The notes under the pieces: generated by a model | The model's database searches: none | The model's input: only the letters and a program-made list of their open reading frames with translations | What the model was told of the DNA's origin: nothing | Origin: Candidatus Blackburnbacteria bacterium | GTDB lineage: Bacteria > Patescibacteriota > Microgenomatia > UBA8517 > UBA10165 | Direction of reading: 5' to 3' | Length of the DNA: 64,000 nt | Assembly: GCA_016183565.1 (NCBI GenBank) | Contig: JACPEJ010000001.1 | Span: forward strand, 550,479 to 614,478 | In this document: positions 1 to 64,000 of the stretch, piece after piece | Layout: each line of letters starts with the position of its first letter | How positions within the stretch are numbered: the stretch's first letter is position 1 | Program-made: the position numbers and the translations under genes

Positions 1-83
1 CAAGAAGGATATGGCGAGAACTTCCCAATTGAACAGAACAGGGGGTATATTATAAAGGTAGGGAAAGAAGTGGAATTTACACC

Positions 84-1259
84 ATGACTAAGAAAAAATG
101 GTTTGGTTTAGTAGGGTTTTTTATACTGCTTGCCGGCCTTCCCGCCGGTGCTTATCTTGTTTCCCAGCGTACAGGCTTGTTTACCCAAGCTTCGCCTGAG
201 GAAACTCCAAAAGAAATAAAAATTACCAATATTTCCGATAATTCGTTTACAGTTTCGTTTATAACACCTGACAAGGCAGTGGTGGGATATGTTGGTTATG
301 GGGAGACGGAGAAATTGGGAAGTTCTTCCTCTGATGATCGGGATTCTAGTAGACAAACTCCTAGATTTACGCACCATATTACAGTTAAAAATCTCGATCC
401 GGCCACAAAGTATTATTTCAAGATCGGGTCTGGAAAAAGTGTCTACGACAACGGTGGGACGTCTTACGTTGTAACGACAGCGCCTACTACCAATGACCCT
501 CCGGCAGTTGCAGACCCTGCGTACGGGAAAATAAAAACTGCAACAGGGATTGCGCCCCTAGAAGCACTAGTTTACCTAACGGCAGCCGGCGGGACACCGC
601 TTTCTTCTTACACAAGAGAGACTGGCAATTGGCTAATTACGCTTAACAATGCACGGACAGCCGACCTTTCAAGGTATGTGCAAATAAAGGAAAATAGTTT
701 GATCAACATTTCTGTACAGGCAGGCAAGGACGGAATAGCCTCTGGAACCACCGACACTAGCAATAGAGCTCCTATCCCTGACATAACTTTGGGGAAACCC
801 TTTGCGTTTGCAGCTTTGACTATACCAACTCCAATAACACCACCAGCGTTTTCACTTACACCTGTTGGCCAAGTTACTGAAAGTAAAGTTCCACTGGAAA
901 TCAAGACTCCCACCGACGGAGGGAGCGTGACTTCAACAAAGCCTACGTTTACTGGAACCGGCGAGCCGGGCACAATAATTACTGTTACAATAGAAAGTCC
1001 GCAAAAGATAACTGCGCAAGTAACTGTTGGCCCGAACGGGACCTGGAGCTATACACCAACAGAAAATCTGATAACAGGTAATCATACAATAACTATTGCT
1101 CAAGGTGGGCAGACTGTCGGGAGTCAATTTTCAGTAAAGGGGACGCTGACGGCAACTCCAACTTTGCCGGTAGCGGGGAGTGCAGAAACTACATTTATTA
1201 TTATTGCAGCTGGGTTGGTTATTGTTTTGCTTGGTTTTTTGGGTGCAGTTTTGTTGTAG
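84..1259 (+). CDS. Membrane-anchored surface protein with fibronectin-III-like and Ig-like regions; C-terminal LPVAG followed by a hydrophobic stretch
   Basis: N-terminal hydrophobic segment, Thr/Pro-rich repeats, and a C-terminal TLPVAGSAETT plus hydrophobic tail that resembles a sortase-type sorting signal without a charged tail. Domain calls are from sequence style only. Confidence 0.45.
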   Translation: MTKKKWFGLVGFFILLAGLPAGAYLVSQRTGLFTQASPEETPKEIKITNISDNSFTVSFITPDKAVVGYVGYGETEKLGSSSSDDRDSSRQTPRFTHHITVKNLDPATKYYFKIGSGKSVYDNGGTSYVVTTAPTTNDPPAVADPAYGKIKTATGIAPLEALVYLTAAGGTPLSSYTRETGNWLITLNNARTADLSRYVQIKENSLINISVQAGKDGIASGTTDTSNRAPIPDITLGKPFAFAALTIPTPITPPAFSLTPVGQVTESKVPLEIKTPTDGGSVTSTKPTFTGTGEPGTIITVTIESPQKITAQVTVGPNGTWSYTPTENLITGNHTITIAQGGQTVGSQFSVKGTLTATPTLPVAGSAETTFIIIAAGLVIVLLGFLGAVLL

Positions 1260-1277
1260 AATTGGGTAAGGCCTGCC

Positions 1278-3614
1278 ATGGACAAATATATACTCCCCTT
1301 TATTGAGATCGATAAAGATAGTATTCCCCAAGCCGGGGGGAAAGGCGCGAATTTAGGAGAGATGACTCAAGCCGGATTTCCGGTTCCTCCGGGTTTTGTA
1401 ATTACCTCAAATGCGTATAAACTTTTTTTGGAAGAAAACAAGTTAACGGGGGTAATACGAGAGGCCTTAAAAACTTCGAATTTGGGGTTGGGTAAGAATG
1501 CTCAGGATCATCCTGAAAGGTTTCAACAAGCTTCAGAGAAAATAGTTCGGCTAATGCGCAAAGGGAGTATACCAACTGCAGTTAAAACAGAGATTTTGCG
1601 TTCGTATGACAAATTGGGTTCCCTTTGGAGGCTTCCTTTAGTTGCAGTTCGTTCGTCAGCTACTGCTGAGGATCTTCCTGATGCTTCTTTTGCTGGACAG
1701 CAGGCAACTTATCTTAATATAAAGGGAGATAATAATCTTTTGGAGGCTGTAAGAGATTGTTGGGCCTCGCTTTTTACTGCACGCGCGATTTTCTATAGGC
1801 AAGAGAAGAAATTTGATCATTTTAAGGTTGGTATTGCGGTGGTTGTGCAAAAAATGATCCAGCCTGAGGTTTCGGGAATTGCTTTTACTCGGGACCCAAT
1901 AACTCAAGACAAGCATAAGATGGTAATTGAGGCTGTTTGGGGATTGGGTGAGTTTGCGGTTCAAGGGACAGTTACTCCTGATAGGTATGGAGTTGAGCGG
2001 CATTCTTTGAGCATACTTGGTATTTTTCAACATCCGCAGAAGACGCAGCTTGTCAAGGTTGGGGCCAAGACTCTTGAGCGTAAGGTGCCGGTTTATCGAA
2101 GGAATAGGCAGAAGTTGTCCGAGGCAAAGATAAAAGAGCTGGGGCGAATTTTGCAGAAAATTCATAATCACTATTTCTTCCCGCAAGACATAGAGTGGGC
2201 GTATACAGGAGGGAAGTTTTACATAATTCAGGCAAGGCCGATAACAACCCTTCGACTCGCTGACGCTCGCTCAGGGCAAGCTGGGCAAAACGAAGAACGA
2301 GAAACGAAAAACGAAGAACCTTTGCATGTTGGTGAGATTATCCTTCGGGGGCAGGGGGCGAGTCCGGGTATTGTTACGGGGGTTGTCAAAATTGTTTCAA
2401 GCCCTAAAAATCTTTCAAAGGTTCGTAAGGGGGATATTTTAGTAGCGAAAATGACTTCCCCTGATTATGTTCCTGCAATGAAGAAGGCTCTAGCGATAGT
2501 TACAGATGAAGGTGGGGTAACATCGCATGCTGCGATTGTCTCTCGTGAGCTGGGTGTGCCGAGTGTTGTAGGAACAAAAGAAGCTACAAGTAAGCTTCAT
2601 GATGGGTTGGTGGTAACTGTGAATGGGAAAGAGGGGGTGGTATATAAGGGTAAAGCGAGAAGCGGAAAGGGGGAAGGGGGGCAAGATACAGATAAAGATA
2701 CAGATATAGAAAGGGTAGAGATTACTTCACAAGTTAGAACTGCGACGAGGATTTATGTCAATCTTGCAGAACCTGAGCGGGCAGAGGAGATAGCAAAATT
2801 GCCGGTTGATGGAGTAGGGTTACTGCGAGCAGAATTTATGATTGCACAAATAGGAGTTCACCCCAAACATCTTATTGCACAAAGAAGACAACAGGTTTTT
2901 ATTGAAAAATTGGAAAAAGGAATCTTGCAGTTTTGTCAAAGTTTTAATCCCCGTCCGGTTATTTACCGCACAACGGATTTTAAAACGAACGAATATAGAA
3001 ATCTTGACGGAGGTAAAGCATACGAGCCGGAAGAACCAAACCCAATGCTTGGGTTTAGGGGAGCTTATAGGTATATTGCAGACCCCGATGTCTTTGAACT
3101 TGAGTTGGCGGCTATTAAGAAAGTACGTGAACAGTATAAAAATCTTTGGGTTATGATTCCTTTCGTTCGCTCACCTGAAGAGCTTTTACAAGTTAAAAGA
3201 ATAATGGCTGCGTCAGGACTTATTAGGTCTCCGTCATTTAAACTTTGGCTTATGGTTGAGTTGCCGATAAACGTTATTTTAATTGAGGATTATATTAAGG
3301 TTGGTATTGATGGCGTTTCAATTGGATCTAATGATTTGACGATGTTGACTCTTGGAACGGATCGAGATAACGGAGAGGTGGCTCCTGCTTTTAATGAGAT
3401 GAGCCCTGCTGTTTTAAAGCTTTTGGAGAAAACTATTAGGGCTTGTGATAAGTTTGGAGTGACATCTTCTATTTGTGGACAAGCACCAAGTATATACGAT
3501 GAGCTTGTTGATTATCTTGTAAAACTTGGTATAACAAGTATGTCTATCAATCCGGATAGTTTAGGGAGAGTGCAAAAGGTGGTTGCCGAAGCAGAAAGAA
3601 GACTGCTTCGGTAG
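1278..3614 (+). CDS. ppsA: Phosphoenolpyruvate synthase (pyruvate, water dikinase)
   Basis: 778 aa. N-terminal PEP/pyruvate-binding dikinase region; central phosphohistidine motif GGVTSHAAIVSRELGVPSVVG; C-terminal PEP-utilising TIM-barrel region. Confidence 0.85.
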   Translation: MDKYILPFIEIDKDSIPQAGGKGANLGEMTQAGFPVPPGFVITSNAYKLFLEENKLTGVIREALKTSNLGLGKNAQDHPERFQQASEKIVRLMRKGSIPTAVKTEILRSYDKLGSLWRLPLVAVRSSATAEDLPDASFAGQQATYLNIKGDNNLLEAVRDCWASLFTARAIFYRQEKKFDHFKVGIAVVVQKMIQPEVSGIAFTRDPITQDKHKMVIEAVWGLGEFAVQGTVTPDRYGVERHSLSILGIFQHPQKTQLVKVGAKTLERKVPVYRRNRQKLSEAKIKELGRILQKIHNHYFFPQDIEWAYTGGKFYIIQARPITTLRLADARSGQAGQNEERETKNEEPLHVGEIILRGQGASPGIVTGVVKIVSSPKNLSKVRKGDILVAKMTSPDYVPAMKKALAIVTDEGGVTSHAAIVSRELGVPSVVGTKEATSKLHDGLVVTVNGKEGVVYKGKARSGKGEGGQDTDKDTDIERVEITSQVRTATRIYVNLAEPERAEEIAKLPVDGVGLLRAEFMIAQIGVHPKHLIAQRRQQVFIEKLEKGILQFCQSFNPRPVIYRTTDFKTNEYRNLDGGKAYEPEEPNPMLGFRGAYRYIADPDVFELELAAIKKVREQYKNLWVMIPFVRSPEELLQVKRIMAASGLIRSPSFKLWLMVELPINVILIEDYIKVGIDGVSIGSNDLTMLTLGTDRDNGEVAPAFNEMSPAVLKLLEKTIRACDKFGVTSSICGQAPSIYDELVDYLVKLGITSMSINPDSLGRVQKVVAEAERRLLR

Positions 3615-3623
3615 TTTTGATCT

Positions 3624-4898
3624 ATGTCCAAGATTACTCAGATCTGGTCCAGAGAAATTTTAGATAGTCGGGCAGTACCGACTATAGAGACTGCTATAAA
3701 GCTTGATACGGGTCATGTGGCTGTAGCATCTATACCGACTGGGGCTTCAACCGGGAAGTTTGAAGCTCTTGAGCTTCGAGATAATGATCCTAAAAGATTT
3801 AACGGCAAGGGAGTTTTAAAGGCCATATCTAATGTTCACGAGAAGATAGCTCCGGCGATTATTGGCTACGATCCAATAAATCAGTTTGAGATTGATCAGA
3901 AGATGATTACCCTGGATGGAACTCCGAATAAAGATAATTTGGGTGCGAATGCTATTCTTTCTGTTTCCTTGTGTGTTGCAAAGGTTGCGAGTGTTGCGGT
4001 TGGGCAATCTCTTTATAAATGGATAAACCAGCTTGCCCAGGCTTATAAGGCAGTTACATCTGATCCAATGACCCATATTCCTACGCCTGTTTTTAATATG
4101 ATAAACGGAGGTTTACATGGAGCGGGGAACCTGGATTTTCAGGAATTCCAAGTGATCCCGCGCACTTCGAAACCTTACCACTTAGCACTTCGAAGTGGGG
4201 CGGAAGTTTACAATGCAATTCGTAATTCCTTAATTCGGCGTGGGGCGATTCATTCTACGGGAGATGAGGGGGGTTATGCGCCAAATTTATTTACTAACGC
4301 GGATGCTTTAGAGATTAATGTGGAAGCAATAAATGAGAGTGGATACAAGATTGGTCAGGATTTTTTCCTTGGTCTTGACGTTGCTGCTAATACAATACAT
4401 AAGAATGGAGGGTACTCAATTCGGGATCGTTCCAATGCTTTGAATACTTCCTCTTTAATCGAGTTTTATCAATCTATAAATGAAGAATATCGGTTAACAT
4501 ATCTTGAGGATCCTTTCTACGAAGAAGATTGGGATGGTTGGAAGCAAATAACTTCTAAACTTGGTGATAATATGATGATAGTTGGTGATGATCTTTTGGT
4601 TACCAACCCCGAAAAAGTCAAGAAGGCAATTTCTGAGAAAGCTTGTAATGCGATTCTTGTGAAGCCAAATCAGATTGGAACAGTTACGGAAACTTTAGAG
4701 GTTATTAAACTTGCTCGAGAGGCTCTTTGGAAAGTTATAGTTTCTCATCGTTCTGGGGAAACTAATGATTGGTTTATTGCTGATTTTGCAGTTGGGGTTA
4801 GGAGTGATTATGTGAAGTTTGGAGCACCGGCAAGGGGGGAGAGGGTGGCAAAATATAATAGACTTCTTAGTATAGAGGCGGAGTTGGCAACAAAATAA
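3624..4898 (+). CDS. eno: Enolase (phosphopyruvate hydratase)
   Basis: 424 aa. N-terminus SKITQIWSREILDSRAVPTIE and a C-terminal barrel typical of enolase. Confidence 0.95.
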   Translation: MSKITQIWSREILDSRAVPTIETAIKLDTGHVAVASIPTGASTGKFEALELRDNDPKRFNGKGVLKAISNVHEKIAPAIIGYDPINQFEIDQKMITLDGTPNKDNLGANAILSVSLCVAKVASVAVGQSLYKWINQLAQAYKAVTSDPMTHIPTPVFNMINGGLHGAGNLDFQEFQVIPRTSKPYHLALRSGAEVYNAIRNSLIRRGAIHSTGDEGGYAPNLFTNADALEINVEAINESGYKIGQDFFLGLDVAANTIHKNGGYSIRDRSNALNTSSLIEFYQSINEEYRLTYLEDPFYEEDWDGWKQITSKLGDNMMIVGDDLLVTNPEKVKKAISEKACNAILVKPNQIGTVTETLEVIKLAREALWKVIVSHRSGETNDWFIADFAVGVRSDYVKFGAPARGERVAKYNRLLSIEAELATK

Positions 4899-4928
4899 AT
4901 TTTCAATTTTCAATTTACAATTTACGCG

Positions 4929-4966
4929 CATCGACTTGTAGAACAAGTCGGCATTGAATTTTCAAT
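4929..4966 (+). terminator. Putative intrinsic terminator after eno
   Basis: Perfect 7-bp stem cgacttg-tagaa-caagtcg followed by a T-rich run, flanked by aattttcaatttt repeats. Confidence 0.3.
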
Positions 4967-5039
4967 TGATTAATTTTCAATGAGAAATGAAAACTCGTTC
5001 GGATTTAGTGCTTAGAGTTTCGAATTTCTCTCCTACCAT

Positions 5040-6674
5040 ATGAACATCCCACTCGTAGTTTTAATAATCATGGACGGTTGGGGGATTGCTCCTCCGGGTA
5101 GTGGCAATGCAATTTCTCTTTCTAATACTTCAAACTTCAATAAATTTTGGGCTGCATTTCCTCATACTACTCTTGCTGCCTCGGGGGAGGCGGTCGGGTT
5201 GCCTAAAGGAGAAGCTGGTAACACAGAGACGGGGCATCTTAATCTAGGGGCTGGCAGAATTGTTTATCAGGATTTGGCAAGGATTAATATGTCTATTGCT
5301 GATGGATCTTTTTTCAGAATTCCTGCTTTTTTGGGTGCAATTGAGCATGCTAAGAAAAATTCATCAAACATGCATTTAATGGGGTTGGTTGGGACTGGAG
5401 GAGTACATTCTAATATCGAGCACCTTTTTGCACTGTTACGAATTTGTAAAGACCAAGAATTTAATCGGGTCTACGTGCATCTTTTTACGGACGGGCGAGA
5501 TTCTCCGCCAACAGCTTCCATGAATTATGTGTCGCAAGTTGAGGCAGCGACCCAGCGGGAAGGTGTGGGTAGGATTGCAACGATGATGGGGCGTTATTGG
5601 GCTATGGATAGGGATTTTAGGTGGGAGAGAACGGAGAAAGCATATCGGGCTTTGACTTCCGGTGTGGGGCAGTTTGTAAATACACCCCAGGAGGCAATAG
5701 AAAAATCATATAACGCGAATATAACCGATGAGTTTATAAATCCTACTATTATTGTTTCTCAGGGTAAACCAGTTGGTTTGATTCAACCAAATGACGCAGT
5801 AGTTTTTTTCAACTTTAGGATTGACCGACCCAGGCAGCTAACTCGTGCTTTTGTACTTCCAGACTTTGAAAGCCAGGCGGTGGAGAAAGTTTACACTGAT
5901 CCATATGCTGAGAAGTACTATAAAAAACATATTGTTGAGACTCCGCATACTACGCCTTTTTTGCGTGGGCCAAAAGTAGAAAATTTGTACTTTGTTACTA
6001 TGACTGAGTATGACAAGTCTCTTTCGGAATATGCTGTTTCGGCTTTTCCGCCGAGTGTAATTAAATTACCTTTGAGTGGACTTATTTCTTCGAGAAATAT
6101 GCGGCAATTGAAACTTGCAGAATCTGAGAAAGAGCGATTTGTAACTTATTATTTTAATGGACAACAGGAACTTTCCTTTCCTGGGGAGTATAGAAAAATT
6201 ATTCCTTCTCCACATGTGCCAACTTATGATATGGCTCCTGAGATGTCTGCCCGCAGTGTCACACATACTTTGCTGGATGCTTTGGCAAACAACAATGCGG
6301 GAGAGTATTCTCTTGTTGTTGTGAATTTTGCTAACGCTGATATGGTAGGGCATACTGGGAATATCGAGGCTGCTCGGGTAGCGTGCAGTACCGTTGATGA
6401 ATGTGTGGGGCAAATTGTGCGGAAAGTAAATATGCTTGGGGGTGCGACCGTAATTACGGCTGATCATGGCAATGCCGAGGAGATGAAAAATTCTGAGGGG
6501 AAGATGGAGACTGAACATAGCCGCAATCCTGTGCCGCTTATTGTTACTGGGAATTCTTTTTTGGGAAATTCAGAAAACTTACCGACGGGAATTTTGGCTG
6601 ATGTTGCACCGACGATACTGAAACTTCTTGGGTTGCCACAACCGACGGAGATGAGTGGGAGAAGTCTTTTGTGA
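5040..6674 (+). CDS. gpmI: 2,3-bisphosphoglycerate-independent phosphoglycerate mutase
   Basis: 544 aa. N-terminal MDGWGIAPPGSGNAI metalloenzyme motif and iPGM-like length and organisation. Confidence 0.9.
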   Translation: MNIPLVVLIIMDGWGIAPPGSGNAISLSNTSNFNKFWAAFPHTTLAASGEAVGLPKGEAGNTETGHLNLGAGRIVYQDLARINMSIADGSFFRIPAFLGAIEHAKKNSSNMHLMGLVGTGGVHSNIEHLFALLRICKDQEFNRVYVHLFTDGRDSPPTASMNYVSQVEAATQREGVGRIATMMGRYWAMDRDFRWERTEKAYRALTSGVGQFVNTPQEAIEKSYNANITDEFINPTIIVSQGKPVGLIQPNDAVVFFNFRIDRPRQLTRAFVLPDFESQAVEKVYTDPYAEKYYKKHIVETPHTTPFLRGPKVENLYFVTMTEYDKSLSEYAVSAFPPSVIKLPLSGLISSRNMRQLKLAESEKERFVTYYFNGQQELSFPGEYRKIIPSPHVPTYDMAPEMSARSVTHTLLDALANNNAGEYSLVVVNFANADMVGHTGNIEAARVACSTVDECVGQIVRKVNMLGGATVITADHGNAEEMKNSEGKMETEHSRNPVPLIVTGNSFLGNSENLPTGILADVAPTILKLLGLPQPTEMSGRSLL

Positions 6675-6695
6675 GTCTAAGAATACAGTCTAAGT

Positions 6696-7442
6696 CTAAG
6701 AATTTTTCTTTCTTAGACTTGTACTTAGACTTAGACTGAGAAGTATTACGAACTCTCCCCTCGGTTTTGTTTTTGTAAAGTGTTCTATTGATTTTGATAC
6801 TTTTTCTCGTCTGATTTCTTCGTGCAGTTTTGTTAGTTCGCGCGCTACAGCTACCTCAACATCTCCGAAAATCTCTTTAGTTAAATAAAGTGTTTTAAGT
6901 ATTCTGTGTGGACTCTCATAAAAAATTACAGTTTTTAATGGCAGTCCAGATATGCAGTTCTTCATTTGATTAAACCACTTTTTGACGTGCGTTTCCTTCC
7001 TTGGTAAAAATCCAAGAAAAACAAAGGCGTTAGGTGGTAATCCAGAAATGGTGAGCGCTGCAATCAATGCTGTAGGCCCTGGAATAGTTTCTACAGGTGT
7101 GTGTAACTTTATACACTCCCGAACAAGTTTGTAACCTGGATCTGAGATAAGCGGAGTTCCCGACTCGGAAAGTAAGCTTATATTTTTACCTTCTTTAAGA
7201 AGTGCAATAGCGAGATTTATTTTGCGCTCTTCGTTCCCTTCAAAAAATGATTCCAAATTTTTGCCTTGGATTCCATAGTGGTTGAGAAGTTGAGCAGTTG
7301 TGCGTGTATCTTCCGCTAGAATCAGGTCAGCTTCTCCTAAGACTCTTATTGCACGCAGGGTTATATCTTCCAGATTTCCGATTGGTGACGATACTATTGA
7401 CAATTTGCCCATAGGAACTGTTAACTTGTATAATATACTCAA
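6696..7442 (-). CDS. rsmI: 16S rRNA (cytidine1402-2'-O)-methyltransferase RsmI
   Basis: The motif LSIVSSPIGNLEDITLRAIRVLGEADLILAEDTR is typical of the tetrapyrrole-methylase-fold RsmI. The extreme C-terminus overlaps a gtctaag/cttagac inverted-repeat region. Confidence 0.8.
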   Translation of the reverse strand: MSILYKLTVPMGKLSIVSSPIGNLEDITLRAIRVLGEADLILAEDTRTTAQLLNHYGIQGKNLESFFEGNEERKINLAIALLKEGKNISLLSESGTPLISDPGYKLVRECIKLHTPVETIPGPTALIAALTISGLPPNAFVFLGFLPRKETHVKKWFNQMKNCISGLPLKTVIFYESPHRILKTLYLTKEIFGDVEVAVARELTKLHEEIRREKVSKSIEHFTKTKPRGEFVILLSLSLSTSLRKKNS

Positions 7443-7548
7443 CTTACTTGGATTTGCAATTTTTTAAAGTTGAGTAGAACCCAAAATACTATTCTGAAAG
7501 TTACAAACTAATGTATTTTGGGTATAGTATATACAAAGCGCGCACTAA

Positions 7549-8802
7549 ATGTTTAAGAGGATCAAGAGATTGCTCAAGATAGTTGGTCCTGGAGTTATAA
7601 CTGGGGCCTCAGATGATGATCCGTCGGGTATAGCAATTTATTCTCAAACAGGGGCGCAGGGTGGGACCCAGCTTCTTTGGACAGCTCCGTTTCTTTTGCC
7701 ATTTATGGTTACGATGCAGGAAATGTGCGCAAGAATTGGCATGGTAACCGGAAAGGGACTTATTGGGGCAATGCGCAACCACTATCCATCTATCTTGCTT
7801 TGGATTACAGCAACAACGGTTTTGGTTGCAAATACTGTCAATATTGGCGCGGATTTGTTGGCAATGGCCGCCTCTACGCGTCTTCTTTTTCCTATTGATC
7901 TTCGCCTAATGGCTGTTCTTTACGCATTGGTAATAATTGTTTTTTTGGTATTTTTTCCTTATAAAACTCTTGCCAAGATTCTTAAGTGGTTGACCTTGTC
8001 GCTTTTTGCTTACATTTTTACTTTGTTTATAATCAATCCTTCTTGGACGGAAATCTTGAAAAGCACGTTTATTCCAACTGTCCAGTTTAATCGTGAAAGT
8101 ATACTTCTTGTAGTTGCTCTTATGGGTACAACTATTTCTCCCTATCTTTTTTTCTGGCAGGCGTCTCAGGAGGCAGAGGAAGAGGGGGCAAAAGGGATGA
8201 TAGATAATAGGCGTAAAGTGCAGATTGTCTCGAAAGGTCAAATAAGGGTTATGGAGCAGGATGTTACGATTGGTATGTTTTTCTCTAATCTAGTGATGTT
8301 TTTTATTATCGCAACAACAGGCTCTACGCTTTTTAAGGCTGGAATTTTTGAGATACAGACCGCTGAGCAAGCTGCGAGTGCTCTTCGGCCTCTTGCTGGA
8401 GATGCCTCTTTTCTTTTGTTCACGCTTGGCATTTTAGGAACCGGATTTTTAGCAATCCCTATACTTGCTGGCGCAGGTGCATATGCTATGTCAGAGATTT
8501 TTGGCTTCCGGGAAGGATTTAATGGGAATATTGCGAGATCAAAACTTTTCTATGCTGTTATTTTTCTTTCTATCTTAGCTGGGTTATTGTTTACATTGTT
8601 TAATATTCCTCCGTTTCGTGCCTTGTTTATCACGGGAGTTTTTTACGGAATACTCTCGCCGGTTTTAATTGTCATAATTCTTGATATTTCTAATCGGGAG
8701 TCGATAATGGGAAATTACCGAAATGGTATGTTGTCAAATATTTTAGGGGTAACTACTTTTGTCTTAATGACACTTGCCGCCATAGGGGCGATGATACTTT
8801 AG
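7549..8802 (+). CDS. mntH: NRAMP-family divalent metal (Mn2+/Fe2+) transporter
   Basis: GPGVITGASDDDPSGIAIYSQTGAQGGTQLLW and QEMCARIGMVTGKGL match the Nramp signature GPG..DPGN / ..LSARLGIVTG. Polytopic, 417 aa. Confidence 0.8.
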   Translation: MFKRIKRLLKIVGPGVITGASDDDPSGIAIYSQTGAQGGTQLLWTAPFLLPFMVTMQEMCARIGMVTGKGLIGAMRNHYPSILLWITATTVLVANTVNIGADLLAMAASTRLLFPIDLRLMAVLYALVIIVFLVFFPYKTLAKILKWLTLSLFAYIFTLFIINPSWTEILKSTFIPTVQFNRESILLVVALMGTTISPYLFFWQASQEAEEEGAKGMIDNRRKVQIVSKGQIRVMEQDVTIGMFFSNLVMFFIIATTGSTLFKAGIFEIQTAEQAASALRPLAGDASFLLFTLGILGTGFLAIPILAGAGAYAMSEIFGFREGFNGNIARSKLFYAVIFLSILAGLLFTLFNIPPFRALFITGVFYGILSPVLIVIILDISNRESIMGNYRNGMLSNILGVTTFVLMTLAAIGAMIL

Positions 8803-8809
8803 GAAAGTA

Positions 8810-9424
8810 TCAATTATACCTTCTTATTAGTCCAACAACTTTTCCTTGGACGGTTACATTTTTTGCAAAAATTGGGGACATTGAGCGGTTTGCTGGTTCT
8901 AGCCGTACTCGAGTTGCTTCTTTGAAGTACTTTTTTAAAGTTGCCATGCCATTGTCGAGGAGTGCAACTACGATTTCACCGTTTTGGGCTGCGTCTTGTT
9001 GTTCGATAACAACATAGTCACCATCGTTTATACCAACCTCGATCATTGATTCTCCCCTTACTTGGAGCACAAAGATTCTTTTTGTTGAAGTAAACATAGA
9101 AGGAGGGATACCTAAAGTTGCGTTTGGGTCTACGTAGGGCTCAATTGGGGAACCTGCTGCAATAAAACCGAGTATGGGAACTTCTATACCTTCTGTTGGT
9201 TTTGTAAATACTTTAGTAAGCTCAATTCCTCTTGTGTCACCTATTCTTTTTTTAATAAGCCCCTTTTTTTCTAGAGCTTGAAGGTGTTCGTGGACAGTTG
9301 CCAGGGAAGAGACTCCAATTGCTTGCGCTATTTGTTTTAAGGTTGGTGCATAACCGCTTGCATCAATGAATTGACTTATGAAGTCTAAGATCTGTCTTTG
9401 TCTTGCGTAAACTACCGGAGGCAT
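8810..9424 (-). CDS. lexA: LexA repressor (SOS regulator, S24 peptidase)
   Basis: N-terminal winged-HTH (LKQIAQAIGVSSLATVHEHLQALEKKGLI). C-terminal S24 region with VRGESM and the Ala-Gly cleavage context. Divergent from uvrB. Confidence 0.9.
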   Translation of the reverse strand: MPPVVYARQRQILDFISQFIDASGYAPTLKQIAQAIGVSSLATVHEHLQALEKKGLIKKRIGDTRGIELTKVFTKPTEGIEVPILGFIAAGSPIEPYVDPNATLGIPPSMFTSTKRIFVLQVRGESMIEVGINDGDYVVIEQQDAAQNGEIVVALLDNGMATLKKYFKEATRVRLEPANRSMSPIFAKNVTVQGKVVGLIRRYN

Positions 9425-9440
9425 GGTCTTAGGTTACCCC

Positions 9441-9470
9441 AAGAAAACCCGTATGTCAATACCCAATTTT
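9441..9470 (+). promoter_or_regulatory. Putative uvrB promoter with embedded TACC-N9-GGTA dyad (candidate repressor operator)
   Basis: tgtcaa-N16/17-tagaat lies upstream of uvrB, with the palindromic ends tacccaattttgtggta between the -35 and -10. An SOS-box role is inference only. Confidence 0.2.
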
Positions 9471-9501
9471 GTGGTAGAATATACAAAGCAGATTACAGAT
9501 T

Positions 9502-11523
9502 ATGGAATTCAAACTTCGTAGTCCATATAAGCCTACAGGGGATCAGCCACAGGCCATTGATAAGTTGGTGGCTGGGATTAAAAGCGGTAAAAAAGATCAG
9601 GTACTTTTGGGAGTTACAGGTAGCGGCAAGACCTTCGCTGTTGCAAATGTTATTGAAAGGTTGCAGATACCAACTTTGGTAATTTCGCACAACAAAACTT
9701 TGGCTGCTCAGCTTTATCAAGAACTGAGAGAGTTTTTTCCAGAAAATGCTGTGTCTTACTTTGTTTCTTACTATGATTATTACCAACCGGAAGCGTATAT
9801 TCCTCAAACGGATACTTATATTGAGAAAGAGACTGATATAAACCGCGAAATCGATAAGTTAAGGCTTAGAGCAACGACTAATCTTATGACTCGTAATGAT
9901 GTTATTGTTGTTGCTTCTGTTTCCTGTATCTACAATATAGGTTCTCCTTTAGAATATGGAAACTTTGTTTTAGAGCTTGAGGTGGAAAAGACGTACGAAC
10001 AGCAAGAAATAGGTAAAAGACTGGTTGAACTTCATTATGGGCGCTCGGATTTTGGTTTCCATAGAGGAACTTGGAGGGTTAGAGGGGATGTGGTTGATAT
10101 TTTTCCTGCGTACGAAGACACTGCAATCCGATTAGAGTTTAAAGGAAATGTATTGGTAAAACTTGTTGAACTGGATCCTATAAATGGGAAAAGAATTAAG
10201 GATTTAAATAGGGCGGTTGTTTATCCGGCTAAACATTATATGATGGATCCCAAGAAGCAGCAAGGAGTTTTTAAGTTAATACGAGATGATCTTTTTAAAC
10301 AAGTCCAACTTTTTAAATCTGCCGGTCGAGAGCTTGAGGCATATAGAATTGAAAGGCGTGTAACTTACGACTTGGAGATGATTGAGGAAGTGGGGTATGT
10401 GAATGGTATTGAGAATTATTCAAGGTATTTTGATGGGCGGGAGAGCGGGAATCCTCCTTATACTTTACTTGAGTACTTTAGACAAGCTTATAAGGACAAT
10501 TTTCTTATTATTGTTGATGAGTCACATATGACTATTCCTCAGATAGGAGGAATGTACAATGGGGATCAGGCTCGCAAGAAGACTCTTGTAGATTTCGGTT
10601 TCAGACTTCCGGCGGCATTTGATAACAGACCCTTGAAGTTTGACGAGTTTTTACGGCGTGTTCCAAGAGCAATTTATACTAGTGCAACTCCGGGTCCTTG
10701 GGAGGTAAATCAATCCAAATCGGAGGGGATTATTCAACAGTTGATTCGTCCGACAGGGATTCCAGATCCTCAAATTAGTGTTCGGCCTACACGTGGCCAA
10801 ATTGATGACTTGATGAAAGAGATTTTAGGACGAGTAGAGAGAGCTCAGCGAACTCTTGTTACAACTTTAACTAAGCGAATGGCGGAGGATTTAAGCACCT
10901 ATCTTAAAGAAAAGGGGATTAAAGTTCATTATCTTCACTCAGATATAGCAACACTTGATCGAACTGATATTTTAGATGAGCTGCGCGCTGGAGAATACGA
11001 TGTGTTAGTTGGTATCAACCTTTTGCGAGAGGGTCTTGATCTTCCAGAGGTTTCGCTTGTTGCAATTTTAGATGCGGACAAGGAAGGTTTTTTACGTTCA
11101 GGGACTTCTCTTATACAAGTTATGGGGCGGGCTGCTAGGCATATCGAAGGACAGGTAATTATGTATGCAGATAACATGACTGGTTCTATGCAAAGAGCAA
11201 TTTCCGAGGTGGAAAGGCGTAGAAAATTTCAACTTAATTACAATAAAAAACACGGGATTACGCCTAAGACAATCGTCAAGCCAATCCGTGAGAAACTGGT
11301 CGAACGGGGGAAAGAGGAAGCCGAACCCGTTCTTTATGGAATTGAACGACAAGTAATCCAAACCCTCGACCAAATCAATCCTGTTGAGCTAACACCGCAA
11401 GACAAGAGGAAAATGGTCATGAAGTTGCGGCGAGCTATGACCGAAGCGGCGAAAGACTTAAACTTTGAACTTGCAGCGCGTTTCCGAGATAGGATTCGGG
11501 AAATTGAGGCATCTGCGGTTTAG
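9502..11523 (+). CDS. uvrB: Excinuclease ABC subunit B
   Basis: 673 aa. Walker A GVTGSGKTF, helicase motifs, and a C-terminal UVR domain (RRAMTEAAKDLNFELAARFRDRIREIE). Confidence 0.95.
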   Translation: MEFKLRSPYKPTGDQPQAIDKLVAGIKSGKKDQVLLGVTGSGKTFAVANVIERLQIPTLVISHNKTLAAQLYQELREFFPENAVSYFVSYYDYYQPEAYIPQTDTYIEKETDINREIDKLRLRATTNLMTRNDVIVVASVSCIYNIGSPLEYGNFVLELEVEKTYEQQEIGKRLVELHYGRSDFGFHRGTWRVRGDVVDIFPAYEDTAIRLEFKGNVLVKLVELDPINGKRIKDLNRAVVYPAKHYMMDPKKQQGVFKLIRDDLFKQVQLFKSAGRELEAYRIERRVTYDLEMIEEVGYVNGIENYSRYFDGRESGNPPYTLLEYFRQAYKDNFLIIVDESHMTIPQIGGMYNGDQARKKTLVDFGFRLPAAFDNRPLKFDEFLRRVPRAIYTSATPGPWEVNQSKSEGIIQQLIRPTGIPDPQISVRPTRGQIDDLMKEILGRVERAQRTLVTTLTKRMAEDLSTYLKEKGIKVHYLHSDIATLDRTDILDELRAGEYDVLVGINLLREGLDLPEVSLVAILDADKEGFLRSGTSLIQVMGRAARHIEGQVIMYADNMTGSMQRAISEVERRRKFQLNYNKKHGITPKTIVKPIREKLVERGKEEAEPVLYGIERQVIQTLDQINPVELTPQDKRKMVMKLRRAMTEAAKDLNFELAARFRDRIREIEASAV

Positions 11524-11548
11524 TCGCGGAGAAGTTTAATTATTAGTC

Positions 11549-11559
11549 TGTGCTATAAT
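11549..11559 (+). promoter_or_regulatory. Extended -10 element (TGcTATAAT) upstream of uvrA
   Basis: tgtgctataat lies ~125 nt upstream of the uvrA start. No convincing -35. Confidence 0.25.
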
Positions 11560-11637
11560 TTCAGGTAATCGCCGTAAATCGAGCGAGGTTTGATGTGGGA
11601 TTCTCACTTACTGTTAGACCAGAGGTGCCAACCTAAT

Positions 11638-11675
11638 TCACCTTAGAGGTGGTTTTATATTGACACCTCGGGTAA
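11638..11675 (+). repeat. REP-like hairpin element (ttgacacctcgg family)
   Basis: ccttagaggtgg...ttgacacctcgggtaaaacag shares ttgacacctcgg(g)taaaa(c)ag with the copy at 56360-56380 and, reversed, with 15510-15526. Confidence 0.5.
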
Positions 11676-11682
11676 AACAGAC

Positions 11683-14670
11683 ATGCAAGATAAAATCGTA
11701 ATCAGAGGTGCTAGAGAACATAACCTGAAGAATATTGATGTTGAGATCCCGAAAAACAAACTTGTTGTTTTTACGGGAATCTCGGGTAGTGGAAAGAGCT
11801 CTTTGGCTTTTGACACGATTTACGCCGAAGGACAAAGGCGGTATGTTGAAAGTTTGTCGGCGTATGCGCGGCAGTTTTTGGGGATAATGAACAAGCCTGA
11901 TGTTGATACTATCGAAGGGCTTTCTCCGGCAATTTCAATTGAGCAAAAAACAACTTCTCATAATCCTCGATCAACAGTTGGTACAGCAACAGAAATTTAT
12001 GATTATTTAAGATTGCTTTTTGCAAGAATCGGGCATCCTCATTGTCCTATTTGCGGTAAGGAAATTGTTCAACAATCTGTAGAGACTATAACTCGAAGTG
12101 TACTTCAGTCTATTAAAGAGGCTCTCGCAACAAAACAGGTTGCGAAGTTTATTGTTTTCTCACCTGTTGTTAGAGGTAAAAAGGGGGAGTTTACAAATTT
12201 GTTTAGTAATCTTTTAGCGAAGGGGTATACAAGAGTTAGAGTGGACAACCGAATGTTTGGATTGGACGAAGACCTGTTTCTTATAAAAACTAACAAGCAT
12301 GATATTGATGTGGTTGTTGATCGAATTGCGGTTGAGAAAAAACAGATAAGGGACCAGGTGGCCTTAGATAATTTGCGTTCAAGATTGTCAACTTCGATTG
12401 AACAAGGGCTTGCTCTTTCCGATGGTCTGGTGATGCTTTCTGAGGTTTTAGATGCGGGCTTTGATATACCAGACAATCCTAAAAATCTTCAAGATCATCT
12501 TTATTCGGAACGATTCACTTGTCCGGTTGATAATTTAAGCTTTCCTGAGATTGAACCGCGGACTTTTTCTTTTAACTCTCCCCATGGTGCTTGTCCAACG
12601 TGCTCTGGTATAGGTACTCTTTTGAAGATCGATCCCACCAGAATTTTTAACCCTGAACTTACAATTGCCGAGGGCGGGATACTTCCTATGTCAAATATGT
12701 TCGAAAATGATACTTGGTATTCTCGCATTATAAAAACTGTGGTAGAAGCGAATGGTTTTAGTGTTCAGGTTCCGATTAAAAATTTGACTATCGAGCAAAG
12801 AAAAATTCTTCTTGAGGGAACAGGGAGTCAGATTTATAGGGTTCGTGGTCCTAATCGTGAGCGGCGTATGACAACAATTTTGGAGAAGTTTCCGGGGATT
12901 GTAAGGGAGCTTGAGCGGCGTCACTCTGAAACGGAATCGGAGTATGTTAGGCGTGAGATTGAGAAATATATGATTGAGCAGGTTTGTCCGGATTGTAAAG
13001 GCGCAAGATTAATGCCTGAGGCATTATCAATAACAATTGCAAATCATTCAATTGTTGATGTAACTAGAAAGCAAATAACTGATGCTTTGGGATTTATCGA
13101 ATCCTTGAGTGGGTCTGACACCCATTCGGCAGATTCGATAGACTCACTGCAAGCTGGCTCAGGGCAAGCATCTTTAACAAGGCGCGAGCAAGAAATTGCT
13201 CGGCTTATTTTGCGAGAAATATTCTCTCGTTTGCGGTTTCTTGTTTCTGTTGGTCTTGAATATTTAACACTTGATCGTGCGTCAGGAACTTTAGCAGGTG
13301 GGGAGGCGCAGAGAATTCGGCTTGCCTCACAAATTGGGTCTGGGTTGACAGGGGTATTGTATGTGCTTGATGAACCTACGATTGGTCTTCATCAACGAGA
13401 TAATCGTAGGCTTATAAAAACCTTGCAGGATTTGCGCGACTTGGGAAACACAGTTATTGTTGTTGAACATGATCGGGAAATGATGGAATCGGCTGATTGG
13501 ATTTTGGATTTTGGTCCAGGGGCGGGGAAAGCAGGAGGAGATGTGGTTGCAGAAGGCAGTTTGGAGGTTTTACAGAAAAACCCAAACTCTGTAACGAGTA
13601 AATATCTGTTGGGTAAAAAGGATCTTTGGGTGAATAAAAATAATCACGTAACGATGCTTGAGGATCAGGCTGTGACCCTTCATGGGGTGAACGTTCACAA
13701 TCTTAAAAATTTGACTGCTTCTTTTCCGTTGCATAAATTTGTTTGTATAACGGGTGTCTCAGGATCTGGGAAGTCAACACTTTTGGTTGATACACTTTAT
13801 CCTGCACTAAAAAAGGCGATTGATCCACCTCGGTTATTTTCTTCTGTGGGTAGTAACTCGAGTTGGGAAAGATTGGAAGGAGCGGACAGTATTAGGCGAT
13901 TGGCGCTTCTTGATCAGTCTCCAATAGGGCGCACCCCACGGAGTAATCCTGTTACCTACACAGGGGTCTTCACTGATATACGCGATTTATTTGCTCAGGC
14001 TCCTGAGGCTCGGGTACGAGGCTATAAACAAGGGAGATTTTCATTCAATGTTAAGGGTGGGCGATGTGAGGCTTGTGAAGGGCAAGGTGTAAACAAGATC
14101 GAAATGCATTTTCTTTCGGATGTTTATGTAACTTGTGATATATGTGAAGTTACTCGTTATAACCGAGAAACTTTAGAAGTCGAGTGGCATGGCAAAAATA
14201 TTGCCGATGTTTTGAAAATGACAGTTGCAGAAGCTCAAGAGTTTTTTGCAAATATACCGAGTATTTCTGACAAGCTACAGACTCTTTCGGACGTAGGACT
14301 TGATTACATAGAACTGGGACAATCTGCACCGACTCTCTCAGGAGGAGAAGCGCAAAGGATTAAGCTTTCAACAGAGCTTATGAAACGTTCTGGCGGTTCG
14401 ACTTTTTATATTCTTGACGAGCCGACAACTGGGCTTCACTTTCAGGATATAGAGAAGTTATTAGGGTGTCTTTTGAGACTTGTTGAGATGGGGAATACGG
14501 TTGTTGTGATTGAACATAACTTGGATGTTATTAAGAATGCAGATTGGGTGGTAGACCTTGGGCCTGAGGGGGGAGAGAAAGGTGGAGAGATTATTGCTCA
14601 AGGGACTCCGAAGGATATAGCAAAGGTTAAAAGTTCCTATACTGGCCAGTTTCTGGCGAAGATTTTGTGA
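11683..14670 (+). CDS. uvrA: Excinuclease ABC subunit A
   Basis: 995 aa. Two ABC ATPase modules ([12 protein letters not shown] / [11 protein letters not shown]), zinc-finger Cys clusters, and LSGGE signature motifs. Confidence 0.95.
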
Positions 14671-14723
14671 TTTGTGATATTTATTTGCTATTCCACCTTT
14701 CCACCTCCACCGCCTCCAGCCTC

Positions 14724-15526
14724 CACCTCGGGAGTGGCCGCTCGGGTTGTCGCATGTGTCATGAATGATAAATTTGGCGTAATCGGAAGCGACACTCCCG
14801 AGGTGTAGGTTCGAGGTGTAGGTTTAGAACTCTTCCATATCCAATAGCTGGTGTTTGATTCTCTCCAGAGTTTCCCCATACGAAATCTGATCTTCTAGGA
14901 AACTTTTATACTTTTTAGATGAATTGGAGAAAAATGATAAGATTTCACTAACTTCGCACAACTTGCTATTCCCTATCATAAAATCTTGATAAGAAGACCA
15001 TGGGTACTCGCCCAAACTTTTGGTTAGATGAGAGACAATTGGGTTAAGATGGATATATCTGGATACGTGGAGAAATTGATCTTCGCTTTCGACCCGTACA
15101 GCCTTAAACCTGCCTTGGAAAAGGGGCCCTATTTTCCTATGTTTTGTATTAAAGTACTTTACATAGCTGTTGGACAACTGACCTACGAATTTTGAGATAC
15201 CGCCATCTTGTAGTTGTTGCACCAGAAGGTGGAAATGGTTAGGCATTAGACAATATGAGAAAATTTTTACTATTTTCTTTTTATCTGATAATTTAATAGG
15301 TAGTAGAGTACCGTGTGTAAATTTGGAAAATTTAGGTTTGGGCCCTTCGATATAATAATAAGAAGTAGTCTGTAGGAACCTTTTATAATCCCTCTGTAGT
15401 AAGAAAATATCTTGCTTGTTAGCACCACGATTAAAAATGTGGTATGTTTCATTGGTTATAAGTGGAGTTAATCTACCAGGCATTATTTTTAATTATGAGC
15501 GGCCACTCCCGAGGTGTCAATATCGG
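14724..15526 (-). mobile_element. REP-associated tyrosine transposase (IS200/IS605 TnpA-like, RAYT) unit with flanking inverted REP hairpins
   Basis: The CDS 14824..15483 has the HUH motif (PNHFHLLVQQ) and an IS200-like N-terminus. The 20-nt sequence gagcggccactcccgaggtg at 15497-15516 is the exact reverse complement of 14724-14743. An additional REP-like copy lies at 14790-14825. Confidence 0.75.
14824..15483 (-). CDS. IS200-like Y1 (HUH) transposase, REP-associated (RAYT)
   Basis: 219 aa. YHIFNRG..., ...CLMPNHFHLLVQQ (HUH) and a downstream Tyr-containing helix. Paralog at 56402..57076. Confidence 0.8.
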   Translation of the reverse strand: MPGRLTPLITNETYHIFNRGANKQDIFLLQRDYKRFLQTTSYYYIEGPKPKFSKFTHGTLLPIKLSDKKKIVKIFSYCLMPNHFHLLVQQLQDGGISKFVGQLSNSYVKYFNTKHRKIGPLFQGRFKAVRVESEDQFLHVSRYIHLNPIVSHLTKSLGEYPWSSYQDFMIGNSKLCEVSEILSFFSNSSKKYKSFLEDQISYGETLERIKHQLLDMEEF

Positions 15527-15552
15527 AAATGAGCTATGTGATATGATAAGGT

Positions 15553-17460
15553 GTGCGACTGCTCACTGCTGCTAGAATCTTAATCTTCAATACTTTTTTC
15601 CTTCTTGTTGCTTGTCTGTTACCTATTACTGTTTCTGCTCAACAGGAATTTAAGACCGAATATCAGACTGTTTATACGGTTCTAGAAAACGGGGATGCGC
15701 AAGTTTCGCAAGACATAACTCTTACCAATAATTTTTCAACTATTTACGCAACTTCGTACACATTGTCTCTTGAGAGTAAAAAACCTGAGAAGATTGAGGC
15801 TTACAGCGGGAAACGAATATTCGAAACAAACACAGAAGAGATAGATCAGATAACAAAAATCACTATATCTTTTCCGGATTCTTTGGTCGGCCGTGGTAAG
15901 TCGAGAACGTTTACCGTAAAATACACGATTCCCGCGCTTGCGAGCCAAAATGGCCAGGTTTGGGAATTAGCCGTGCCCAGGCTTGCCTCTCCTGAATTAT
16001 TGGATTCTTATAATCTCACATTAAGGGTACCAGGGAAATTTGGGAAACTCGCATACGTTTCACCTAACGCAAAAGAAGAGGGCTTGGCGGATGGTTTCAG
16101 AACTTTCTTTTTTGAGAAAGATTCTCTCAGTCGTGCGGGAGTTGTCGCTGCGTTTGGTGATTTTCAGGTTTTTTCTTTCCAAATAAATTATCACCTTCAA
16201 AATCCATTCAAGGATAGGTTGGGTAAAACTTCGATTGTGTTAGTCCCCGATACTGCTTTTCAAAAGGTTTACTACGAAACCTTAGATCCCAAGCCTGAGA
16301 GTATAGAACTTGATGAAGACGGGAACTGGGTAGCAACTTACTACATTGAGGCAGAGGAAAAAATTACAGTGAATGCTCGGGGCTCTGTTCAAATTTTCGC
16401 AACACCTCAAGAGCATTATATGAATGTTGATCCTAAAAGCAAACCATACTATCTTTCAGAAGGAAACTATTGGGAAGTAAATGATCCTGAAATTGTGAAG
16501 ATTGCTAAGGATTTTAGGAGTACACGAGAGATATATGATTTTGTTGTGAATACGCTAACTTATGATTACGAGCGGGTTCGGGAGGGTGTAGAAAGATTAG
16601 GGGCAAAGAGAGCTTTGAATTCTGCCCAGAATGCGGTTTGCATGGAATTTACTGATCTTTTTGTTGCTCTTACTCGTGCTAAAGGTATTCCTGCTCGGGA
16701 AGTAAACGGGTATGCCTATACTGAGAACCCTCGTGTACAACCACTTTCTTTGGTTGCTGATGTTTTGCATGCATGGCCCGAATATTGGGATGAAGATGTG
16801 CAAATTTGGCGTCCGGTTGATCCAACGTGGGGAAACACAACCGGTGGTGTTGATTTTTTTGACAAGTTTGATCTTTCTCATATTACTTTTGCTATCCACG
16901 GTAAAAATTCTGAGTCACCGGCTGCTGCGGGGTCTTATAAAGCTCCAGGAATCCCCCAGAAAGATGTAATAGTAGAGTTTGGCCAACTTCCGCAGAAGAG
17001 AACTTCAACTCCTCAAATACAAGCTTCGTCACCTGATGTGTCCTTTCCTTTCTTCCCCTCTTATTTAACTGTAAAGGTTTCAAATTCTGGACCTGTGGCT
17101 TTATACCATCAAAAAGTGAATATCTCTGGGACTATTCGAGATCTTAAACCTGTGGAAATGAGTAATTCATCTGAGGTGGAATTTCTTGCACCATTTACTT
17201 CACAAATATTAACTTTTTCCTATAGGGCTTCATTTTTTGCTTTCGGGAAACAGAATCAAGTGAATGCACAAGTAGGAGATGTTGCAATTGTTTATGTTCT
17301 TCCTGAATCTAAAAATCAGATACTTGGCTTGGTGCTAATATTTGGCAGTCTGTGTTTGCTTGCGCTAATGGGTGCTGGGGTTGTAAAATTGTGGGCGAGA
17401 AAGCGGGCTTCATGTGCTTCTAATGATCACGCTTCACGAACAGGCGCAGATTCTGCCTAA
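15553..17460 (+). CDS. Transglutaminase-like (cysteine protease fold) membrane-anchored protein
   Basis: Signal/TM at the N-terminus. NAVCMEFTDLFVALTRAKGIPAREVNGYAY is the transglutaminase-core Cys motif. C-terminal TM plus basic tail. Confidence 0.65.
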   Translation: MRLLTAARILIFNTFFLLVACLLPITVSAQQEFKTEYQTVYTVLENGDAQVSQDITLTNNFSTIYATSYTLSLESKKPEKIEAYSGKRIFETNTEEIDQITKITISFPDSLVGRGKSRTFTVKYTIPALASQNGQVWELAVPRLASPELLDSYNLTLRVPGKFGKLAYVSPNAKEEGLADGFRTFFFEKDSLSRAGVVAAFGDFQVFSFQINYHLQNPFKDRLGKTSIVLVPDTAFQKVYYETLDPKPESIELDEDGNWVATYYIEAEEKITVNARGSVQIFATPQEHYMNVDPKSKPYYLSEGNYWEVNDPEIVKIAKDFRSTREIYDFVVNTLTYDYERVREGVERLGAKRALNSAQNAVCMEFTDLFVALTRAKGIPAREVNGYAYTENPRVQPLSLVADVLHAWPEYWDEDVQIWRPVDPTWGNTTGGVDFFDKFDLSHITFAIHGKNSESPAAAGSYKAPGIPQKDVIVEFGQLPQKRTSTPQIQASSPDVSFPFFPSYLTVKVSNSGPVALYHQKVNISGTIRDLKPVEMSNSSEVEFLAPFTSQILTFSYRASFFAFGKQNQVNAQVGDVAIVYVLPESKNQILGLVLIFGSLCLLALMGAGVVKLWARKRASCASNDHASRTGADSA

Positions 17461-18736
17461 GACTCCTGGAGTATATACTTTTAAAGATAAACAGGGGAAG
17501 GTGTTGTATGTGGGAAAGAGCATTAGTGTGCGGGATAGGGTGGTTTCTCATTTGGCTGCTAAGGACGGAAAAAGTCGGGCAATTTCGGAAAATTCCACGA
17601 GTGTTACTTCTATTCCTGTAACTAACGAACTTGAGGCCTTGCTTTTGGAGGCAGAACTTATAAAGAAGTATTTACCTCCCTATAATGCTCGCGCCAAAGA
17701 TGATAAGCACGCTTTGTATATTGAAATTACAAAAGAGGAGTTTCCTAGGATTCTAACCTCACGTAAGGAGGATAACCCCATATCAGTATTTTTTGGTCCT
17801 TTTCCAGCTTCTTCGACTGTTAAGCAAGTTTTAAGACAGATAAGAAAGATTTTTCCTTATTGTTCTCAAAATCCAGGGGCAAAAAAGGCGTGTTTTTATT
17901 CTCACCTGGGGCTTTGCGACCCATGTCCTGCGTCCATACGAAGGGAGGCCGATTCGGGAAAGCGAAAACAATTAAAAGCCGAATATGCAGGAAATATTCG
18001 AAGGATACGCCTTTTGTTAGACGGTAAAAAAGATACGTTGCAGAAAAAACTTGAAGCTGAGATGAAAAAACAGGCAACTTTCGAGAATTTCGAGAAGGCA
18101 AGTTTTATTCGGGATCAATTGCGGAAACTAAGTTACATAACCCAACCTTATAATAAGATCTCTCTCTATTTAGAGAACCCGAATCTTTTGCAGGATATTA
18201 GAGAAAAAGAGATGAGCCTTCTTTATAAATATCTCAGGCCTTACTTTGCTAATCTTACTTTACCCAGAAGAATAGAGTGTTTTGATGTTGCGCACACCGG
18301 AGGAGAAGCTGCGACTTGTTCTCTTGTTACTTTTGTTGAAGGTGAGGCAGAAAAAAATCTTTATCGACGTTTTCGTGTTCGCGGGCTTAAGACCCGGGAT
18401 GATTTTGCAATGCTTAGCGAAACCGTCACAAGACGACTAAATCATTTAAAAGATTGGGGAACACCGGACTTGATTCTTGTTGATGGAGGAAGGGGGCAGG
18501 TTAGTGTTGTTAGACAAGTGTTGGATAAAAACAAAGTCAGTATCCCGGTTGTTGGACTGGCCAAACGTTTTGAGCAGGTTATAATACCATTGCCTTTTCC
18601 GCAGGGGTTTAAAGTTTTGCGTTTATCACGTGATAATCCAGCTTTGATGTTATTGCAAAGATTACGGGATGAAGCGCATCGTTTTGCTCGTGTTTATCAC
18701 TTTAAATTGCGGTTGCGAGAGCTTTTAAGAACTTGA
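17414..18736 (+). CDS. uvrC: Excinuclease ABC subunit C (short form lacking the C-terminal HhH2 domain)
   Basis: GIY-YIG N-terminus (GVYTFKDKQGKVLYVGKS), UVR domain (FEKASFIRDQLRKL), and RNase-H-like endonuclease domain. It ends at ~440 aa with no helix-hairpin-helix tail. The 5' end overlaps the upstream gene by ~45 nt. Confidence 0.8.
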   Translation: MLLMITLHEQAQILPKTPGVYTFKDKQGKVLYVGKSISVRDRVVSHLAAKDGKSRAISENSTSVTSIPVTNELEALLLEAELIKKYLPPYNARAKDDKHALYIEITKEEFPRILTSRKEDNPISVFFGPFPASSTVKQVLRQIRKIFPYCSQNPGAKKACFYSHLGLCDPCPASIRREADSGKRKQLKAEYAGNIRRIRLLLDGKKDTLQKKLEAEMKKQATFENFEKASFIRDQLRKLSYITQPYNKISLYLENPNLLQDIREKEMSLLYKYLRPYFANLTLPRRIECFDVAHTGGEAATCSLVTFVEGEAEKNLYRRFRVRGLKTRDDFAMLSETVTRRLNHLKDWGTPDLILVDGGRGQVSVVRQVLDKNKVSIPVVGLAKRFEQVIIPLPFPQGFKVLRLSRDNPALMLLQRLRDEAHRFARVYHFKLRLRELLRT

Positions 18737-18772
18737 CAGCAACCCACCAACGCGCAATACTAGAGATGGTAT

Positions 18773-19174
18773 ATGAAACGCCTGATCAGATCGTTTGCTA
18801 TTTATCTTTTTGCTCTTTGGCTTATTACGGCCAACGTAGGGGGTATTGACTATAATAACTCTTTTCAAAATTTGGCACTTGGAGCGTTGGCCCTTTCTAT
18901 TGCAGAGGCTCTGTTGAAACCTCTTGTTAATCTTTTATTATTGCCTTTTAATTTAGTAACTTTGGGTATATTCCGCTGGGTTTCGAGTGTTATAACGCTT
19001 TATGTGGCAACTACTCTTGCCCCGGGTTTCTCTGTAGTATCTTTTACTTATCCTGGTTTTTCCTCTAACTTATTTATAGTCCCTGAAGTTCATTTTCCTC
19101 TTTTTGCTGCGTATATAGTGGTTTCATTCTTACTCTCTTTAATGACTTCGTTTTTATTCTGGCTTTCGCACTGA
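18773..19174 (+). CDS. Small polytopic membrane protein (hypothetical; holin-4-like topology)
   Basis: 133 aa with 3-4 predicted TM helices. No recognisable catalytic motif. Confidence 0.35.
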   Translation: MKRLIRSFAIYLFALWLITANVGGIDYNNSFQNLALGALALSIAEALLKPLVNLLLLPFNLVTLGIFRWVSSVITLYVATTLAPGFSVVSFTYPGFSSNLFIVPEVHFPLFAAYIVVSFLLSLMTSFLFWLSH

Positions 19175-19185
19175 TATAATAAACA

Positions 19186-19285
19186 AAACTCAAAAGTTAA
19201 AAGTCAAAGGTCAAAAGTTTAGAATGTTTCTACTTTTGAATTTTAACTTGCGATTTTGACTTTTGCATTTTGAATTTTGACTTTT
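19186..19285. repeat. AT-rich palindromic repeat built from aaagtcaaaa units
   Basis: caaaagttaaaagtcaaaggtcaaaagt ... acttttgaattttaacttgcgattttgacttttgcattttgaattttgactttt. Long imperfect dyad centred near 19225. Confidence 0.4.
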
Positions 19286-19504
19286 TATCCAATGAGTATA
19301 CTGACTATCCTACAAACAATTCTTGCGGTTTTCTTGGTTGTTTTTATTTTGTTCCAAAACAGAGGAGCTGGTTTGGGGTCAAGTTGGGGAGGGAGCGGGG
19401 AATTTTATTCCACACGGCGAGGTTTTGAAAAGATCTTTTTTAAAGCAACAATTGTTGTGGCAGCTTTTTTCATTATTGTTTCTTTCTTGTCACTTTTAAT
19501 TTAG
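19277..19504 (+). CDS. secG: Preprotein translocase subunit SecG-like
   Basis: 75 aa. Two TM helices separated by the Gly-rich loop QNRGAGLGSSWGGSGEFYSTRRGFEK, typical of SecG. An alternative start at 19292 (MSILT...) is possible. Confidence 0.55.
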   Translation: MTFYPMSILTILQTILAVFLVVFILFQNRGAGLGSSWGGSGEFYSTRRGFEKIFFKATIVVAAFFIIVSFLSLLI

Positions 19505-19522
19505 TTATTTAATTAATGTGCA

Positions 19523-20866
19523 ATGCGTACTCTTCGATATTGGGCAAGGTTCTCGGCGACTTTTTTAAAAAGGTTTAAAAGGATCCTTTTTGCTAGCATA
19601 TTTTTGGGGATTTTGGGCTTCCTTTTTTATTCTCAGGCGAGTAAGGTTTTCTCACTTTTTAATCGGGGTGAGGTTATAGGCATTGTCGGTAAGCTTTCTT
19701 TGACTGATTTGCCTTCAGAAATTCAATCAAAGGTAAGCCTTGGACTAACTACTTTGGATGAAAACGACAATGTTAAGCCTGGAATTGCAACTTATTGGGA
19801 AAGCCAGGAAGAAGGTAGGGTTTGGATTTTCAAACTCGGAGATTATACTTGGCAAGATGGTTCGCGAATTCGCGCTTCGGATATAAATTATCAATTTTCC
19901 GATGTAACTAAAGAAATTTTGGATGATAGAACTATCAAATTTACTCTAAAAGATCCTTTTGCTCCGTTTCCTTCTGTTGTTTCAAGACCGATATTTAAGC
20001 AGGGTCTTTTGGGGGCAGGGGAATGGGAAGTTCAAAAATTATCTTCACTTAGTTCGCAGTTGACTCAATCAATTCAGTTAGTTAGTAAAAAAACGGGGAA
20101 AAAACAAACCTATCGTTTTTATCAAACTGAGGATGCTCTTAGAACTGCATATAAGCTAGGTCAGATAAACAAATTGATGGGAATAATGGACACCCGAGAA
20201 CTTTCTGGTTGGCCCAATAGTGTTGTTGAGGAATATACCCACGAGGATAGATATGTGGGGATTTTTATAAACACCGAAGATCCTATTCTTTCTTCAAAAA
20301 GTGCAAGACAAGCTTTGGCATACGCAATAAATAAAGACAATTTTCCTCAAAAGAGGGCAATAAGTCCTATTTCCCCGAATTCATGGGCGTTTAATCCGCA
20401 GGTAAAACAATATAATTATAATTTAGATCGAAGCCGCGAGCTTCTTAAGACATTACCAGAACAAGTTAAAAAAGACCTCAACATTAATCTTGTAACCTCA
20501 CCAAGTCTTTTACATATTGCTGATAAGATTAAGTCGGACTGGGAGGTGGTTGGGGTGAAAACTCATATTCAAGTATCTAATGCGCCACCGCAAAGTTTCC
20601 AAACTTTTCTTGCGATACAAGCAATTCCATATGATCCGGATCAATACAGTTTTTGGCATTCGACACAGACTGCTACAAACATAACAAGATATAGTAAAAA
20701 AGAGAAAGAAAGCCAAAGGATTGACAAGCTTTTGGAGGATGGTAGAAAAACATTGGATGCGGAGGAGCGCAAGAAGATTTATTTTGATTTCCAAAGGTTC
20801 TTACTTGAAGACCTTCCTGTTATTCCTCTTTTTCACCCGGTTACTTATACTATTTCGAGGAAGTAG
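19523..20866 (+). CDS. Membrane-anchored solute-binding-protein family 5-like protein
   Basis: N-terminal TM. ATYWESQEEGRVWIFKLGDYTWQDGSRIRASDINYQF and ARQALAYAINKD resemble SBP_bac_5 (Dpp/Opp-like) motifs. Truncated relative to full-size SBPs. Confidence 0.45.
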   Translation: MRTLRYWARFSATFLKRFKRILFASIFLGILGFLFYSQASKVFSLFNRGEVIGIVGKLSLTDLPSEIQSKVSLGLTTLDENDNVKPGIATYWESQEEGRVWIFKLGDYTWQDGSRIRASDINYQFSDVTKEILDDRTIKFTLKDPFAPFPSVVSRPIFKQGLLGAGEWEVQKLSSLSSQLTQSIQLVSKKTGKKQTYRFYQTEDALRTAYKLGQINKLMGIMDTRELSGWPNSVVEEYTHEDRYVGIFINTEDPILSSKSARQALAYAINKDNFPQKRAISPISPNSWAFNPQVKQYNYNLDRSRELLKTLPEQVKKDLNINLVTSPSLLHIADKIKSDWEVVGVKTHIQVSNAPPQSFQTFLAIQAIPYDPDQYSFWHSTQTATNITRYSKKEKESQRIDKLLEDGRKTLDAEERKKIYFDFQRFLLEDLPVIPLFHPVTYTISRK

Positions 20867-20898
20867 TAAAGCAGGGTGCTCTAACCGAGCAGGTTCCC

Positions 20899-20933
20899 GA
20901 TGTGCAAACCTGTTCCACTCCCGATGTGGAATG
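20899..20933 (+). repeat. REP-like element (GATGTGCAAAnCTnTTCCAC-loop-GTGGAA family)
   Basis: gatgtgcaaacctgttccactcccgatgtggaatg is near-identical to copies at 52521-52555 and 57084-57117. Confidence 0.6.
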
Positions 20934-20997
20934 TATCTCTCGTTTTGCCATAGTGTTTATTGTAATTTTCTGTACATTTCTGTAGATAACTGTCAAT

Positions 20998-21072
20998 TGG
21001 AGCGGGTGATGGGAATCGGACCCACTGTCTCCTCCTTGGCAAGGAGGCATTTTACCGGTAAACTACACCCGC
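20998..21072 (-). tRNA. tRNA-Gly (GCC)
   Basis: The reverse complement folds as a cloverleaf: acceptor GCGGGTG/CACCCGC, anticodon loop TTGCCAA, T-loop TCCGATT, encoded CCA. Confidence 0.85.
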
Positions 21073-21077
21073 CTGTG

Positions 21078-21150
21078 TGCCGAGCTCCGGAATCGAACCG
21101 ACATCTGATCTTCTTCAGAGACCCGCCGTGACCAACTTGGCTAGCTCGGC
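21078..21150 (-). tRNA. tRNA-Phe (GAA)
   Basis: The reverse complement GCCGAGCTAGCC...GGTCTCTGAAGAAGATC... has anticodon loop CTGAAGA, T-loop TTCGATT and acceptor GCCGAGC/GCTCGGC. No encoded CCA. Confidence 0.75.
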
Positions 21151-21213
21151 TTAATATTTTTTAGTGGTTTCTTTGTTGTCTTCAGATCTATAATGCCTTT
21201 TGTTTGGCATGTG

Positions 21214-21287
21214 TGGACACTGAGGGACTTGAACCCCCGACCTTCTCAGTGTAAATGAGACGCTCTAGCCAACTGAGCTAAGTGTCC
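21214..21287 (-). tRNA. tRNA-Val (TAC)
   Basis: The reverse complement GGACACTTAGCTCAGTTGGCTAGAGCGTCTCATTTACACTGAGA... has anticodon loop TTTACAC, T-loop TTCAAGT and an encoded CCA. Confidence 0.85.
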
Positions 21288-21434
21288 TTAAGTATCCCCA
21301 ATTCTATTTCATTTTGGTATTTTTTTCAAGGAAAATTGGTGCGGGAGGTGTTGTACCCGCCTGCCGGACGGGCAGGTCTGTTCCACCGGTTCGGCTGAGC
21401 TCACGGTCGAAGTCTTTCAGGTGGAATTAAGGTT

Positions 21435-21455
21435 ACACCTCGGGGGTGGCCGCTC
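21435..21455 (+). repeat. REP-like element (copy of the RAYT-flanking repeat)
   Basis: acacctcgggggtggccgctc differs by one base from the repeat at 14724-14743 and 15497-15516. Confidence 0.55.
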
Positions 21456-21477
21456 TAACTCTAAACTAAACTATACA

Positions 21478-22215
21478 TCAATTGAGGATATCCGAGAGGA
21501 GACGTTTTGCTATATCATCTGTCCTTTGCGCAATTAGTCCCGGTTGTTCTTGAACATGGAGCGGAATGTCCTTTGCAACCTGGAAAAACTGGTAAGTACG
21601 CAATAGCGGGGGATGGGTTTCAATTACGGTATGTGAACCAAATTTACCCGCAATAAATTGCATTACAATAGAGCGTAACTCACGAATTCTAAGAAAAAAC
21701 TCACGGGTGGTAAATGGTGGGGCCAGAGCAGCGCGTCTTGAAAAACCCTTAGGCAAGAAACGGGAAGTAGCCATGTCCGGTAGAACAGAAAAGGTAACTA
21801 ACGCAAAACCAAAGGCTTCGTCTGTTTCCCGCGGACTTGGTTTTCCACTTCTTTGGGCTATTTCCATAAACCGCTGATAGTCAAAGGCATCTATTTTCCC
21901 TGTTCTGTCTATCTTGTTCAGGTTTTTCAGAAATCCGTTTTCTGCATCCAATAAATAATCTAATGTTTCACCAGCAAGATAGCCTAAGGCTGGTTGTTTA
22001 TCTGGAAGCCAATCTATCAAGCACAAATCCATCAAAAAAGCGGTATTGCGTGCCACAACAACTGGAGTTGGATTATCCCGAGTAATAACTATATCAGAAG
22101 AAGGTTCACCACGTTCTACTATCATAGATACCTTATAGCATACAGAAGATTGTATTTGCAAGCTGAAAAAATGATGGCCAGTGCACCTTTTCCCCTCTGG
22201 GTTGAAAAGACACAC
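21478..22215 (-). CDS. Hypothetical protein, co-oriented and operonic with the PRTase
   Basis: 245 aa ORF with a 12-nt gap to the upstream PRTase gene. No motif I can assign. Confidence 0.45.
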   Translation of the reverse strand: MCLFNPEGKRCTGHHFFSLQIQSSVCYKVSMIVERGEPSSDIVITRDNPTPVVVARNTAFLMDLCLIDWLPDKQPALGYLAGETLDYLLDAENGFLKNLNKIDRTGKIDAFDYQRFMEIAQRSGKPSPRETDEAFGFALVTFSVLPDMATSRFLPKGFSRRAALAPPFTTREFFLRIRELRSIVMQFIAGKFGSHTVIETHPPLLRTYQFFQVAKDIPLHVQEQPGLIAQRTDDIAKRLLSDILN

Positions 22216-22227
22216 TGGCCGGATGGG

Positions 22228-22866
22228 TTAGGGGAGAGCACCAAGACGACGTAGGAGGAACTCACGCCCTTTGCCAATGTCTGTGTTGATCGGCACGCCT
22301 TGGGCGCACAGCGGACAGTCCGCTTCATTCCATGCGTCCATCGTCACATCAACAAGCGATACGAGCTTTGGCACGTATGCTAGATCCTCTGGCGTGACCC
22401 CTCTGCGATTGCAGAGGACACCAAGACCGGCGACGTTCCCGCCGATTGCCCGCGTGACTTCGATAACCTTTCGGGCCAAGCCGCCGGTGGTGAGAACATC
22501 TTCCACTACGAGGACGTTCCTGCCTTGGATGAGCTTGTCGTAGCCACGCCTGATTGCGAATCCGTCTCCTTCCTTATCAGCGTAGACGCCGAGTACTTCT
22601 TGGCCGGTTATCAGGGTTAGGTGGTGGGCTGTCCACTGTGAGAGAATCACGCCGCCAACTGCCGGAGCGATGACTACCCTCACCTTGTCGTCCGCGAACT
22701 GCTCGGCGATTGCGCGGCACAGGCGAGACGTTTCTACAGTGTGTGGGTAGACCGCATCCTTGTTGACGTAGGCCGTGCCGTGCTTGCCGGAAGTGTAGAC
22801 GATGTGGCTATTCGTGATCACTGCGCCGACTCTCCCGAGCACTTCCAGGACTTCCGCTTCGGTCAC
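22228..22866 (-). CDS. Type I phosphoribosyltransferase (orotate/purine PRTase-like)
   Basis: PRPP-binding loop VLVVEDVLTTGGL, ~210 aa, with an AAGGAGGAG RBS 4 nt upstream. The local sequence is visibly GC-richer than its surroundings. Confidence 0.8.
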   Translation of the reverse strand: MTEAEVLEVLGRVGAVITNSHIVYTSGKHGTAYVNKDAVYPHTVETSRLCRAIAEQFADDKVRVVIAPAVGGVILSQWTAHHLTLITGQEVLGVYADKEGDGFAIRRGYDKLIQGRNVLVVEDVLTTGGLARKVIEVTRAIGGNVAGLGVLCNRRGVTPEDLAYVPKLVSLVDVTMDAWNEADCPLCAQGVPINTDIGKGREFLLRRLGALP

Positions 22867-23408
22867 ATCTCCTCCTTGTTTTCAAGGTGTGTGTCCAACA
22901 CATCTGCACTGGTCAGTATTGGGCAGCTACCTCTTGGACTTGGTCGGGTGTCAGCTCTCCGAGCCAGAACTTATAATGTGTTTTGCCAGGAAGGAAGTCT
23001 TGCATACCCAGAGCAGTAGCCACAGCGGAGATGCCTTCCAAGCTAACCGGAAAGTCTTGGATTAGGACATGTACCTTACCTGAACCAGGTTGGTGAAGTC
23101 CGAAAAGGTATTGTCATACCTCACCTTCGGTATACTCCAGCCTGTATCTTCCCGATACTCGGACCTCACCTTCGATGTCTCCCAGAATCTGGGCGGGTGA
23201 GAGAGGGGTATCACCGGATTTTATTGCTATCTCGCTGGCAGGTATCCGTGGAGGCGTGTAGGGAAACTCTGGGTCAAAGATGGGCCTTCTCGTGTGCCGA
23301 GTCTGCATGGGGCGCGATCTCCTTTCAAAGTGCGTTTGTCCGACGCGTAAATCCTATTCCTATGAGTTTTGTCAGACTGAGCTAAGTATATGCCGAAGAA
23401 CGGACAAG

Positions 23409-23942
23409 TCAACGGGGTATTATTTTTTTAAGTCCCTTGGTTGCTGCTCTTTGTTCTATTTCGTCTGGGCCAGAGTTGCATGTCATAGGAGCCTTGCTAT
23501 TGTGAGGAACCAAAAATTTAGGGGTCGAACTAAACAAACAGATGCCTTGAGGGTCTTGGGGTATATTTATTTGGGCTCTGCCGTTAGCTTGAGGTAAAAG
23601 TTGCGCGATTGCTCCTGCGTCTTCTTTAGATACAAAAAGGGGGCATGTTTCGCAATTTTTTGTTACATATCTGTGGTCCCAGTCCCAGCGAGATGTTTTT
23701 CCAAGCACTACTTCCACAGGCTTTCCCAAAACAGTATAGGCTGTTACCTGTGTAATTTCAGTTTCAGCTTTTCCTGTAGTAGCTTTTCTTCTTTTTGGAC
23801 GGATTCTTTCGGGATAGTAGGATACTGGTAAGACTCTGTGGTCTTCTAGCCATTGGTCCCACTCGTGGGGTTTTACAAGATCACGATAGGGTGTAGTAAG
23901 CCCTCGTTCCTTTTGCATTAGGGGGATTATATCACACACCAC
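23409..23942 (-). CDS. Hypothetical protein
   Basis: 177 aa ORF ending next to the tRNA-Leu cluster. No recognisable motif. Confidence 0.35.
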   Translation of the reverse strand: MVCDIIPLMQKERGLTTPYRDLVKPHEWDQWLEDHRVLPVSYYPERIRPKRRKATTGKAETEITQVTAYTVLGKPVEVVLGKTSRWDWDHRYVTKNCETCPLFVSKEDAGAIAQLLPQANGRAQINIPQDPQGICLFSSTPKFLVPHNSKAPMTCNSGPDEIEQRAATKGLKKIIPR

Positions 23943-23970
23943 CTGAATTTGGTGGTATAATTGTCTACTT

Positions 23971-24054
23971 GGGCAAGTGGCGGAATTGGCAGACGCGTAC
24001 GGTTCAGGGCCGTATGGGTTTACACCTGTGGAGGTTCGAGTCCTCTCTTGCCCA
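23971..24054 (+). tRNA. tRNA-Leu (CAG)
   Basis: GGGCAAGTGGCGGAATTGGCAGACGCGTACGGTTCAGGGCCGTA... has anticodon loop TTCAGGG, a long variable arm, T-loop TTCGAGT and acceptor GGGCAAG/CTTGCCC. Confidence 0.85.
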
Positions 24055-24163
24055 CAGTTTTACATATACAACTCGTTTCAAAACTCAGAGATTAGCTTTG
24101 CTAAAATTTTTGAAACGAGATTGGAGAAGCTGTTTTGAAACAGCTTCATAATCTAAAACCTAA

Positions 24164-24249
24164 GCCAGGGTGGAGAAATTTGGTAAACTCGCTATCTTGA
24201 GGAGGTAGTGCCGAAAGGCTTGCAGGTTCAAGTCCTGTCCCTGGCACCA
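24164..24249 (+). tRNA. tRNA-Leu (GAG)
   Basis: GCCAGGGTGGAGAAATTTGGTAAACTCGCTATCTTGAGGAGGTAG... has anticodon loop TTGAGGA, a long variable arm, T-loop TTCAAGT and an encoded CCA. Confidence 0.8.
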
Positions 24250-24265
24250 GGATTTTGAAGCACAT

Positions 24266-24336
24266 TGCGGGATCGTCTAGTGGTAGGACACGGGTCTTTG
24301 GAGCCCGGTACCATGGTTCGAATCCATGTCCCGCAG
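24266..24336 (+). tRNA. tRNA-Gln (TTG)
   Basis: TGCGGGATCGTCTAGTGGTAGGACACGGGTCTTTGGAGCCCG... has the U1:A72 pair and G73 characteristic of bacterial tRNA-Gln, anticodon loop CTTTGGA, and T-loop TTCGAAT. Confidence 0.75.
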
Positions 24337-24566
24337 CATATTTTTTGGGCCATCTCGTAGGCCGAAGACTCCGCAGTTAAAAAAACCTATAACCTCAAAG
24401 CTAATTTGACACTGGTTACGGAAAAGGTGTTCAATGATGGGGTGGACGATACCGAACAGCAGGAAGTACCTAAATTACCCACAACTTGATAAGGGGTTGG
24501 ATACTCCTGAGAATGCCAGAAAACCAGATATTGAAAGAATACAACGTAAGCTCGGTACGATTTAAG

Positions 24567-25340
24567 TTATCGAACTACTATCCAAAAAAGAACTGCGAGG
24601 ATTATTCTGTAAACCCCGAATGGTACAAAAGTGTGGGTTTGGACAAATTTTAAGAAGTATTTAACTGTTATTAGAGCTACAGTAAATGTCCCCATAAAAC
24701 CAACTGCGAGAAGCAAATACTCCTCACCCGTAAAAGCAAGATCGCTTTTTATCAAATCTAGACTTGTTGCAGCAAGCATTGTTGGGATAGCAAGCAAAAA
24801 AGAAAACTCAACTGCGGATCGTCTATCTAAACCTAATATCATTCCGCCAAAAATGGTTGCTGCGGCTCGCGATACACCTGGAATCATAGAAAAAGACTGA
24901 AAAATGCCAATAAGAACTGCTTGACGAAGGCTCATACTCTTTATCTGTAATTGTGTTTTTTCTTCTTTGGGTTTCCAGAGTTTTTCAAAAAGAATAATAA
25001 AAATTCCCCCAATAAAAAGTGCAGCAAGAGTAACTGCTTCGTTTCCCAATAGAACACGTTTTATGAATCCATAGAGAAGAAACCCCAAGATTCCTGTTGG
25101 AATAAATGCCCCCAACACACGAAGCCAGATTTTTTTCTCAATAAGAATTGTCCGGCCATATAAGGCAACAACAGCTAAAATTGCACCAAGTTGAATGCTT
25201 ATCTCGAAACTTTTGACAAAGTCTGTTTGAGTGATATTCAAAATCTTGCTTGCTAAGACAAGATGTCCGGTGGAGGAGATGGGAAGAAACTCCGAAAGAC
25301 CTTCGACAATGCTAAGTATTAAGACATCTAACAAATCCAC
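24567..25340 (-). CDS. uppP: Undecaprenyl-diphosphate phosphatase
   Basis: 257 aa. N-terminal MDLLDVLILSIVEGLSEFLPISSTGHL BacA/UppP signature; 8 TM helices. Confidence 0.9.
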   Translation of the reverse strand: MDLLDVLILSIVEGLSEFLPISSTGHLVLASKILNITQTDFVKSFEISIQLGAILAVVALYGRTILIEKKIWLRVLGAFIPTGILGFLLYGFIKRVLLGNEAVTLAALFIGGIFIILFEKLWKPKEEKTQLQIKSMSLRQAVLIGIFQSFSMIPGVSRAAATIFGGMILGLDRRSAVEFSFLLAIPTMLAATSLDLIKSDLAFTGEEYLLLAVGFMGTFTVALITVKYFLKFVQTHTFVPFGVYRIILAVLFWIVVR

Positions 25341-25406
25341 AGTTAATATGATACAAGATTTGGTAGAATGGAAACAATGATAATTTCAATTTTCAATTTT
25401 TAAATT

Positions 25407-27029
25407 ATGGCTTTCTTCAAAAAACTACTCAAGAAGAATCGAAATGTGGTAATTCTCTTTTGTATTGTAGGATTTGCATTATATGTTAATACCTTTCCTA
25501 ACAAGATGTTCTGGGATGATGAAGATAATGTTTTATTTAATACTTATGTTCAAGATTGGAAATACTTTCCTAAATATTTTACTGAAAACGTTGTTGCAGG
25601 TAGGGGACTCTCAAGTAATTATTGGCGTCCGGTTGTTTTAATGTTTTGGTCTTTGGAGTGGCACCTTTGGGAGGGTTGGGCACCTGGGTATCATTTTGCA
25701 CAAATGATATTGCATATAACTGCTGCCTCTTTGTTGTTTTTTGCATTGCTTTCTCTTTTTAATCGAAGAGTGCTCGCACTTCTTGCTGCTTTGGTTTTTC
25801 TTGTACACCCTGTGCAAACGGAGGCAATTACTTATGCGACTGGCACAAGCGATCCCTTATCGAGTATTTTTGTTTTTCTTGCAATTATTTTTTATCTTAG
25901 ATTCCGAAGATCGGGTAAACCATTTTTTTCCTCCCGAAGCTATTGGGTGGCCCTTTTAATATATCCTATCCTTCTTATGACTCGAGAAACCACGATAATT
26001 CTTATTGCACAGTTAGCTTTGGTCGATTTCGTTTTTCTTTGTCAGAAACAGGCAAGTTCTTTCTTGACTCTTTTTAAAAAGATTTCAATACCACTTTCTC
26101 CTCATATTCTTGTTGCTAGTTTTTATCTTCTTCTTCGAGGAACTGTTCTTAATTTTCAAAATACGTTCAATATTTACGAGGAACAAAACGAGTTTACTGT
26201 AAATCCGATCTTTCGTCTTTTCACTTTCTTTAGAGTTGTTTCGATGTATATACAAACTCTTTTTTGGCCTTTTGGTTTGCATATGGAAAGAGAGGTTGAG
26301 ATTGCAAAATCACTTTTTGCTCCCGACGTATTAAGTGGCGGAATTTTGCTTTTGGGTTCTTTAATTCTTTTGTTAATTTTTGCTTGGAAATATGAACCAA
26401 AATATTCAATTCCTCTTTTTGGGATTGCGTGGCTTTGGTTTGGACTTTTCCCAACATCCAACCTAATTATTCCTGTTAACGGGTTAATGTTTGAACACTG
26501 GCTTTATCTACCAATAATGGGTTTTGCGCTTACATTAATTTGGCTAGCTTATAGAGCTATACAAACGGCACCTGTTCCACAGAGTATTTCACTTCCCAGT
26601 TTTCTTTTTCTCTATCTCTTGCTCCTACTTTTCTTTTCTGTCCGCACTATTCAACGAAATAAAGAATGGCGGGACCCTGTTACTTTTTACAATCAAGTTT
26701 TAGAATATTCTCCGAATAGTTATCGAATTGTAAATAATTTGGGGATGGCGTATGCAGATAAAAATGATCATATGAAAGCAGAAGAAACGTACAAGCGAGC
26801 AATTAGTTTACAACCAAGTAATGCAGTTGCACATCACAATCTTGGCAATACTTACAAGGGGCAGGGGAAATATGACTTGGCAGCAGAAGAATTCAAAACA
26901 GCGATAAAATTGCAGCCGGATTTCTTCTTTTCTTATAACGCTTTAGCTGATCTCTATCTACGACAAGGGAATCCTGAAGCAGCAAGGGAGGTTCTAAATG
27001 AAATTAAGCATATTGATCCCAGTCTTTAA
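25407..27029 (+). CDS. Polytopic membrane protein with C-terminal TPR repeats (TMTC/DUF1736-like putative GT-C glycosyltransferase)
   Basis: ~10 TM helices followed by TPR-like repeats (AYADKNDHMKAEETYKRAISLQPSNAVAHHNLGNTYKGQGKYDLAAEEFKTAIKLQPDF). Confidence 0.6.
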   Translation: MAFFKKLLKKNRNVVILFCIVGFALYVNTFPNKMFWDDEDNVLFNTYVQDWKYFPKYFTENVVAGRGLSSNYWRPVVLMFWSLEWHLWEGWAPGYHFAQMILHITAASLLFFALLSLFNRRVLALLAALVFLVHPVQTEAITYATGTSDPLSSIFVFLAIIFYLRFRRSGKPFFSSRSYWVALLIYPILLMTRETTIILIAQLALVDFVFLCQKQASSFLTLFKKISIPLSPHILVASFYLLLRGTVLNFQNTFNIYEEQNEFTVNPIFRLFTFFRVVSMYIQTLFWPFGLHMEREVEIAKSLFAPDVLSGGILLLGSLILLLIFAWKYEPKYSIPLFGIAWLWFGLFPTSNLIIPVNGLMFEHWLYLPIMGFALTLIWLAYRAIQTAPVPQSISLPSFLFLYLLLLLFFSVRTIQRNKEWRDPVTFYNQVLEYSPNSYRIVNNLGMAYADKNDHMKAEETYKRAISLQPSNAVAHHNLGNTYKGQGKYDLAAEEFKTAIKLQPDFFFSYNALADLYLRQGNPEAAREVLNEIKHIDPSL

Positions 27030-27684
27030 CGAGGAGCGTACAATAGAAAAGTTACTGAAAAAAGTAATAAGTGCACCGATAAGAGGGTGGAGAAAAGAAA
27101 TTGTGGTCGTTGATGATTGTTCAACTGATAAAACACACAAGATCTTGGCAGCGCTCACGCAAAAATACAAGTTTAAGCTAATAAAGCATGGTATGAACAC
27201 GGGCAAGGGTGGTGCAGTAAAGACAGCTCTTAAATACGCAACAGGAGATATTGTTTTAACTCAGGATGCTGACTTGGAATATGATCCAAAGGATTATAAA
27301 ATTTTACTTTCTGCATATGGCTTCAAAAATCCGGTGGTGTATGGGTCAAGAAATTTGGGGGCCACAAACAGGGGATATCTTATTTGTTATCTTTGCGGGC
27401 GGTGTTTAACTTTACTAAACAATCTGCTTTACGGATCAAGTATTACTGACATAAATACGGGTTACAAACTTTTTAGAGCAGACATAATTAAAAACGCAAA
27501 TCTTCAAGTTGATGGGTTTGATTTTTGTCATGAGATAACTGCGAAGGTACTTCGGTCTGGTTATAAGATAAAAGAAGTTCCAATAAACTACTATCCACGA
27601 AGTTATTCTGAAGGGAAGAAGGTAAAAGTTCGTGATGCGATTTTGGATCTCTGGACAACTATTAAATATAGATTTGTAAAGTGA
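26998..27684 (+). CDS. Family 2 glycosyltransferase (polyprenol-phosphate sugar transferase-like)
   Basis: ILIPVFNEE...VVVDDCSTDKT...DADLEYDP are GT-A DxD-fold hallmarks. Overlaps the upstream gene by ~30 nt. Confidence 0.85.
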   Translation: MKLSILIPVFNEERTIEKLLKKVISAPIRGWRKEIVVVDDCSTDKTHKILAALTQKYKFKLIKHGMNTGKGGAVKTALKYATGDIVLTQDADLEYDPKDYKILLSAYGFKNPVVYGSRNLGATNRGYLICYLCGRCLTLLNNLLYGSSITDINTGYKLFRADIIKNANLQVDGFDFCHEITAKVLRSGYKIKEVPINYYPRSYSEGKKVKVRDAILDLWTTIKYRFVK

Positions 27685-27753
27685 GGGTTGGGGAGTGGCG
27701 ACACTGCGACAGATGCCATCAAAAAACAAAATTGCCAAAACGGGGTTTTCTTT

Positions 27754-28266
27754 TTACTTCAATATGTCTCCACAGGCTACGTACACCTTAGCTTGGGGAA
27801 CGGATTTGTGGACACTTAGCACAAGAGGTAGAGAGCTTTTTAGAGTATCTAAATTTATATCGAGCAGGGTTTCGGATTTGCCGTCTACTACGTTTGAAAG
27901 GGGATATTTCACAGCTCCTATGGTAGGACAGGTACCTAAATGAATATGCGCCGGTTGGGGGTTTTTAGGACTTCCACTTAGACTTAGTACAACAACTACT
28001 TTGCCGTCTTTCTCGGTAATTGTAGCTGTACCGTATTCTCCGGATTTATTTTGCTGTTCTAAAGAAACTGTAAGTTCTTCCGGTTGTCTTGCAATGCTTA
28101 CTAAATCTGAACTTTTGCGATCTTTAAGATAGACAAAACCAGCGATTGCGATAAGTAAGGCCACTCCAAGAACCATGATATTTTGGGTAGAAGAGCTTGT
28201 TGTTTTGCGATAGGTAGTTTTAGCGGGAGTTTTTGTAGTTTTTGTGGTTTTTCTTTTGGCAGGCAT
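27754..28266 (-). CDS. Membrane-anchored CHRD-domain-like protein
   Basis: Lys/Thr-rich N-terminus plus a TM helix. The C-terminal PAHIHLGTCPTIGAVKYPL resembles the CHRD HIH.G signature. Confidence 0.45.
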   Translation of the reverse strand: MPAKRKTTKTTKTPAKTTYRKTTSSSTQNIMVLGVALLIAIAGFVYLKDRKSSDLVSIARQPEELTVSLEQQNKSGEYGTATITEKDGKVVVVLSLSGSPKNPQPAHIHLGTCPTIGAVKYPLSNVVDGKSETLLDINLDTLKSSLPLVLSVHKSVPQAKVYVACGDILK

Positions 28267-28343
28267 ACATTATTAGAACCGAGAGTGTATATTTATGTCA
28301 AGCCCCAATACATCCTTTAAAATTTATTGCTACAATACAAAAT

Positions 28344-30074
28344 ATGACTCTTCGAAAGTTGCTTGGCTTAGTACCCAGTCCAGTTCTATTTATTTTTCTT
28401 CTCGCATTTTTTCTTCGAACCTATAAATTAGCAGAATTACCAGTTGGCTTTCATGCTGACGAAGTAAGAGTTGGTTGGAATGCTTATTCGATTTTGAAAA
28501 CTGGGCGGGATGATTGGGGGAATAGATTACCGCTTTACTACAACACATTCGGCGACTTTCGCCCAACGGGATACTTCTATCTTACGATTCCATCAATAAT
28601 AGCCTTTGGCACAACCGAATTTGCAGTTAGATTCCCAGGGGCTTTATTCGGCGCATTGACTATTGTATCGCTTTATTTTTTTGTTAGACAATGTGTTTCA
28701 AAAAGTATACTGCGTTCTAGATACTTCACACTTGATACTGCTAGTGCCTCCGCACTCCTACTTGCACTTTCACCTTGGCATATCTCGCTTTCTCGTGCCA
28801 CCTCTGAAGGTATAGTTGCAGTCTTTTTAGTCATCACTGGTTTAAGTTTACTTATTTATTATCTACACACCAGGCGTGCGTTATTTTTACTACCTGCACT
28901 ACTTTTACTACTTTCTTCGTATCTTTTTTACCACTCAGCCCGTCTTCTTGTTCCATTGCTCGCGACAACAACTGCAGGCTATTTCTGGTGGCAATATTAC
29001 AAAAATACCCGAGGTGCCAACGTATTCCACCTCCCAGGTGGAAAATATGCACTCTTGCTTTTACTCTTGCTCTTTTTGGTAACACTTGCTTTTAGTCTAA
29101 ATAAAGAAGCCCGTGCTCGTTTTTCTCAAGTCTCAATTATCCATGACTTAGATGTTAAATTTGAACTTGATAAAATGCCTTTTGAGGAAGGTCCCAATAG
29201 GGTTTTTATTGCACGATTCTTTCATAACAAACCTAGTGTGTGGGCCCGACGGTTTATCGATGAGTACATGCAATATATAAGTGCAAAATTCTTCCTTGTC
29301 CCGAAGGAGGCCAAGCCTTTGCGCTATGCAACTGTTGGCATGGGAATTTTAACTTATGCTGAGTTTGCGCTTCTTATTTTAGGACTCGTTGCTTTAGCTC
29401 AAAAGAAGAATTACACCTCTGTTCTATTTCTATTTTTATTTCTTCTTTCTCCCTTACCTGCAGCAATAACAACCGAGGATGCGCCCAATATGCACCGAGC
29501 ACTTTTTATGGCTCCGTTTGTATCTGTACTCAGTGCTTTTGGCCTGTTTTATCTAATGAACACCCAAAGACATTCCACTTTGCTGCGTAATGCTGCCTTT
29601 GTGGTTGTGGGTTTGAATTTTATTTTCTTTTCCCACATGTACTTAACTCACAATCGTGTTAATAATCCTCTCTATAGAAATGTAGGGGCAAAAGAACTTG
29701 CGATGAAAATTGATACTATAAAAGATGTGTATGATGAGATTTTGATCACTAATATTCCAGATAGTCCATATCCTTGGATTGCGTATTTTGCTAACCAAGA
29801 TCCCAAAGTCTTCAACACAGATGCTCAAGCAAGAGATAAAGGAGTTTGGACAAGCAACAACTTAGTTTTTACGGGAATGCGTTGTCCATCAAGAGATGCT
29901 TTCAAACAAGATTCGGAAAATGAGCTTAATAAAGTTAAAAAGTTGCTGGTTGTAGATGCCGAGGCTTGTGAGGCTGAGGCGTATAAGTACAATTATGGTG
30001 AAAATGTAACTATATTAGATCAAATCAAAAGACCCGACGGAACCATAGTGTATACTCTGTGGGCCCGAGAATAG
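28344..30074 (+). CDS. GT-C fold glycosyltransferase, ArnT/PMT (GT39/GT83)-like
   Basis: The start is chosen at the internal Met (MTLRKLLGLVPSPVLFIFLLAFFLRTYKLAELPVGFHADE...), the typical ArnT/PMT N-terminus with a DE motif in loop 1. The longer ORF begins at 28242. Confidence 0.7.
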   Translation: MTLRKLLGLVPSPVLFIFLLAFFLRTYKLAELPVGFHADEVRVGWNAYSILKTGRDDWGNRLPLYYNTFGDFRPTGYFYLTIPSIIAFGTTEFAVRFPGALFGALTIVSLYFFVRQCVSKSILRSRYFTLDTASASALLLALSPWHISLSRATSEGIVAVFLVITGLSLLIYYLHTRRALFLLPALLLLLSSYLFYHSARLLVPLLATTTAGYFWWQYYKNTRGANVFHLPGGKYALLLLLLLFLVTLAFSLNKEARARFSQVSIIHDLDVKFELDKMPFEEGPNRVFIARFFHNKPSVWARRFIDEYMQYISAKFFLVPKEAKPLRYATVGMGILTYAEFALLILGLVALAQKKNYTSVLFLFLFLLSPLPAAITTEDAPNMHRALFMAPFVSVLSAFGLFYLMNTQRHSTLLRNAAFVVVGLNFIFFSHMYLTHNRVNNPLYRNVGAKELAMKIDTIKDVYDEILITNIPDSPYPWIAYFANQDPKVFNTDAQARDKGVWTSNNLVFTGMRCPSRDAFKQDSENELNKVKKLLVVDAEACEAEAYKYNYGENVTILDQIKRPDGTIVYTLWARE

Positions 30075-30092
30075 TCTGCTTGTGGCGAAAAT

Positions 30093-31391
30093 ATGCTTAA
30101 AACTCTTACATTAAAAAACGGAATTTGTGTTGCAACTTATAATCTCCCAAATGTTCGTTCGTTTCATTTTCGTATCACTGCCAAGGGTGGTTCTATTGTT
30201 GAACCTATAAAAACTCAGGGTCTTGCACATTTTATGGAGCATATGCTTCTTCAGGGTATTCCTTCTTTCCCAACAGTTGAGCTTTTATCCGAATATATAG
30301 AAAGTCTTTCTGGAACTTATAACGCAGTAACTAGCCAACATTTGATAAGTTTTTATACAACTCTTCCAGTAACCCACACTGAAGATGCAGTTAAAATTTC
30401 AAGCGAAGTCTTTTTTGAGTCGCTTTTCCCAGAAGTTGCGCTTGAAAAAGAAAGACGGGTGATTTTAGAAGAAATAAGGCAGGGGATGGATTCGACCGGT
30501 TATAGACTAACAAAGTTTTTTAAAGAAACTAGGTTTCGGAAGGGGAGTCAATTGACTGCGGTTGGGGGTGGTTCCACTCGCGCAATTGCAAAATTCACAC
30601 GAGAAAATTTGATGGATTACTGGAAAAAATATTTAATACCGAAGAATACTTATATCCTTGCAATAGGTAAATTTGATTCTGAAAATCTCCTTAAACTTTT
30701 GGAAAAATACTTTGGTCGTTACGAGGAAGAAAGGAGTTTTGACGGATTTCCCATGTTTTCAAAGGATCATTTTTCTGCAAGACAAGTGGCCTTGCGTTTC
30801 GATCCAAAACTTCGGTCGAATTATATTGATATTACTTTTCCTTCTTTGCCTGCCGAGTTACCTTTAAAATTGCGGCTTCAGCAATCTTTGCTTCTTACTA
30901 TACTTAGTAATCTTTCCCGAAGCCGTCTTTTTAAGTTATTGCGTCATCAGCTTGGGATAGTATACGGAGTTAGCGCTGGATCGTATACAACCGATGGTCT
31001 AGGTTACGTTCAAATAAGTTCTGAGGCGGCAAGTGGTAATCTTGAGCAGGTAATATCACTTATTACTCAAGAGCTGTCCGGGTTTGTCAAGAATGGTCCG
31101 ACTGAGGAGGAGTTAGGAGTTGCAAAGGAGTTTTTGTCCAATCGTTGGTTGATGTTGTTTGACCATCCGACTTCTATCGCGGGTTGGGTTGAAAATGATC
31201 TTTTGTGGGAGGAGCGGGTAAGACTTCCTGAGGAGATAATAGAGCTTATAAAAAACACAGATGTAGGAGAGTTAATTTCGCTTATGGAAAAGTATTGGGA
31301 TTTTTCAAAACTAAACTTGAGTATTCAGGGTGCAGTAAGGAATACAAGAGAAAACGTCCAGAAGTTTTCGGAGATTTTGGAGGTGTTGTGA
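30093..31391 (+). CDS. M16-family (pitrilysin-like) zinc peptidase
   Basis: Inverted zinc-binding motif HFMEH (HxxEH) near the N-terminus. 432 aa. Confidence 0.7.
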   Translation: MLKTLTLKNGICVATYNLPNVRSFHFRITAKGGSIVEPIKTQGLAHFMEHMLLQGIPSFPTVELLSEYIESLSGTYNAVTSQHLISFYTTLPVTHTEDAVKISSEVFFESLFPEVALEKERRVILEEIRQGMDSTGYRLTKFFKETRFRKGSQLTAVGGGSTRAIAKFTRENLMDYWKKYLIPKNTYILAIGKFDSENLLKLLEKYFGRYEEERSFDGFPMFSKDHFSARQVALRFDPKLRSNYIDITFPSLPAELPLKLRLQQSLLLTILSNLSRSRLFKLLRHQLGIVYGVSAGSYTTDGLGYVQISSEAASGNLEQVISLITQELSGFVKNGPTEEELGVAKEFLSNRWLMLFDHPTSIAGWVENDLLWEERVRLPEEIIELIKNTDVGELISLMEKYWDFSKLNLSIQGAVRNTRENVQKFSEILEVL

Positions 31392-31392
31392 G

Positions 31393-31477
31393 TGCCGGGG
31401 AGAGGACTCGAACCTCCACGTTCCAGTTGGAACAAGGGCTCTTAAGGCCCTCGCGTCTACCATTCCGCCACCCCGGC
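31393..31477 (-). tRNA. tRNA-Leu (TAA)
   Basis: The reverse complement GCCGGGGTGGCGGAATGGTAGACGCGAGGGCCTTAAGAGCCCT... has anticodon loop CTTAAGA, a long variable arm and T-loop TTCGAGT. Confidence 0.85.
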
Positions 31478-31510
31478 GTGCCTCTATTTTACCATTGCTT
31501 GCACATTAGC

Positions 31511-32065
31511 TCAAGCCAGATCTGTAAAGGAAAGGAGTGTAGGGAAACCTTCGCGAACGGTTCGATCTAGCATGTTGATGGTTAGTTTGTGTCTTTCGCT
31601 CTCTGTAACTGTGTCTAGGTCTTGTACTTCAAAATCTCCTCCGAGCAGTTCTGAGAACAGGTGGACTTTTTCCTTGCACTCTGGAAACTGAACAAATAAA
31701 CCTCCGACAGGATCTGTTAATATTTTTTTGTCCATTGCCAAAATAATATCTGCACGTTCTATGGTTTCGCGATCAATTGGTTGAGCAATGTGTGTCGAGA
31801 GATCAATTTCTAAGTTCCGCAAATGCGGTTCAGCCGCTTCGTACTCCTCTTTATAGAAGGTGAAATTTGGATGTTTTGGAGGGGGCAGTCCAGCAGAGCC
31901 TAAGATTCCTCTGGAGAGGCAATAGTACTTATTTTCAAGGCCTCTCTTTTTAATTTCTCGGTTAATTAAAAACGCAGCAGTGGGGGAACGCTGTATGTTT
32001 CCCCAGCAAACCGCAAGAACCAATTTCCTCTTGTCGTTTCCCATACCATATATTTTACTACACAC
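31511..32065 (-). CDS. Low-molecular-weight protein tyrosine phosphatase-like protein
   Basis: P-loop LVLAVCWGNIQRSPTA matches the C-X5-R(S) LMW-PTP/ArsC signature. Confidence 0.65.
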   Translation of the reverse strand: MCSKIYGMGNDKRKLVLAVCWGNIQRSPTAAFLINREIKKRGLENKYYCLSRGILGSAGLPPPKHPNFTFYKEEYEAAEPHLRNLEIDLSTHIAQPIDRETIERADIILAMDKKILTDPVGGLFVQFPECKEKVHLFSELLGGDFEVQDLDTVTESERHKLTINMLDRTVREGFPTLLSFTDLA

Positions 32066-32090
32066 TCCGAGAGTTTTTCTTCACCTACAG

Positions 32091-33182
32091 CTATGGAGCA
32101 ACATCAGCTACCGAGGGCAAACCATCTTCAAGCCCACTGATTCTAACTCCTACAAGCCGTACTGGTTTACCATTCAAATACGGCAGCAATAACTTAAGAG
32201 CAAGTCTTTTTGCGTTGGCTGTAGTCAGTAGACCTTCAGCTGTAGTCTGTGAACTATGTGTTTCAAACCAAGCATAACGAACAATCACAGTAAGCGTTTT
32301 GCCTCGCCAAGTCTGACTTGGTCGGGCTAAGTCTTCAAAAGTCTCTTTTAGTAATTCAAAAACAGTTTTAGTAATAATTCTTGGATCTTTAGTGTCGTTC
32401 TCGAAAGTAGTTTGTCGACCCACGGATTTCACTGTGTGTGTTTCTTCAATAGGTCGATCGTCTTTTCCGTGCGCCATTTCCCAAATATGGTTTCCGCTAA
32501 CTCCAAATCTATCTGTTAGCTTGTAAAGATAAGTGCCTCTAAGGTCTTTTACTGTTACAATTCCCATTTGGTTTAAAGCTTCTGCGGTTTTTGGTCCTAT
32601 GCCAGGTAAAACACGAACACTCATTGGATCCAGAAACTTCTGGATATTTTGAGGTTCAACAACTGTTAAGCCATTGGGCTTTTTAAAGTCTGAGGCAACT
32701 TTCGCAATTAATTTATTCGGCCCAATCCCAACAGAACAGGTTAATTTTTCCTTTATCTTTATCTGCTTCTTAATCTCCCCAGCAAGCCTTATTGCCACCT
32801 CATAGTTTGGCATTTGGCATTTATCATTTGTCATTTCTATATATGCTTCGTCTATCGACATCTGTTCCGTTTTGTATCCAAAACTTTTCAATTGACATAT
32901 AATACTTTCCGAAACTTCGTTATAGCGCTTGAAATTAACAGGAAGAAAAATTGCAGAAGGGCATGCTTTGTAAGCCCACGAAATAGGCATTGCGGATTTG
33001 ATGCCATATTTTCTTGCTTCGTAATTTGCAGTCGAAACAACACCTCGGCCGAAACCATTTTTAGGGTCAGCTCCGACTATAATGGGTTTTCCATTGAATT
33101 GAGGACTATCTCGTTCTTCGATAGCTGCAAAAAATGCATCCATGTCAACATGTAATACTACTCTACCCGAAGAAAATCCCAT
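32091..33182 (-). CDS. dinB: DNA polymerase IV (Y-family translesion polymerase)
   Basis: VVLHVDMDAFFAAIEERD N-terminus, SIDEAYIE catalytic motif, little-finger domain. 363 aa. Confidence 0.9.
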   Translation of the reverse strand: MGFSSGRVVLHVDMDAFFAAIEERDSPQFNGKPIIVGADPKNGFGRGVVSTANYEARKYGIKSAMPISWAYKACPSAIFLPVNFKRYNEVSESIICQLKSFGYKTEQMSIDEAYIEMTNDKCQMPNYEVAIRLAGEIKKQIKIKEKLTCSVGIGPNKLIAKVASDFKKPNGLTVVEPQNIQKFLDPMSVRVLPGIGPKTAEALNQMGIVTVKDLRGTYLYKLTDRFGVSGNHIWEMAHGKDDRPIEETHTVKSVGRQTTFENDTKDPRIITKTVFELLKETFEDLARPSQTWRGKTLTVIVRYAWFETHSSQTTAEGLLTTANAKRLALKLLLPYLNGKPVRLVGVRISGLEDGLPSVADVAP

Positions 33183-33401
33183 ATATCAGATATATTCGGG
33201 TATTGTTTGGAGTAAGTCAAGCACCGCTTTTATGGCCGATCTAAATAGCATGCAACACAAAAGGCTATATGAGATCTATGATCGATCTTGCTTCCACATC
33301 AGCGGGGCGCAGATCCCGTAGACACGCCCTTCGGCTGCGTGGATGTAAACCACGAGACGAAGTAAGTGTTCTACTGGGATCAAGGGGTCAAATTATATCA
33401 T

Positions 33402-34934
33402 TTAAAGAACCGGAGAGGGTACGAGTTGTAGACAATTTTCGAGTCGCGACCGCAAGCTCCTCAATTTATCTTCATTTTTCTTCAAAAATTCATAAGCTTT
33501 ATTGTCTGATGAAACCCATGCTCCAATTTTTCTTAGGCCTTTTTCTTGGTTTTTTTCGAGAGTAGAAAGTCGAAACTCTAAGTTTGATATTGCGTCAAAT
33601 CCGTCCCCGTCGCAAGAGGTTGAGTAATAGTCTAAAGCGTCTTCCCAACCTAACCAAGCATCGTTTGAGATGTCAGGTCGAGTAACATAGGCGTGATCTA
33701 CTTTATATCCTAGGTTTGGCTTTTTAACTATTCCCACAAGATAATCAGTATTGGCAAAATTCATAATAAAAGCAACAAGGACTGTGTTGAGAAATACTAA
33801 ACCAGCAATCTTTTCTTGGGCAATTTTTCCGTACAATCTTGCCAAAAACACAAGGAGGACTCCCAAAAGCCAAATACTTAGGAATATCCCCAAAACTCGT
33901 GCTTGAGTAAAACCAAATTCGGCTTGGTAAAGGTAAACTCTTCTAAAAGCAGAACCCAGAAGGAGAAGGACTTCAAAGATGAAAAGATAGGCAACTCCCA
34001 ACTCGCCAAAAATTTTCTTACCGCCTTCAGTCTTTTGTACCAAAACATAAACCAAAGGCAAACTTACAAAACTAACTAAGATTAGCTCGAAAAATCCTTT
34101 CCTGGTGTACTCAGAAAGGCTAATTTGCATTTTTTCTAAGAGATCCTTGCCTGCAAAAAGTTCTTGGGCTTGTACTAAAAGAAAAAGTGCAATAATAAGT
34201 GAGGCCGCGGTAGTAGCAACAAGAACTGATACTTTGTGTTTTCCGATCTCTTTAATCAAAGAAAATTCTTTAAAACTGTCTTTTTGAGGGCGCAATAGAG
34301 TTGAGAATAGCCCGAAGACAAAAATACTTTCTATTATTCTCTTGAGTGCTCTTGTGGACAGCTCTAATTTAAAATTGCTTAAGATGTTTTGAAAATATCT
34401 TGCAAAGAGTGGGTCCGCTTGGATAAATAAATAGGTAAATAGAAAAACCAAAATTGTGCCCAAAAGGGCTCCTCCTAAAAGTTGAGAGATATTTATAGGA
34501 CATCTTTTGGAAGCAGGGATCTTATTAATAGCAGGCACAAGGTCACTCCAGGAGTGCCCGATTTGCACAATTGCTCGCACGATGTAAAGAATTGGGGCAA
34601 GGATTAGTGTTTTAATGGTTAGTGGCTCATCTGGTTCTCTTGAGCGAACTATTGCTAAAACATTTAGGAGATAAACTAAAACAATTGTTATAAATCTTCC
34701 GGGCTCAAAGCTTCTGAACGCAAGAAATATAGACAGTCCAACGCTTGCTAACAAGTAAAATGCGCTTTTTTTATTTTCCCCAACTTGTGGAATAAAAATA
34801 AGTAAGGACAACACAAAGAGGGAATTTAAGATAGGAAGGCCTAAACCCCAACGATTATCAAGAAGGAACAAGATATAAAAAAGAGTTAGGAGAAGTACAA
34901 CAACAAGCCGCGTTTTTCCCTTACCCTTTATCAA
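33402..34934 (-). CDS. Polytopic membrane protein with C-terminal extracytoplasmic domain (hypothetical)
   Basis: ~12 TM helices followed by a soluble C-terminal region. No catalytic motif assigned. Confidence 0.45.
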   Translation of the reverse strand: MIKGKGKTRLVVVLLLTLFYILFLLDNRWGLGLPILNSLFVLSLLIFIPQVGENKKSAFYLLASVGLSIFLAFRSFEPGRFITIVLVYLLNVLAIVRSREPDEPLTIKTLILAPILYIVRAIVQIGHSWSDLVPAINKIPASKRCPINISQLLGGALLGTILVFLFTYLFIQADPLFARYFQNILSNFKLELSTRALKRIIESIFVFGLFSTLLRPQKDSFKEFSLIKEIGKHKVSVLVATTAASLIIALFLLVQAQELFAGKDLLEKMQISLSEYTRKGFFELILVSFVSLPLVYVLVQKTEGGKKIFGELGVAYLFIFEVLLLLGSAFRRVYLYQAEFGFTQARVLGIFLSIWLLGVLLVFLARLYGKIAQEKIAGLVFLNTVLVAFIMNFANTDYLVGIVKKPNLGYKVDHAYVTRPDISNDAWLGWEDALDYYSTSCDGDGFDAISNLEFRLSTLEKNQEKGLRKIGAWVSSDNKAYEFLKKNEDKLRSLRSRLENCLQLVPSPVL

Positions 34935-34992
34935 TGTGTATTAACTATACCAGTCTTGGTCAACCTGCCGCAAGAAAGTTGCTACAATCTTG

Positions 34993-35046
34993 AGGTGTCG
35001 TATCTGATCCACCCCCGAGGTGGATTTCGCCTTACACCTCTGGAGC
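34993..35046 (+). repeat. REP-like element pair (gtgtcgtatctgatccacc-hairpin family)
   Basis: gaggtgtcgtatctgatccacccccgaggtggatttcgccttacacctctgg. The 19-nt core is shared with the intragenic copy at 55470-55505. Confidence 0.5.
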
Positions 35047-35125
35047 CAGAAGATTTTCTAATGTGACGATTATATTATTAAGGGTAAAAAGAGAGTCATA
35101 TTTATGGTATACTAACAGGTGGAAT

Positions 35126-35199
35126 CGGGGAGTAGCTCAGTTGGCTAGAGTGCGCGGTTTGGGACCGTGAGGTCGGAGGTTCGAGTCCTCTCTCCCCGA
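35126..35199 (+). tRNA. tRNA-Pro (TGG)
   Basis: CGGGGAGTAGCTCAGTTGGCTAGAGTGCGCGGTTTGGGACCGTG... has anticodon loop TTTGGGA, T-loop TTCGAGT and acceptor CGGGGAG/CTCCCCG. Confidence 0.85.
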
Positions 35200-36889
35200 C
35201 TGAAAGTGAATCCGCAAAATTGAGCCTGGAGTGGCTCTGCGCGGGAGGGGTCGCGCAGAGCTCTGCAAAGCCACTTTTATACGAGACTGCAAGTTGCCGA
35301 TTAGTCAAAAAGAAGTTCGAGCCGACAGTTTTTCCGAAGAATGCTAATTCTTCGGATGTATTTTTTGTGCGCGCGATTTTTGCGCACGAAAGTGCGCTAC
35401 CAATGAAGTTTTTGAAAGGTTCGAGCCAACTCGAACCATTTTGTTTTATTTTTTAATTTTTCTTCGAAAAATTCGTTCTTTTTATTTTTATAAACATCAG
35501 GTTCAATAATTCCTTCTAAGTAACAATCAAGTAGTTTATTAAGTTTTATATCCAAGTCTTTTAATTTTGTTTGGAGTTTTTCAATGTTCTCATGAATGGA
35601 TACAGTTTCTAATTTTTCATCTTCATCTAACCATTTATACCAATCCTTAGCCCAAGTTTCTGGTAGAGCTACATCATCAATGGCTTTTCTAAATTGGGTT
35701 TCAAGTTCTGGCTCGGAGATGTAGGGCTGATTACAAGGTTTTATTTTCTTAGTACATCTATAGTAGATATACTCAACAGTTCGATTTGTCCCTTTATAGA
35801 ATTTTTTGTGGGATTCAGCAGTGATAGTTGCTCCACACTCACCACATCTCATTAAACCCATAAAAGCAAAATTATACCTTCTTTTTTTACGCCTGTCTTT
35901 AAACTCAAGTTGTTTCTGGACTTGCTGAAAAAGCTCTTTAGAGATTGCTACTTTATGAGTACCTTCGTGATATTCCCCGTTATATTCCATAATGCCAACA
36001 TAAAATCTATTAGCTAAAATTCTGCGGATTTCATTGATATGCAAGGGCTTACTATTTTTTCTTTTAAGGTTGAATTTATGGAGAAGAAAGGCAATATCAG
36101 TAAATGTTTTATTTCCCTCCGCAAACAGTTCAAACGCTTTTTTAATAGCTCTTAATTTCTCTGGTTCAACATCTATCCCTCTAGTTTTTGGATTATTGAT
36201 ATATCCAAAAGGAGCTTTACCAGGATAAACACCATTTCTTAATTTTTGTCTTAGCCCTCTTTTTACATTTTCTGATAAGTTGTCTACATAATATTTTGAT
36301 TGGCCAAAAGCGATATTTAACATGAATTTTCCTTGAGGAGTATTCTCGAACCAAGAAGTTGGAAATTTTAAGTCCTTCAATTTCCCAGTATCTAAAAGGT
36401 AAATTATTTTTCCACCATCAATACTATTTCTTGCCAATCGGTCGGGATGCCACGCAATAATCCCACTTACTTGTTGTTTTTCAATCTTCTTTAATACTTC
36501 AGCAAATTTCTCTCTGCCCGGAACTTTAGCAGTTTTTTCTTCTTCAACAAATTCAGTAATTTCTAAATGTTCTCTTTTAGCATATTCTTTTAGCTCGGCA
36601 ATTTGAGCCTGTATGGACAGAATTTGTTTATCTTTTTCTTCCCTGGACTTTCTACAGTAAGCAATATATTTCATAAAATTATCTCTCTCTTAAAAGTTCT
36701 TTAAGCGAGCTTGCGAGCAGGAATTTCTTTTCTAAGAAATTCCAAAATTTTCGCGTCCTCCCGTTTTTTGTTCTTTTTCACTACGGCAACTTGCAGTCTC
36801 GTATAAAAGTGGCTTTGCAGAGCTCTGCGCGACCCCTCCCGCGCAGAGCCACTCCAGGCTCAATTTTGCGGATTCACTTTCAGTCGACC
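35197..36889. mobile_element. Serine-recombinase module bounded by perfect ~104-bp inverted repeats
   Basis: 35197-35300 is the exact reverse complement of 36786-36889 (cgactgaaagtgaatccgcaaaattgagcctggagtggctctgcgcgggaggggtcgcgcagagctctgcaaagccacttttatacgagactgcaagttgccg). The left repeat starts in the last 3-4 nt of tRNA-Pro. The only gene inside is the recombinase. Confidence 0.7.
35397..36674 (-). CDS. Large serine recombinase (resolvase/invertase catalytic domain + recombinase domain + zinc ribbon)
   Basis: N-terminal MKYIAYCRKSREEKDKQ...IIAWHPDRLARN catalytic domain, a central recombinase domain, and the zinc ribbon CGECGATIT...YYRCTKK. 425 aa. Confidence 0.85.
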   Translation of the reverse strand: MKYIAYCRKSREEKDKQILSIQAQIAELKEYAKREHLEITEFVEEEKTAKVPGREKFAEVLKKIEKQQVSGIIAWHPDRLARNSIDGGKIIYLLDTGKLKDLKFPTSWFENTPQGKFMLNIAFGQSKYYVDNLSENVKRGLRQKLRNGVYPGKAPFGYINNPKTRGIDVEPEKLRAIKKAFELFAEGNKTFTDIAFLLHKFNLKRKNSKPLHINEIRRILANRFYVGIMEYNGEYHEGTHKVAISKELFQQVQKQLEFKDRRKKRRYNFAFMGLMRCGECGATITAESHKKFYKGTNRTVEYIYYRCTKKIKPCNQPYISEPELETQFRKAIDDVALPETWAKDWYKWLDEDEKLETVSIHENIEKLQTKLKDLDIKLNKLLDCYLEGIIEPDVYKNKKNEFFEEKLKNKTKWFELARTFQKLHW

Positions 36890-36975
36890 TTTATCGAAAA
36901 ATCCGAACTCGCTTCAAGTCGAATCGGTAGGCCCGCCAGAGGCGGGCCATCTTATCCGCTCAGCCTTCGGCCCAA
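36886..36975 (+). repeat. Inverted repeat X (left copy); partner at 39046..39140
   Basis: gtcgacctttatcgaaaaatccgaactcgcttcaagtcgaatcggtaggcccgccagaggcgggccatcttatccgctcagccttcggcc is the reverse complement of 39046-39140. It contains the perfect hairpin ggcccgcc-agag-gcgggcc. Confidence 0.7.
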
Positions 36976-37231
36976 ACTCTTAAACTGTCGGCTCGAACGG
37001 GTTGCTTTAGCAACCCCAAAAAACGCGAAAATTTTTTAAAGAACTTTTTCCTTTTTGTTTTTCACTTAAAAGGCGCAACCGGTGGACTCAACAAGAATTG
37101 TGTTCTGTTGTCCGATTGCGCCATTAAAAAACACAATTCATAAAATGTTGAGTCCATGAAAAATATATACTGAAGAATGATAAATTTCAACTGGGATTAT
37201 TTATATCAAAACTAAACAAATAAAAATAACA

Positions 37232-37633
37232 ATGGAACTTAAAACATCTTTGTGCAATACTAAATTTGTGAAGTATAAACTTGTACTAACATTGGCTTTA
37301 ACATTTGGCATTATACCTTCTCTACTTTTGCATAGATTTATTTACGGAATTTCTCATGAAAGTGCTGTATATCTAGAATGCAGATTATTATCAAGCTGTT
37401 CGCATTATTACGAGGGTCTAGCACTAAAATTTGTTTCACTTGTTTATTTAATTTTGTATAGCATAACAGTGCTATACTTTCCTTATAAAATAGCAAGAAA
37501 GGAGAGTACGTCTCTTCTTTCATTGCAAACCATCAAAGAAATGGATCTCAAAAGTATTCTAATCGTAATTTTTGTAAGTTTACTATATCTACCGTTAATC
37601 TTTTTTCTGAGTTCCTCAAATAATCCCTTGTGA
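37232..37633 (+). CDS. Small membrane protein (hypothetical) inside the IR-flanked cassette
   Basis: 133 aa with 3 TM helices. Very AT-rich. Confidence 0.4.
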   Translation: MELKTSLCNTKFVKYKLVLTLALTFGIIPSLLLHRFIYGISHESAVYLECRLLSSCSHYYEGLALKFVSLVYLILYSITVLYFPYKIARKESTSLLSLQTIKEMDLKSILIVIFVSLLYLPLIFFLSSSNNPL

Positions 37634-37705
37634 TGGGTTTTTCCGTCTCTTAATGGCTTTTAACTGAAATTTGACTTTTCCAATAAAATATGTGTAAATT
37701 AAATA

Positions 37706-38044
37706 ATGGCTAATAATAGTGTGAATTCTTCTAGTAGTAAATCCTCGGGCATTAAAACAATAGTCACTATTATAATGTTGTTCTTGCTTTACCCGGTAGG
37801 TGTAATTATGATGTTTGTATGGATGAAGTGGCCAATATGGGTAAAAATTATAACGACCCTTGTAATGTTTTATGTTTTTTTTGTAATTATTGGGGCAGTA
37901 GCGGGGTTAGTAGTTCAGGTAACTGATCCTTATGGAAAAATATTTGAAGCACAGCGTAGGCAATGTACAGCTCAATGCGAAAATGTCCCTAATGCAACTG
38001 CCTGTATGACTGAATGTCTAGAGAAGTTGCGAGCTCCGAAATAA
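37706..38044 (+). CDS. Small membrane protein with Cys-rich C-terminus (hypothetical)
   Basis: 112 aa with 2 TM helices. C-terminal CTAQCENVPNATACMTEC. Confidence 0.4.
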   Translation: MANNSVNSSSSKSSGIKTIVTIIMLFLLYPVGVIMMFVWMKWPIWVKIITTLVMFYVFFVIIGAVAGLVVQVTDPYGKIFEAQRRQCTAQCENVPNATACMTECLEKLRAPK

Positions 38045-38051
38045 ATTTAGA

Positions 38052-38771
38052 TTAAACTACCAAAAAGTATTTTTTAAAAGGTAAGGATATTTGACCTTCT
38101 TCATTTACAAATTTATCCGTAGACAAAGATAAGCATGCAATTTTAGATTTACCATATAGAAATAATAAATGACCACTGTTAGAAGTTGCTGTTAACCAAG
38201 ACTTTTTAATTACTTCAACATTGTGAACTTGCCAAAATAGCTGAAATAAAGTTATTGGGATCATAAGAATTAGTATCATATTGATAACAAATTTAATTGT
38301 TGATAAATCATTAATACCTGTAAATTTATTTAAGAGAAAAGGTCCAAAGAAATATAAGGAGATGCCAATAAGGATCGCGTTTACTAGGTTTTGCAAACGT
38401 CTGTCTACAAAATAATTATTATTAGTCTCTATTAAGAAGGCAGGAACTGGAAATAACTTAAGTTCAAAGCAAAGCTTCTTAGATATAAGTTGGTCATCTG
38501 GGTAAACTTGTCTAATTAGAACTTCAATCGGCCGAAATGGAATAAAGTTATAAAGCCAATCTTTGAATGTAATAATTCCAGATTCTTTAGATTTGAATTT
38601 TTTAATAGCATCCTTGATAGTTTTAGTAGTAAAAAATATTGGAACACCGATAAAAATGACTACAGACATTATTATAAGAACTATTGTTGCTAAATCACGA
38701 AGTTGTTTGTTAGAGGTGGGATTAGAAATTATGATTGCTCCACCAAAAAGCACTATCACAACTAATAACAC
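38052..38771 (-). CDS. Polytopic membrane protein (hypothetical), convergent with the two genes above
   Basis: 239 aa with 5-6 TM helices. Confidence 0.4.
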   Translation of the reverse strand: MLLVVIVLFGGAIIISNPTSNKQLRDLATIVLIIMSVVIFIGVPIFFTTKTIKDAIKKFKSKESGIITFKDWLYNFIPFRPIEVLIRQVYPDDQLISKKLCFELKLFPVPAFLIETNNNYFVDRRLQNLVNAILIGISLYFFGPFLLNKFTGINDLSTIKFVINMILILMIPITLFQLFWQVHNVEVIKKSWLTATSNSGHLLFLYGKSKIACLSLSTDKFVNEEGQISLPFKKYFLVV

Positions 38772-39045
38772 CAGAATAAAAGTTAATAGAAAAGATTTTA
38801 TAGCTTTAGTATAGCAAATCTACTATCTATAATTCTCTAAAAAAAGAGAAGATAAAATCAGTACCGTTCCCCTTAAAATTTCTGCTACAATATCAGGGGG
38901 AGAAAAGTTTTCGCGCACGGGAGGGCGGGGCAAGAAAACATTAAATTGTTTTTGTGTCCTTGTCCGCCATAGGCGGACTATAAATAATAAAAATCGCGCG
39001 CATTTAAAATACTTTCTAAGTATTTTGCAAAAAATACATAGAGCG

Positions 39046-39140
39046 AGGCCGAAGGCTGAGCGGATAAGATGGCCCGCCTCTGGCGGGCCTACCGATTCGA
39101 CTTGAAGCGAGTTCGGATTTTTCGATAAAGGTCGACTAAT
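39046..39140 (-). repeat. Inverted repeat X (right copy)
   Basis: Exact reverse complement of 36886-36975. Ends 8 nt before tRNA-Gly(TCC). Confidence 0.7.
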
Positions 39141-39147
39141 TCAAAGT

Positions 39148-39221
39148 GCGGGTGTAGTTCAATGGTAGAACACCACCCTTCCAAGGTGGATGTGGCAGTT
39201 CGATTCTGCTCACCCGCTCCA
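39148..39221 (+). tRNA. tRNA-Gly (TCC)
   Basis: GCGGGTGTAGTTCAATGGTAGAACACCACCCTTCCAAGGTGG... has anticodon loop CTTCCAA, T-loop TTCGATT and an encoded CCA. Confidence 0.85.
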
Positions 39222-39327
39222 AACCGGACATAAGTCCGGTTTTTTTTGTTTTAGCCAAGGAATACACTTTTCCCCGAGTTCGAGCCTAAATTTTTACTAA
39301 AATTGTTTTAGCCTGGAGAGTTGCAAT

Positions 39328-39348
39328 ACCGGTAATGGGAATCGAACC
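39328..39348 (-). other. tRNA 3'-end-like fragment (T-loop + acceptor 3' strand) without a tRNA body
   Basis: The reverse complement reads aGGTTCGATTCCCATTACCGGTa. The T-loop/T-stem is identical to that of tRNA-Gly(GCC), but no 5' half is present. Possible att-site remnant. Confidence 0.35.
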
Positions 39349-39362
39349 TAAAAGTTAGTTAA

Positions 39363-40133
39363 CTATTTACTCTTCTCTAATTTAAAAAAGTGTTCTTCTA
39401 TCTTTTCTGCTTTTCTCATAACCATTTCATAAACTAAGATTAATGGTGTAATTGTAAGAAGAATTTGTCCGACCTCATCTTCACGCATGCAAGCAATATC
39501 TTTTTGATAGACCATTTTGCCATCAATTATTCCCCAATATGGCTCGAGAGCAAGGTAATTTGGATGGGTAAACTCAGAGAAAAAATCATAACTTTCCAAA
39601 ATATAATCTTTATTTTTTGATCCTATTGCAGTTAGCTGGGCATTCAGTAATTTGTTTACTTCTCTTACATAATCTGCTGAATGGAAAATCTGTGGTGCCT
39701 TAGAAAAAGTAGTTTTGCCAGACATTGTTTTAGTGTTCTGACCCATGGTTGCAACATATAATATTTCCCAAACTTCTTCATGGTTAGTCATTTTTTTATT
39801 GATCTTACGAACCATATGTGCAAGTGCACCAATTGTTTCTATGCATGAGCGAACCATACTGGCCGCTTCTGGATTTTGAGCATTGATTCCAGAAATTAAT
39901 AAGTTCAATTGATGAATTAATTTTATATGAATAATGTTGGTGTAATGAGAAAAATGGTGATACAAGTCGACACTTTTATTACCCGTAGGTTCAGGAGGTG
40001 GAACTATCTTTCTCCTCTTCTTTAGTTGCTTATAAAGACTATCCAATTCAATAAGTTGTTTTTTAAATGAATGGTATTTTTGCCAAGTTTTTTTCATTTT
40101 ATAACAGCGATCCCTATGGCTAAGATGGATCAC
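39363..40133 (-). CDS. Hypothetical protein, divergent from the SIR2-like gene
   Basis: 256 aa with no recognisable motif. Probable start at the internal MKKTWQKY. Confidence 0.4.
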   Translation of the reverse strand: MIHLSHRDRCYKMKKTWQKYHSFKKQLIELDSLYKQLKKRRKIVPPPEPTGNKSVDLYHHFSHYTNIIHIKLIHQLNLLISGINAQNPEAASMVRSCIETIGALAHMVRKINKKMTNHEEVWEILYVATMGQNTKTMSGKTTFSKAPQIFHSADYVREVNKLLNAQLTAIGSKNKDYILESYDFFSEFTHPNYLALEPYWGIIDGKMVYQKDIACMREDEVGQILLTITPLILVYEMVMRKAEKIEEHFFKLEKSK

Positions 40134-40317
40134 TTGTGGGCCATCAGCTCTCTAAAAGTAAGATACCTTCACCACAGCGATCATTCGGTACTAGTATTTT
40201 AACATTTAACTAGGCCTCTTCATAACTAAAGGCTTAAAAAGCCAACAAAACTATGCGATTGATTAACTCTTTGAGTTATATAACGATTTCTAGCTGAGCA
40301 AGCTATAATATGGACAA

Positions 40318-41316
40318 ATGGAAGATTATAAGAAACATATGAGTAATCAGATACCCAAGGAGAAAAACCTAACTATGGGCGCGCCTCATTTAGTTCTCTT
40401 GGGCGCCGGAGCTAGTAAAGCTGCTTTCCCAAATGGTGACGCAAATGGTAAAGAATTGCCATTAACTAAAGACTTGGCTAGAGTATGCAAGCTTGGAGAG
40501 ATTGACCCCCAAGCAGAAAAGGCAAAGGACTTTGAAAGTTACTACTCCGATTTAACAGACACAAAAATCAAAAGCGCAATGGAATCAAGAATATTCGACT
40601 ATTTTTCTTCTTTAAGGTTGCCTACTGAACCTACAATTTACGATTACTTAGTACTTTCACTTAGAAAAAAGGATGTAATTGCCACATTTAATTGGGACCC
40701 CTTTTTATCTCAAGCGGGGCAAAGAAACCATCAAATAGGCTCTATGCCGCAAGTTTTATATTTACACGGCTCGGTGTTTGTTGGATACTGCATGAAAGAT
40801 AAGACAATGGGTATGGCTGGCTACCCATGTAGTAAATGCAATAAACCCTTTACCAGACCTGATTTACTTTATCCCGTTAAAGAAAAGAACTATCAAAAAG
40901 ACGAAATCATAAAAACAAATTGGGACTATTTACAAAAAGTTCTGAAACGGGCCTACATTTTTACAATTTTTGGTTACAGTGCACCGAAAACTGATGTTGA
41001 AGCTATTGATTTACTCAAGAAAGGCTGGGGCGACAAAGCAAAAAGAAATCTTGAAGAAGTAGAAATCATAAATCGACCCGGGGCCGATAAAGACAAGTTA
41101 AGAGAGGTATGGGACGAATTTATACATACACACCATTATGGAGTCATTGATGATTTTTTTAACTCCTGGCTGATAAAACACCCCAGACGAAGTTGTGACG
41201 CTATGTGGGAAACTTTAATGATGGTAAGGCCATATAAAGAAACGCCACCACCGATAACGAAAAATTTGAATGAGCTACAAAAATGGTTTTCAGATAGACT
41301 TACTCAATACGAATAG
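40318..41316 (+). CDS. SIR2-family (sirtuin-like NAD-binding) protein, defence-type SIR2_2-like
   Basis: LVLLGAGASKAAFPNGD (GAGxS Rossmann motif), ATFNWDPFL (cf. TQNIDGL), LYLHGSVFVGYCMKDK...YPCSKC (zinc CxxC pair), IFTIFGYSAPKTD (GTS-like). Confidence 0.65.
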   Translation: MEDYKKHMSNQIPKEKNLTMGAPHLVLLGAGASKAAFPNGDANGKELPLTKDLARVCKLGEIDPQAEKAKDFESYYSDLTDTKIKSAMESRIFDYFSSLRLPTEPTIYDYLVLSLRKKDVIATFNWDPFLSQAGQRNHQIGSMPQVLYLHGSVFVGYCMKDKTMGMAGYPCSKCNKPFTRPDLLYPVKEKNYQKDEIIKTNWDYLQKVLKRAYIFTIFGYSAPKTDVEAIDLLKKGWGDKAKRNLEEVEIINRPGADKDKLREVWDEFIHTHHYGVIDDFFNSWLIKHPRRSCDAMWETLMMVRPYKETPPPITKNLNELQKWFSDRLTQYE

Positions 41317-41606
41317 ACCAAATTTGGCGTTTTTCGTAAAGCGAGAGTCGTCAGTTATGATGACTCTCTACTTATGATTTAAACTGTGTATAGTGTTTAT
41401 TAAAAACCTCATAACTTGGGATATTTAGATATTCTTTCAATTCATTAAGTTGTACAATTAACTTAGGAGTAATGTAGTACCGTAAGCCGATTTTAATGAA
41501 AGAAATAAACGGCAAATCTGGTTGAAGTAGGTATTGTTTGATATATTCATCCAGGCTAAACAGGTTCGAGCAAAGTACGGTGACCAGCTCTGAAAAGTGA
41601 ATAACT

Positions 41607-42443
41607 ATGAAAAAGAATACCTCACTGGCAATTTTTGAGAACTTTAAGATACGCCGTGTTTATGTTGAAAAAACCGAGACATGGTATTTCTCGGTAGTGG
41701 ATATTATTCATGCATTAGATGTAAGTTCTGATGCTAGGAATTATTGGAAAGTATTAAAAAGCAATTTGAGAAAAGAAGGAAGTGAGGTGGTTACAAAAAT
41801 TAACCAACTGAAAATGACAGCCTCTGATGGAAAAAGCTATAAGACAGATGCCACTAACACAGAAACCATCCTTCGCCTTATCCAATCTGTTCCCTCCAAA
41901 AAAGCAGAACCCATAAAACTCTGGCTTGCAAAAGTTGGCTATGAACGTATGCAGGAAATGACTGATCCGGAAAAGGCTCTCAACCGCTCAAGAGAATATT
42001 GGCAAAAGCAAGGCCGAAGTGAAAAGTGGATACAGCAGCGGATGATGAGTCAGGAAACACGAAATAAGCTAACGGACTATTGGAGTGGGCATGGGGTCAA
42101 AAAAGACCAGGAATTTGCTATTCTTACCAATATTATTCATCAGGAGTGGTCTGATCTGTCAGTCAAAGATCACAAAAATTTGAAAGGGTTAAAGACCCAG
42201 AATCTTAGAGATCATATGAGCGAAGCTGAACTAATTTTTACTGCCTTGGCCGAACTTTCTACTCGGCAAATCGCCGAACGCGTCCGGGCAGAAGGGTTTG
42301 ATCAGAATAAAATTCCAGCCAAAAAGGGTGGGAAGATTGCCAAAGATGCCAGAATGGCACTTGAAGAAAAAACAGGGAAATCAGTAATCACCGGAGAAAA
42401 TTTCTTGCCTCACTCAAAAAAAGAAAAGGCGAAGTTTAAATAA
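41607..42443 (+). CDS. Bro-N domain protein (DinD/phage antirepressor-like)
   Basis: The N-terminal AIFENFKIRRVYVEKTETWYFSVVDIIHAL resembles the Bro-N fold. 278 aa. A frameshifted paralog lies at 42857-43431. Confidence 0.55.
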   Translation: MKKNTSLAIFENFKIRRVYVEKTETWYFSVVDIIHALDVSSDARNYWKVLKSNLRKEGSEVVTKINQLKMTASDGKSYKTDATNTETILRLIQSVPSKKAEPIKLWLAKVGYERMQEMTDPEKALNRSREYWQKQGRSEKWIQQRMMSQETRNKLTDYWSGHGVKKDQEFAILTNIIHQEWSDLSVKDHKNLKGLKTQNLRDHMSEAELIFTALAELSTRQIAERVRAEGFDQNKIPAKKGGKIAKDARMALEEKTGKSVITGENFLPHSKKEKAKFK

Positions 42444-42454
42444 AGTAAAATACG

Positions 42455-42736
42455 ATGTGTGAACGAGAGGGCTATCCAATTACCGAAACTCAAATTGAAG
42501 AAGTTAGACCTGATTTAGTTGCTTTAAAATTGCCAAGAGGAGTTTATAGTATGGGTATGGGTGGTGCTCAATTTTATCAAGAAGCAAATGCTGATTGGAA
42601 ACAATCTAATAGAGTCGACAAACCATTTGCTCTTGGCTATAATGACGTAGTTAGGATTGAGGGAAATGCTAATGAGCTTTGGCAAAACGTTAACTATAAT
42701 TGGGATGGAACCCCCAAGAAAACTGATTCGCGCTGA
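42455..42736 (+). CDS. Hypothetical small protein
   Basis: 93 aa ORF starting 12 nt after the Bro-N gene. No motif. Confidence 0.3.
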   Translation: MCEREGYPITETQIEEVRPDLVALKLPRGVYSMGMGGAQFYQEANADWKQSNRVDKPFALGYNDVVRIEGNANELWQNVNYNWDGTPKKTDSR

Positions 42737-42856
42737 TAAATAACTTCATTAACTTCAGGATGATTCTCTTTGTTATCAATATTGTGTAATACAGCTACAC
42801 CAAGAATAACTTCTGGGTATTGCTTAAATATTTCGTCTTTTATAATCAGATTCATG

Positions 42857-43431
42857 TTATTTCTTCAGTAACTTTCTACCCTTCTTCTTGGGTAAATAAT
42901 TTTGTGCAGTTATTACTTTTCTTCCAGTTTCTTTTTCCAAATTAGATCTAGCATCCCCGGCAATTTTACCACCACGTTTTGAGACTTGTTTGTTTTTCTC
43001 AAAACCTTGAGGATGTTCTGTTTTGGTAATTTCTGTGGTGGCTGCTTCACCAAGCTGAGAGAATAAAAGCTCCAGATCGTTCATATGATCTCGCAGATTT
43101 TCCCTCCTAAATCTTTTTATACTGCGATGGAGTAACGCCAAATGTTGCTCTGGATAATTCGGAAAATTCCCTCAGTATTGGCGCAATTCATCTTCTGTTT
43201 ACCACCGCTGGTTTCTATTGCAAGGGTATGTACAATTTGTACCCACCCCTTAGAGAGCTCTGGGTCACGAATTCTCATACGCTGGATATATTGCTTTGAG
43301 TCACTTGAGTCAATCAGTGCTAAAACTACATCCTCAACTACAAACCACCACTCATTTTTATGTATAGTCTTTCTTATTTTTCTATTTCGAAAGATAGCTA
43401 TTTTAGTTGTTTGTACTGTTTCTTGATTCAT
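42857..43431 (-). pseudogene. Split/frameshifted Bro-N (DinD-like) paralog
   Basis: ORF 43117..43431 is a Bro-N domain (IFRNRKIRKTIHKNEWWFVVEDVVLALI). ORF 42857..43141 matches the C-terminal part of 41607..42443 (NLRDHM..ELLF..L.E....EI.....GF..NK...K.GGKIA.DAR..LE..TG..VIT..N.LP). The two halves lie in different frames and overlap by 25 nt. Confidence 0.55.
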
Positions 43432-43463
43432 GAAATTATCATCACAATCTCTATATTACACCG

Positions 43464-43513
43464 CTTAATTAAAAATTGTTATTGCACTTTATTGTGCAAA
43501 GAAAACCCGCAAC
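43464..43513 (-). promoter_or_regulatory. Conserved promoter/operator-like block (cttaattaaaaat.gttattg.actttatt.t.ca..aaaacccg)
   Basis: Near-identical to 61939-61988, with a partial copy at 63475-63489. All three lie just upstream of minus-strand genes (Bro-N fragment, Xis-like HTH, brnT). Confidence 0.45.
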
Positions 43514-43682
43514 AATAAAGAGTTAGCAGGGAGAAAAAGTAACTTATTTTGAATTAGCAAGAAACTTCAAGGCTAAATTAGGCTCCAATCCGTACAAAAA
43601 AACTGGTAGAATTGCAGAGGAGCTAAATTCTTGAATGAACCCTGGCAGTCTGTGTAAGATTCGTTCAGGAGCTCAGGCAAAC

Positions 43683-44042
43683 TTAATACTTTAACTCCTG
43701 AATGAGGATGCTTTTGGGGGAGAAGAGTTCGATAATTGGTCGAAGGGAATCAAATCTAAGTCCTTCAGAGCAGGTCATTAAATCAAGATGAATAAAGTTG
43801 TTCTCTGGCCATGTGTGGCAAATTAGATGTGATTGAGAGAGCACGAGTACACGAGTTAAACCCCCACCAGGAAAATCGTGGTCAACTTCTTGGACAACCT
43901 TAAGGTTCAGTACTTCAACAATTTTTTCTAAAAGACTACTTACAAATAGTTTATCTATTTCCTGGTTTTCAGCGAAGACCAGTTTTATTGCTAAGTGGTC
44001 AAAATAGGGCAAACTAGTCACAAAAAACATGATACCACACAT
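43683..44042 (-). CDS. speH: S-adenosylmethionine decarboxylase proenzyme (small bacterial/archaeal SpeH type)
   Basis: VLVLSQSHLICHTWPE matches the AdoMetDC self-processing / pyruvoyl-forming Ser motif (..SESHI.IHTWPE). Confidence 0.7.
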   Translation of the reverse strand: MCGIMFFVTSLPYFDHLAIKLVFAENQEIDKLFVSSLLEKIVEVLNLKVVQEVDHDFPGGGLTRVLVLSQSHLICHTWPENNFIHLDLMTCSEGLRFDSLRPIIELFSPKSILIQELKY

Positions 44043-44066
44043 ACTTTAGTCGTGCTATATTAAGGT

Positions 44067-45587
44067 ATGTTTTCTTCGGTTGGTCTTAGGAGATTTTTAC
44101 CTCTTTTAATAATTTTTGCTTTGTTTTTTCTGCCAACTTTGGACACAGATTTAGGTTGGCATCTTCGCTATGGTGAGCACTTCTTAAATACCGGCAAGAT
44201 TCTTCAGGAAAACACTCTCACTTATTACCTTGCTGACTATAATTGGGCACACCCGTACACTCTTTACCAAATAGCAACCGCCTTAATTTACCGAGGCGGT
44301 GGCCTTTTTCTCTTAAGCCTTAGCTTGTCGCTGTTAGTAGTAGTCACATACATCATCTTTGAAAAAATAAACCCAGAGCTGACTTTTATAAATCTTGCCG
44401 GCTTCTTAGCAATAACAACCTTCGGGTGGAATGTCTTTTATCTTGGTTGGCGCGCACAAGTCTTTACTGTTGTCGGACTGATATTAACTTTTTATTTGCT
44501 CAAGAAACTCCAAGAACTACCACAAAGATATTTTCTCTTACTCTTTCTATTACTCTTACTTTTTGCTCTCTGGGCAAATTTCCATGGAGGATTTGTTTCC
44601 GGCTTAGTTGTTTTAGCAGCATCAACTCTTAATGCAGCATGGCAACGCAATTGGGTAGTCGCACGTCGTCTTGCCCTCGCCACACTTACTGCCACGGCGG
44701 CGGTACTTATCAACCCCTATGGTATACAAAACTACTATTGGGTAGCAGATCATGCAAGAGTGCCGCTGCAAAACTTAATTGCAGAATGGGTTCCTCCGAG
44801 CGATGCAATTAAAGCTTTGCTTCTTGTTATTGCAAATATAATTGTTTTCTTTCTGCTTACTCGAAAAACACAACAAAAGATTTTTTGGCTTCTGGTGGTA
44901 ATTTCTGCAACAGTTTTGACAATTCAGGCGAGAAGAAATTATCCGATATTTGCTTTAGTTTCAACTCTTGCGTTAATTGATGTATTTAAGGATAAACTAG
45001 AGGTAATAGAAAAACATGAGATTGTACAAAAAGGTTTTGTTGTTCTTTCGGGGGTAGCGCTTGCGACTTTCGCGATAGTCAATTTTCCTAAAACTACAAG
45101 AATAGATACAGACTGGAAAAGCTATTGCAATGATGGTATTCGTATCCTCCCGTGTCGTGCCACAGAATATATTCGTGCATATCTACCTCAGGGTGAAAAT
45201 GTTTATACGGCCTATGAATGGGGTGGTTTTCTTGAGTGGCAGTTACCTCAATACAAGTATTTTGTTGACGGGAGGATGCCAGCGTGGACGACATCGGAAA
45301 ATAAAACAAATCAGAATTTGTCTTCAACTGACGTAGCAGGTCATTCCCTTCGGGAATGGAAAACAAATCAGAATTTGTCTTCAACTTCGTATAAAAGCCC
45401 GTATACAATTTATCTGGAATTAATCCAAGCCCAATCTGGTTATAAAGAACGTCTAGATAAATACGGCACAGACTGGCTTTTTATTGGTAGTGGTACATTT
45501 CTTGATATAGAGCTTACGAACAACAAGGCTTCTCCTTGGAAAGAGATATATCGGGACGAAGTTGCAGTGATATATACAAAGAAGTAA
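44067..45587 (+). CDS. Polytopic membrane protein, putative GT-C glycosyltransferase; contains an in-frame repeat insertion
   Basis: ~12 TM helices and a C-terminal periplasmic-type domain. A 27-bp direct repeat with a palindromic spacer lies at 45303-45386, inside the reading frame. Confidence 0.5.
   Translation: MFSSVGLRRFLPLLIIFALFFLPTLDTDLGWHLRYGEHFLNTGKILQENTLTYYLADYNWAHPYTLYQIATALIYRGGGLFLLSLSLSLLVVVTYIIFEKINPELTFINLAGFLAITTFGWNVFYLGWRAQVFTVVGLILTFYLLKKLQELPQRYFLLLFLLLLLFALWANFHGGFVSGLVVLAASTLNAAWQRNWVVARRLALATLTATAAVLINPYGIQNYYWVADHARVPLQNLIAEWVPPSDAIKALLLVIANIIVFFLLTRKTQQKIFWLLVVISATVLTIQARRNYPIFALVSTLALIDVFKDKLEVIEKHEIVQKGFVVLSGVALATFAIVNFPKTTRIDTDWKSYCNDGIRILPCRATEYIRAYLPQGENVYTAYEWGGFLEWQLPQYKYFVDGRMPAWTTSENKTNQNLSSTDVAGHSLREWKTNQNLSSTSYKSPYTIYLELIQAQSGYKERLDKYGTDWLFIGSGTFLDIELTNNKASPWKEIYRDEVAVIYTKK
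45303..45386 (+). repeat. 27-bp direct repeat (aaaacaaatcagaatttgtcttcaact) x2 flanking a 30-bp palindromic spacer, inside a CDS
   Basis: Copies at 45303-45329 and 45360-45386. The spacer gacgtagcaggtcattcccttcgggaatgg contains cattccc-ttcg-ggaatg. It encodes the in-frame peptide duplication KTNQNLSST...KTNQNLSST. Confidence 0.7.
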
Positions 45588-45614
45588 GGTCACAAAATAG
45601 TGTAATATTGTTTT

Positions 45615-47108
45615 GTGGGGAGAATTTCAAAACAACTTCAACAAAGACACATTTTGCTTCTTTTGATAATTCTCGGGTTAAGTCTTTTCTTGCGTACATA
45701 CCAGATTGTAGATAGACTTGGATTTGATCATGATGGTGATCTTTTTTCTTGGATTGTTAAAGATATTGTTATTGATAAACACCTTCGTTTGATTGGGCAA
45801 CTAACTTCAGCTGATGGAATCTTCATAGGCCCGCTTTTTTACTATATGCTTATACCTTTCTTCCTCCTTTTTAGGATGGATCCAATTGGGGGAGTGGTGC
45901 CAATTACTGCAATAGGAGTTTTAACAACACTAAGCTATTACATTGTGTTTTCTCAATTATGGAATAGAAAAGCTGGTTTGATTGGAGCGTTTTTCCATGC
46001 CGTACTTCTTTCATCTGTTTATTTTGACCAAAGAGTAGTGCCAAGCACCCTTACTAATCTTTGGACAATTTGGTATTTCTATACATTGATAAATATTGCT
46101 CGGGGTAATTTTAGGCCCCTTTGGTTACTTGGAATTTTGACAGGTTTAATTTGGCATATTCATATTGCCCTTTTTCCAGCGTTAGTTGCAGTACCATTTG
46201 CGCTACTTGTTGCCAAAAAGCGACCCGATAAAAAAGCGGTTGTGCTTTTTGTTATTATTCTTATTCTTACTTCTCTGCCACTTTTAGCTTTTGAAGTACG
46301 TCATGATTTTTCGCAAACTCAAAGTCTTATACAAAATTTTAAAACTCCTCACAATGTCGAGAGTCCTGGTATTAGTAAGCTTAATCATGTGATTTTGAAA
46401 GTGACAGGTAACGTGGTACGACTTTTCTTTTATCCCCAAAATCCGCCCTTTAATCACAAACTTCTTCTTGTTGCATTGTTGTTGTCTCCCGTGCTTCTAA
46501 ATACAAAAAAACTGCTTAGTTTTAAAGAGGTTTCTGTGTTTTATGTTTGGATATTTGGCGTGATGATGTTTTTCAGTTTTTCTTCCAGCATCTTATCTGA
46601 GTACTATTTTGCCAATATAGAAGTTATATTTTTAGCAAGTTGTAGTTTGACTTTGCTGTTTTTATTAAACTCTTCCCGGGTAGGAAAATATTTGGTATTA
46701 GGGTTACTGGGCATAATTCTTGTTAAGAATATGGTGTTTTTAGTAACGTATGAAATATACCAAAAGGGATACAGTGAACGTAAAGCAATCGCAAACTATA
46801 TTACATCTGATTCTAAAACAAAAGGTTACCCTTGTGTTTCTGTTTCTTATATAACTCCACCAGGTGAGAATGTGGGTTTTCGTTACTTTTTTTGGTTAAA
46901 CAAACTTCATGTTAATCAACCTTCAAGTGGGGCGCCTGTTTATACAATTGTTCATCCTATTGAATTGGCCCCAGAAAATATTACGTTTAGAAGTGGGCAA
47001 ATAGGGGTAATTCTTCCAGAGCGAATGCCTCCGGAGGAGAGCTTGAAAAAAAGCTGTAGCGGTGAAAATGCCAATTTGACAGACTCTATGTTTGGGTTTA
47101 CGAGGTAG
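45615..47108 (+). CDS. Polytopic membrane protein, ArnT/PMT-like GT-C glycosyltransferase (putative)
   Basis: N-terminal TM followed by FDHDGDLFSW (a DxD-like loop-1 motif) and ~11 TM helices. 497 aa. Confidence 0.5.
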   Translation: MGRISKQLQQRHILLLLIILGLSLFLRTYQIVDRLGFDHDGDLFSWIVKDIVIDKHLRLIGQLTSADGIFIGPLFYYMLIPFFLLFRMDPIGGVVPITAIGVLTTLSYYIVFSQLWNRKAGLIGAFFHAVLLSSVYFDQRVVPSTLTNLWTIWYFYTLINIARGNFRPLWLLGILTGLIWHIHIALFPALVAVPFALLVAKKRPDKKAVVLFVIILILTSLPLLAFEVRHDFSQTQSLIQNFKTPHNVESPGISKLNHVILKVTGNVVRLFFYPQNPPFNHKLLLVALLLSPVLLNTKKLLSFKEVSVFYVWIFGVMMFFSFSSSILSEYYFANIEVIFLASCSLTLLFLLNSSRVGKYLVLGLLGIILVKNMVFLVTYEIYQKGYSERKAIANYITSDSKTKGYPCVSVSYITPPGENVGFRYFFWLNKLHVNQPSSGAPVYTIVHPIELAPENITFRSGQIGVILPERMPPEESLKKSCSGENANLTDSMFGFTR

Positions 47109-47149
47109 CAAATGGGGGTTGAAAATGGTAAAATGTGTGCTAGAATCTT

Positions 47150-47225
47150 GCGCCCATAGCTCAATGGATAGAGCAGGAGTGTTCTAAACTCAAGGTTGGG
47201 GGTTCGACTCCCTCTGGGCGCGCCA
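47150..47225 (+). tRNA. tRNA-Arg (TCT)
   Basis: GCGCCCATAGCTCAATGGATAGAGCAGGAGTGTTCTAAACTCA... gives anticodon TCT with canonical numbering, T-loop TTCGACT and an encoded CCA. Confidence 0.8.
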
Positions 47226-47253
47226 GGTCAAACTTGGTTACACTAGGAGAAAT

Positions 47254-47544
47254 ATGCCAGATCCATTTGATCTAAACAAGCAAAAACAGGCGCCAGGTGA
47301 GGACGTTGTTGAAGAAGGGCAGGATGAACGGCCTCCGACTCAATCTCCAGATGACTCAGGGGAAGGAGAAGCAAGTGGCTCAGCGCCAATCCCCACATCT
47401 GACGATGATGTTTTGGACATGGTCAAAGAAACAATTGGCGAAGAACCAAAAGAGGGGGAAACAGTTGCGGACATGGTAAATAAAGCCGAAAGAGATCGAA
47501 GGATTGGTCCAGACGAGGAAGAAACAAAAGAAGAGAGGCAATAA
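47254..47544 (+). CDS. Highly acidic small protein (hypothetical)
   Basis: 96 aa, Asp/Glu-rich and low-complexity, lying between two tRNAs. Coding status uncertain. Confidence 0.3.
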   Translation: MPDPFDLNKQKQAPGEDVVEEGQDERPPTQSPDDSGEGEASGSAPIPTSDDDVLDMVKETIGEEPKEGETVADMVNKAERDRRIGPDEEETKEERQ

Positions 47545-47545
47545 T

Positions 47546-47621
47546 GGTGGCTGTAGCTCAGAAGTAGAGCGCTTGCCTGTGGAGCAAGAGGTGGCGGGAG
47601 CGTTACCCGTTAGCCACCCCA
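47546..47621 (+). tRNA. tRNA-His (GTG) with G-1
   Basis: GGTGGCTGTAGCTCAGAAGTAGAGCGCTTGCCTGTGGAGCAAG... has the extra 5' G pairing with C73, anticodon loop CTGTGGA and an encoded CCA. The T-loop reads AGCGTTA, which is non-canonical. Confidence 0.65.
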
Positions 47622-47692
47622 AATTAACCTTAATAATGTCAGCGTAGTTAGACAATTATTACTTCACTGTAGTAAACTCCTCATACAGCGCG

Positions 47693-49453
47693 ATGTTTAA
47701 GACCAAAAGGTCATTTTTTCTTTTATTGTTTTTGGTGGTTATGTTCGGGCTTCTTAAGCCCCGGCAGATTATTGCTTCACTAAATCCAATCAGTATTCCC
47801 AATAATAAATTTGGTGTCCATATTAGTGCTCCGGGTAAAGAAGAAATACTTCAAGCTGCTGACCTTGTTAATTCACAGGGTGGTGATTGGGGGTATGTAA
47901 CAGTTGTTATTCAATCAAATGATCGGGACAAAACTAAGTGGCAAAACTTTTTTGACGAGCTCAGGCGATCTCATCTTATACCCATAGTTCGGATTGCTAC
48001 AAAACCAGTGGGGGATTATTGGGAGATTCCAGTTGACAATGATTCTTTAGAGTGGGCTAATTTTTTGGATTCTTTAAACTGGCCGACTGTAAATCGGTAT
48101 GTTGTAATCTATAACGAACCGAACCACGGTCAAGAATGGGGGACTGCTGTAGATCCTGCTTCTTATGCGAAAATACTTGATAAAACCATAGATTCCCTAA
48201 GAGCAAAGTCTTCTAACTTCTTTGTTTTAAATGCCGGCTTAGACGCTTCAGTGCCACATCAACCACCAAACTATTATGATGCAGCTCGGTTTGTTGTGGA
48301 GATGGAAAATGCTGTACCGGGAATTTTGGAGAAACTTGATGGCTGGACTTCACATTCCTACCCAAATCCAGATTTTAAAAGCAGTCCTTATAAAACAGGG
48401 AGAGGGAGTGTGCGTACTTTTGAATGGGAACAGGGTTTGCTTTCTAGTCTTGGCTTAAAGAAAAACTTGCCTATTTTTATTACTGAAACTGGTTGGAAAC
48501 ACGCGGAAGGAGTTGAGTATGATAGTTTCTTGCCCACCTCGAAGGAAATCGGGCAATATTTTAGAATTGCTTTTCAGGATGTTTGGAACAATCCTAATAT
48601 TGTTGCTATCACTCCTTTTATTCTCAACTACACAGATTATCCTTTTGATCATTTTTCTTTTAAGAGAGTAGAAAAAGAGGACGATAGTCTTTCTCGGGTA
48701 TTGGGAGAAAAATTTCCTAATTATTATCCTCAATATGATTCATTAAAAGAAATAGTGAAAGTAAAAGGTGAGCCGGTTCAAGAAGATAAATTTGAAGTTG
48801 TGGATGCCAACTTCCAAAAAATTATTACTACCGATCAGGTGTATTCTTTTGACTTTACTCTAAAAAATACAGGTCAATCTATTTGGAATGAGTTTGGAGG
48901 AGTAAAACTTGGTCTTTTAAAAACAATTGAAAATCTTGAAATTCAGGATGCGACTTTGCCAATCGAGAAAAAAATAGAACCCGGACAAGATTACATTTTT
49001 AAGATCCAGGTTAAAGCCATAAGAAACGGAACATATGAAGTTCCTCTTAGTTTGTTTAAACAAAGTGAAGTGTTCCAAAATAAACCTATTCGTTTATATA
49101 TTGAAGTAAATGACCCGGTCATGCTTTCTGTTAATGTAAAAACAAGATTCGGCAAAATCGATGGTGTTTACTCACTTGAATTTAAAACCGAAGATCAGAT
49201 TGTAAACGATGCTCTTGCAGTAAGTTCCATGGGTGAATCTGAAAAAATTAAACAACCACGAATTTCTCCCGGTACCTCATATAAAATTACAATAAGGAAA
49301 TCTTTTTATAAATCCAAAACCGTAATACAAACTCTAAACTCAGGTGAAAATAAAATAGAATTTGGTGTGTTAGATATTGATTTTAAGGAGGTATCAAGGG
49401 AGTTTTTAAGAAAGATTGCTTTATTTTTCTCTTTGGACAAAAAATCTTCTTGA
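47693..49453 (+). CDS. Secreted glycoside hydrolase family 5-like protein with C-terminal beta-rich domains
   Basis: Signal peptide. VVIYNEPNHG (the GH5 NEP acid/base motif) and IFITETGW (nucleophile Glu motif) are ~130 aa apart, as in clan GH-A. Confidence 0.6.
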   Translation: MFKTKRSFFLLLFLVVMFGLLKPRQIIASLNPISIPNNKFGVHISAPGKEEILQAADLVNSQGGDWGYVTVVIQSNDRDKTKWQNFFDELRRSHLIPIVRIATKPVGDYWEIPVDNDSLEWANFLDSLNWPTVNRYVVIYNEPNHGQEWGTAVDPASYAKILDKTIDSLRAKSSNFFVLNAGLDASVPHQPPNYYDAARFVVEMENAVPGILEKLDGWTSHSYPNPDFKSSPYKTGRGSVRTFEWEQGLLSSLGLKKNLPIFITETGWKHAEGVEYDSFLPTSKEIGQYFRIAFQDVWNNPNIVAITPFILNYTDYPFDHFSFKRVEKEDDSLSRVLGEKFPNYYPQYDSLKEIVKVKGEPVQEDKFEVVDANFQKIITTDQVYSFDFTLKNTGQSIWNEFGGVKLGLLKTIENLEIQDATLPIEKKIEPGQDYIFKIQVKAIRNGTYEVPLSLFKQSEVFQNKPIRLYIEVNDPVMLSVNVKTRFGKIDGVYSLEFKTEDQIVNDALAVSSMGESEKIKQPRISPGTSYKITIRKSFYKSKTVIQTLNSGENKIEFGVLDIDFKEVSREFLRKIALFFSLDKKSS

Positions 49454-49598
49454 CAGCACGAAAGAAACAACGGTATAGTCAATATGGCCCGCCTGATCTT
49501 AGCATTCGGCTTTTCAATTCTATTCGAATACGCCTCATGCTGCGATCTTAGGCGGACTGCGCTCCGCAGAACGGAGCTTGAAGGGGGGTGAGAAAAAT

Positions 49599-50150
49599 AT
49601 GATAGCAACGCTAGTTAACGAAGTAAAAGATGGAGTCATTGCCACAATAAGAGGCACCAACGAAATCACAACCGAAGCAACCAAGCTTGTACGCGATACG
49701 GTCGTTAATACTCTTCGAGCAGGAGGTGATATTACAACAACAGCAACAGAGGTTGCAGCAAGTGCGGTTAGTGGTGTAATTTTGGCTGCAAGTGCAACCG
49801 GCACCTCACTAGTCACAGCATCAAAACACAGCGTTAAAGCCGTAATAGGAGGAGTAGCTGAGGTAGGAGGTGACACAACCGAAGCTGCATCACACGCCGT
49901 GCGCACTGCAATTAAAGAGTCCGCACAAATTGGTGGGGATGTTGCAGGAGTTGCACAAGCTGCCGTAGAAGGTGCAGTCGACGCAACAAAAGAAATAGGT
50001 GGGGATGTTGCAAAAACAACGGAACGGGCTGTTTTGGGTGCAATAGAGGCAGCTGAGGAAGTGAGCGTGGAAACAGCACACGCTGTCAAAGAGACACTCA
50101 GAGCCACAATTCAAGGTGCGAAAGAAATAATTGAAGCACCTTTAAAGTAG
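49599..50150 (+). CDS. Ala/Thr/Val-rich repeat protein with ~19-aa GGD-containing repeats (hypothetical)
   Basis: Four repeats (AGGDITTTATEVAASAVSG / VGGDTTEAASHAVRTAIKE / IGGDVAGVAQAAVEGAVDA / IGGDVAKTTERAVLGAIEA). RBS GGGGGTGAG precedes the ATG at 49599 (the ORF track starts at 49578). The opposite-strand ORF 49535..50107 is judged an antisense artefact. Confidence 0.45.
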   Translation: MIATLVNEVKDGVIATIRGTNEITTEATKLVRDTVVNTLRAGGDITTTATEVAASAVSGVILAASATGTSLVTASKHSVKAVIGGVAEVGGDTTEAASHAVRTAIKESAQIGGDVAGVAQAAVEGAVDATKEIGGDVAKTTERAVLGAIEAAEEVSVETAHAVKETLRATIQGAKEIIEAPLK

Positions 50151-50292
50151 GGCATCTTGCAAGAGGAAAGTAACTCCACTTTTGTGGAGGGTGTGTAGTT
50201 GTTGTTGTCAGAAAAATACTAAATAGGAGGAGTGGGATGATCCAGAAACACTTTTAACCGCAAAAGGACTCTTGCTTTGGGAAGTAGACTCT

Positions 50293-50499
50293 CTACTGTG
50301 GATCTTCCCAGCTGGTTAGCTTTGATTTCACTTCGGCTGGGGTAAAATACTCACGATTGGGAAGCTTTGTTAAAGCGGAGATTACGTTGTCTGCTGCTCC
50401 CATTTGCAAAGCATAGTCAACAAGTTCGCTTTTCCATGCCGGATATTCTAATTTGCTTAAATATTCTTTCATTAGGATAACTCTTGCCATATTTATCAC
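50293..50499 (-). CDS. Small conserved protein (DUF2795-like); paralog of 54322..54579
   Basis: Shared pattern YPA.K..L..YA.Q..A.DN...AL..LP...Y....EV with the paralog. The family label is from memory. Confidence 0.4.
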   Translation of the reverse strand: MINMARVILMKEYLSKLEYPAWKSELVDYALQMGAADNVISALTKLPNREYFTPAEVKSKLTSWEDPQ

Positions 50500-50682
50500 C
50501 TCCTTAGGGGTGCACAGCCCTAACCCATACCTTCAGTAATCATGTTATGTTAGCTCTTTGATAATTGTTTAAGGGAAATGTAATAAATAGGAAAGAAACC
50601 TTTGATTTTCTTCCGGAGGATCGCAAGTGTCAGTTTTTAACACACTAGTTGTGCCTGTTTTTACTGCTGCTCAAACAGATTT

Positions 50683-52194
50683 TCAAGCGTGATGCCAAAT
50701 ATCTTCCTTTCTTGAGCCGTTATCTGAAAGAATTGATGAAATCAGGAATGCGCTCTCGGGTTCGATAATTTGCCAAGGGTTCCCTTGTTTGTGGGTGTAT
50801 AACGTTTCTCCATACTTATCTTCAATGCGCAAAATGGAGGTTATGTCATTTCGAGCCCCACTGTTGGCAAAAACAGAATATGCATTTGTTAGTTCCAGCA
50901 AACTGACTTCGCCCGCACCTAAGACTAGAGACAACCCGAATCTTGAAGGGTCATCAAGTGTTGTAATGCCAAAACTTTGGGCTGTATCCAGGGCTCTGTC
51001 TTCAAATGCGGCTGCGTAAACGATTGGCTTAAAACCGGAGCCTGGTTGCCGAGGTGCGAGGGCAGCGTTGAATTTTCCGAATTCAGCATCCTGCCAATCC
51101 CCACTTCCAACCATTGCCATAATTTCACCTGTTTGGGGGTTTATTACCACTACAGCGCCATTTGAGACTCTTTCTAGCGCAAGAAGCCTAACTTGCTGTT
51201 CAACTACCTCTTCGGCATATTTTTGCCAATCAAGATCGATGGTTGTACGGACCTTAAGCCCAGAACGAGCAACCGCTTCTTCTCCATACATCTTTACCAG
51301 TTGGTCTTTAACGTATAAGGCGAAGTGTGGAGCGGTGTAGTTTAGGTCGTTTTCTGTTTGTTTAAAATGTAGTTCTTCTGCTTCGGCTTTTTGTTTTTCT
51401 GAGGCCGTGATATATCCTTGCTCAAGCATTTTTTCTAAAACCAACTTTTGTCTTTTTTGGGCAAAAGCTAAGCCTCCTGAAGAAAGGTAGTATTTGGATG
51501 GTGCAGGTAAAATACCTGCGAGGAAGGCAGATTCATTAAGGGTCAGATCACGGGAGCTTTTGCCAAAATACATTTGAGATGCTTGCTCTATTCCGAATGC
51601 CCACCGTCCCCAATAAACTGAGTTTAAATACATTTCTAAAATTTCGTCTTTTGGGAAGTTTTTTTCTATTTCTCTTGCTACGACAAGTTCTTTGTATTTA
51701 CGCAAAAAGTCTTTGTTAGGACTTAGGAAGGCGTTTTTTGCAAGCTGTTGTGTAATTGTTGATCCACCATATTTCAAACCACCTTCAAGTAAGTTGTTAA
51801 ATGCTGCTCGTAACATTGATTTTACTGAAAATCCTGGATGGGAATAAAAGTTTTTGTCTTCTACGGCAACTACGGCATCTTTGGTGTGTTGCGGGATTCC
51901 AGAGAGGGGAACAAAGACTTTGTTTTTACCGTCATAGAAAGTGAAGAATGGTTTTTCGTATCTGTCTAATAACACGACTCCTGTATCTTTGTGATTCATG
52001 ATGCTTTCGCGACTTGTTATGTCTGGCGAAAAATAGAGATAGATAATGAGCGCACCGACAGCTACGATAGCGATAGTTAATACCAAAAATATAAATAACC
52101 ATCCAACAAGTGTGCGTATGAAAACCAAAAAATGTTTACCAAACGATGAAATTGGTTGGGGAAAATTTAAGTATATTTGCCCTTCGGGGAACAT
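50683..52194 (-). CDS. Class A penicillin-binding protein (GT51 transglycosylase + transpeptidase), C-terminally truncated before the KTG motif
   Basis: GT51 motifs EDKNFYSHPG, GGSTITQQLAKN, KDEILEMYLNSVYWG. Transpeptidase motifs SGFK (SxxK) and SDN (SxN) are present, but the ORF stops ~15 aa after SxN. No K(T/S)G-containing continuation is found in any frame of 50500-50682. Confidence 0.7.
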   Translation of the reverse strand: MFPEGQIYLNFPQPISSFGKHFLVFIRTLVGWLFIFLVLTIAIVAVGALIIYLYFSPDITSRESIMNHKDTGVVLLDRYEKPFFTFYDGKNKVFVPLSGIPQHTKDAVVAVEDKNFYSHPGFSVKSMLRAAFNNLLEGGLKYGGSTITQQLAKNAFLSPNKDFLRKYKELVVAREIEKNFPKDEILEMYLNSVYWGRWAFGIEQASQMYFGKSSRDLTLNESAFLAGILPAPSKYYLSSGGLAFAQKRQKLVLEKMLEQGYITASEKQKAEAEELHFKQTENDLNYTAPHFALYVKDQLVKMYGEEAVARSGLKVRTTIDLDWQKYAEEVVEQQVRLLALERVSNGAVVVINPQTGEIMAMVGSGDWQDAEFGKFNAALAPRQPGSGFKPIVYAAAFEDRALDTAQSFGITTLDDPSRFGLSLVLGAGEVSLLELTNAYSVFANSGARNDITSILRIEDKYGETLYTHKQGNPWQIIEPESAFLISSILSDNGSRKEDIWHHA

Positions 52195-52520
52195 GCATCC
52201 TAGTCTAAAAAGAACTGGATACAGGGTAGTAATAATTTAGTAAGAACCTTGTCAGAACAAGAACCTTGCTTTAGCTTCGCTGGGAAGCTACACAAAAGTA
52301 AGAATCTTGTCAGAACAGGGATCTTGTGATGTTTATTCCTGTGCTTGGTTTTCAGTGGGTTTCCACTCACCACGTTCAAACTCTTCTAAGAACTCTTGTT
52401 CTTCTTTGTCTAATTCATAATATTTCATTTTTGTTTGCCTTGCCTCCTTGTTTTGGGTAAGGTTTTGTTGCCTTTCTGCTGGGAAATATAGTTTTAAGGA
52501 ATATTTTCTCTTCATCTCCC

Positions 52521-52555
52521 GATGTGCAAAGCTATTCCACTCCCGATGTGGAATG
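52521..52555 (+). repeat. REP-like element (GATGTGCAAAGCTATTCCAC-loop-GTGGAA)
   Basis: Near-identical to 20899-20933 and 57084-57117. Confidence 0.6.
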
Positions 52556-52763
52556 GAATGAGTCAAAAAAGGTTTGCACTACAACACTAAGCCAACATGG
52601 GTGGGTAGAAAGCCATTGACTTAAAGCTTGTTGGACAGTTTGGGCATAGGGAAATTCGACTCCAAATGTTTGCATCATAATTGCCCAATAAAACGCTAAG
52701 AAACCCAAGACGAATGGTTTCCAGTTGACAGATGAAACAATGTCCACCATGGAGTTCATTAGA

Positions 52764-54149
52764 TTAAATATTGTTCTCATTTCGAGCTATATCACCTCCT
52801 ACCTGTTTTACTCCAAATTTTTCATTCAGGAGCTTCCACATCTCACTACTACCAGAGTCAAATCCAAGTGCCCACATTCCAACTCCGCCTAAACTTTTAC
52901 TTTTAGCAAAGTCGTATTTAATCCCAAGAGATTTTGCATCTTCCAAAAAGATCATTCTCCAAATTCCGCCTTTAAGATATGCACTCCAACCAACTTGTCC
53001 CAGTTCATCCCATCCAGTTTTGAATCCTGGTTGATCAGAGAGTACTTCGCCTCGGGCTAGTTCGTAGGTTTGGGCGTGTCGAGGGAAGCTTATGAAATTC
53101 CGGACTTGTCTTTTCCCCTTTTTTGTTTTAACCCAGGAGTAAACATAATATCCGCGGCGGGTTTCTGCTTTGTCTCCAGGCTCATAAACCGGATAGTTAT
53201 ATCCGTACCAAGGTAAACCTAGTATAAGTTTTTCTGCTTGCATTTCTTTTAGGAAATCATCAACAGCAGTTGAGATGTCGTACCAATATTTGCCCTCCTT
53301 GTGGCCATACAGGGGAGCTGTGGGCATGGCAACTTCGGCATTGGTCGTTGCGAAGTCGTAAGCCATCATAAAAATTCCATCACTGACTTTTGCTAGTTTG
53401 CCAATCTCATATATTTTGGGGTCTCGTGCAGATGAAGCATAGACAGATACTGTTACTTTTGAGTGTGGTACAGCTTTCTTCATCTCGTTTGTTAAGCTCG
53501 CAACAAAATTTGTGAATTGGCTTCTTTTTTCTTGACCAGGATTCCCGACATATTCAAAATCGATATTTACTCCGTCTATGCCACGTTCGCGTACCTCGTT
53601 TACTGCTTGGTCAATGGCGCGTTTTTGAGCAGCGGGGTTTTCAAGCAACCTATTGATTTCTCCGTTGTTCATCTGTGTTAAGGTCAAAACTATTCTTGTA
53701 TTGCGCTCGTGGGCCTTTAAAAAAACCTCAGTCGCACTGTCGCTTTTGAAAGTTGTGTACCCTTGATTTCTTTTGTCCAGATTTCCATCTCCTTTTACTG
53801 GAACACCAAAGTAGGCAAGAGTTGTCAAAACATTGAAGTCGACGTTTTCCAGTTTATTTATAGTCCAGTAGGGAGCAAACCCGAAAACTTCTTGGGAATC
53901 TTTTTCTTCTGTTAGGGGTTTAAGATTCTGTTTGCCTAGAGGAGAAAGCATTTCAGGAGTATAGGGGAGAGAATTTAGTATGAGAATGAAGATAACAGCT
54001 ATAGCTCCCCAAAAAATTCCTACAGCATGTTTGTTATCAGGTAATAGTGGGGTGTGCTTCGTTCTGTAAATTGCTACTTTCGCTAAAAGTATTAAAAGCC
54101 GCAAAATTACCACTACGAAAGGAATCTTCATTAAAGAGTGACCCTTCAT
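52764..54149 (-). CDS. Membrane-anchored glycoside hydrolase family 18-like protein
   Basis: N-terminal TM. DGVNIDFEYV matches the GH18 DxxDxDxE catalytic motif. 461 aa. Confidence 0.65.
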   Translation of the reverse strand: MKGHSLMKIPFVVVILRLLILLAKVAIYRTKHTPLLPDNKHAVGIFWGAIAVIFILILNSLPYTPEMLSPLGKQNLKPLTEEKDSQEVFGFAPYWTINKLENVDFNVLTTLAYFGVPVKGDGNLDKRNQGYTTFKSDSATEVFLKAHERNTRIVLTLTQMNNGEINRLLENPAAQKRAIDQAVNEVRERGIDGVNIDFEYVGNPGQEKRSQFTNFVASLTNEMKKAVPHSKVTVSVYASSARDPKIYEIGKLAKVSDGIFMMAYDFATTNAEVAMPTAPLYGHKEGKYWYDISTAVDDFLKEMQAEKLILGLPWYGYNYPVYEPGDKAETRRGYYVYSWVKTKKGKRQVRNFISFPRHAQTYELARGEVLSDQPGFKTGWDELGQVGWSAYLKGGIWRMIFLEDAKSLGIKYDFAKSKSLGGVGMWALGFDSGSSEMWKLLNEKFGVKQVGGDIARNENNI

Positions 54150-54321
54150 TCACCAACACCCGCCGTGTGGTTAATTGCCGAGGAGTGGCAGGGTTTTCGA
54201 GCGAAGAATTTACCGGGTCACAAGTTCCGGACTATACCAGAAGCGCACTCTTTCTGTCAAGCCGAGTGCAAGAAATGAAATCAAAAAATGGTAAGAAATT
54301 GGTAAGAACCTTTCAGGCTGT

Positions 54322-54579
54322 TTACTCGATTTCCTCTTCGTCTGTTTCGAGGGGACCTATTAGCTCTTGTTCTGAGAGGGCGTCTTCCACCTCAGAGGAA
54401 CTTTCATAAGTTTCTTCAGGCAAGCGCTCAAGAATTGCAAGAATATTGTCATCAGCCCGTTGCTGTGTTGCATATTCTATTAGCTGGTCTTTTGTAGCAG
54501 GATATGTAATTCCTTCTAAAAACGCTTCAACTTCAGCGTAGGTTGGCATTGGGTTGGTATTGGTTAATTCATCATTCAT
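54322..54579 (-). CDS. Small conserved protein (DUF2795-like) with acidic tail
   Basis: Paralog of 50293..50499. Overlaps the sodC start by 8 nt. Confidence 0.4.
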   Translation of the reverse strand: MNDELTNTNPMPTYAEVEAFLEGITYPATKDQLIEYATQQRADDNILAILERLPEETYESSSEVEDALSEQELIGPLETDEEEIE

Positions 54580-55093
54580 GGTTTTTTACTTTATATACTA
54601 CACCGCAGGCAATTCTCGGCCCACCACTAATACCAGAGCCAGCAGGACCTCCTTTATAAGGATCAGGGTTCCCATGAATCATCAGGGCTGTCCCGTCTCT
54701 TCCCAAAATACTCAAAGGACCTGACGATAATGTAAATCGTGTAGTAATTGCCTCAAGTCGCCCCTCACCCTCTTCGTCAATCTCAATATTGGGAAGATCA
54801 CCCGCATGAAATGGATGATTAACATCAGGGTCAGTATTCCCTGCTGGCCCGGGATCAAAATGCCCCCCAGCACACTTAAAACCCCCTTCGCACGTTCCTT
54901 TCTCGTGAACGTGTACAGCATGTAAACCCGGAGTCAACTTTTCCACATCACCAGAAAGCCCAACAGTAACCTTAACAAATCTACCCGTTCCAACTTTATA
55001 TTCTATAAAAATTGCTTCACCAGTTATCCCATCGCCCACAACATCAGCCCTTGCTCTTACGAACTCTTTGGGTTCCTTGCTAAACAGCTCCAT
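54572..55093 (-). CDS. sodC: Superoxide dismutase [Cu-Zn]
   Basis: GLHAVHVHEKGTCEGGFKCAGGHFDPG ... NHPFHAGDLPNIEIDEEGEG are copper/zinc-ligand His motifs of Cu/Zn SOD. No obvious signal peptide. Confidence 0.85.
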   Translation of the reverse strand: MELFSKEPKEFVRARADVVGDGITGEAIFIEYKVGTGRFVKVTVGLSGDVEKLTPGLHAVHVHEKGTCEGGFKCAGGHFDPGPAGNTDPDVNHPFHAGDLPNIEIDEEGEGRLEAITTRFTLSSGPLSILGRDGTALMIHGNPDPYKGGPAGSGISGGPRIACGVVYKVKNHE

Positions 55094-55161
55094 AGTTTTT
55101 GATACTTATTTGAGTTGATAACAGCTTAAGAGAAAGGTAAGAACTTGGCAAGAACCAAAAC

Positions 55162-56283
55162 CTAAAAAAATCTAACTTTCATTTTATCCTGAGCCTCTAT
55201 TGACAAGGAAACTATCTGTCCAGGGAATTTTGCTCCAGGTCCCCATATTTTTGCTGTATCTTTGTTTCCGGCAAATTCGGTTCCAATTTTCAACATTACA
55301 TCGGATAATTTATCTCCTTTGTGCATGATAATTAGTTCTTCAAAATTTTTCTTTTGTCCAGATTGAGCTAAAAAGACTCGTACTAAACCAAGCTTGTCCC
55401 ATAAAGCTTCGCGCAGTCGGTCTAGTCCTATGCCGGTTTCAGCACTAATTTGGATCACTTTTTCCATACGTGTCGTATCTGATCCACCTGAAAGGTGGAT
55501 TTCAGTAGAGGTTACATCGGCCTTGCTTGCAATATAAAGTGCTTGTGTGTAGATTCTATTAGTTGCTAGGCAATCAACTAATCGGTTTATGGTTAAGTGT
55601 TCTTTAAGTGTAACTTCTGCGTTGGAAAATCCGAATTCGCGCACTACTTCAATAATAGTTTCTCTGTCCAATTCTTGTGGAACCGTGGAATTAACTTTTA
55701 TTCCGCCACGAAGGATTTTTTTTATTTCTACTTTTGGTCTTTCTTCGTTAATTCTCACTCCGTTTAGATAAAGTTCTTGGTTTATTTGATTGAATTGTTT
55801 TTCTTTTCCTAAAGGAGCAATGACAAGCAAAAGGTCTGCACTTCGAACGACTGAAAGGACTTCGCGGCCACGACCTTTTCCTTGTGCTGCACCCTCAATA
55901 AGCCCGGGTACGTCCAGAGCCTGTATTTGTGCTCCTTTGTAGTTCATCATTCCCGGGATTACGTTTACTGTTGTGAAGGCGTATTCTGCAATAGAGGATT
56001 TGGCGTTTGTGAGTGCGTTAAGAAGTGTGGATTTTCCAACAGAGGGGAAACCTACAAGAACAATGGTTGCGTCTCCAAACTTTTTGATAGCAAAGCCTCC
56101 GCCACCACCCACACTACTTTTTGTTTGCTTTTCGGCAATTCTATCCTTGAGCTTGGCAATTCGGGCCCGCATTTTGCCAAAAAAATGTTCGGTCCCTTTG
56201 TGGTAGGGTGTTTCCTTAAGTTCCTTTTCAATTGCCTCGATTTGTCGTTGGATATCTTCCATAATTTTCGAATTGTCAAGCAA
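55162..56283 (-). CDS. Obg/DRG-family GTPase with C-terminal TGS domain
   Basis: G1 GFPSVGKSTLLNALT, G3 DVPGLIEGA, a coiled N-terminal helix and a TGS-like C-terminus. An REP-like hairpin is embedded at 55470-55505. Confidence 0.75.
   Translation of the reverse strand: MLDNSKIMEDIQRQIEAIEKELKETPYHKGTEHFFGKMRARIAKLKDRIAEKQTKSSVGGGGGFAIKKFGDATIVLVGFPSVGKSTLLNALTNAKSSIAEYAFTTVNVIPGMMNYKGAQIQALDVPGLIEGAAQGKGRGREVLSVVRSADLLLVIAPLGKEKQFNQINQELYLNGVRINEERPKVEIKKILRGGIKVNSTVPQELDRETIIEVVREFGFSNAEVTLKEHLTINRLVDCLATNRIYTQALYIASKADVTSTEIHLSGGSDTTRMEKVIQISAETGIGLDRLREALWDKLGLVRVFLAQSGQKKNFEELIIMHKGDKLSDVMLKIGTEFAGNKDTAKIWGPGAKFPGQIVSLSIEAQDKMKVRFF
55470..55505 (+). repeat. REP-like hairpin inside the GTPase coding sequence
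   Basis: gtgtcgtatctgatccacctgaaaggtggatttcag shares the 19-nt core gtgtcgtatctgatccacc and the ccacc-N5-ggtgg stem with 34995-35030. It is translated in frame as ..EIHLSGGSDTTR.. Confidence 0.5.
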
Positions 56284-56339
56284 ATTCCAATTTGTTTCTG
56301 CTTATATTTTACACTGAAACAATGATAACTGTTGTAGAT

Positions 56340-57117
56340 TTCCACCTGGGAGGTGGAATACGTTGACACCTCGGTAAAAGTTTTCTAAACTGGGTTTATA
56401 TATGCCGGGAAGACAGATACCATTAGTAACCGGTCAAATGTATCACGTTTTCAATCGGGGTCTAGATAACCGTTCTACTTTTACTGATAAACGGGAGTAT
56501 GTGCGTGCCGACATGGCAATAAGGTTTTATCGATTCGTCAATCCTCCTCTTAAGCTTTCTAGGTTTTTGGTTTTGCCAAAAGACGACAGGATGAAGCTCT
56601 TGCAGGAGACAGAGGCTCGACGAGAAAAACTTGTAGATATTCTCTGCTATTGTTTTATGCCAAACCATTTCCACTTACTTCTTCGTCAGCTTAGAGATGG
56701 TGGCATTTCGAAGTTTTTAGCTAATTATCAGAACAGTTATACTCGTTATTTTAATACTAAGCACGAAAGGTTAGGTACTTTGTTTCTTGATCAATTTAAG
56801 GCGGTGAGGGTGCAAAACGAGGAACAAATGGTTCATGTTAGCCGATATATTCACCTCAATCCGTATACCTCTTATGTAACAGAGGATTTGTTAAGCTTGC
56901 GTAGTTATAGATGGTCTTCTTTTAGGGAGTACCTGGGAATAGCTTCAGGAAATATTTGCGATACAGAAATAGTTCTGTCGTTTTTTAAAAATGAAGGTGA
57001 GTATGAGAAGTTTGTGTTTGATAATGCCGCTTACCAGAGAGAGCTTGACAGGATTAAGCATCTAGTTTTTGAGTAAAATACCGACGTGCAAAGCTGTTCC
57101 ACCTCCCAGGTGGAAGG
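56340..57117 (+). mobile_element. Second RAYT (IS200-like TnpA) unit flanked by inverted copies of one REP hairpin
   Basis: CDS 56402..57076 (HUH motif PNHFHLLLRQL). The 5' flank ttccacctgggaggtggaa (56340-56358) is the reverse complement of the 3' flank ttccacctcccaggtggaa (57098-57116). Confidence 0.75.
56402..57076 (+). CDS. IS200-like Y1 (HUH) transposase, REP-associated (RAYT), paralog of 14824..15483
   Basis: 224 aa. MPGRQIPLVTGQMYHVFNRG / CFMPNHFHLL mirrors MPGRLTPLITNETYHIFNRG / CLMPNHFHLL in the first copy. Confidence 0.8.
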   Translation: MPGRQIPLVTGQMYHVFNRGLDNRSTFTDKREYVRADMAIRFYRFVNPPLKLSRFLVLPKDDRMKLLQETEARREKLVDILCYCFMPNHFHLLLRQLRDGGISKFLANYQNSYTRYFNTKHERLGTLFLDQFKAVRVQNEEQMVHVSRYIHLNPYTSYVTEDLLSLRSYRWSSFREYLGIASGNICDTEIVLSFFKNEGEYEKFVFDNAAYQRELDRIKHLVFE

Positions 57118-57161
57118 ACGCTAAGTGTTTTTCATACCTCATCATGTAGTACAATCACATT

Positions 57162-57983
57162 ATGGAACCTGATGCACCCAAACCCTCTATGATTTTTGAG
57201 GGTTTGAAGAATACTCATGCTGTTTTATCTCAAATAACAGCCGTCGCCCCGGACACAGCAGAAAGTGGGAAAATCGCTTATCCTTTCGACTTTAAAGTCG
57301 GAGACGGAAACCGCGCAGAGGTAATAATTCACACTCCGCATGGCGACATAAGATTAAATAACTTTCTCCCGGAAAAGATTTTTCTCCAGCACATTGAAGA
57401 TACAAAAAGCCCAGTTGCAGTTAAAAGATGGGGTGTAAATAATAATCTAATCCAAATAAAAATATCTGTGGATATGGAGTGGGTAAAAGACCATCCGTCA
57501 GTAGGGATACCAGCCTTGGCCCACGAACTCGGCCATGCCCTAAGCACAGAAGGTAAAGAAATTCCTGAACTGCCAGAACTTCCTGATAACCCTAAAACTC
57601 CTGCAGACGTGGAGCAAATAGTCGAGTTTGCCTGCAATGCTGTCAGTGACGGACTAGAGGAGGAGATGGAATCGTGGAACTACGGAAAGTCAGTGGCAAC
57701 ACTTTTTGGGATGGACGAATCAGTATATGAAAGCAGAATGGAAGAACAGATGAGATCTTATAAAGAAGAATATTTTCTAAAACTTCAACAAATTCTTAAC
57801 GAATATGTTGGAAAGTACAACAGAAATACCCAAACGCAATTTCAAACTCCTAAATTATTTAAGGTCTATGATGTTGCGACCCAAGAGCGAGTGGATATGA
57901 ATTACGATCAATTAACCAAAATAGTCTCCGAAGCTTCGCAAGAAAAGGCCAACCGAGCCGCAGCCCCTCAACGTACGGTGTAA
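57162..57983 (+). CDS. Hypothetical protein with HExxH motif (putative zinc metallopeptidase)
   Basis: ALAHELGHAL is the only recognisable motif. 273 aa. Confidence 0.35.
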   Translation: MEPDAPKPSMIFEGLKNTHAVLSQITAVAPDTAESGKIAYPFDFKVGDGNRAEVIIHTPHGDIRLNNFLPEKIFLQHIEDTKSPVAVKRWGVNNNLIQIKISVDMEWVKDHPSVGIPALAHELGHALSTEGKEIPELPELPDNPKTPADVEQIVEFACNAVSDGLEEEMESWNYGKSVATLFGMDESVYESRMEEQMRSYKEEYFLKLQQILNEYVGKYNRNTQTQFQTPKLFKVYDVATQERVDMNYDQLTKIVSEASQEKANRAAAPQRTV

Positions 57984-58180
57984 ATATTGTGAGCCTTATG
58001 AAGAAGTTACTGTTGTATTGTGGTGGTTTTTCCTGCACTATTGGGGCCAAGTAAAGCTCTCAACTACTCAACACCAAATGAAGTACTTAACGTATACTTA
58101 AAAAGAGAGGGTGTTCGGATTCAAACTCGAATGTAGGATGCTTCGGATTTGAGGTTGTCTGTGTTAAAATATACTCGTAC

Positions 58181-58254
58181 GCGCCCTTAGCTCAATTGGA
58201 TAGAGTGCGTGGCTTCGGACCATGAGGTTAGAGGTTCGACTCCTCTAGGGCGCG
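58181..58254 (+). tRNA. tRNA-Arg (TCG)
   Basis: GCGCCCTTAGCTCAATTGGATAGAGTGCGTGGCTTCGGACCATG... has anticodon loop CTTCGGA, T-loop TTCGACT and acceptor GCGCCCT/AGGGCGC. Confidence 0.75.
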
Positions 58255-58259
58255 CACAC

Positions 58260-58332
58260 GGGCCGCTAGCTCAATTGGTAGAGCACCGCCCTCTTAAGGC
58301 GGGTGTTCAGGGTTCGAGTCCCTGGCGGCTCA
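58260..58332 (+). tRNA. tRNA-Lys (CTT)
   Basis: GGGCCGCTAGCTCAATTGGTAGAGCACCGCCCTCTTAAGGCGG... has anticodon loop CTCTTAA and T-loop TTCGAGT. It lies 5 nt after tRNA-Arg. Confidence 0.8.
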
Positions 58333-58409
58333 CCGAGTCTGACTCGGCTTTGCCCGAGGAAGACGAGGTAGGCAAGTTTGACTTGCCACTCAAAATTTAT
58401 ATTTTATCG

Positions 58410-58736
58410 ATGATCAAAATCAAGTCAGACTTGATCAAAACGTCAGACGTTTTGTTGAATAATAAATACTACATCTACGTTCTTTTTAGCATAAAAGACC
58501 ACAAGTTTTATGTTGGTTTTAGTACTAATCTTAAAAATCGTTTGAGAGAACACGCCAGCGGATTAGTTGTCTCTACCCGTAATCGAAGACCACTGAAGCT
58601 CATTCATTACGAATACTTTATTGATAAAGCAGATGCTAAAGCAAGAGAAGTTTTTTTGAAAAGCGGGTTTGGAAGAAGCCAGCTTAAGGAAGCATTAAAA
58701 AGAACACTGGTAAAACTCGGCTATAAGAGCTCATAA
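58410..58736 (+). CDS. Stand-alone GIY-YIG nuclease-family protein (YhbQ/UvrC-N-like)
   Basis: KYYIYVLFSIKDHKFYVGFSTNLKNRLREH is a GIY-YIG core. The start is taken at the internal Met because the long ORF 58209.. overlaps two tRNAs. Confidence 0.65.
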   Translation: MIKIKSDLIKTSDVLLNNKYYIYVLFSIKDHKFYVGFSTNLKNRLREHASGLVVSTRNRRPLKLIHYEYFIDKADAKAREVFLKSGFGRSQLKEALKRTLVKLGYKSS

Positions 58737-58741
58737 CCAAG

Positions 58742-58766
58742 AGACCGAGCGGGACTCGAACTGATG
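58742..58766 (-). other. tRNA 3'-end-like fragment (T-loop + acceptor 3' strand)
   Basis: The reverse complement reads CAGTTCGAGTCCCGCTCGGTCTC with no matching 5' half. Possible att remnant at an island boundary. Confidence 0.3.
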
Positions 58767-58785
58767 ATTGGATTGTTGTATCAAC

Positions 58786-58953
58786 CTTCTTTATTTTCCA
58801 AGTCCGGATCGCCCATATCCTCTTCCCAGTTGTCTCCATAAAAGTATTGCATTACTCCGCAACATAACTGATATACAAAAGTTTGTATTCCTTTTAATTC
58901 TTCATCAGATGCATTAGGATAATACTTTCTAATTACATCTAAGGGTAACATCT
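58786..58953 (-). CDS. Small hypothetical protein (55 aa) with strong RBS
   Basis: The reverse complement has GGAGGTGA 6 nt before the ATG. Translation: MLPLDVIRKYYPNASDEELKGIQTFVYQLCCGVMQYFYGDNWEEDMGDPDLENKEG. Not in the supplied ORF track (<60 aa). Confidence 0.3.
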
Positions 58954-59192
58954 AAAATCATCACCTCCCATCCATGACCAGAGTAACTCTATAAGGTAAT
59001 CAAATGATTAGTTGAAACAAAGGAGGTAAAAGACTTCAACAGCTTTTCGAAAAAGCGGGCATTAGGGGTAGGGAATGGTAGCCTGAAGAAAAATGATTGG
59101 TGACAAGTCAAAATGTTTCGTTTTTGGACTGTCTCTCAGTCTTTTTTAGGATCGTCCCTCAAGATATTTTTATGCCAAGGAAAGCATTAGCA

Positions 59193-59726
59193 TCATCTCT
59201 CACCACCAGCCATAGAATCCGTTCTACCGTCATTAAATTTAATATCTATAGTGCTTCTCCCTTTACCGAAGGAAATAAGGCCAATTGATTCTATTCCTGT
59301 TTTTGGCTTCAAAATTGGTTGATCTGATAAAACTTCGGTTAAGATATCTACAAAAGCTGACCAACCATTATCTTCAAATACACTTGTAGGTAAAGAATAT
59401 CTATCAAATAACTCTCTAAGTTCCTTCTTAAGTGCATTCATATTTAAAAAATCAAATATCCCATCGTCCTTGATTGGATGATGAGATGATGCAGGATAAC
59501 ACTCATCAATTTTATCTATTATCTCTTTTATTACTTCATGATTTTCTTTTGTTGTGTGTACTGTCCAATTACAATAAAATCTGGCCAATAGAAAATCTGG
59601 ATTGTTATCTCTATCTAACAATTTCCTAATCTCTACTAGAAGATACACGACATGACATTCCTCTTCAAATATAGGATATTTTGTTAAAAACTTATCTAGT
59701 TTTTCTATAATTTCTTCTCTTGCCAT
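59193..59726 (-). CDS. Hypothetical protein (operon gene 4)
   Basis: 177 aa with a 13-nt gap to the upstream gene. No motif. Confidence 0.4.
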   Translation of the reverse strand: MAREEIIEKLDKFLTKYPIFEEECHVVYLLVEIRKLLDRDNNPDFLLARFYCNWTVHTTKENHEVIKEIIDKIDECYPASSHHPIKDDGIFDFLNMNALKKELRELFDRYSLPTSVFEDNGWSAFVDILTEVLSDQPILKPKTGIESIGLISFGKGRSTIDIKFNDGRTDSMAGGER

Positions 59727-59739
59727 AGATTTTACTTAA

Positions 59740-60447
59740 TTAAACTGTAGAGACTTCGGAATTTATAACTATCTCAACTTCAGTTTCACTTTTAGTAAGT
59801 CTCTTTAAAAAATTAATAACTTCCGCCAAATTCATGGGATCCAATATCAAATTTGTATCTAGCTGAATAGTCAGATATACAATTCTCCGTATAGACTTAT
59901 CCGTCTGTAAATAATTTAGGAGCTGGTCTTTTGCTGACGTTATAGTGTTTGTAATTTTATTCTTTAATGCCTCAGACATTCCAGTTGCTACTTCCTGTAA
60001 GATTAATTCTGAACCTGAAAACATTCGCCTGCTGTTTTCTAGAATATAATTTCTTTCATCATCTGAAAAACCAATAGTTTTAGATTCTAATAAAACCGCT
60101 ACTTTCTGGGATTTACTGCCTTCTATATCTGGTGTTCTAACTGTGGTTTCTGGAATAAATTTTACATCTTCATACCCTTCATCAAGTAGAAAGCAAAATC
60201 CCATTACCTCTGATAAGGTATCAAAAAATTGAGCCCAACCCCTGACTGGATGTTTTTTTAATCTGCTTTGTAGTTTCTGTTTAATGAATTCCCAGTTGTC
60301 TGGATCTAATCTTTGTAAAGACTTTTCATAAGGCTCGAATGCCTGAGGAGCTTGTTTCAATCCCTCAGGAAGACGATTCTGGATATCATCAAGTGAAGTT
60401 GAGGGTGGAAGATTATTACAAAATTCTAGTAAACGCTTAAATTCCAT
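59740..60447 (-). CDS. Hypothetical protein (operon gene 3)
   Basis: 235 aa with a 25-nt gap to the upstream gene. No motif. Confidence 0.4.
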   Translation of the reverse strand: MEFKRLLEFCNNLPPSTSLDDIQNRLPEGLKQAPQAFEPYEKSLQRLDPDNWEFIKQKLQSRLKKHPVRGWAQFFDTLSEVMGFCFLLDEGYEDVKFIPETTVRTPDIEGSKSQKVAVLLESKTIGFSDDERNYILENSRRMFSGSELILQEVATGMSEALKNKITNTITSAKDQLLNYLQTDKSIRRIVYLTIQLDTNLILDPMNLAEVINFLKRLTKSETEVEIVINSEVSTV

Positions 60448-60472
60448 AAAAAACTTTGTCTAAATTATACAA

Positions 60473-61105
60473 TCATTCTTCTTTTTTGATCCAAGGTTCG
60501 GTAAAAGCAACCTGCCAATCATCTGCAACCGGTGTAAGTGAGCTATAACCAGATTGAGTAAGAAGTAATTGGTATTTTATCACGAGTGCTTCTATCTGAT
60601 TCATCGCATCTTTAATTTTTGTATAACTAATATTGGACGGAAACTTGCCAGTATTATCTTTATGTCCAACATTCTTATTTCTGAATTGTTTAATTTCCTT
60701 AGCAGCTCCCTCAAGATTTTTAATATCCTCACTTACTAACTTTGAATCTAAAAAATCTCCTTTGCCAAATTTTTCTTCGAACTCTTCTGATGATAAGACA
60801 TTGGGACCCTGAGATACCCACCAATTTTTGGTAATAAGTTTGTGATTACTTAGTAAATCCTTAAGTAGATTAATCAGGCTAAGTGAGTCGCTATCCGTAT
60901 CAATCTGGTGCCATATCTTTGAAATAATAAAAAATGTGTAGTTTAATTTGTAGTGCTCCCAAAAGGAACCTATATGTTGTTTCACAAAATCATTTTCTTT
61001 GATAATTTTCTCTAACTCATCAGCATGATATTTACTGTAAAGTAAATCTTCAACGTCACCAGTAATTTCCTCTATCTCTTTTTGCCATTTCTGTATCTTG
61101 TCCAT
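60473..61105 (-). CDS. Hypothetical protein with R-x5-H (HEPN-like) motif (operon gene 2)
   Basis: KEIKQFRNKNVGHKD gives R-x5-H in a predicted helical region. 210 aa. Starts 2 nt after the upstream stop. Confidence 0.4.
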   Translation of the reverse strand: MDKIQKWQKEIEEITGDVEDLLYSKYHADELEKIIKENDFVKQHIGSFWEHYKLNYTFFIISKIWHQIDTDSDSLSLINLLKDLLSNHKLITKNWWVSQGPNVLSSEEFEEKFGKGDFLDSKLVSEDIKNLEGAAKEIKQFRNKNVGHKDNTGKFPSNISYTKIKDAMNQIEALVIKYQLLLTQSGYSSLTPVADDWQVAFTEPWIKKEE

Positions 61106-61107
61106 AA

Positions 61108-61677
61108 TTAATTTAATTTCTCTCTTAATATGCGCATCTGTTCATAATCTAAACTGACAATCTGGTCATATCTCTTTTTAAAAAGTCCTCTTAACACTTC
61201 GCTATTATCTAATTCCTTCTCAAAGTCCTTTAATGCCTTCTTCGTGTATTCATAGAAATCTGGTACATTTAGAAAAAGTATTTCTTCACTCTGGCCGAGC
61301 ACTTTTCTTAAAAAATAATTATCCGCAAAATTCATATCGATAGCTGATGCTTTAGGGGACCATTGATGTGCCAAACCGTGTCTAAAAATATAATAAAACT
61401 GTTTTGAAAACTCTTTGTCCTTAAACTTATCGTAGTATTTAGAAAAGTATCTAACAAAGAAATCCGCAACAGTATTAGAGTTAGAGTCTGTCCCTTTAAA
61501 GTAACCTGAGCATAATTCAATTACAGTGAAAATTATTAGACATGAGGTGAAGTTTAAACCGCCCTTAAAACGAGTATCGCCAGACTGTTTTAACTTAGAT
61601 ACCAATAAACAACTATCTAAGTCATCACAGAAAAATTCCCAGATTTGCTGTTTAAATACATCATTATGCAATGCCAT
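61108..61677 (-). CDS. Hypothetical protein with R-x4-H (HEPN-like) motif (operon gene 1)
   Basis: YYIFRHGLAHQWSPK gives R-x4-H. 189 aa. Confidence 0.4.
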   Translation of the reverse strand: MALHNDVFKQQIWEFFCDDLDSCLLVSKLKQSGDTRFKGGLNFTSCLIIFTVIELCSGYFKGTDSNSNTVADFFVRYFSKYYDKFKDKEFSKQFYYIFRHGLAHQWSPKASAIDMNFADNYFLRKVLGQSEEILFLNVPDFYEYTKKALKDFEKELDNSEVLRGLFKKRYDQIVSLDYEQMRILREKLN

Positions 61678-61740
61678 ATTGATTCACTTCTATCGTCTTA
61701 ATTTACTCCGGCATTAGGCCGTAGAGTCTATAAACATAAT

Positions 61741-61938
61741 TTATATCCTTGTGATCAGTTTAATAATATCTTCTCTTCGGTATCGTCTTTCTCCAACTCC
61801 TTTTTTATTCCCCACCCGAATTGCTTTTAATTTTCCACTATTATCCCACCTTCTTAGTGTTGTAGGAACGACTCCTAGTATTTTTGCTACTTGGTTAATA
61901 TTTAAAAGTCTTGGCAATCTTATCATATTTTCTGCCAT
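61741..61938 (-). CDS. Excisionase/AlpA-family helix-turn-helix DNA-binding protein
   Basis: 65 aa. LLNINQVAKILGVVPTTLRRWDNSGKLKAIRVG is a MerR-like/Xis-type HTH. Confidence 0.6.
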   Translation of the reverse strand: MAENMIRLPRLLNINQVAKILGVVPTTLRRWDNSGKLKAIRVGNKKGVGERRYRREDIIKLITRI

Positions 61939-61988
61939 CTTAATTAAAAATAGTTATTGTACTTTATTATACAGAAAAAACCCGTACC
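61939..61988 (-). promoter_or_regulatory. Conserved promoter/operator-like block (copy 2)
   Basis: cttaattaaaaatagttattgtactttattatacagaaaaaacccgtacc vs 43464-43513 cttaattaaaaattgttattgcactttattgtgcaaagaaaacccgcaac. Confidence 0.45.
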
Positions 61989-62131
61989 GAGCTATGTTTA
62001 AAAGGCGATAGACAATAAAGAAAAATGGGTTAAGATTTAATTTTAGGAGTTTTTGAAGCTAATTCTGGTTGTAACCACCATATTAAATCTGGTAAACTAC
62101 TCATTGTAAGGAATTCCTGCGAGAATTCGCG

Positions 62132-62200
62132 CAGTCTGTGCAATATCCCGTGAGGATCACAAGTTAACAATTGTTAAAAATAGATGAAAGAAGTTAACAG
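62132..62200 (+). promoter_or_regulatory. Conserved ~70-bp block with near-palindromic GTTAACAATTGTTAA site upstream of a plus-strand gene (copy 1)
   Basis: cagtctgtgcaa...caagttaacaattgttaaaaatagatgaaagaagttaacag. The second copy is at 63561-63629 (gttaacagttgttaac). Confidence 0.5.
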
Positions 62201-62214
62201 AAAACATTAATATT

Positions 62215-62706
62215 ATGTCAATGATTCAACATTATAAACAGGTAACTCAAAACAAAATACTGGAGATAGATAAAAACACTTCTATCATTCCTAAAATCCT
62301 TCAAGACAATGAAAGCTATCCACAACTTAATATCGACAAATCTTGGGATGGAATTCATTTTCTACTAACTGGAAAAGCTACTGGAGATAAAGTTGATCAA
62401 TCTAATCCTCTAGAGTGGGTTATAGCAGGATGGGGTGAACAGGGACCAGAAGTTGGTTACGGACCTTCTCGTGTTGTAGCACCCAAAGAAGTTACACAAC
62501 TTGCACATATTCTGTCTAAACTCAAAGATGATGATTTTAAAAAAAGATTTGATCCAGTAAAAATGAATGACGTTGGAATTTATCCCGATGGAATTTGGGA
62601 TGAAGAAAATATTTTAGATTGGTTGGTAGACAATTTTCATCAAGTTAAGGATTTTTACATAGATGCAGCTAAAAAGGGTAATGCAGTTTTGATTTGGACT
62701 GATTAA
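62215..62706 (+). CDS. Hypothetical protein (YfbM/DUF1877-like)
   Basis: 163 aa. The WDGIHFLLTG-containing N-terminus is reminiscent of DUF1877. Low confidence. Confidence 0.35.
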   Translation: MSMIQHYKQVTQNKILEIDKNTSIIPKILQDNESYPQLNIDKSWDGIHFLLTGKATGDKVDQSNPLEWVIAGWGEQGPEVGYGPSRVVAPKEVTQLAHILSKLKDDDFKKRFDPVKMNDVGIYPDGIWDEENILDWLVDNFHQVKDFYIDAAKKGNAVLIWTD

Positions 62707-62882
62707 TTTCTGCTATAACTGTTTTTACCGAATGATCCTTGTGCCACCAGAGGCGAGCCTCGCCCTTTAGGCGGGGTGAAAGTATCCTTCGACTCTCTAC
62801 GCTCGCTCAGGACTTAGCCTTACTGTTAGGGAACGAATGTTGACACCAGATTTGGTGATTCATCTAAGCCACAGGGATCGAA

Positions 62883-63149
62883 TTAGACTCTCTGATTTAC
62901 TACGTAATAATCAATGAGCCTTCTAATCATTGCTTGATAGGAAGCTCCATGTTTTTTAGCAGCACTTTTAAAAAACTCTAAGCTTTTTTGAGAAAGTGTT
63001 AAAGTTACCTTTGTCCTCTTTTCTTTAAATATAAGATCATCTGGACTTGGCAAGAAATTTTCTATGACTCTTGCATTAATTGGTTCATCTTTGTACACGA
63101 TTTTTTTCTTCATAGATTTTTTTACCCTTTCTCCAATAGCCCGCACCAA
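62883..63149 (-). CDS. brnA: BrnA-type antitoxin (ribbon-helix-helix-like, type II TA)
   Basis: KVTLTLSQKSLEFFKSAAKKHGASYQAMIRRLIDYYV matches the BrnA C-terminal region. Overlaps the toxin gene. The start is possibly at the internal MKKKIVYKDEP. Confidence 0.65.
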   Translation of the reverse strand: MVRAIGERVKKSMKKKIVYKDEPINARVIENFLPSPDDLIFKEKRTKVTLTLSQKSLEFFKSAAKKHGASYQAMIRRLIDYYVVNQRV

Positions 63150-63372
63150 TTATCCTAATGCGGTTTTTTCTATATGTGAAACGGACAGTTAAAACACCTC
63201 CTTTCACTTTTCCGAAACAGTAGAATCTTTTTTCCTTTTGACTATGCTCTAGATCTTCAGCGATTACCTGACTTGGGTCAGCAAACGCGTATTGTGCTGT
63301 TTCAAAATTGACTCCGTGCTTTCTTAACTTCTCAGTATTTTTATCCTCATCCCACTCAAAACTTGTATTCAT
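63085..63372 (-). CDS. brnT: BrnT-type toxin (DUF497 RNase, type II TA)
   Basis: FEWDEDKNTEKLRKHGVNFETAQYAFADP...RIIGAGYW matches the BrnT/DUF497 signature. Confidence 0.7.
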   Translation of the reverse strand: MNTSFEWDEDKNTEKLRKHGVNFETAQYAFADPSQVIAEDLEHSQKEKRFYCFGKVKGGVLTVRFTYRKNRIRIIGAGYWRKGKKIYEEKNRVQR

Positions 63373-63560
63373 AAATATATTACCATACTGCCATACTTTT
63401 TACCATACACAAAATATGAGTTATTAATCAATATATTCATCATAACAAATCTGCAAAAGTTAAAAGGAGTTGGTGTACTTTATTGTGCATCTCTTAGACC
63501 AAATGTATAAACAAATTCCGAGTTTAGGTCGTCAGACAGGAATAAATCGATAAACTCATT

Positions 63561-63629
63561 CAGTCTGTGCAAGGTAGTAACGGGGTCGCAAGTTAACAGT
63601 TGTTAACAATAGATGAAAGAAATTAATAA
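63561..63629 (+). promoter_or_regulatory. Conserved ~70-bp block with near-palindromic GTTAACAGTTGTTAAC site (copy 2)
   Basis: Aligns with 62132-62200 across cagtctgtgcaa...caagttaaca.ttgttaa.aatagatgaaagaa.ttaa. Lies immediately upstream of the ORF starting at 63640. Confidence 0.5.
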
Positions 63630-63639
63630 AAAATTAGTA

Positions 63640-64000
63640 TGAAAAAAATCTTGATGATTCTTGTTCCCTTACTGTTGTTAGTTGCGGCAGTTTTGATTAG
63701 AACCTCTGTGCTTCAAAGCAATAGCAAGCAAGATTACAATAATGCGCGTAAACAATTTGCAGAACAAGTCAGGCAGTTTAAGGAAAAAGGAGAAATTCAA
63801 GTTGTAAAAATTTCAAAATATAACGGAATAAAAACATACAAGACAGTTTCTTCCAGTGAAAAGATTATTGCTTTGGAAATAGCTATTAAACCTAAAAATG
63901 CAGAACTCGATCTTGATGACCTGCAAATACTCTCAGAAGAGAAAAAAATGTTAGGATATGGATGGCCAGAAATTAATCTCGATGACATCAATAGAGATAA
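63640..64000 (+). CDS. Secreted/anchored hypothetical protein, 3'-partial at window end
   Basis: ATG at 63640 followed by MKKILMILVPLLLLVAAVLIRTSV (signal peptide or anchor). The ORF stays open to the end of the window. Confidence 0.4.

What the first reader, a model, noticed from the sequence alone, without database searches (positions are those of the whole stretch)
36886..39221. Second, nested inverted-repeat pair encloses a cassette of three small membrane proteins between the recombinase module and tRNA-Gly
Directly abutting the recombinase module, a ~90-nt sequence (36886-36975) recurs as an exact reverse complement at 39046-39140. It contains the perfect hairpin ggcccgcc-agag-gcgggcc. 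The second copy ends 8 nt before tRNA-Gly(TCC).
Between the copies lie three AT-rich genes for small polytopic membrane proteins (133, 112 and 239 aa). Two are on the plus strand and one is convergent on the minus strand.
Inverting this 2.1-kb segment would swap which genes face outward promoters. This is the classic architecture of a recombinase-driven phase-variation switch (shufflon/invertible cassette). Here it serves surface or membrane proteins and is built from unusually long repeats.
The junctions also echo each other: cactttca|gtcgacc versus cactttgaatta|gtcgacc upstream of tRNA-Gly.
Basis: partly seen in the sequence, partly recalled or inferred. Interest (0 to 1): 0.8.

Follow-up and report, generated by a model that had tools for sequence, protein, structure and literature searches.

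The report
Serine-integrase attachment arms flanking cargo genes
The perfect inverted repeats are two copies of one arm of a serine-integrase attachment site, and the three membrane-protein genes are the cargo of a 3.9-kb mobile element inserted at a tRNA gene; the layout, with a spare inverted attachment site inside the element, recurs in dozens of relatives in ultra-small (CPR) bacteria, I found no description of it, and nothing shows the cargo flipping.

Summary
A 91-nt, 100% inverted repeat (36882-36972 / 39047-39137) encloses three conserved small membrane-protein genes. It overlaps by 5 nt the 103-nt pair around the recombinase.

The phase-switch reading is not supported. The recombinase is a large serine recombinase (LSR) whose reading frame runs into antisense tRNA-Pro. 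The junctions read as:
- attL: tRNA-Pro·X
- a complete attP, inverted and internal: X'·Y
- attR: Y'·flank, followed by tRNA-Gly

The Y arm carries a tRNA T-loop mimic (GTTCGG) 4 nt further from the crossover than the real T-loop. That is the published attP-versus-attB geometry.

In 168 related loci from CPR bacteria:
- 84 have the LSR pair abutting an antisense tRNA, covering 15 tRNA identities.
- 62 have the second pair, around unrelated cargo of 0.6-7.5 kb.
- An internal orientation marker lies beside the internal arm in 50 of 62 and never beside the far arm, so cargo was never seen inverted.
- The LSR segment occurs in both orientations, rarely.

Arms are 98-100% identical within genomes but 67-92% between them, which indicates concerted evolution.

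The window's LSR has a 20-nt frameshifting deletion, so the element is probably immobilised. Why an inverted attP is kept inside is unexplained, and that is the interesting part.

The parts
35126..35200 (+). tRNA-Pro(TGG). Its T-arm to 3' end is the bacterial half-site (B) of the integration target. The T-loop GTTCGA starts at 35179, 18 nt before the core.
   Evidence: ARAGORN and Rfam; spacing.
35197..35201 (.). Core of attL (CGACT). This is the only sequence shared by all three junctions, so the crossover lies within it, at about tRNA positions 71-75.
   Evidence: Overlap of the repeat arms. In L017 the overlap is only 2 nt, 'GC'.
35197..35299 (.). X arm, the P' half of the attachment site in attL. 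Its minus strand encodes the conserved last ~34 residues of the LSR (…TNRQLAVSYKSGFAELCATPPAQSHSRLNFADSLSV). It contains a GC hairpin.
   Evidence: homologue C-termini.
35201..36674 (-). Large serine recombinase gene, frameshifted. The 425-aa ORF is 35397-36674; the remaining ~110 codons (35201-35452) are open in another frame. A 20-nt deletion lies at about 35449-35454.
   Evidence: Pfam Resolvase + Recombinase + Zn_ribbon_recom. Homologues are 510-560 aa. Frames; alignment with L001, L002 and L004; tblastn.
35333..35381 (.). Hairpin plus T-run on the + strand (terminator-like for tRNA read-through) and a GCGCGCGATTTTT motif, inside the LSR 3' coding region. Imperfect inverted partner of 38989-39024.
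   Evidence: (pair I3). The hairpin is kept by compensatory changes in L001 and L004, visible in the alignment. L089 keeps a better copy.
36675..36783 (-). LSR upstream region, with motif AAAATTTTCGCG (36745-36756) mirrored at 37023-37034.
36784..36972 (.). Internal complete attP (X'·core·Y), inverted relative to attL and attR. X' is 36784-36886, the core AGTCG is 36882-36886, and Y is 36882-36972 with hairpin 36930-36948.
   Evidence: LSR homologues that read into Y-type sequence (tails …ETYEKIRT…) match the predicted X'->Y read-through SLSVDLYRKIRTRFKSNR*.
36982..36998 (+). Z' marker AAACTGTCGGCTCGAAC, an exact inverted copy of the LSR codons KTVGSN at 35315-35331. It lies just inside the internal Y arm and marks cargo orientation.
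   Evidence: 50 of 62 loci beside the internal arm, 0 of 62 beside the far arm.
37232..37633 (+). Cargo gene 1: 133 aa, three hydrophobic segments, no family match.
   Evidence: Conserved in L088.
37706..38044 (+). Cargo gene 2: 112 aa, two hydrophobic segments and a Cys-rich tail, no significant family match.
   Evidence: Conserved in L088.
38052..38771 (-). Cargo gene 3: 239 aa (relatives 249 aa), about 4-5 hydrophobic segments. Only 6 homologues were found among 5.8 billion proteins.
38989..39024 (.). Imperfect inverted partner (81%) of 35346-35381, at the distal end of the cargo.
   Evidence: (pair I3).
39047..39137 (.). Y' arm, the P half of the attachment site in attR. The T-loop mimic GTTCGG starts at 39111, 22 nt before the core CGACT (39133-39137). 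Hairpin at 39071-39089.
39138..39147 (.). B' flank (AATTCAAAGT), 10 nt: either host DNA downstream of tRNA-Pro or the relic of an older X arm. It shares AATTCA.AG with the X-arm remnant outside attR in L001.
39148..39221 (+). tRNA-Gly(TCC), the host gene immediately outside the element. A terminator-like hairpin follows at 39221-39242.

Best explanation
Window 35197-39137 is a 3.9-kb integrative element. It was inserted by a large serine recombinase (LSR) at the 3' end of tRNA-Pro(TGG).

**The three junctions**
- Left junction, tRNA-Pro·X, is attL (B·P').
- Right junction, Y'·AATTCAAAGT, then tRNA-Gly, is attR (P·B').
- The abutting arms X'·Y at 36784-36972 are a complete copy of the element's attP (P·P'). 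It is kept inside the element in inverted orientation, between the LSR gene and the cargo.

**Why there are two inverted-repeat pairs**
- The pair in the finding is the P arm, present once in the internal attP and once in attR.
- The neighbouring 103-nt pair is the P' arm, present in attL and in the internal attP.

**How targeting works**
- The P arm imitates the tRNA T-loop, placed 4-5 bp further from the crossover than the real one.
- This lets the zinc-ribbon domain of the LSR read attP and any tRNA gene as partner sites.
- The crossover lies in the last base pairs of the acceptor stem, so the tRNA stays intact.

**The cargo and the state of the element**
- The three membrane-protein genes are interchangeable cargo. 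They are not alternates of a switch.
- The two copies of each arm are kept identical by gene conversion.
- In this genome the LSR is broken by a 20-nt deletion, so the element is probably fixed in place.

**Shown versus inferred**
- Shown: the repeats, the LSR domains, the junction anatomy, its recurrence in relatives, the fixed cargo orientation and the frameshift.
- Inferred: that the LSR made the insertion, the T-loop recognition, and gene conversion.
For: **The recombinase**
- It has LSR domains.
- It is the only LSR in the window.
- In homologues the ORF ends …FADSLSVG and then translates antisense tRNA. The X arm encodes exactly that C-terminus.

**Junction analysis of 26 loci**
- The three junctions share only a 2-11-nt core that coincides with the tRNA 3' terminus.
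- The flanks outside the far arm are unrelated host DNA. They are often hairpin plus T-run terminators, as expected downstream of a tRNA gene (L041, L051, L061, L070).

**T-loop geometry**
- The T-loop-like GTTCRR in the Y arm is 4-5 nt further from the core than the genuine T-loop in 22 of 24 loci. In the window the distances are 22 and 18 nt.
- This matches the 5-bp shift of the zinc-domain motif between attP and attB half-sites in PMC3783163.
- The two exceptions are loci where the LSR abuts another P-type arm rather than a tRNA.

**Recurrence in 168 loci**
- 84 have the LSR pair abutting an antisense tRNA, of 15 identities.
- The second pair is present in 62 of the 69 loci with at least 3 kb upstream.
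- Cargo is 617-7457 nt and unrelated between loci.

**Mobility**
- Within single 90%-identity LSR clusters, identical C-termini continue into 10 or more different antisense-tRNA tails.
- Tandem accretion occurs at one tRNA in L084.

**Concerted evolution**
- X arms are 100% identical within genomes and 67-92% between them.
- Y arms are 98-100% identical within genomes and 76-85% between them.

**Cargo orientation and the frameshift**
- The orientation marker is fixed in 50 of 62 loci and reversed in none.
- The 20-nt deletion is shown.
Against: - No empty tRNA-Pro/tRNA-Gly site was found, so insertion at this particular site is inferred, not shown.
- Canonical serine integrases do not recombine attP with attL or attR (PMC3783163). 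An internal attP should therefore be inert, and its universal retention is not explained by this account.
- The right half-site (X) shows no clear mirror image of the T-loop motif.
- B' appears to be arbitrary DNA, which is unusual for these enzymes.
- Near-perfect arm identity requires recombination between the arms. Such recombination could also invert the segments, and population-level inversion in this organism was not tested.
- No recombination directionality factor or transfer function was identified.
Confidence: 0.8

Rival explanations
1. One reading: the Y/Y' repeats are the sites of a recombinase-driven invertible cassette (shufflon or inverton type). The cassette phase-varies expression of the three membrane proteins by turning them toward or away from outside promoters.
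For: - The inverted repeats are perfect and lie beside a recombinase gene.
- The arms evolve in concert, so they do recombine.
- The sister segment, which holds the LSR, exists in both orientations among relatives.
Against: - The cargo orientation marker is beside the internal arm in 50 of 62 loci and beside the far arm in 0 of 62.
- The HTH gene of restriction-modification cargos sits in the same position and strand in 6 of 6 loci.
- Cargo is unrelated between relatives.
- The outer genes have 259-275 nt of their own upstream DNA inside the segment.
- The promoter scan is not above shuffled background: 20 sites against 14.0 ± 3.9.
- The enzyme is a large serine integrase, not a Hin-type invertase or an Rci-type recombinase.
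- The recombinase is truncated in this genome.
Confidence: 0.06
2. Toggle model. This is compatible with the anatomy above but adds a function. The internal inverted attP exists so that the LSR can recombine it with attL. Both sites carry the same X half, so products equal substrates and the reaction is reversible without a directionality factor. The reaction flips the LSR gene between a tRNA-convergent orientation (silenced, common) and a tRNA-codirectional orientation (expressed, rare). The Y/Y' pair is then a by-product of keeping a whole attP.
For: - Both orientations of the LSR segment occur in chromosomal context, with the cargo marker unchanged (L086, L185). The two states therefore differ by inversion of the LSR segment alone.
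- Only the LSR segment, never the cargo, is seen flipped. This fits a reaction that needs the tRNA half-site.
- B' is arbitrary, and a foreign attL can be used as a target (L084).
- A terminator-like hairpin on the antisense strand of the LSR 3' end, kept by compensatory changes, sits just inside attL.
Against: - Known serine integrases are blocked on attL (PMC3783163).
- Flipped states are few: 3 of about 160 unbiased loci.
- With 0 of 50 cargo flips, homologous recombination at equal rates cannot be excluded statistically.
- There are no expression data.
Confidence: 0.2
3. The Y/Y' arms are terminal inverted repeats of an independent transposon-like or MITE-like cassette that inserted next to the recombinase module.
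For: - Long terminal inverted repeats bound a gene cassette.
- X and Y arms of some loci carry similar GC hairpins.
Against: - No transposase lies inside.
- There is no target-site duplication.
- There are no other copies of the arms in the 64-kb window.
- The arm always abuts the LSR arm at a core that equals the tRNA 3' end, and it carries the T-loop mimic at attP spacing.
Confidence: 0.02
4. The perfect repeats are an assembly artefact.
For: Many related LSR contigs end at the arms, which shows that assemblers struggle there.
Against: The same two-pair layout, with species-specific arm sequences, appears in more than 60 independent assemblies from different projects and assemblers. Complete-genome records are among the 168 loci surveyed.
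Confidence: 0.01

Closest known systems
Large serine integrase elements (phages A118, φC31, Bxb1; SCCmec Ccr; Tn4451 TnpX)
   Same: - The same three-domain recombinase.
- Hybrid junctions that share only a tiny core.
- The attP half-site motif lies ~5 bp further out than in attB (PMC3783163).
- A small element with cargo.
   Different: - The target is the 3' end of essentially any tRNA gene, through a T-loop mimic. Known serine integrases mostly target protein-coding genes (own knowledge).
- The ORF runs across attL into the tRNA.
- A complete inverted attP with ~100-nt arms is retained inside the integrated element.
- No directionality factor is evident.
tRNA-targeting genomic islands with tyrosine integrases, including tycheposons (bioRxiv 10.1101/2020.12.28.424599)
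   Same: - Small cargo-carrying islands at tRNA genes.
- Tandem accretion at one tRNA.
- Variable cargo.
   Different: - Those use tyrosine recombinases in 910 of 937 cases.
- They duplicate a stretch of the tRNA as direct repeats.
- Here there is no tRNA duplication, the core is 2-5 nt, and the repeats are inverted.
Site-specific inversion systems (Hin/hix, Gin/gix, Min, the R64 shufflon, invertons)
   Same: - Inverted repeats bound segments beside, or around, a serine recombinase gene.
- As with hin, the recombinase gene lies inside a segment that occurs in both orientations.
   Different: - Those sites are 26-34 bp, and the enzymes are small invertases that need an enhancer, or a tyrosine recombinase.
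- In those systems inversion swaps promoters or gene ends.
- Here the arms are ~100-nt att arms, the cargo orientation is fixed, and the cargo is arbitrary.
Tn3/γδ res site as operator between divergent tnpA and tnpR (own knowledge)
   Same: A serine-recombinase site sits between divergently transcribed recombinase and neighbouring genes. In the window it is flanked symmetrically by a shared motif (36745-36756 / 37023-37034).
   Different: Regulation by LSR binding was not tested here. res is a resolution site in direct repeat, not an inverted spare attP.
Yeast 2-micron plasmid and plastid inverted repeats (own knowledge)
   Same: The predicted circular form would carry two identical inverted ~190-bp repeats that split it into two unique segments. 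Repeat identity is kept by recombination.
   Different: Those repeats serve replication or copy-number control and flip at equilibrium. Here one orientation dominates, and no circular form has been shown.

Membership tests
Large serine recombinase integrative element | Encodes a recombinase with a resolvase catalytic domain, a recombinase domain and a zinc ribbon with coiled coil | tested here: met
   Pfam PF00239, PF07508 and PF13408. NCBIfam gives sub-threshold matches to XisF and CcrA/B/C.
Large serine recombinase integrative element | Element bounded by hybrid junctions (attL, attR) that share only a short crossover core, with no long direct repeats | tested here: met
   The core is 5 nt in the window and 2-11 nt in 26 loci. 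The left halves are tRNA versus Y'; the right halves are X versus host flank.
Large serine recombinase integrative element | The attP half-site carries the zinc-domain motif ~5 bp further from the centre than the attB half-site | tested here: met
   GTTCRR is offset by +4 or +5 in 22 of 24 loci; in the window the distances are 22 and 18 nt. The rule is from PMC3783163. This could be tested only for the left half-site.
Large serine recombinase integrative element | Evidence of insertion: an empty target site, or the same element at different sites | tested here: inconclusive
   The same 90% LSR cluster lies next to 10 or more different tRNAs, and terminator-like flanks lie outside attR. No empty tRNA-Pro/tRNA-Gly site was found.
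Large serine recombinase integrative element | Intact, active recombinase in this copy | tested here: not met
   A 20-nt deletion shifts the frame. The 425-aa product lacks conserved C-terminal residues.
Large serine recombinase integrative element | Recombination directionality factor for excision | not tested
   No gene other than the LSR is conserved among the cargos. No search for a directionality factor was made.
Phase-variable invertible DNA segment (Hin/Gin type, shufflon, inverton) | Segment flanked by inverted repeats | tested here: met
Phase-variable invertible DNA segment (Hin/Gin type, shufflon, inverton) | Both orientations of the segment occur in populations or close relatives | tested here: not met
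   The cargo marker is beside the internal arm in 50 of 62 loci and beside the far arm in 0 of 62. Reads of the source sample were not available. The feature is met only for the neighbouring LSR segment (L086, L185).
Phase-variable invertible DNA segment (Hin/Gin type, shufflon, inverton) | Dedicated small serine invertase or tyrosine recombinase acting on short (26-34 bp) sites | tested here: not met
   The enzyme is a large serine recombinase. The match to the Mpi invertase model is 19.7 bits against a cut-off of 272. The arms are 91 and 103 nt.
Phase-variable invertible DNA segment (Hin/Gin type, shufflon, inverton) | Orientation decides expression, through an outside promoter or alternative gene ends | tested here: inconclusive
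   The genes are complete inside the segment, with 259-275 nt of their own upstream DNA. The promoter scan is not above background. No RNA data were available.
Transposon or MITE with terminal inverted repeats | Transposase, target-site duplication, and multiple copies | tested here: not met
   There is no transposase, no flanking duplication and no further copy in the window.

The most novel reading that the evidence does not exclude
The double inverted repeat marks a previously undescribed class of minimal mobile element in CPR bacteria.
- A serine integrase recognises the universal tRNA T-loop and can therefore enter almost any tRNA gene.
- It carries a spare inverted attP, which it uses with attL as a reversible toggle that needs no directionality factor.
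- The toggle flips the integrase's own gene relative to the tRNA promoter, and so controls the element's mobility.
- The Y/Y' pair around the cargo is the structural by-product of that toggle.
Probability: 0.2. Interest if true: 0.8.

Novelty: new variant of a known kind. Interest (0 to 1): 0.6.

Why it matters
- For this window, a suspected phase-variation switch becomes something more ordinary: the cargo bay of a small, now disabled, integrative element.
- The family behind it is notable. It appears confined to CPR bacteria.
- It uses a serine integrase that seems to read the universal T-loop of tRNA genes.
- It always keeps a second, inverted attachment site whose arms are held identical. 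I found no account of this in seven full-text searches.
- If the T-loop recognition and the tolerance for any right half-site are real, these enzymes are natural multi-site integrases with a predictable target. That is of interest for genome engineering.
- They would also help explain how small accessory genes, such as restriction-modification systems and membrane proteins, move among organisms that lack obvious plasmids and conjugation.
- The retained inverted attP poses a clear, testable mechanistic question.

Tried and rejected
**Leads that gave nothing**
- Rfam on 34000-40000 found only the two tRNAs, so the arms are not a known RNA.
- An exact look-up of the window's LSR in the contig index found nothing.
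- The empty-site pattern (tRNA-Pro 3' end, 0-30 nt, tRNA-Gly 5' end) had no hit in JGI metagenomes.
- Pfam, PADLOC and NCBIfam gave no significant family for the three cargo proteins.
- The viral collection gave only 19 weak relatives, so the family is not phage-borne.
- Seven literature searches found no description of this layout. They did yield the att-site geometry paper.

**Leads that stayed ambiguous**
- The search for circular forms gave one candidate, L047, with a 51-nt terminal overlap. It contains an N gap and an atypical repeat pattern, so I did not rely on it.
- L089 first looked like an inversion joining the LSR 3' end to the cargo. It is better read as a well-preserved copy of the imperfect repeat 35346-35381 / 38989-39024.
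- My first T-loop spacing script picked wrong motif hits and was redone.

**Ideas considered and dropped**
- An ssDNA fold-back attP, as in CTX phage or integron attC. Recombination would leave hairpin-capped chromosome ends.
- Origin by tandem or dimer integration. That would give direct repeats, not inverted ones.

Full report

Yes. The repeat finder reports two perfect inverted-repeat pairs that abut:
- I1: 35197-35299 / 36784-36886, 103 nt.
- I2: 36882-36972 / 39047-39137, 91 nt. This is the pair in the finding.

A direct reverse-complement comparison confirms 100% identity. It also shows that identity stops sharply at all four inner boundaries. No other copy of either arm exists in the 64-kb window. 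The next-best inverted repeats nearby are at most 36 nt and at most 83% complementary.

- tRNA-Pro(TGG) (35126-35200) overlaps the first arm by 4 nt.
- tRNA-Gly(TCC) (39148-39221) begins 10 nt after the last arm.
- The three ORFs are as described.
- They are hydrophobic, with 3, 2 and about 4-5 candidate membrane spans.
- They are AT-rich, at 27-35% GC.
- They are conserved as a unit on a Logan contig 84% identical in DNA, so they are real genes.
- They match no Pfam, NCBIfam or PADLOC family significantly.

The pairs are adjacent, sharing AGTCG. They are not nested.

**2. The recombinase and the first arm**

The gene at 35397-36674 (-) is a large serine recombinase (LSR) with resolvase, recombinase and zinc-ribbon domains.

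- It is 425 aa, whereas nearly 8000 homologues, named by their sources as CPR/Patescibacteria, are typically 510-560 aa.
- Their extra C-terminus ends …TNRQLAVSYKKGFAELCAPPPAQSQSRLNFADSLSVG. It then continues as a translation of antisense tRNA.
- In the window that same peptide is encoded on the minus strand of the X arm, in another frame, and runs on into antisense tRNA-Pro.
- Alignment with three relatives shows a 20-nt deletion that shifts the frame.

So the X arm is the 3' end of the LSR gene plus one arm of its recombination site. The window's copy is a recent pseudogene, because the downstream 110 codons are still open.

**3. The layout is family-wide**

- Three homologue contigs have the same structure. 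L001 has a 103-nt 100% pair around the LSR and a 91-nt 99% pair around a different, 4.8-kb cargo: a HindIII-type endonuclease, a methyltransferase and an HTH protein.
- I then fetched 80 loci from GTDB species genomes and 80 from metagenomes and analysed all 168 loci, window included, with one script.
- 84 loci have an LSR-flanking pair whose distal arm abuts an antisense tRNA gene, of 15 different identities.
- 62 of the 69 loci with at least 3 kb upstream have a second pair abutting the first. It encloses 617-7457 nt, and 45 of the 62 pairs are at least 98% identical.
- Cargo is unrelated between loci apart from recurrent restriction-modification genes.

An assembly artefact is therefore excluded, and the feature is not special to membrane proteins.

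**4. What the arms are**

I wrote the three junctions of 26 loci in one orientation:
- J1 = tRNA 3' end · core · X
- J2 = Y' · core · X (internal, and inverted relative to the other two)
- J3 = Y' · core · flank

Findings:
- The core, which is the overlap of the arms, is 2-11 nt and coincides with the tRNA 3' terminus. Examples are GCACCA, TCAC and, in the window, CGACT.
- In L017 the overlap is only GC. This places the crossover at about tRNA positions 71-72.
- J3 flanks are unrelated host DNA. They are often hairpin plus T-run, which is what should follow a tRNA gene.
- The Y' arm carries a conserved T-loop-like GTTCRR. It lies 4 or 5 nt further from the core than the genuine T-loop in 22 of 24 loci. 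In the window the distances are 22 and 18 nt.
- Rutherford et al. (PMC3783163) showed that the zinc-domain motif of serine-integrase sites sits 5 bp closer to the centre in attB (positions 11-19) than in attP (16-24). The distances measured here fit those ranges.

Hence J1 = attL (B·P'), J3 = attR (P·B') and J2 = a complete attP (P·P'). The finding's repeat is the P arm, present in the internal attP and in attR. The neighbouring repeat is the P' arm, present in attL and in the internal attP.

The short cacttt similarity in the 10-nt flank may be a relic of an older X arm, as is clearly present outside attR in L001.

**5. Mobility**

- Within single 90%-identity LSR clusters, identical C-termini run into 10 or more different antisense-tRNA tails. 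The same enzyme therefore sits at many tRNA genes.
- L084 shows two such elements in tandem at one tRNA-Lys. The second P' arm takes the place of B'. This suggests the right half of the target is not read.
- The family is nearly absent from IMG/VR.
- I did not find an empty tRNA-Pro/tRNA-Gly site, so insertion at this very site is inferred.

**6. Does anything invert?**

- A minority of homologues end in a tail such as …SLSVETYEKIRTSF. This matches the window's predicted read-through from X' into Y, SLSVDLYRKIRTRFKSNR*.
- L086 and L185 show what this means. A sense tRNA abuts X, the LSR reads away from it into X'·Y, and cargo follows. The LSR segment therefore exists in both orientations.
- That state is rare: 3 of about 160 unbiased loci.
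- For the cargo I used an internal marker. It is a 13-28-nt copy of the LSR codons KTVGSN, at 36982-36998 in the window, and it lies just inside the internal Y arm.
- The marker is beside the internal arm in 50 of 62 loci and beside the far arm in none. It holds the same position in the flipped-LSR loci.
- The HTH gene of restriction-modification cargos is likewise in the same place and strand in 6 of 6 loci.

It also shows that the two LSR states differ by inversion of the LSR segment alone.

**7. Concerted evolution and hairpins**

- X arms are 100% identical within the window, L001, L002 and L004, but 67-92% identical between them.
- Y arms are 98-100% identical within genomes and 76-85% between them.
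- The arms are thus homogenised, most simply by gene conversion, up to boundaries where homology ends.
- Both arms carry GC-rich hairpins. They are kept by compensatory changes.
- Such hairpins are present in 42 of 62 Y arms and 40 of 62 X arms, against 13% of shuffled Y arms. Their role is unknown.
- Around each attP copy there are further imperfect mirror motifs: 36745-36756 / 37023-37034, and 35346-35381 / 38989-39024.
- The latter includes a terminator-like hairpin on the antisense strand of the LSR 3' end. It could replace the tRNA terminator that integration displaced. This is inference.

**8. Mechanism and its limits**

Best supported: a serine-integrase element whose attP mimics the tRNA 3' half. 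It is integrated at tRNA-Pro, carries interchangeable cargo, and is now disabled.

Not explained: why a full inverted attP with ~100-nt arms is kept inside every element, although canonical enzymes do not pair attP with attL or attR.

Three ideas remain open:
- A reversible attL × attP toggle of the LSR gene. Products would equal substrates because both sites share X.
- An operator between divergent promoters, as in Tn3 res.
- A second integration site in a two-repeat circle.

The pattern 'LSR flips, cargo never' favours the first idea. With so few flips, however, it does not exclude homologous recombination.

**9. Comparison and novelty**

- It works like a serine-integrase island, and it meets the testable membership features of that family, except for an intact enzyme in this copy.
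- It fails the tests for a phase-variable invertible segment: orientation heterogeneity, enzyme type and site size.
- It fails the tests for a transposon.
- New relative to what I could find are the tRNA T-loop mimicry with apparently promiscuous tRNA targeting, the ORF running across attL, and the retained inverted attP with homogenised arms.

I rate it a new variant of a known kind. The specific finding is explained in an ordinary way. The family architecture is moderately surprising and directly testable.

Noticed in passing
window 35397-36674 (-), deletion at about 35449-35454: The LSR gene has a 20-nt deletion relative to L001, L002 and L004 (AATCAATGAAGAATTGGAAC is missing). This gives a 425-aa truncated product. 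The downstream 110 codons remain open in another frame, so the event looks recent.
   Followed up: yes
window 35333-35356 and 35418-35437 (+): Two terminator-like hairpins with T-runs lie on the antisense strand of the LSR 3' coding region, just inside attL. The first is kept by compensatory changes in L001 and L004 although the encoded peptide differs (EELAFF / SDLAIG / HDLSIM). It may be a replacement terminator for tRNA-Pro.
   Followed up: partly
window 36982-36998 versus 35315-35331; 36745-36756 versus 37023-37034: There are extra small repeats around the internal attP. One is a 17-nt exact inverted copy of the LSR codons KTVGSN, which contains a T-loop-like GGCTCGAAC. The other is a mirrored AAAATTTTCGCG / CGCGAAAATTTT motif on both sides. 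Both recur across the family.
   Followed up: partly
L084 6467-11497: Two LSR elements sit in tandem at one tRNA-Lys: tRNA·X1 [LSR1 <-] X1'·Y [cargo] Y'·X2 [LSR2 ->] X2'·Y2, followed by a type I restriction-modification cargo. New elements seem to enter at the tRNA-proximal junction of resident ones.
   Followed up: partly
L025 9785-11596; L044 348-5773: In L025 the LSR is flanked by two inverted tRNA-Glu genes. In L044 an element lies between the split remnants of an older LSR at tRNA-Leu, with an extra outer 90-nt perfect repeat. Both suggest these elements rearrange chromosomes around tRNA genes.
   Followed up: no
protein clusters of P0101, P0117, P0017 and others: The called LSR proteins have variable 10-60-aa C-terminal tails that are translations of antisense tRNA genes. 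These tails reveal the integration site of each copy from the protein sequence alone.
   Followed up: yes
many loci (for example L053, L054, L073, L116, L148, L150, L161, L183, L187): LSR contigs of 1.6-2.1 kb consist of the LSR segment plus its arms only. Assemblies break at the arms, as expected if the flanks differ within populations, through several tRNA sites or both orientations.
   Followed up: no
L047 (4,636-nt contig): A 51-nt direct terminal overlap suggests a circular molecule. It carries an LSR with a Y-type tail and a restriction-modification-like cargo that includes a Vsr-like 138-aa protein. It also contains an N gap and an atypical repeat pattern.
   Followed up: partly
window 39363-43141: Downstream of tRNA-Gly lies a low-GC stretch of unknown proteins (256 and 332 aa, no family hits). 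It also holds a Bro-N domain protein (41607-42443) and a 94-aa ORF (42857-43141, -). These two share a C-terminal motif (…GGKIA.DAR..LE..TG..VIT..N.LP). This may be another island at the same tRNA cluster.
   Followed up: no
L089 1-45: In a relative 94% identical in DNA, the distal end of the cargo carries a 45-nt stretch 96% identical to the window's LSR 3' region (35336-35381). The imperfect repeat 35346-35381 / 38989-39024 is therefore better preserved elsewhere and has decayed in the window.
   Followed up: partly

Follow-up and report, generated by a model that had tools for sequence, protein, structure and literature searches.

A stand-alone SIR2-fold protein from an accessory island of Candidatus Blackburnbacteria belongs to a mobile family with a predicted sirtuin-type zinc ribbon

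The window analysed here, a stretch of 64,000 nucleotides from a Candidatus Blackburnbacteria genome, contains an intact gene for a 332-residue protein with a SIR2 fold, in which the NAD-binding loop, the residues N125 and D127 and the histidine H150 are invariant throughout the family. The reading that I somewhat favour is that of an accessory enzyme that acts on its own, consumes NAD, moves horizontally and is probably directed against phages; its family is an unnamed one of stand-alone SIR2-fold proteins. It is the genomic context that points to a probable role in defence, and the chemistry may be that of an NADase, an ADP-ribosyltransferase or a deacylase. The original prediction had described the SIR2-like gene as stand-alone, and this description holds; the gene has no conserved partner.

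Both open reading frames at this locus, the SIR2-like one and a divergent one at 39363..40133 on the reverse strand, are real (Table 1). The invertible region that had been noted next to them does exist: perfect inverted repeats of 103 nt (35197-35299 and 36784-36886) flank the gene of a large serine recombinase, and a second perfect pair of 91 nt (36882-36972 and 39047-39137) lies next to the recombinase region. The assignment to an accessory island is likewise borne out, and the SIR2-like gene shares this island with PDC-S13, a defence candidate of PADLOC, which is the next gene in the window. With respect to the flanks, Bro-N genes are indeed located downstream, whereas the supposed 3' fragment of a tRNA is replaced by a complete tRNA-Gly(UCC) in the ARAGORN output. 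Short T-arm-like fragments are present beside the 244-residue gene (around 39277-39295 on the forward and 39316-39349 on the reverse strand), and these match none of the full tRNAs of the window, so that att repeats gave no island ends. A consensus scan for promoters and terminators between 39000 and 41700 was uninformative, with 5 promoter-like sites against 8.3 expected.

Table 1. Features of the locus, with positions in the window
Feature	Position	Strand	Basis
SIR2-fold protein, 332 aa, stand-alone	40318..41316	+	ORF; NCBI HYU80_03045 'hypothetical protein'
GAGAS, residues 29-33, NAD-binding glycine-rich loop behind strand 1	40402..40416	+	family alignment
TFNWDP, residues 123-128	40684..40701	+	family alignment; after strand 2
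LHG, residues 149-151, with H150 as predicted catalytic histidine	40762..40770	+	alignment and hhalign
zinc-ribbon module C158-x2-D161 ... C171-x2-C174, predicted	40789..40839	+	hhalign, family counts, model strands
non-coding stretch upstream of the SIR2-like gene, presumed own promoter	40112..40317	+	blastn against L088
244-aa all-helical protein, distant DUF5677 relative	39363..40097	-	NCBI HYU80_03040; ORF to GTG 40133
Bro-N / DinD-like protein, 278 aa, PDC-S13 candidate	41607..42443	+	Pfam, PADLOC, PHROGs
tRNA-Gly(UCC), complete, borders the 244-aa gene	39148..39221	+	ARAGORN
large serine recombinase, 425 aa	35397..36674	-	Pfam Resolvase, Recombinase, Zn_ribbon_recom

The fold prediction and structure search that had been proposed as a check give a SIR2 fold of high confidence for the 332-residue protein. 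Its AF2 model reaches a pLDDT of 93.3 and a pTM of 0.91, and all 28 matches found by Foldseek in the PDB at E<=1e-3 are SIR2-family proteins, including Sir2Af1 (1ici, 8.5e-7), ThsA (8btp, 5.4e-6), SirTM (5a3a, 5.5e-5) and DSR2 (8wyd, 1.4e-4), which confirms the SIR2-like identity. The TM-scores to classical sirtuins are only 0.3-0.54. The model consists of a six-stranded Rossmann core (DSSP strands 24-28, 120-123, 145-149, 214-218, 247-251 and 274-277), a helical insert, a zinc ribbon with two short strands (155-158 and 163-166) and a C-terminal helical extension of about 75 residues, which is specific to the family and carries the motifs FIHTHHY and HPRR.

All four motifs on which the SIR2 assignment was originally based are present, and they fall on invariant columns in family alignments of 48 and of 241 sequences: LVLLGAGASKAAF with the GAGxS loop at residues 25-37, ATFNWDPFL at 122-130, LHGS at 149-152 and the GTS-like FGYS at 218-221. 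The smaller alignment holds 46 invariant positions at a mean identity of about 47%. In the larger one G29, G31 and S33 of the GAGxS loop, an NAD loop common to sirtuins and defence SIR2s, are invariant or nearly so, N125 is found in 241 and D127 in 240 of the 241 sequences, and H150 and G151 are found in every one. In an hhalign comparison with Sir2Tm (E 2.7e-5; the Sir2Tm sequence used was verified) H150 falls on the catalytic H116 and is the predicted catalytic histidine; a conserved catalytic histidine in the deacetylase context had been named as one sign of a housekeeping sirtuin. N125 and D127 are proposed to be equivalent to N99 and D101 of the TQNID motif in Sir2Tm, a match made by eye, as hhalign left a gap here.

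The zinc site had been described as CxxC...CxxC, which needs correction, as it reads C158-M-K-D161 ... C171-S-K-C174, with D, H or C at position 161 across the family. These four residues are placed by hhalign on the Sir2Tm zinc ligands C124, C127, C148 and C151, and the corresponding columns are well kept among the 241 sequences (C158 in 229, D, H or C at 161 in 210, C171 in 231 and C174 in 227). Judged from these columns, the family keeps a sirtuin-type zinc ribbon with Asp, His or Cys as second ligand, and metal binding is predicted. The FGE motif of Sir2Tm (F162-G163-E164) lies opposite Y185-P186-V187, of which the family conserves Y/F185 and P186. An 'RP' after the zinc site, considered as aligned with Sir2Tm, was rejected, since it lies one position out of register and the family does not conserve it.

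Curated libraries do not recognise the 332-residue protein (Pfam SIR2 and SIR2_2, NCBIfam, PADLOC and PHROGs). Pfam SIR2 (PF02146) gives no match at E<=0.1 for the protein itself, nor at E<=1 in 48 family members, and SIR2_2 (PF13289) none in Pfam scans of either. PADLOC matches neither the protein nor any of the 48 members, in agreement with the earlier statement that no specific named system fits. The sole curated affinity is to AbiH (PF14253), with 16.3 bits (E 0.011) at a gathering cut-off of 30.9 bits; AbiH matches occur in 3 of the 48 members, the best with an E of 0.0015, over residues 79-233. A profile search of PDB sequences yielded nothing significant (Sir2Tm E 0.72), and hhalign of the family with the SIR2 domain of ThsA gave an E of 0.066 at 0.8% probability. 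The N- or C-terminal extensions found in about 10% of the family members contain no Pfam domain. A literature search turned up neither this family nor any defence SIR2 with a zinc site.

The family is large, with 4,812 homologues found, and occurs in at least 560 species genomes at about 45-50% identity, among others in CPR, Proteobacteria, Firmicutes and Acidobacteria, and in Methanolinea as the one archaeon of an otherwise bacterial, multi-phylum spread. Culturable hosts include Legionella, Vibrio, Mesobacillus and Lysinibacillus, and members are present in 9 plasmid records and 14 viral contigs. The family is patchy across phyla; some members lie on plasmids and a few in prophage-like contigs. 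The locus of the closest relative (L088, a strain-level relative with 93% amino acid identity) is 90% identical to the window by blastn over 40112..41316 alone, and this homology ends before the ATG of the 244-residue gene at 40097, so that the unit common to both is the SIR2-like gene with about 200 bp upstream. There is no synteny between L088 and L089, which are the closest two relatives. Wide conservation across the lineage had been named as a further sign of a housekeeping sirtuin; what is found is a patchy spread with varied neighbours and no close relative among the species-representative genomes.

According to Bonhomme et al., true sirtuins have a Rossmann sheet of exactly six strands and a zinc site, whereas defence SIR2s (the 'sirims', including AbiH) are without the zinc site and have a sheet of at least seven strands. 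By these criteria the modelled architecture of the present family is that of true sirtuins. Classical sirtuins (Sir2Tm/CobB, Sir2Af1/2) are also its best fold matches, and they have in common with it the six strands, GAGxS, a TxNxD-like motif, the aligned histidine and the four aligned zinc-ligand positions. The family differs from them in having usually Asp or His as second zinc ligand, Y/F-P-V instead of FGE (which in sirtuins belongs to the acyl-lysine tunnel), GYSxPxxD instead of GTSLxVxP, and the extra C-terminal extension; moreover, it is accessory and mobile, and its 48 tested members lack a PF02146 match. The zinc site and the six strands, as marks of non-immune sirtuins, and the missing match to any defence HMM speak against a defence reading.

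AbiH from Lactococcus, a single-gene SIR2-like abortive infection protein classed as a 'sirim', resembles the family in being a single gene with a SIR2-like fold on mobile elements. It differs in that it is reported to have no zinc site, whereas one is predicted here, and the score of the 332-residue protein stays below the AbiH cut-off. In length AbiH, with about 346 residues, is near the roughly 335 residues of the family. The weak AbiH affinity is an observation in favour of a defence reading. ThsA and DSR2 are significant fold matches, the VGFSFTDPN of ThsA resembles FGYSxPxTD of the family, and the apparent defence-island contexts would be a further likeness to defence SIR2s. However, the family matches no PADLOC or SIR2_2 model that would link it to ThsA, DSR1/DSR2, SIR2-HerA or SPARSA, and the zinc ribbon, the six strands and the missing large sensor domain or partner set it apart from defence SIR2s. 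SirTM is a fold match as well, and both could be regarded as bacterial accessory sirtuins with a chemistry other than deacetylation. According to PMC11490716, SirTM is encoded beside macrodomain and lipoylation-related genes, whereas macrodomain, GcvH-L and LplA2 neighbours are not seen among the top neighbour families here. The earlier designation of a defence-style SIR2 rather than a deacetylase is best kept as a proposal: the protein is not a housekeeping sirtuin, but neither PADLOC nor SIR2_2 matches it, its architecture is of the sirtuin type, and Sir2Tm aligns better than ThsA (E 2.7e-5 versus 0.066).

No neighbour of the SIR2-like gene is conserved, the best cluster being a Peptidase_S24 protein in 5 of 80 loci, mostly from Saccharibacteria, and no SLOG, HerA, Argonaute, large sensor domain or partner accompanies the family. 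The gene often comes last after restriction, Abi or other defence genes of various kinds, or lies near serine recombinases. Among the tightly coupled upstream genes, 6 of 20 have defence-type domains (Mrr endonuclease, Mrr with helicase, type ISP restriction-modification, type I S subunit, putAbiC, and PNP with EAD7), which is a raw count without genome background. PADLOC identifies SoFic, BrxH, HmaC, SngC, a type III methyltransferase and PDC candidates among 146 immediate neighbours, and a Schlafen/AlbA_2 gene adjoins the SIR2-like gene in one locus (L110). Many neighbours are ordinary housekeeping genes, an observation that speaks against a defence reading, as does the very high conservation without a variable sensor domain, which is unusual for a direct phage sensor. 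In the window itself the downstream protein is a Bro-N protein (Pfam Bro-N 3.6e-9; phrog_15286) that matches PADLOC PDC-S13 almost over the full length of the profile (E 1.1e-119, residues 1-275 on positions 1-275 of 286).

Two readings would give the SIR2-like protein a partner. The original prediction proposed the divergent 256-residue protein as a sensor, which would make a two-gene defence system with the SIR2-like protein as NADase effector; the two genes are divergent, 220 bp apart and in an accessory island, and the 256-residue protein is without an assigned function. Its co-occurrence with this SIR2 subtype, which was to be checked, is absent: a homologue of the neighbour is found in 0 of 98 SIR2-like loci, and the SIR2-like gene in 0 of 14 loci of the neighbour. 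The families number 4,812 and 15 members, respectively, breakpoints lie between the two genes (L088 shares 40112..41316, and L090 39308..40190 only), and the homologues of the 256-residue protein abut or overlap serine recombinase genes instead. As a conserved system the pair is refuted, the sensor role falls with it, and I give this reading next to no credence. Very unlikely, too, is a single defence module of the SIR2-like gene with the downstream Bro-N/DinD-like PDC-S13 gene, even though the second directly follows the first on the same strand after 290 bp, PDC-S13 is a PADLOC defence candidate, a homologue of it lies 1.9 kb upstream of the SIR2-like gene in L044, and PDC-S04 (Bro-N) neighbours occur in two other SIR2-like loci. 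Of 98 SIR2-like loci, just one contains a homologue of the window's Bro-N protein, in L088 another gene lies between the stretches shared with the window, and the 'S' in PDC-S13, which I take to denote a single-gene candidate, does not suggest a partner either.

The other readings concern the enzyme itself. A housekeeping sirtuin of Blackburnbacteria, that is, a CobB-like protein deacetylase, would explain the presence of GAGxS, the Asn and Asp, the His and the zinc module, but it is highly improbable: conservation in the lineage is absent, with homologues beyond the 93% relative at most 66% identical and on unrelated contigs and none above 53% in species-representative genomes, the gene is located in a recombinase-bearing island, and PF02146 is unmatched. 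The gene is not that of a housekeeping sirtuin because the family has spread patchily and horizontally, occurs on plasmids and in islands and has no Pfam SIR2 match. Possible, if doubtful, is a non-immune NAD-dependent modifying enzyme, either a divergent sirtuin (deacylase) or a SirTM-like ADP-ribosyltransferase, carried as an accessory for regulation, for stress or as a toxin. The substrate of such an enzyme would be a conserved cellular protein or nucleic acid. The sirtuin-type architecture (six strands; zinc ribbon on the Sir2Tm ligands) agrees with this reading, as do the top fold matches to classical sirtuins and the match to SirTM, the many housekeeping neighbours and the strong conservation, which suggests a constant substrate. 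It is less easily reconciled with the lack of a Pfam SIR2 match in 48 members even at E<=1, the replacement of the Sir2Tm FGE by Y/F-P-V, the missing SirTM-type genes among the top neighbour families, the patchy spread on plasmids and in islands, and the apparent over-representation of defence genes among tightly coupled neighbours (the raw 6 of 20).

If the protein is a mobile accessory enzyme with a role in defence, as I prefer to read it, it would bind NAD+, cut the nicotinamide-ribose bond by means of N125, D127 and H150, and act alone as an accessory effector against phages or mobile elements. It could deplete NAD+, which is what DSR and ThsA do and what is proposed for AbiH, or it could use the zinc-ribbon cleft for ADP-ribosylation or deacylation of a target macromolecule; the C-terminal extension with FIHTHHY and HPRR would be the likeliest regulatory or substrate-binding element. 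A more specific and rather unlikely proposal is that of an undescribed third lineage of immune SIR2s, in which one gene would suffice against phages and would keep the zinc-ribbon cleft for an NAD-dependent modification of some conserved macromolecule of phage or host, with the invariant FIHTHHY and HPRR as trigger or substrate site. Such a system would act by ADP-ribosylation or deacylation rather than by bulk depletion of NAD+, and it would contradict the reported rule that defence SIR2s have no zinc site.

The absence of the zinc module currently separates defence SIR2s from true sirtuins, and here is a family of thousands of proteins that keeps this module, with members on plasmids and in apparent defence islands, and that Pfam, NCBIfam, PADLOC and PHROGs all miss. 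Should it be a defence gene, it would add a compact single-gene system and blur the boundary between sirtuins and sirims, in culturable hosts as well as in CPR bacteria, the immune repertoire of which is, to my knowledge, poorly charted. Should it not be one, it would be a widespread mobile NAD-dependent enzyme. Either way, there is no conserved two-gene system of the proposed kind, and one gene is enough for testing the family.

As for the neighbour, the 256-residue open reading frame starts at a GTG, while all its homologues begin at the internal ATG at 40097, as does the NCBI annotation, which gives a protein of 244 residues. Its AF2 model is helical (pLDDT 80), and fold searches of the PDB and BFVD returned only spurious matches to helical bundles and GPCRs; a profile search of PDB sequences reached a best E of 1.4, and there was no usable match in the curated libraries (Pfam, NCBIfam, PADLOC, PHROGs). 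The earlier statement that it has no recognisable domain is not entirely accurate, since 13 of 14 family members match DUF5677 (PF18928) along most of its length (profile positions 26-160 of 166), all below threshold (best E 1.4e-4; 15.6 bits for the protein itself at a gathering score of 27.1). DUF5677 is reported to be enriched beside serine recombinase genes and co-transcribed with them, and in the phage tests of the same study its DUF5677 open reading frame was not one of the protective ones (PMC12632615). This linkage agrees with that of the 244-residue family, the homologues of which overlap or abut serine recombinase genes, although the arrangement in this family is convergent or overlapping, or a few kb apart, whereas the reported genes are downstream and co-transcribed. 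The 244-residue gene is a separate cargo found with large serine recombinases, without a functional tie to the SIR2-like gene.

In Pfam the 332-aa protein matches neither SIR2 nor SIR2_2, its sole match being AbiH at 16.3 bits (cut-off 30.9), and it has no match in NCBIfam, PADLOC or PHROGs. Scanned singly, none of 48 family members matches SIR2 (0/48) or SIR2_2 (0/48), and three match AbiH. The AlphaFold2 model of the protein, made from a 48-sequence alignment (pLDDT 93.3, pTM 0.91), gave 28 Foldseek matches in the PDB at E <= 1e-3, and all 28 are SIR2-family proteins (among them Sir2Af1/2, PfSir2A, SIRT5, SIRT6, Sirt2, Sir2Tm, SirTM, ThsA and DSR2), which bears out the SIR2-like identity originally predicted; the first matches outside this family are phosphoglycerate kinases, at E >= 2.5e-3. 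As the TM-scores of the SIR2 matches are modest (0.3-0.54), the protein has a divergent SIR2 fold.

The family has a conserved NAD loop, Asn/Asp pair, His and zinc-ligand tetrad. Among 241 aligned members N125, H150, G151, G219 and P223 are invariant, and D127, G29/G31, S33, R290 and E332 nearly so. In an hhalign alignment of the family with Sir2Tm (E 2.7e-5, probability 74.6%; the Sir2Tm sequence was confirmed identical to 1yc5_A), H150 falls on the catalytic H116, and C158, D161, C171 and C174 fall on the zinc ligands C124, C127, C148 and C151. The original prediction read a CxxC...CxxC zinc site; this motif is wrong, as position 161 is Asp in the window protein (126 Asp, 55 His and 29 Cys among the 241 sequences), but judging from the alignment a zinc site homologous to that of Sir2Tm is very likely retained. 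Asp, His and Cys are all able to bind metal. The TFNWDP segment (123-128) comes after strand 2, as TQNID does in sirtuins; because hhalign gapped it, the equivalences N125=N99 and D127=D101 were set by eye. The Sir2Tm FGE motif is not kept, as its position reads Y185-P186-V187.

According to Bonhomme et al. (bioRxiv 10.1101/2024.09.18.613514), a true sirtuin is marked by a zinc Cys tetrad and by a Rossmann sheet of exactly six strands, whereas the defence 'sirims' (ThsA, DSR, pAgo-SIR2, PD-T7-2 and AbiH) have at least seven strands and systematically miss the zinc site. The model of the 332-aa protein has six Rossmann strands and a two-stranded ribbon; in these strands and in its tetrad of ligands the protein is like true sirtuins and differs from sirims, so that its architecture is sirtuin-like by the criteria of these authors. 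Such a predicted true-sirtuin architecture is unexpected for this SIR2-fold family. However, the GYSxPxxD motif and the weak AbiH affinity point towards the defence group. With the SIR2 domain of ThsA (sequence verified against 6lhx) the family aligns at E 0.066 and probability 0.8%, limited to FGYSAPxTD versus VGFSFTDPN, and by sequence models the protein belongs to neither the sirtuins nor the defence SIR2 group.

Both predicted ORFs are present, and the divergent one had been proposed as the 256-aa sensor of a two-gene system with the SIR2-like protein as effector. Its start is the internal ATG at 40097, as 14 of 14 homologues and the NCBI model indicate, giving 244 aa and hence a true intergenic gap of 220 bp. 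No partner homologue occurs in the 98 recovered SIR2-like loci (from 80 species genomes and 14 viral contigs, plus the four closest relatives), nor a SIR2-like gene in the 14 recovered partner loci, which represent six distinct contexts. The DNA that the closest SIR2-like relative (L088, 93% aa identity) has in common with the window is limited to 40112..41316 and a 220-bp patch at 41380..41600, and that of a partner relative (L090) to 39308..40190; a breakpoint therefore lies within the intergenic region, and each gene retains its own upstream sequence. The co-occurrence counts and the breakpoint rule out the partner as functional mate and refute the two-gene system. In its observations the original prediction was largely correct, the SIR2-like call included, apart from the zinc motif, the partner start and the tRNA fragment.

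The partner associates with large serine recombinases instead, which are present in 7 of its 14 loci; in L005 and L111/L112 homologue and recombinase gene are convergent with a 14-nt overlap. The overlapped recombinases measure 431-437 aa (L005 6001-8038, L111 8001-10020, L112 2792-4811), the arrangement being kept in two distinct contexts. The 15 family members come exclusively from Blackburnbacteria or Cerribacteria. The AlphaFold2 model is a bundle of helices only (pLDDT 80), for which searches of the PDB and BFVD found nothing significant, and 13 of 14 members match DUF5677 below threshold. The recombinase linkage agrees with the reported enrichment of DUF5677 beside serine recombinases (PMC12632615), where five of nine ORFs gave phage protection, the DUF5677 ORF being outside those five.

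The SIR2-like gene is a single-gene unit with horizontal, plasmid-borne spread and frequent defence or mobile-element neighbours. A 90%-clustered database holds 4,812 homologues at E <= 1e-3, and clusters at 50% identity number 1,679, 988 and 485 at E <= 1e-3, 1e-10 and 1e-30, respectively. Besides the Candidatus Blackburnbacteria (CPR) genome of the window, at least 560 species-representative genomes, among others from Saccharibacteria, Planctomycetes, Proteobacteria, Firmicutes, Acidobacteria, Chloroflexi and Methanolinea, encode relatives of 42-53% identity. Nine plasmid records carry the gene, including the Legionella pneumophila Lens plasmid, and all those with an annotated feature call its product 'hypothetical protein'; the gene is absent from the 50,697 phage genomes searched and present on 14 of 2.9 million viral contigs. 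The gene has no conserved neighbour, the biggest flanking cluster covering 5 of 80 loci. This sole recurring neighbour, limited to one lineage, is a Peptidase_S24 (LexA/repressor-like) protein of about 226-238 aa, at gene -1 on the same strand in Saccharibacteria loci L012, L014, L023 and L028. The upstream gene is co-oriented in 61 of 75 loci and at most 60 bp away in 29. Six of 20 tightly coupled upstream genes examined encode defence-type domains (Mrr endonuclease, Mrr+ResIII helicase, type ISP R-M enzyme, type I S subunit, putAbiC, and a PNP+EAD7+HNH protein), and PADLOC matches in immediate neighbours include SoFic, BrxH, HmaC, SngC, type III MTase, mad3/8 and several PDC candidates; housekeeping genes are likewise common. 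In 6 of 98 loci a serine recombinase gene is found no more than 8 kb away. In L110 (130-1857) a Schlafen/AlbA_2 gene lies 94 bp downstream of the 62% relative, and in L089 (1831-6918) the 66% relative belongs to a small element that also carries HTH, DnaD-like and serine recombinase genes.

The protein would bind NAD+ and break the nicotinamide-ribosyl bond, working alone as an accessory effector that is probably anti-phage. It might simply hydrolyse NAD+, like DSR2 and ThsA and, as has been proposed, AbiH, or could use the zinc-ribbon cleft for modifying a macromolecule. With such extreme conservation and no variable sensor domain, the protein is less likely to recognise diverse phage proteins directly than to respond to a conserved cue or act on a conserved substrate. 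The C-terminal FIHTHHY and HPRR motifs, invariant and unique to the family, are candidates for a role in regulation or substrate binding. A 'defence NADase' role is a hypothesis that draws on genomic context. This SIR2-fold family is without characterisation or catalogue entry, and is readily testable, being a single gene found in culturable bacteria. About 10% of family representatives carry 100-200-aa extensions that match nothing in Pfam; two of the extension domains occur at either end, one (MPSNFRFLVICR...) at the N-terminus of P0182 but the C-terminus of P0171, the other at the N-terminus of P0139 but the C-terminus of P0173. In the sub-clade of P0182, P0171 and P0184, FFCRxHYG takes the place of FIHTHHY.

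Positions of features in the window
Feature	Position	Strand	Remarks
tRNA-Pro	35126-35200		
Perfect inverted repeats, 103 nt	35197-35299 and 36784-36886		start at last bases of tRNA-Pro
Large serine recombinase	35397..36674		425 aa; enclosed by 103-nt repeats
Perfect inverted repeats, 91 nt	36882-36972 and 39047-39137		end 10 nt before tRNA-Gly
tRNA-Gly(UCC), complete	39148..39221		ARAGORN
T-arm-like fragment GTTCGAGCC	39277-39295	+	between tRNA-Gly and 244-aa gene
T-arm-like fragment, reverse-complement GGTTCGATTCCCATTACCGG	about 39316-39349	-	between tRNA-Gly and 244-aa gene
Partner ORF	39363..40133	-	256 aa if read from GTG
SIR2-like ORF	40318..41316	+	332 aa
Bro-N/DinD-like gene (PDC-S13)	41607..42443	+	278 aa
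Inverted repeat, 41 nt, 73%	42183-42223 / 43077-43117		joins PDC-S13 gene and disrupted copy
Disrupted copy, C-terminal ORF	42857..43141	-	94 aa
Disrupted copy, Bro-N N-terminal ORF	43117..43431	-	104 aa

The predicted invertible region proved real. Its two repeat-bounded segments adjoin, spanning 35197-39137, and look like a double invertible switch; between the 91-nt repeats (36.97-39.05 kb) lie genes for small membrane proteins, with low GC (31%). Instead of the predicted tRNA 3' fragment there is a complete tRNA-Gly, although short T-arm-like fragments do occur between it and the partner stop. Neither has a matching full tRNA within the window, and they may be relics of former integration sites. 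NCBI entries HYU80_03040, 03045 and 03050 match the 244-aa, 332-aa and 278-aa proteins exactly, each named 'hypothetical protein'. The last, encoded next to the SIR2-like gene, matches the PADLOC candidate PDC-S13 over its full length; a second, disrupted Bro-N/DinD-like copy, split into two ORFs, faces it, with a 93-aa ORF in between.

Follow-up and report, generated by a model that had tools for sequence, protein, structure and literature searches.

The locus analysed here lies in a stretch of 64,000 nucleotides, the window in the following, from a genome of Candidatus Blackburnbacteria (CPR/Microgenomates). Its core is a block of five co-oriented genes on the minus strand (59193-61938), which encode a small HTH protein of 65 residues and, behind it, proteins of 189, 210, 235 and 177 residues, here called A, B, C and D (Table 1). 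The gaps between them, in this order, are 63, 2, 25 and 13 nt, so that the open reading frames confirm the gene array on which the original prediction of a new abortive-infection or toxin module had been built.

Table 1. Features of the block and of its surroundings (window coordinates).
Feature	Position	Strand	Description
HTH gene	61741..61938	(-)	65 aa; HTH_17/MerR-type small DNA-binding protein
Protein A gene	61108..61677	(-)	189 aa; HEPN-fold, unclassified family; predicted metal-independent RNase (R99, H104, E55)
Protein B gene	60473..61105	(-)	210 aa; AbiU2-family HEPN, R142-x5-H148 motif
Protein C gene	59740..60447	(-)	235 aa; predicted PD-(D/E)xK (restriction-endonuclease-like) nuclease, unclassified family
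Protein D gene	59193..59726	(-)	177 aa; family without recognisable fold relative
tRNA-Arg	58181-58255		beside block
tRNA-Lys	58260-58334		beside block
GIY-YIG domain	in 58410-58736		beside block
tRNA T-loop/3'-end-like fragment	58741..58761	(-)	downstream edge of conserved block
56-aa ORF	58781..58951	(-)	downstream of D, within conserved block
24-codon ORF MSSLPDLIWWLQPELASKTPKIKS	62030..62104	(-)	upstream edge of conserved block
Promoter/operator block	61939..61984	(-)	directly 5' of HTH ATG; TATAAT box and TGTA-N8-TACA dyad
Second promoter-block copy	43464..43509	(-)	46 nt; directly upstream of split Bro-N pseudogene
Split Bro-N pseudogene	43117-43431 and 42857-43141		Pfam Bro-N, 30.2 bits
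Partial third promoter-block copy	63460..63489	(-)	30 nt; upstream of brnT
brnT	63085-63372		Pfam BrnT, 83.7 bits

Among the adjacent gene pairs of the window, as delimited by crude ORF calling, only 28% are co-directional with a gap of at most 60 nt. Three of the four junctions in the block fall within this limit and the fourth has 63 nt; given the window baseline, such a tight run of five genes is unlikely to arise by chance (about 0.28^4 = 0.006). Tight gene packing is a general property of CPR genomes and the spacing is therefore a weak argument in either direction.

The surroundings bear out the earlier description of a tRNA-adjacent island. Genes for tRNA-Arg and tRNA-Lys, the only RNAs detected in an Rfam search, lie beside the block, together with a GIY-YIG domain and a fragment resembling the T-loop and 3' end of a tRNA, which occurs once in the window, where chance would give 0 matches. 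The GC content is 0.30-0.36 (about 0.32) across positions 59000-62000, compared to about 0.39-0.46 (about 0.42) in the flanks, and Pfam searches identified mobile-element and toxin genes nearby (BrnT/BrnA, Bro-N, a Y1 transposase).

The sole other copy of the block is found on a related contig, L007, with 87.6% nucleotide identity over 3363 bp. The conserved segment starts at the ATG of a 24-codon ORF, which shows four synonymous and three non-synonymous differences in its 24 codons and is possibly a leader or small peptide, and ends within the tRNA fragment, possibly the relic of an attachment site. It includes a 56-aa ORF with 69% amino acid identity to its L007 counterpart; neither of these ORFs had a match in Pfam. 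In L007, the uvrA region is 5.5 kb from the block, whereas the corresponding region of the window (11.7-14.6 kb) is about 47 kb away, showing that the block occupies different genomic positions in the two genomes. No integrase or recombinase adjoins it in the window (54-64 kb) or in L007, nor does a replication or transfer gene in either. Integrons are recognized by attC sites of about 57-141 nt between promoterless cassettes and by an intI integrase. We rejected an integron cassette array, for which gaps of 2, 13, 25 and 63 nt are too short; also, no inverted-repeat family was found between the genes of the block, which thus lack the attC pattern.

The HTH protein, which is 95% identical in L007, matches the Pfam families HTH_17 (44.9 bits, cutoff 27) and MerR_1 (33 bits) as well as the PADLOC model mad1 (E=2.6e-13), and is probably the transcriptional regulator of the block. 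It had been called Xis-type. As a fold-level label this is adequate, since the protein belongs to the HTH_17/MerR/excisionase-like class, but we discarded an actual excisionase (Xis/AlpA) identity: BldC and excisionase models remain under their cutoffs (TIGR01764 with 23.7 against 28.8 bits) and a cognate integrase is absent nearby.

Directly upstream of the HTH gene, a segment that is 100% identical in L007 over about 45 nt has the sequence features of a promoter and is putatively that of the HTH gene. As noticed originally, it is reused at two further mobile-element-type genes, with a copy of 87% identity upstream of the Bro-N pseudogene and a partial one upstream of brnT, whose 80% identity is weak and could partly be accounted for by AT-rich composition. 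The longest local repeat (51 nt, 62154-62204 and 63583-63633) was also considered as the HTH promoter and rejected, as it belongs upstream of two plus-strand genes, outside the block common with L007. A scan for consensus promoters and terminators performed no better than on shuffled sequence.

When proteins A to D were scanned for the pattern R-x4-6-H, the sole matches were RHGLAH at residue 99 of A and RNKNVGH at residue 142 of B, the R-x4-H and R-x5-H motifs of the original prediction. A single chance match to this pattern in a protein of 200 residues would be unremarkable. In A, R99 and H104 are near-invariant, with a conservation of at least 90% among 38 homologues, and R99 is followed by H or N. 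The structure model of A (pLDDT 93.5) has HEPN domains as its first structural matches and shows their all-α, four-helix up-and-down core, with R99 and H104 at the C-terminal end of helix 3 (residues 88-105). Position 55 (VIE/VID), located in the helix 42-61, is E or D in all full-length aligned sequences and corresponds to the conserved acidic residue in helix 2 of HEPN domains; the usual HEPN form, E-x3-[KR], is not obvious at this site. In published descriptions of HEPN domains, helix 3 ends with the R-x4-6-H motif, in which the arginine is followed by a polar N, D or H (PMC3710099), and because R99, H104 and E55 match this description in placement and features, we assign A to the HEPN fold. 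The structural check proposed for the HEPN-like nature of A thus supports it, and at the level of the model this description holds; A would then be a metal-independent endoribonuclease.

Curated HEPN models all fail to match A: it has no Pfam HEPN family at E<1, the 38 members of its family have none at E<0.1, and a HEPN match is likewise absent from NCBIfam, PADLOC and PHROGs. A therefore represents an unclassified family within the HEPN fold. Profile comparisons of A with B and with D yielded no relationship, and a comparison of the A family with a 202-residue protein from a further locus (L100) was colinear, with superposed RxGLAH motifs, and not significant (E=0.07, probability <1%). Sequence searches against PDB chains returned only noise for both A and B, and tblastn searches of PLSDB plasmids zero matches. 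Viral contigs contain no relatives of A and just three, distant ones (24-27%) of D, from which we conclude that A and D are not phage genes.

Protein B is recognized by the Pfam family HEPN_AbiU2 (PF18734, 34.6 bits, cutoff 26.8, E=1.7e-8), with residues 42-188 aligned to positions 35-180 of the 193 in the profile, a region that contains the motif R142-N-K-N-V-G-H148. Its L007 orthologue is 87% identical and belongs to the same family, with a match flagged as weak. Judged by its sequence, B falls into an abortive-infection HEPN family that already has a name, so that both proteins predicted to be HEPN-like are so, and it may, like A, act as a metal-independent endoribonuclease. The eponymous Lactococcus lactis gene, abiU2, has been classified as HEPN and the setting of the family described as 'R-M operons' (PMC3710099).

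C and D had been reported to contain no recognisable motif, which for C turned out to be incorrect. Across 64 diverse members of its family, the conserved residues are E80, P106-D107, E121-x-K123, S128, Q175 and D197. No variation occurs at E80 and K123, and P106, D107 and E121 are conserved to at least 90%. The resulting pattern, E80...P-D107...E121-x-K123, resembles PD-(D/E)xK; a hydrophobic strand precedes ExK and, by inspection, the motif is flanked by alternating hydrophobic strand-like and helix-like segments compatible with that fold. This suggests that C is a PD-(D/E)xK nuclease and, as such, a candidate Mg-dependent DNase acting on foreign DNA. Sub-threshold Pfam hits of single family members were to Hjc (E=7e-4), RE_NgoBV (0.027) and Tox-REase-7 (0.038). 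Searches of PDB chain sequences with C and with its family profile gave noise only, and hhalign comparisons with an Mrr-like protein and a small ECK-motif protein, both putatively PD-(D/E)xK, were negative.

Las1, Hjc and tRNA-processing enzymes are examples of housekeeping enzymes with HEPN or PD-(D/E)xK folds, as would be expected if the genes of the block were ordinary housekeeping genes for RNA and DNA processing, adjacent by chance. We consider this hardly credible in view of their patchy distribution, with the small families almost exclusively in metagenomic CPR contigs, of their atypical GC content and variable, defence-type neighbourhoods, and of the different genomic location of the block in its nearest relative.

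The model of protein D has a helical N-terminal part and a four-stranded sheet at the C-terminus, for which no structural relative was found; searches of PDB chains with D and its family profile yielded only noise. With neither an R-x4-6-H motif nor a fold match, D was dismissed as a HEPN protein. Its family is associated with defence islands of CPR bacteria, in which it covers at least 394 loci from metagenomes, and includes one named member from a Nanoarchaeota (DPANN) archaeon. D is co-directional with, and within 60 nt of, the gene upstream in 49 of 75 loci, against a baseline of 44%. Many of these upstream genes encode nucleases or nuclease-ATPases. The proteins that D follows include Old/AriA/AbiLi-like ATPases, HNH, NOV_C, TnsA-like, DUF3644 and DUF5655 proteins, but overall they are extremely heterogeneous, with proteases, DnaJ and helicases among them, and too diverse for a fixed partner of D. 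Most likely, D is another stand-alone or accessory defence-island gene.

To assess co-occurrence, we ran HMM searches on all ORFs of 96 related loci. The neighbourhoods sampled comprise about 10 around A and 5 around C; none had B at its centre. All five genes were found together only in L007; of the remaining loci, 80 contained D without A, B or C, 10 contained A alone and 4 C alone. Homologues of A (50-75% identity), C (49-58%) and D (up to 76%) sit in wholly different gene arrays. The neighbours of the A homologues include Shedu SduA, a type I R-M system and, among other small genes, one for a DUF5677 protein; around the C homologues there are serine recombinases, a helicase and an Mrr-like gene. 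In some arrays, two further families, a 234-aa KRNxxLH protein and a 199-aa protein, pair with A; in others, their partner is D.

These results bear on the proposal of a novel four-gene module and, more broadly, on a reading in which the HTH protein and A to D form one undescribed multi-component abortive-infection system with interdependent parts. The operon-like packing of the five genes would agree with such a system, as would the conservation of the entire block, including the promoter, at a different position of a second genome. None of A to D had a hit in PADLOC-DB 2.0 at E<1 and only the HTH protein resembles a catalogued component, the generic HTH of MADS, so that a catalogued multi-gene defence system was excluded and the earlier view that this is no named system stands. 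But the only co-occurrence is in a near-identical copy, which reflects recent common ancestry rather than selection for the combination, the HEPN family of B is already known, from a lactococcal gene for abortive infection, and every more divergent locus examined has the families without each other. We thus judge a single system to be decidedly improbable. Co-conservation in other genomes had been named at the outset as a test of the module, and its outcome, with L007 alone, essentially speaks against it.

A weaker form of coupling would divide the block into two modules under the HTH regulator: A and B as a heteromeric HEPN RNase with a composite site from two subunits, and C as a nuclease with D as its inhibitor, sensor or adaptor. 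For A and B, one may point to the mere 2 nt between the stop codon of A and the start codon of B, and to the HEPN family Bxe_C0808, listed as 'in operon with AbiU2' (Table 1 of PMC3710099), a precedent for HEPN-AbiU2 pairs that the A-B pair resembles by gene arrangement alone, as a second HEPN gene beside an AbiU2 gene. Unlike in that arrangement, the other homologues of A have no AbiU2 neighbour. They do adjoin proteins with R-[NS]-x3-H motifs (234 aa, KRNYALH; 445 aa, ARSEIVHG), but these have no Pfam hits and chance matches to R-x4-6-H are frequent; also, profile comparison detected no relationship between A and B. For C and D, the tendency of D to follow closely behind nuclease genes would fit, but its upstream partners vary too widely, C homologues lack a D neighbour, and among the D loci only L007 has C as neighbour. 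Overall, we regard two modules as rather unlikely.

A more far-reaching variant would make the D family a new immunity component, a sensor, inhibitor or adaptor shared by many effectors, alongside a heteromeric HEPN RNase of A and B. D would then usually be the last gene of tight operons and plug into effectors as varied as Old/PARIS/AbiL-like ATPases, HNH, PD-(D/E)xK and HEPN proteins. We find this doubtful.

Finally, the block could be toxin-type cargo by which an integrated mobile element ensures its own retention (addiction or stabilisation), in the way of the BrnT/BrnA pair nearby, and not be directed against phages. The tRNA fragment at its edge, the low GC content, the nearby BrnTA, Bro-N and transposase genes, the promoter segment common to the Bro-N and brnT loci, and the serine recombinases or resolvases close to D and C homologues are all in line with this. 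Yet the block lacks recognisable antitoxins and, in the window as in L007, adjoining integrase, recombinase, replication and transfer genes, and elsewhere the neighbours of its families are chiefly defence genes (R-M, Shedu, Old/PARIS-like ATPases), making such a role improbable. It would overlap with a defence-island origin and be compatible with it.

The explanation we favour, with moderate confidence, is that the block is a horizontally acquired defence-island mosaic of autonomous, independently mobile conflict genes rather than one multi-subunit system. Horizontal acquisition is supported by the low GC content, the shifted position in L007, the tRNA fragment at the edge and the nearby BrnT/BrnA, Bro-N and Y1 transposase genes, modularity by the 96-locus survey, in which the families mostly occur without each other. 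The acquired segment would run from about 62104 to about 58751 in the window, a length of about 3.4 kb, with four conflict genes strung behind one small MerR/Xis-class regulator and co-transcribed from the conserved TATAAT/dyad promoter, whose TGTA-N8-TACA dyad the HTH protein may bind. A composite active site built by a homodimer is established for other HEPN enzymes; A and B probably each act in this way through their R-x4-6-H motifs and could cut host or phage RNA upon infection or stress, with growth arrest as in abortive infection or under a toxin. C would cut foreign DNA. As a counterpoint, four consecutive very short junctions, that between A and B above all, agree with a single operon and leave room for a functional link between the genes. 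For the two RNases, which are predicted to be toxic, neither an antitoxin nor an immunity partner was identified, so that some of the neighbouring genes could regulate each other.

Defence and toxin genes of CPR bacteria are poorly catalogued, as most of these proteins escape existing models. The locus neither reveals a new mechanism nor opens a long-standing question, but it adds three families that are candidates for inclusion in catalogues of defence systems and for assays in heterologous hosts: A, a structurally supported HEPN family unrecognised by profile libraries; C, a large family (602 clusters at 50% identity) with a PD-(D/E)xK-type motif; and D, an orphan-fold family accompanying nuclease and ATPase defence genes. 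It also illustrates how small single genes are reshuffled into the tight, operon-like arrays of reduced genomes, whose compact packing calls for caution before a multi-component system is inferred.

Among known systems, A is set apart from the minimal HEPN toxins of HEPN-MNT pairs (8xdj, 5yep, 7ae2) and the HI0074/YutE type by a sequence identity of 5-11%, greater length, a three-stranded β insertion (residues 111-137) between helices 3 and 4, and an extra C-terminal helix. A HEPN-MNT type II toxin-antitoxin system was ruled out, as the five proteins and the flanking ORFs scanned lack a nucleotidyltransferase domain. B shares with AbiU2-family proteins the match to the family model, the R-N-x4-H motif and a defence-type setting, but the match is very divergent, the host is a CPR bacterium, and in place of a Sel1-repeat or R-M partner it has a different, unclassified HEPN protein as upstream neighbour. 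C keeps the E...(P)D...(D/E)xK pattern of Hjc, Mrr and Shedu SduA; unlike these, it matches no curated family and no PDB sequence significantly. As a whole, the block is best compared to defence islands, in which unrelated immunity genes cluster and are exchanged independently of each other (PMC3632139). It differs from typical ones in that its families are almost all absent from current defence databases and in its unusual compactness, as its five genes take up 2.75 kb, with junctions of 2-63 nt and, putatively, one common promoter. Like them, it is low in GC and has a tRNA-adjacent setting rich in mobile elements, and its modules recur elsewhere beside R-M, Shedu, Old/PARIS-like and HNH genes in changing combinations.

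The block lies in an assembly of Candidatus Blackburnbacteria (CPR, Microgenomates) and comprises a gene for a small helix-turn-helix regulator (HTH) followed by genes for four proteins, A to D. The five minus-strand ORFs coincide exactly with those of the original prediction, and the surroundings it listed are likewise present: tRNA-Arg, tRNA-Lys, the GIY-YIG gene, the tRNA fragment, BrnT/BrnA and the split Bro-N gene. The hypothetical proteins HYU80_03180 and HYU80_03175, encoded on a 686-kb contig, have the same sequences as C and D, respectively (100% identity). The junctions along HTH-A-B-C-D measure 63, 2, 25 and 13 nt; this packing is operon-like and tighter than is typical of the genome, because co-directional genes at most 60 nt apart make up just 28% of the neighbouring pairs in the window (crude ORF calling). 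GC content over the block is 0.30-0.36, compared to 0.39-0.46 upstream.

Features of the block and its surroundings (window positions)
Feature	Position	Strand	Length or remark
24-codon ORF	62030-62104	minus	~90 nt upstream of the HTH gene
Promoter block, HTH gene	61939-61984		dyad at 61953-61968
HTH	61741-61938	minus	65 aa
A	61108-61677	minus	189 aa
B	60473-61105	minus	210 aa
C	59740-60447	minus	235 aa
D	59193-59726	minus	177 aa
tRNA T-loop/3'-end fragment	58741-58761	minus	unique in window
Split Bro-N gene	43117-43431 + 42857-43141	minus	frameshifted pseudogene
Promoter-block copy, Bro-N pseudogene	43464-43509		dyad at 43478-43493
Intact Bro-N gene	41607-42443	plus	278 aa
Weaker promoter-block copy, brnT	63460-63489		dyad at 63469-63484
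51-nt direct repeat	62154-62204 + 63583-63633		86% identity
DUF1877 gene	62215-62706	plus	
Signal-peptide ORF	63639 to window end	plus	

The regulator matches the Pfam families HTH_17 and MerR_1, so that its assignment to the HTH class holds, but its description as Xis-type does not: resemblance to excisionases, as to BldC and MADS MAD1 HTH proteins, stays below their curated cutoffs, and no integrase is adjacent to the gene. From these profile matches we read HTH as a probable small transcriptional regulator rather than an excisionase. Its promoter block is, as had been claimed, duplicated ahead of the Bro-N pseudogene (87% over 46 nt), with a weaker copy ahead of brnT. The dyad of this block is TGTA-N8-TACA ahead of the HTH gene; in the Bro-N copy both halves change symmetrically, to TGCA-N8-TGCA, which fits a putative palindromic protein-binding site, and the brnT copy is mixed (TGCA-N8-TACA). 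The intact Bro-N gene faces its frameshifted minus-strand paralogue (42857-43431) across ~400 nt, and of the two only the pseudogene has the promoter block in common with the HTH gene.

A separate 51-nt repeat, containing the palindrome GTTAACAATTGTTAAC, was considered as the HTH promoter and rejected, since it lies outside the conserved block and directly precedes two plus-strand genes, the DUF1877 gene and the signal-peptide ORF. The repeat pair looks like an operator common to both genes. Read on the minus strand, each copy runs on into a similar short peptide-like frame (LLTCDP..LHRL.EF..FL).

Protein B passes the gathering threshold of Pfam HEPN_AbiU2 (34.6 bits, threshold 26.8) and has the motif R142-N-K-N-V-G-H148. 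AbiU2, an abortive-infection protein from lactococci, has been classed as HEPN (PMC3710099); judged by its profile match, B is a divergent member of this known Abi HEPN family. Protein A, in contrast to B, yielded no profile match in Pfam, NCBIfam, PADLOC or PHROGs, either alone or via 38 members of its family. This family is small, with 63 proteins that are nearly all metagenomic (one of the named members is from Woesebacteria), and has an almost invariant motif, FR[HN]GL[SA]HQWSPK. In HEPN domains the R-x4-6-H motif sits 'at the end of helix-3', N, D or H usually comes directly after the arginine, and helix 2 contributes an acidic residue (PMC3710099). The confident AlphaFold model of A (pLDDT 93.5) has R99-H104 at the end of helix 88-105, with H or N after the arginine, E/D55 within helix 42-61, and a three-stranded β-insertion ahead of the next helix. 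Motif and helix placement match the published description, and no profile recognises the protein; A is therefore, as modelled, a new family inside the HEPN fold.

The close family of C has 21 members; a profile search enlarged it to 602 clusters (50% identity), most of which are stand-alone proteins ~230-250 aa long. Across 64 diverse members, E80, P106-D107, E121-x-K123, S128, Q175 and D197 are conserved, the classic PD-(D/E)xK pattern. Searches with C against curated families and PDB sequences gave no significant match; three family members matched Hjc, RE_NgoBV and Tox-REase-7 weakly. Motif conservation thus points to C as a predicted nuclease, probably of a new PD-(D/E)xK family. Homologues of C with 49-55% identity also occur in MAGs labelled 'uncultured Gammaproteobacteria' (L013-L015), one of them a 1.6-Mb chromosome, which points to transfer across phyla or else to bins with a wrong label. 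Close to the L013 homologue are two adenylate/guanylate-cyclase-like genes and, after them, one for a small membrane protein, a setting reminiscent of cyclic-nucleotide defence systems.

Protein D is an orphan. It has 67 word-index homologues and occurs in at least 394 metagenome loci, the named members belonging to CPR bacteria (Microgenomates, Parcubacteria, Pacebacteria) and one Nanoarchaeota archaeon. Residues K9, Y28, V31, E32, R34, K35, W54 and H57 are invariant, and the model (pLDDT 86) combines a helical N-terminal part with a four-stranded sheet. In 49 of 75 loci D is co-directional with the upstream gene and at most 60 nt from it, against a baseline of 44% in the same loci. These upstream genes are diverse: Old/AriA/AbiLi/PtuA/GajA-like ATPases, HNH, NOV_C, TnsA-like, DUF3644 and DUF5655 proteins, helicases, a MORC-type ATPase and proteases. 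We consider it unlikely that D serves as a common accessory component for numerous nuclease or ATPase effectors of CPR/DPANN. In six loci (L023, L063, L068, L069, L070, L084) a D homologue directly follows an AAA_15/AAA_21 ATPase of 488-613 aa, and PADLOC scored the five ATPases scanned among these as Old, AriA (PARIS), AbiLi or PtuA; D therefore occupies the usual partner-gene slot of those two-gene systems.

In profile searches of every ORF of 96 loci, the families of HTH, A, B, C and D occurred together only in L007, a related contig. This contig and window 62104-58751 align colinearly (87.6% nucleotide identity), and the alignment takes in the promoter as well as short ORFs upstream (24 codons) and downstream (56 aa). 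Its copy of the block adjoins a NUDIX gene and lies 5.5 kb from uvrA, compared to ~47 kb in the window, so the block has moved or was independently acquired. The resemblance between the two copies is too close to show selection for the gene combination. The common stretch starts exactly at the ATG of the 24-codon ORF (MSSLPDLIWWLQPELASKTPKIKS), which is retained with four synonymous and three non-synonymous changes and may be a real micro-protein or leader peptide. At the other end homology breaks inside the tRNA-like T-loop (L007 12915-12936, where L007 ends), the window continuing with GTTCGAGTCCCGCTCGGTCTC and L007 with GTTCGAATCCCAAGAGG, as would be expected had the block entered two distinct tRNA genes by recombination, each time in the T-loop region. 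Elsewhere in the window, a REP-like hairpin repeat (...GTTCCACTCCCGATGTGGAA...) occurs in five copies of 39 nt (at 11618, 20895, 29007, 52517 and 57079), the last abutting a gene (56402-57076) that encodes a Y1_Tnp (IS200-like) domain, the layout expected of a REP-associated tyrosine transposase.

The more distant loci, by their gene content, argue against an obligate system. Homologues of A with 50-75% identity adjoin Shedu SduA plus a radical-SAM pair, a type I R-M operon, or a DUF5677 gene and further small genes, and no B, C or D was found near them. Homologues of C with 49-58% identity likewise occur without the other families; their neighbours are serine recombinases, a helicase and an Mrr-like gene. 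Two more small families, both unannotated, turn up beside either A or D, depending on the array. One, 231-234 aa long with KRN(Y/H)(A/S)LH in its C-terminal part, may be another unclassified HEPN family and accompanies A in L001 (4973-5677) and L004 (3246-3950) and D in L101 (4204-4899); the other, of 199-200 aa, accompanies A in L004 (3947-4546) and L010 and D in L100 (169-771). The chief competing reading, a heteromeric A-B HEPN enzyme plus a C-D pair, would suit the 2-nt A-B junction, and has a precedent in Bxe_C0808 (Paraburkholderia xenovorans LB400), a HEPN family described as 'in operon with AbiU2' (PMC3710099), but both pairings are absent from other genomes and we consider this arrangement unlikely. 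Overall, small conflict genes seem to be drawn from a common pool and shuffled between tight arrays, as in a defence island, and we favour a mosaic of autonomous modules. The original prediction was thus right about HEPN, through the Pfam match of B and the model and motif of A, but the coherent novel four-gene system it proposed is not supported, as the families are reshuffled elsewhere.

In such a mosaic, one transcript would start from the conserved TATAAT/dyad promoter, with the HTH protein probably binding the dyad; A and B, as predicted HEPN endoribonucleases, would arrest growth upon infection or stress, and C would act as a DNase. None of A to D matched the PADLOC 2.0 models. As a whole, the locus adds one more example to a familiar category, islands of defence or toxin genes, and does not represent a new kind of system.
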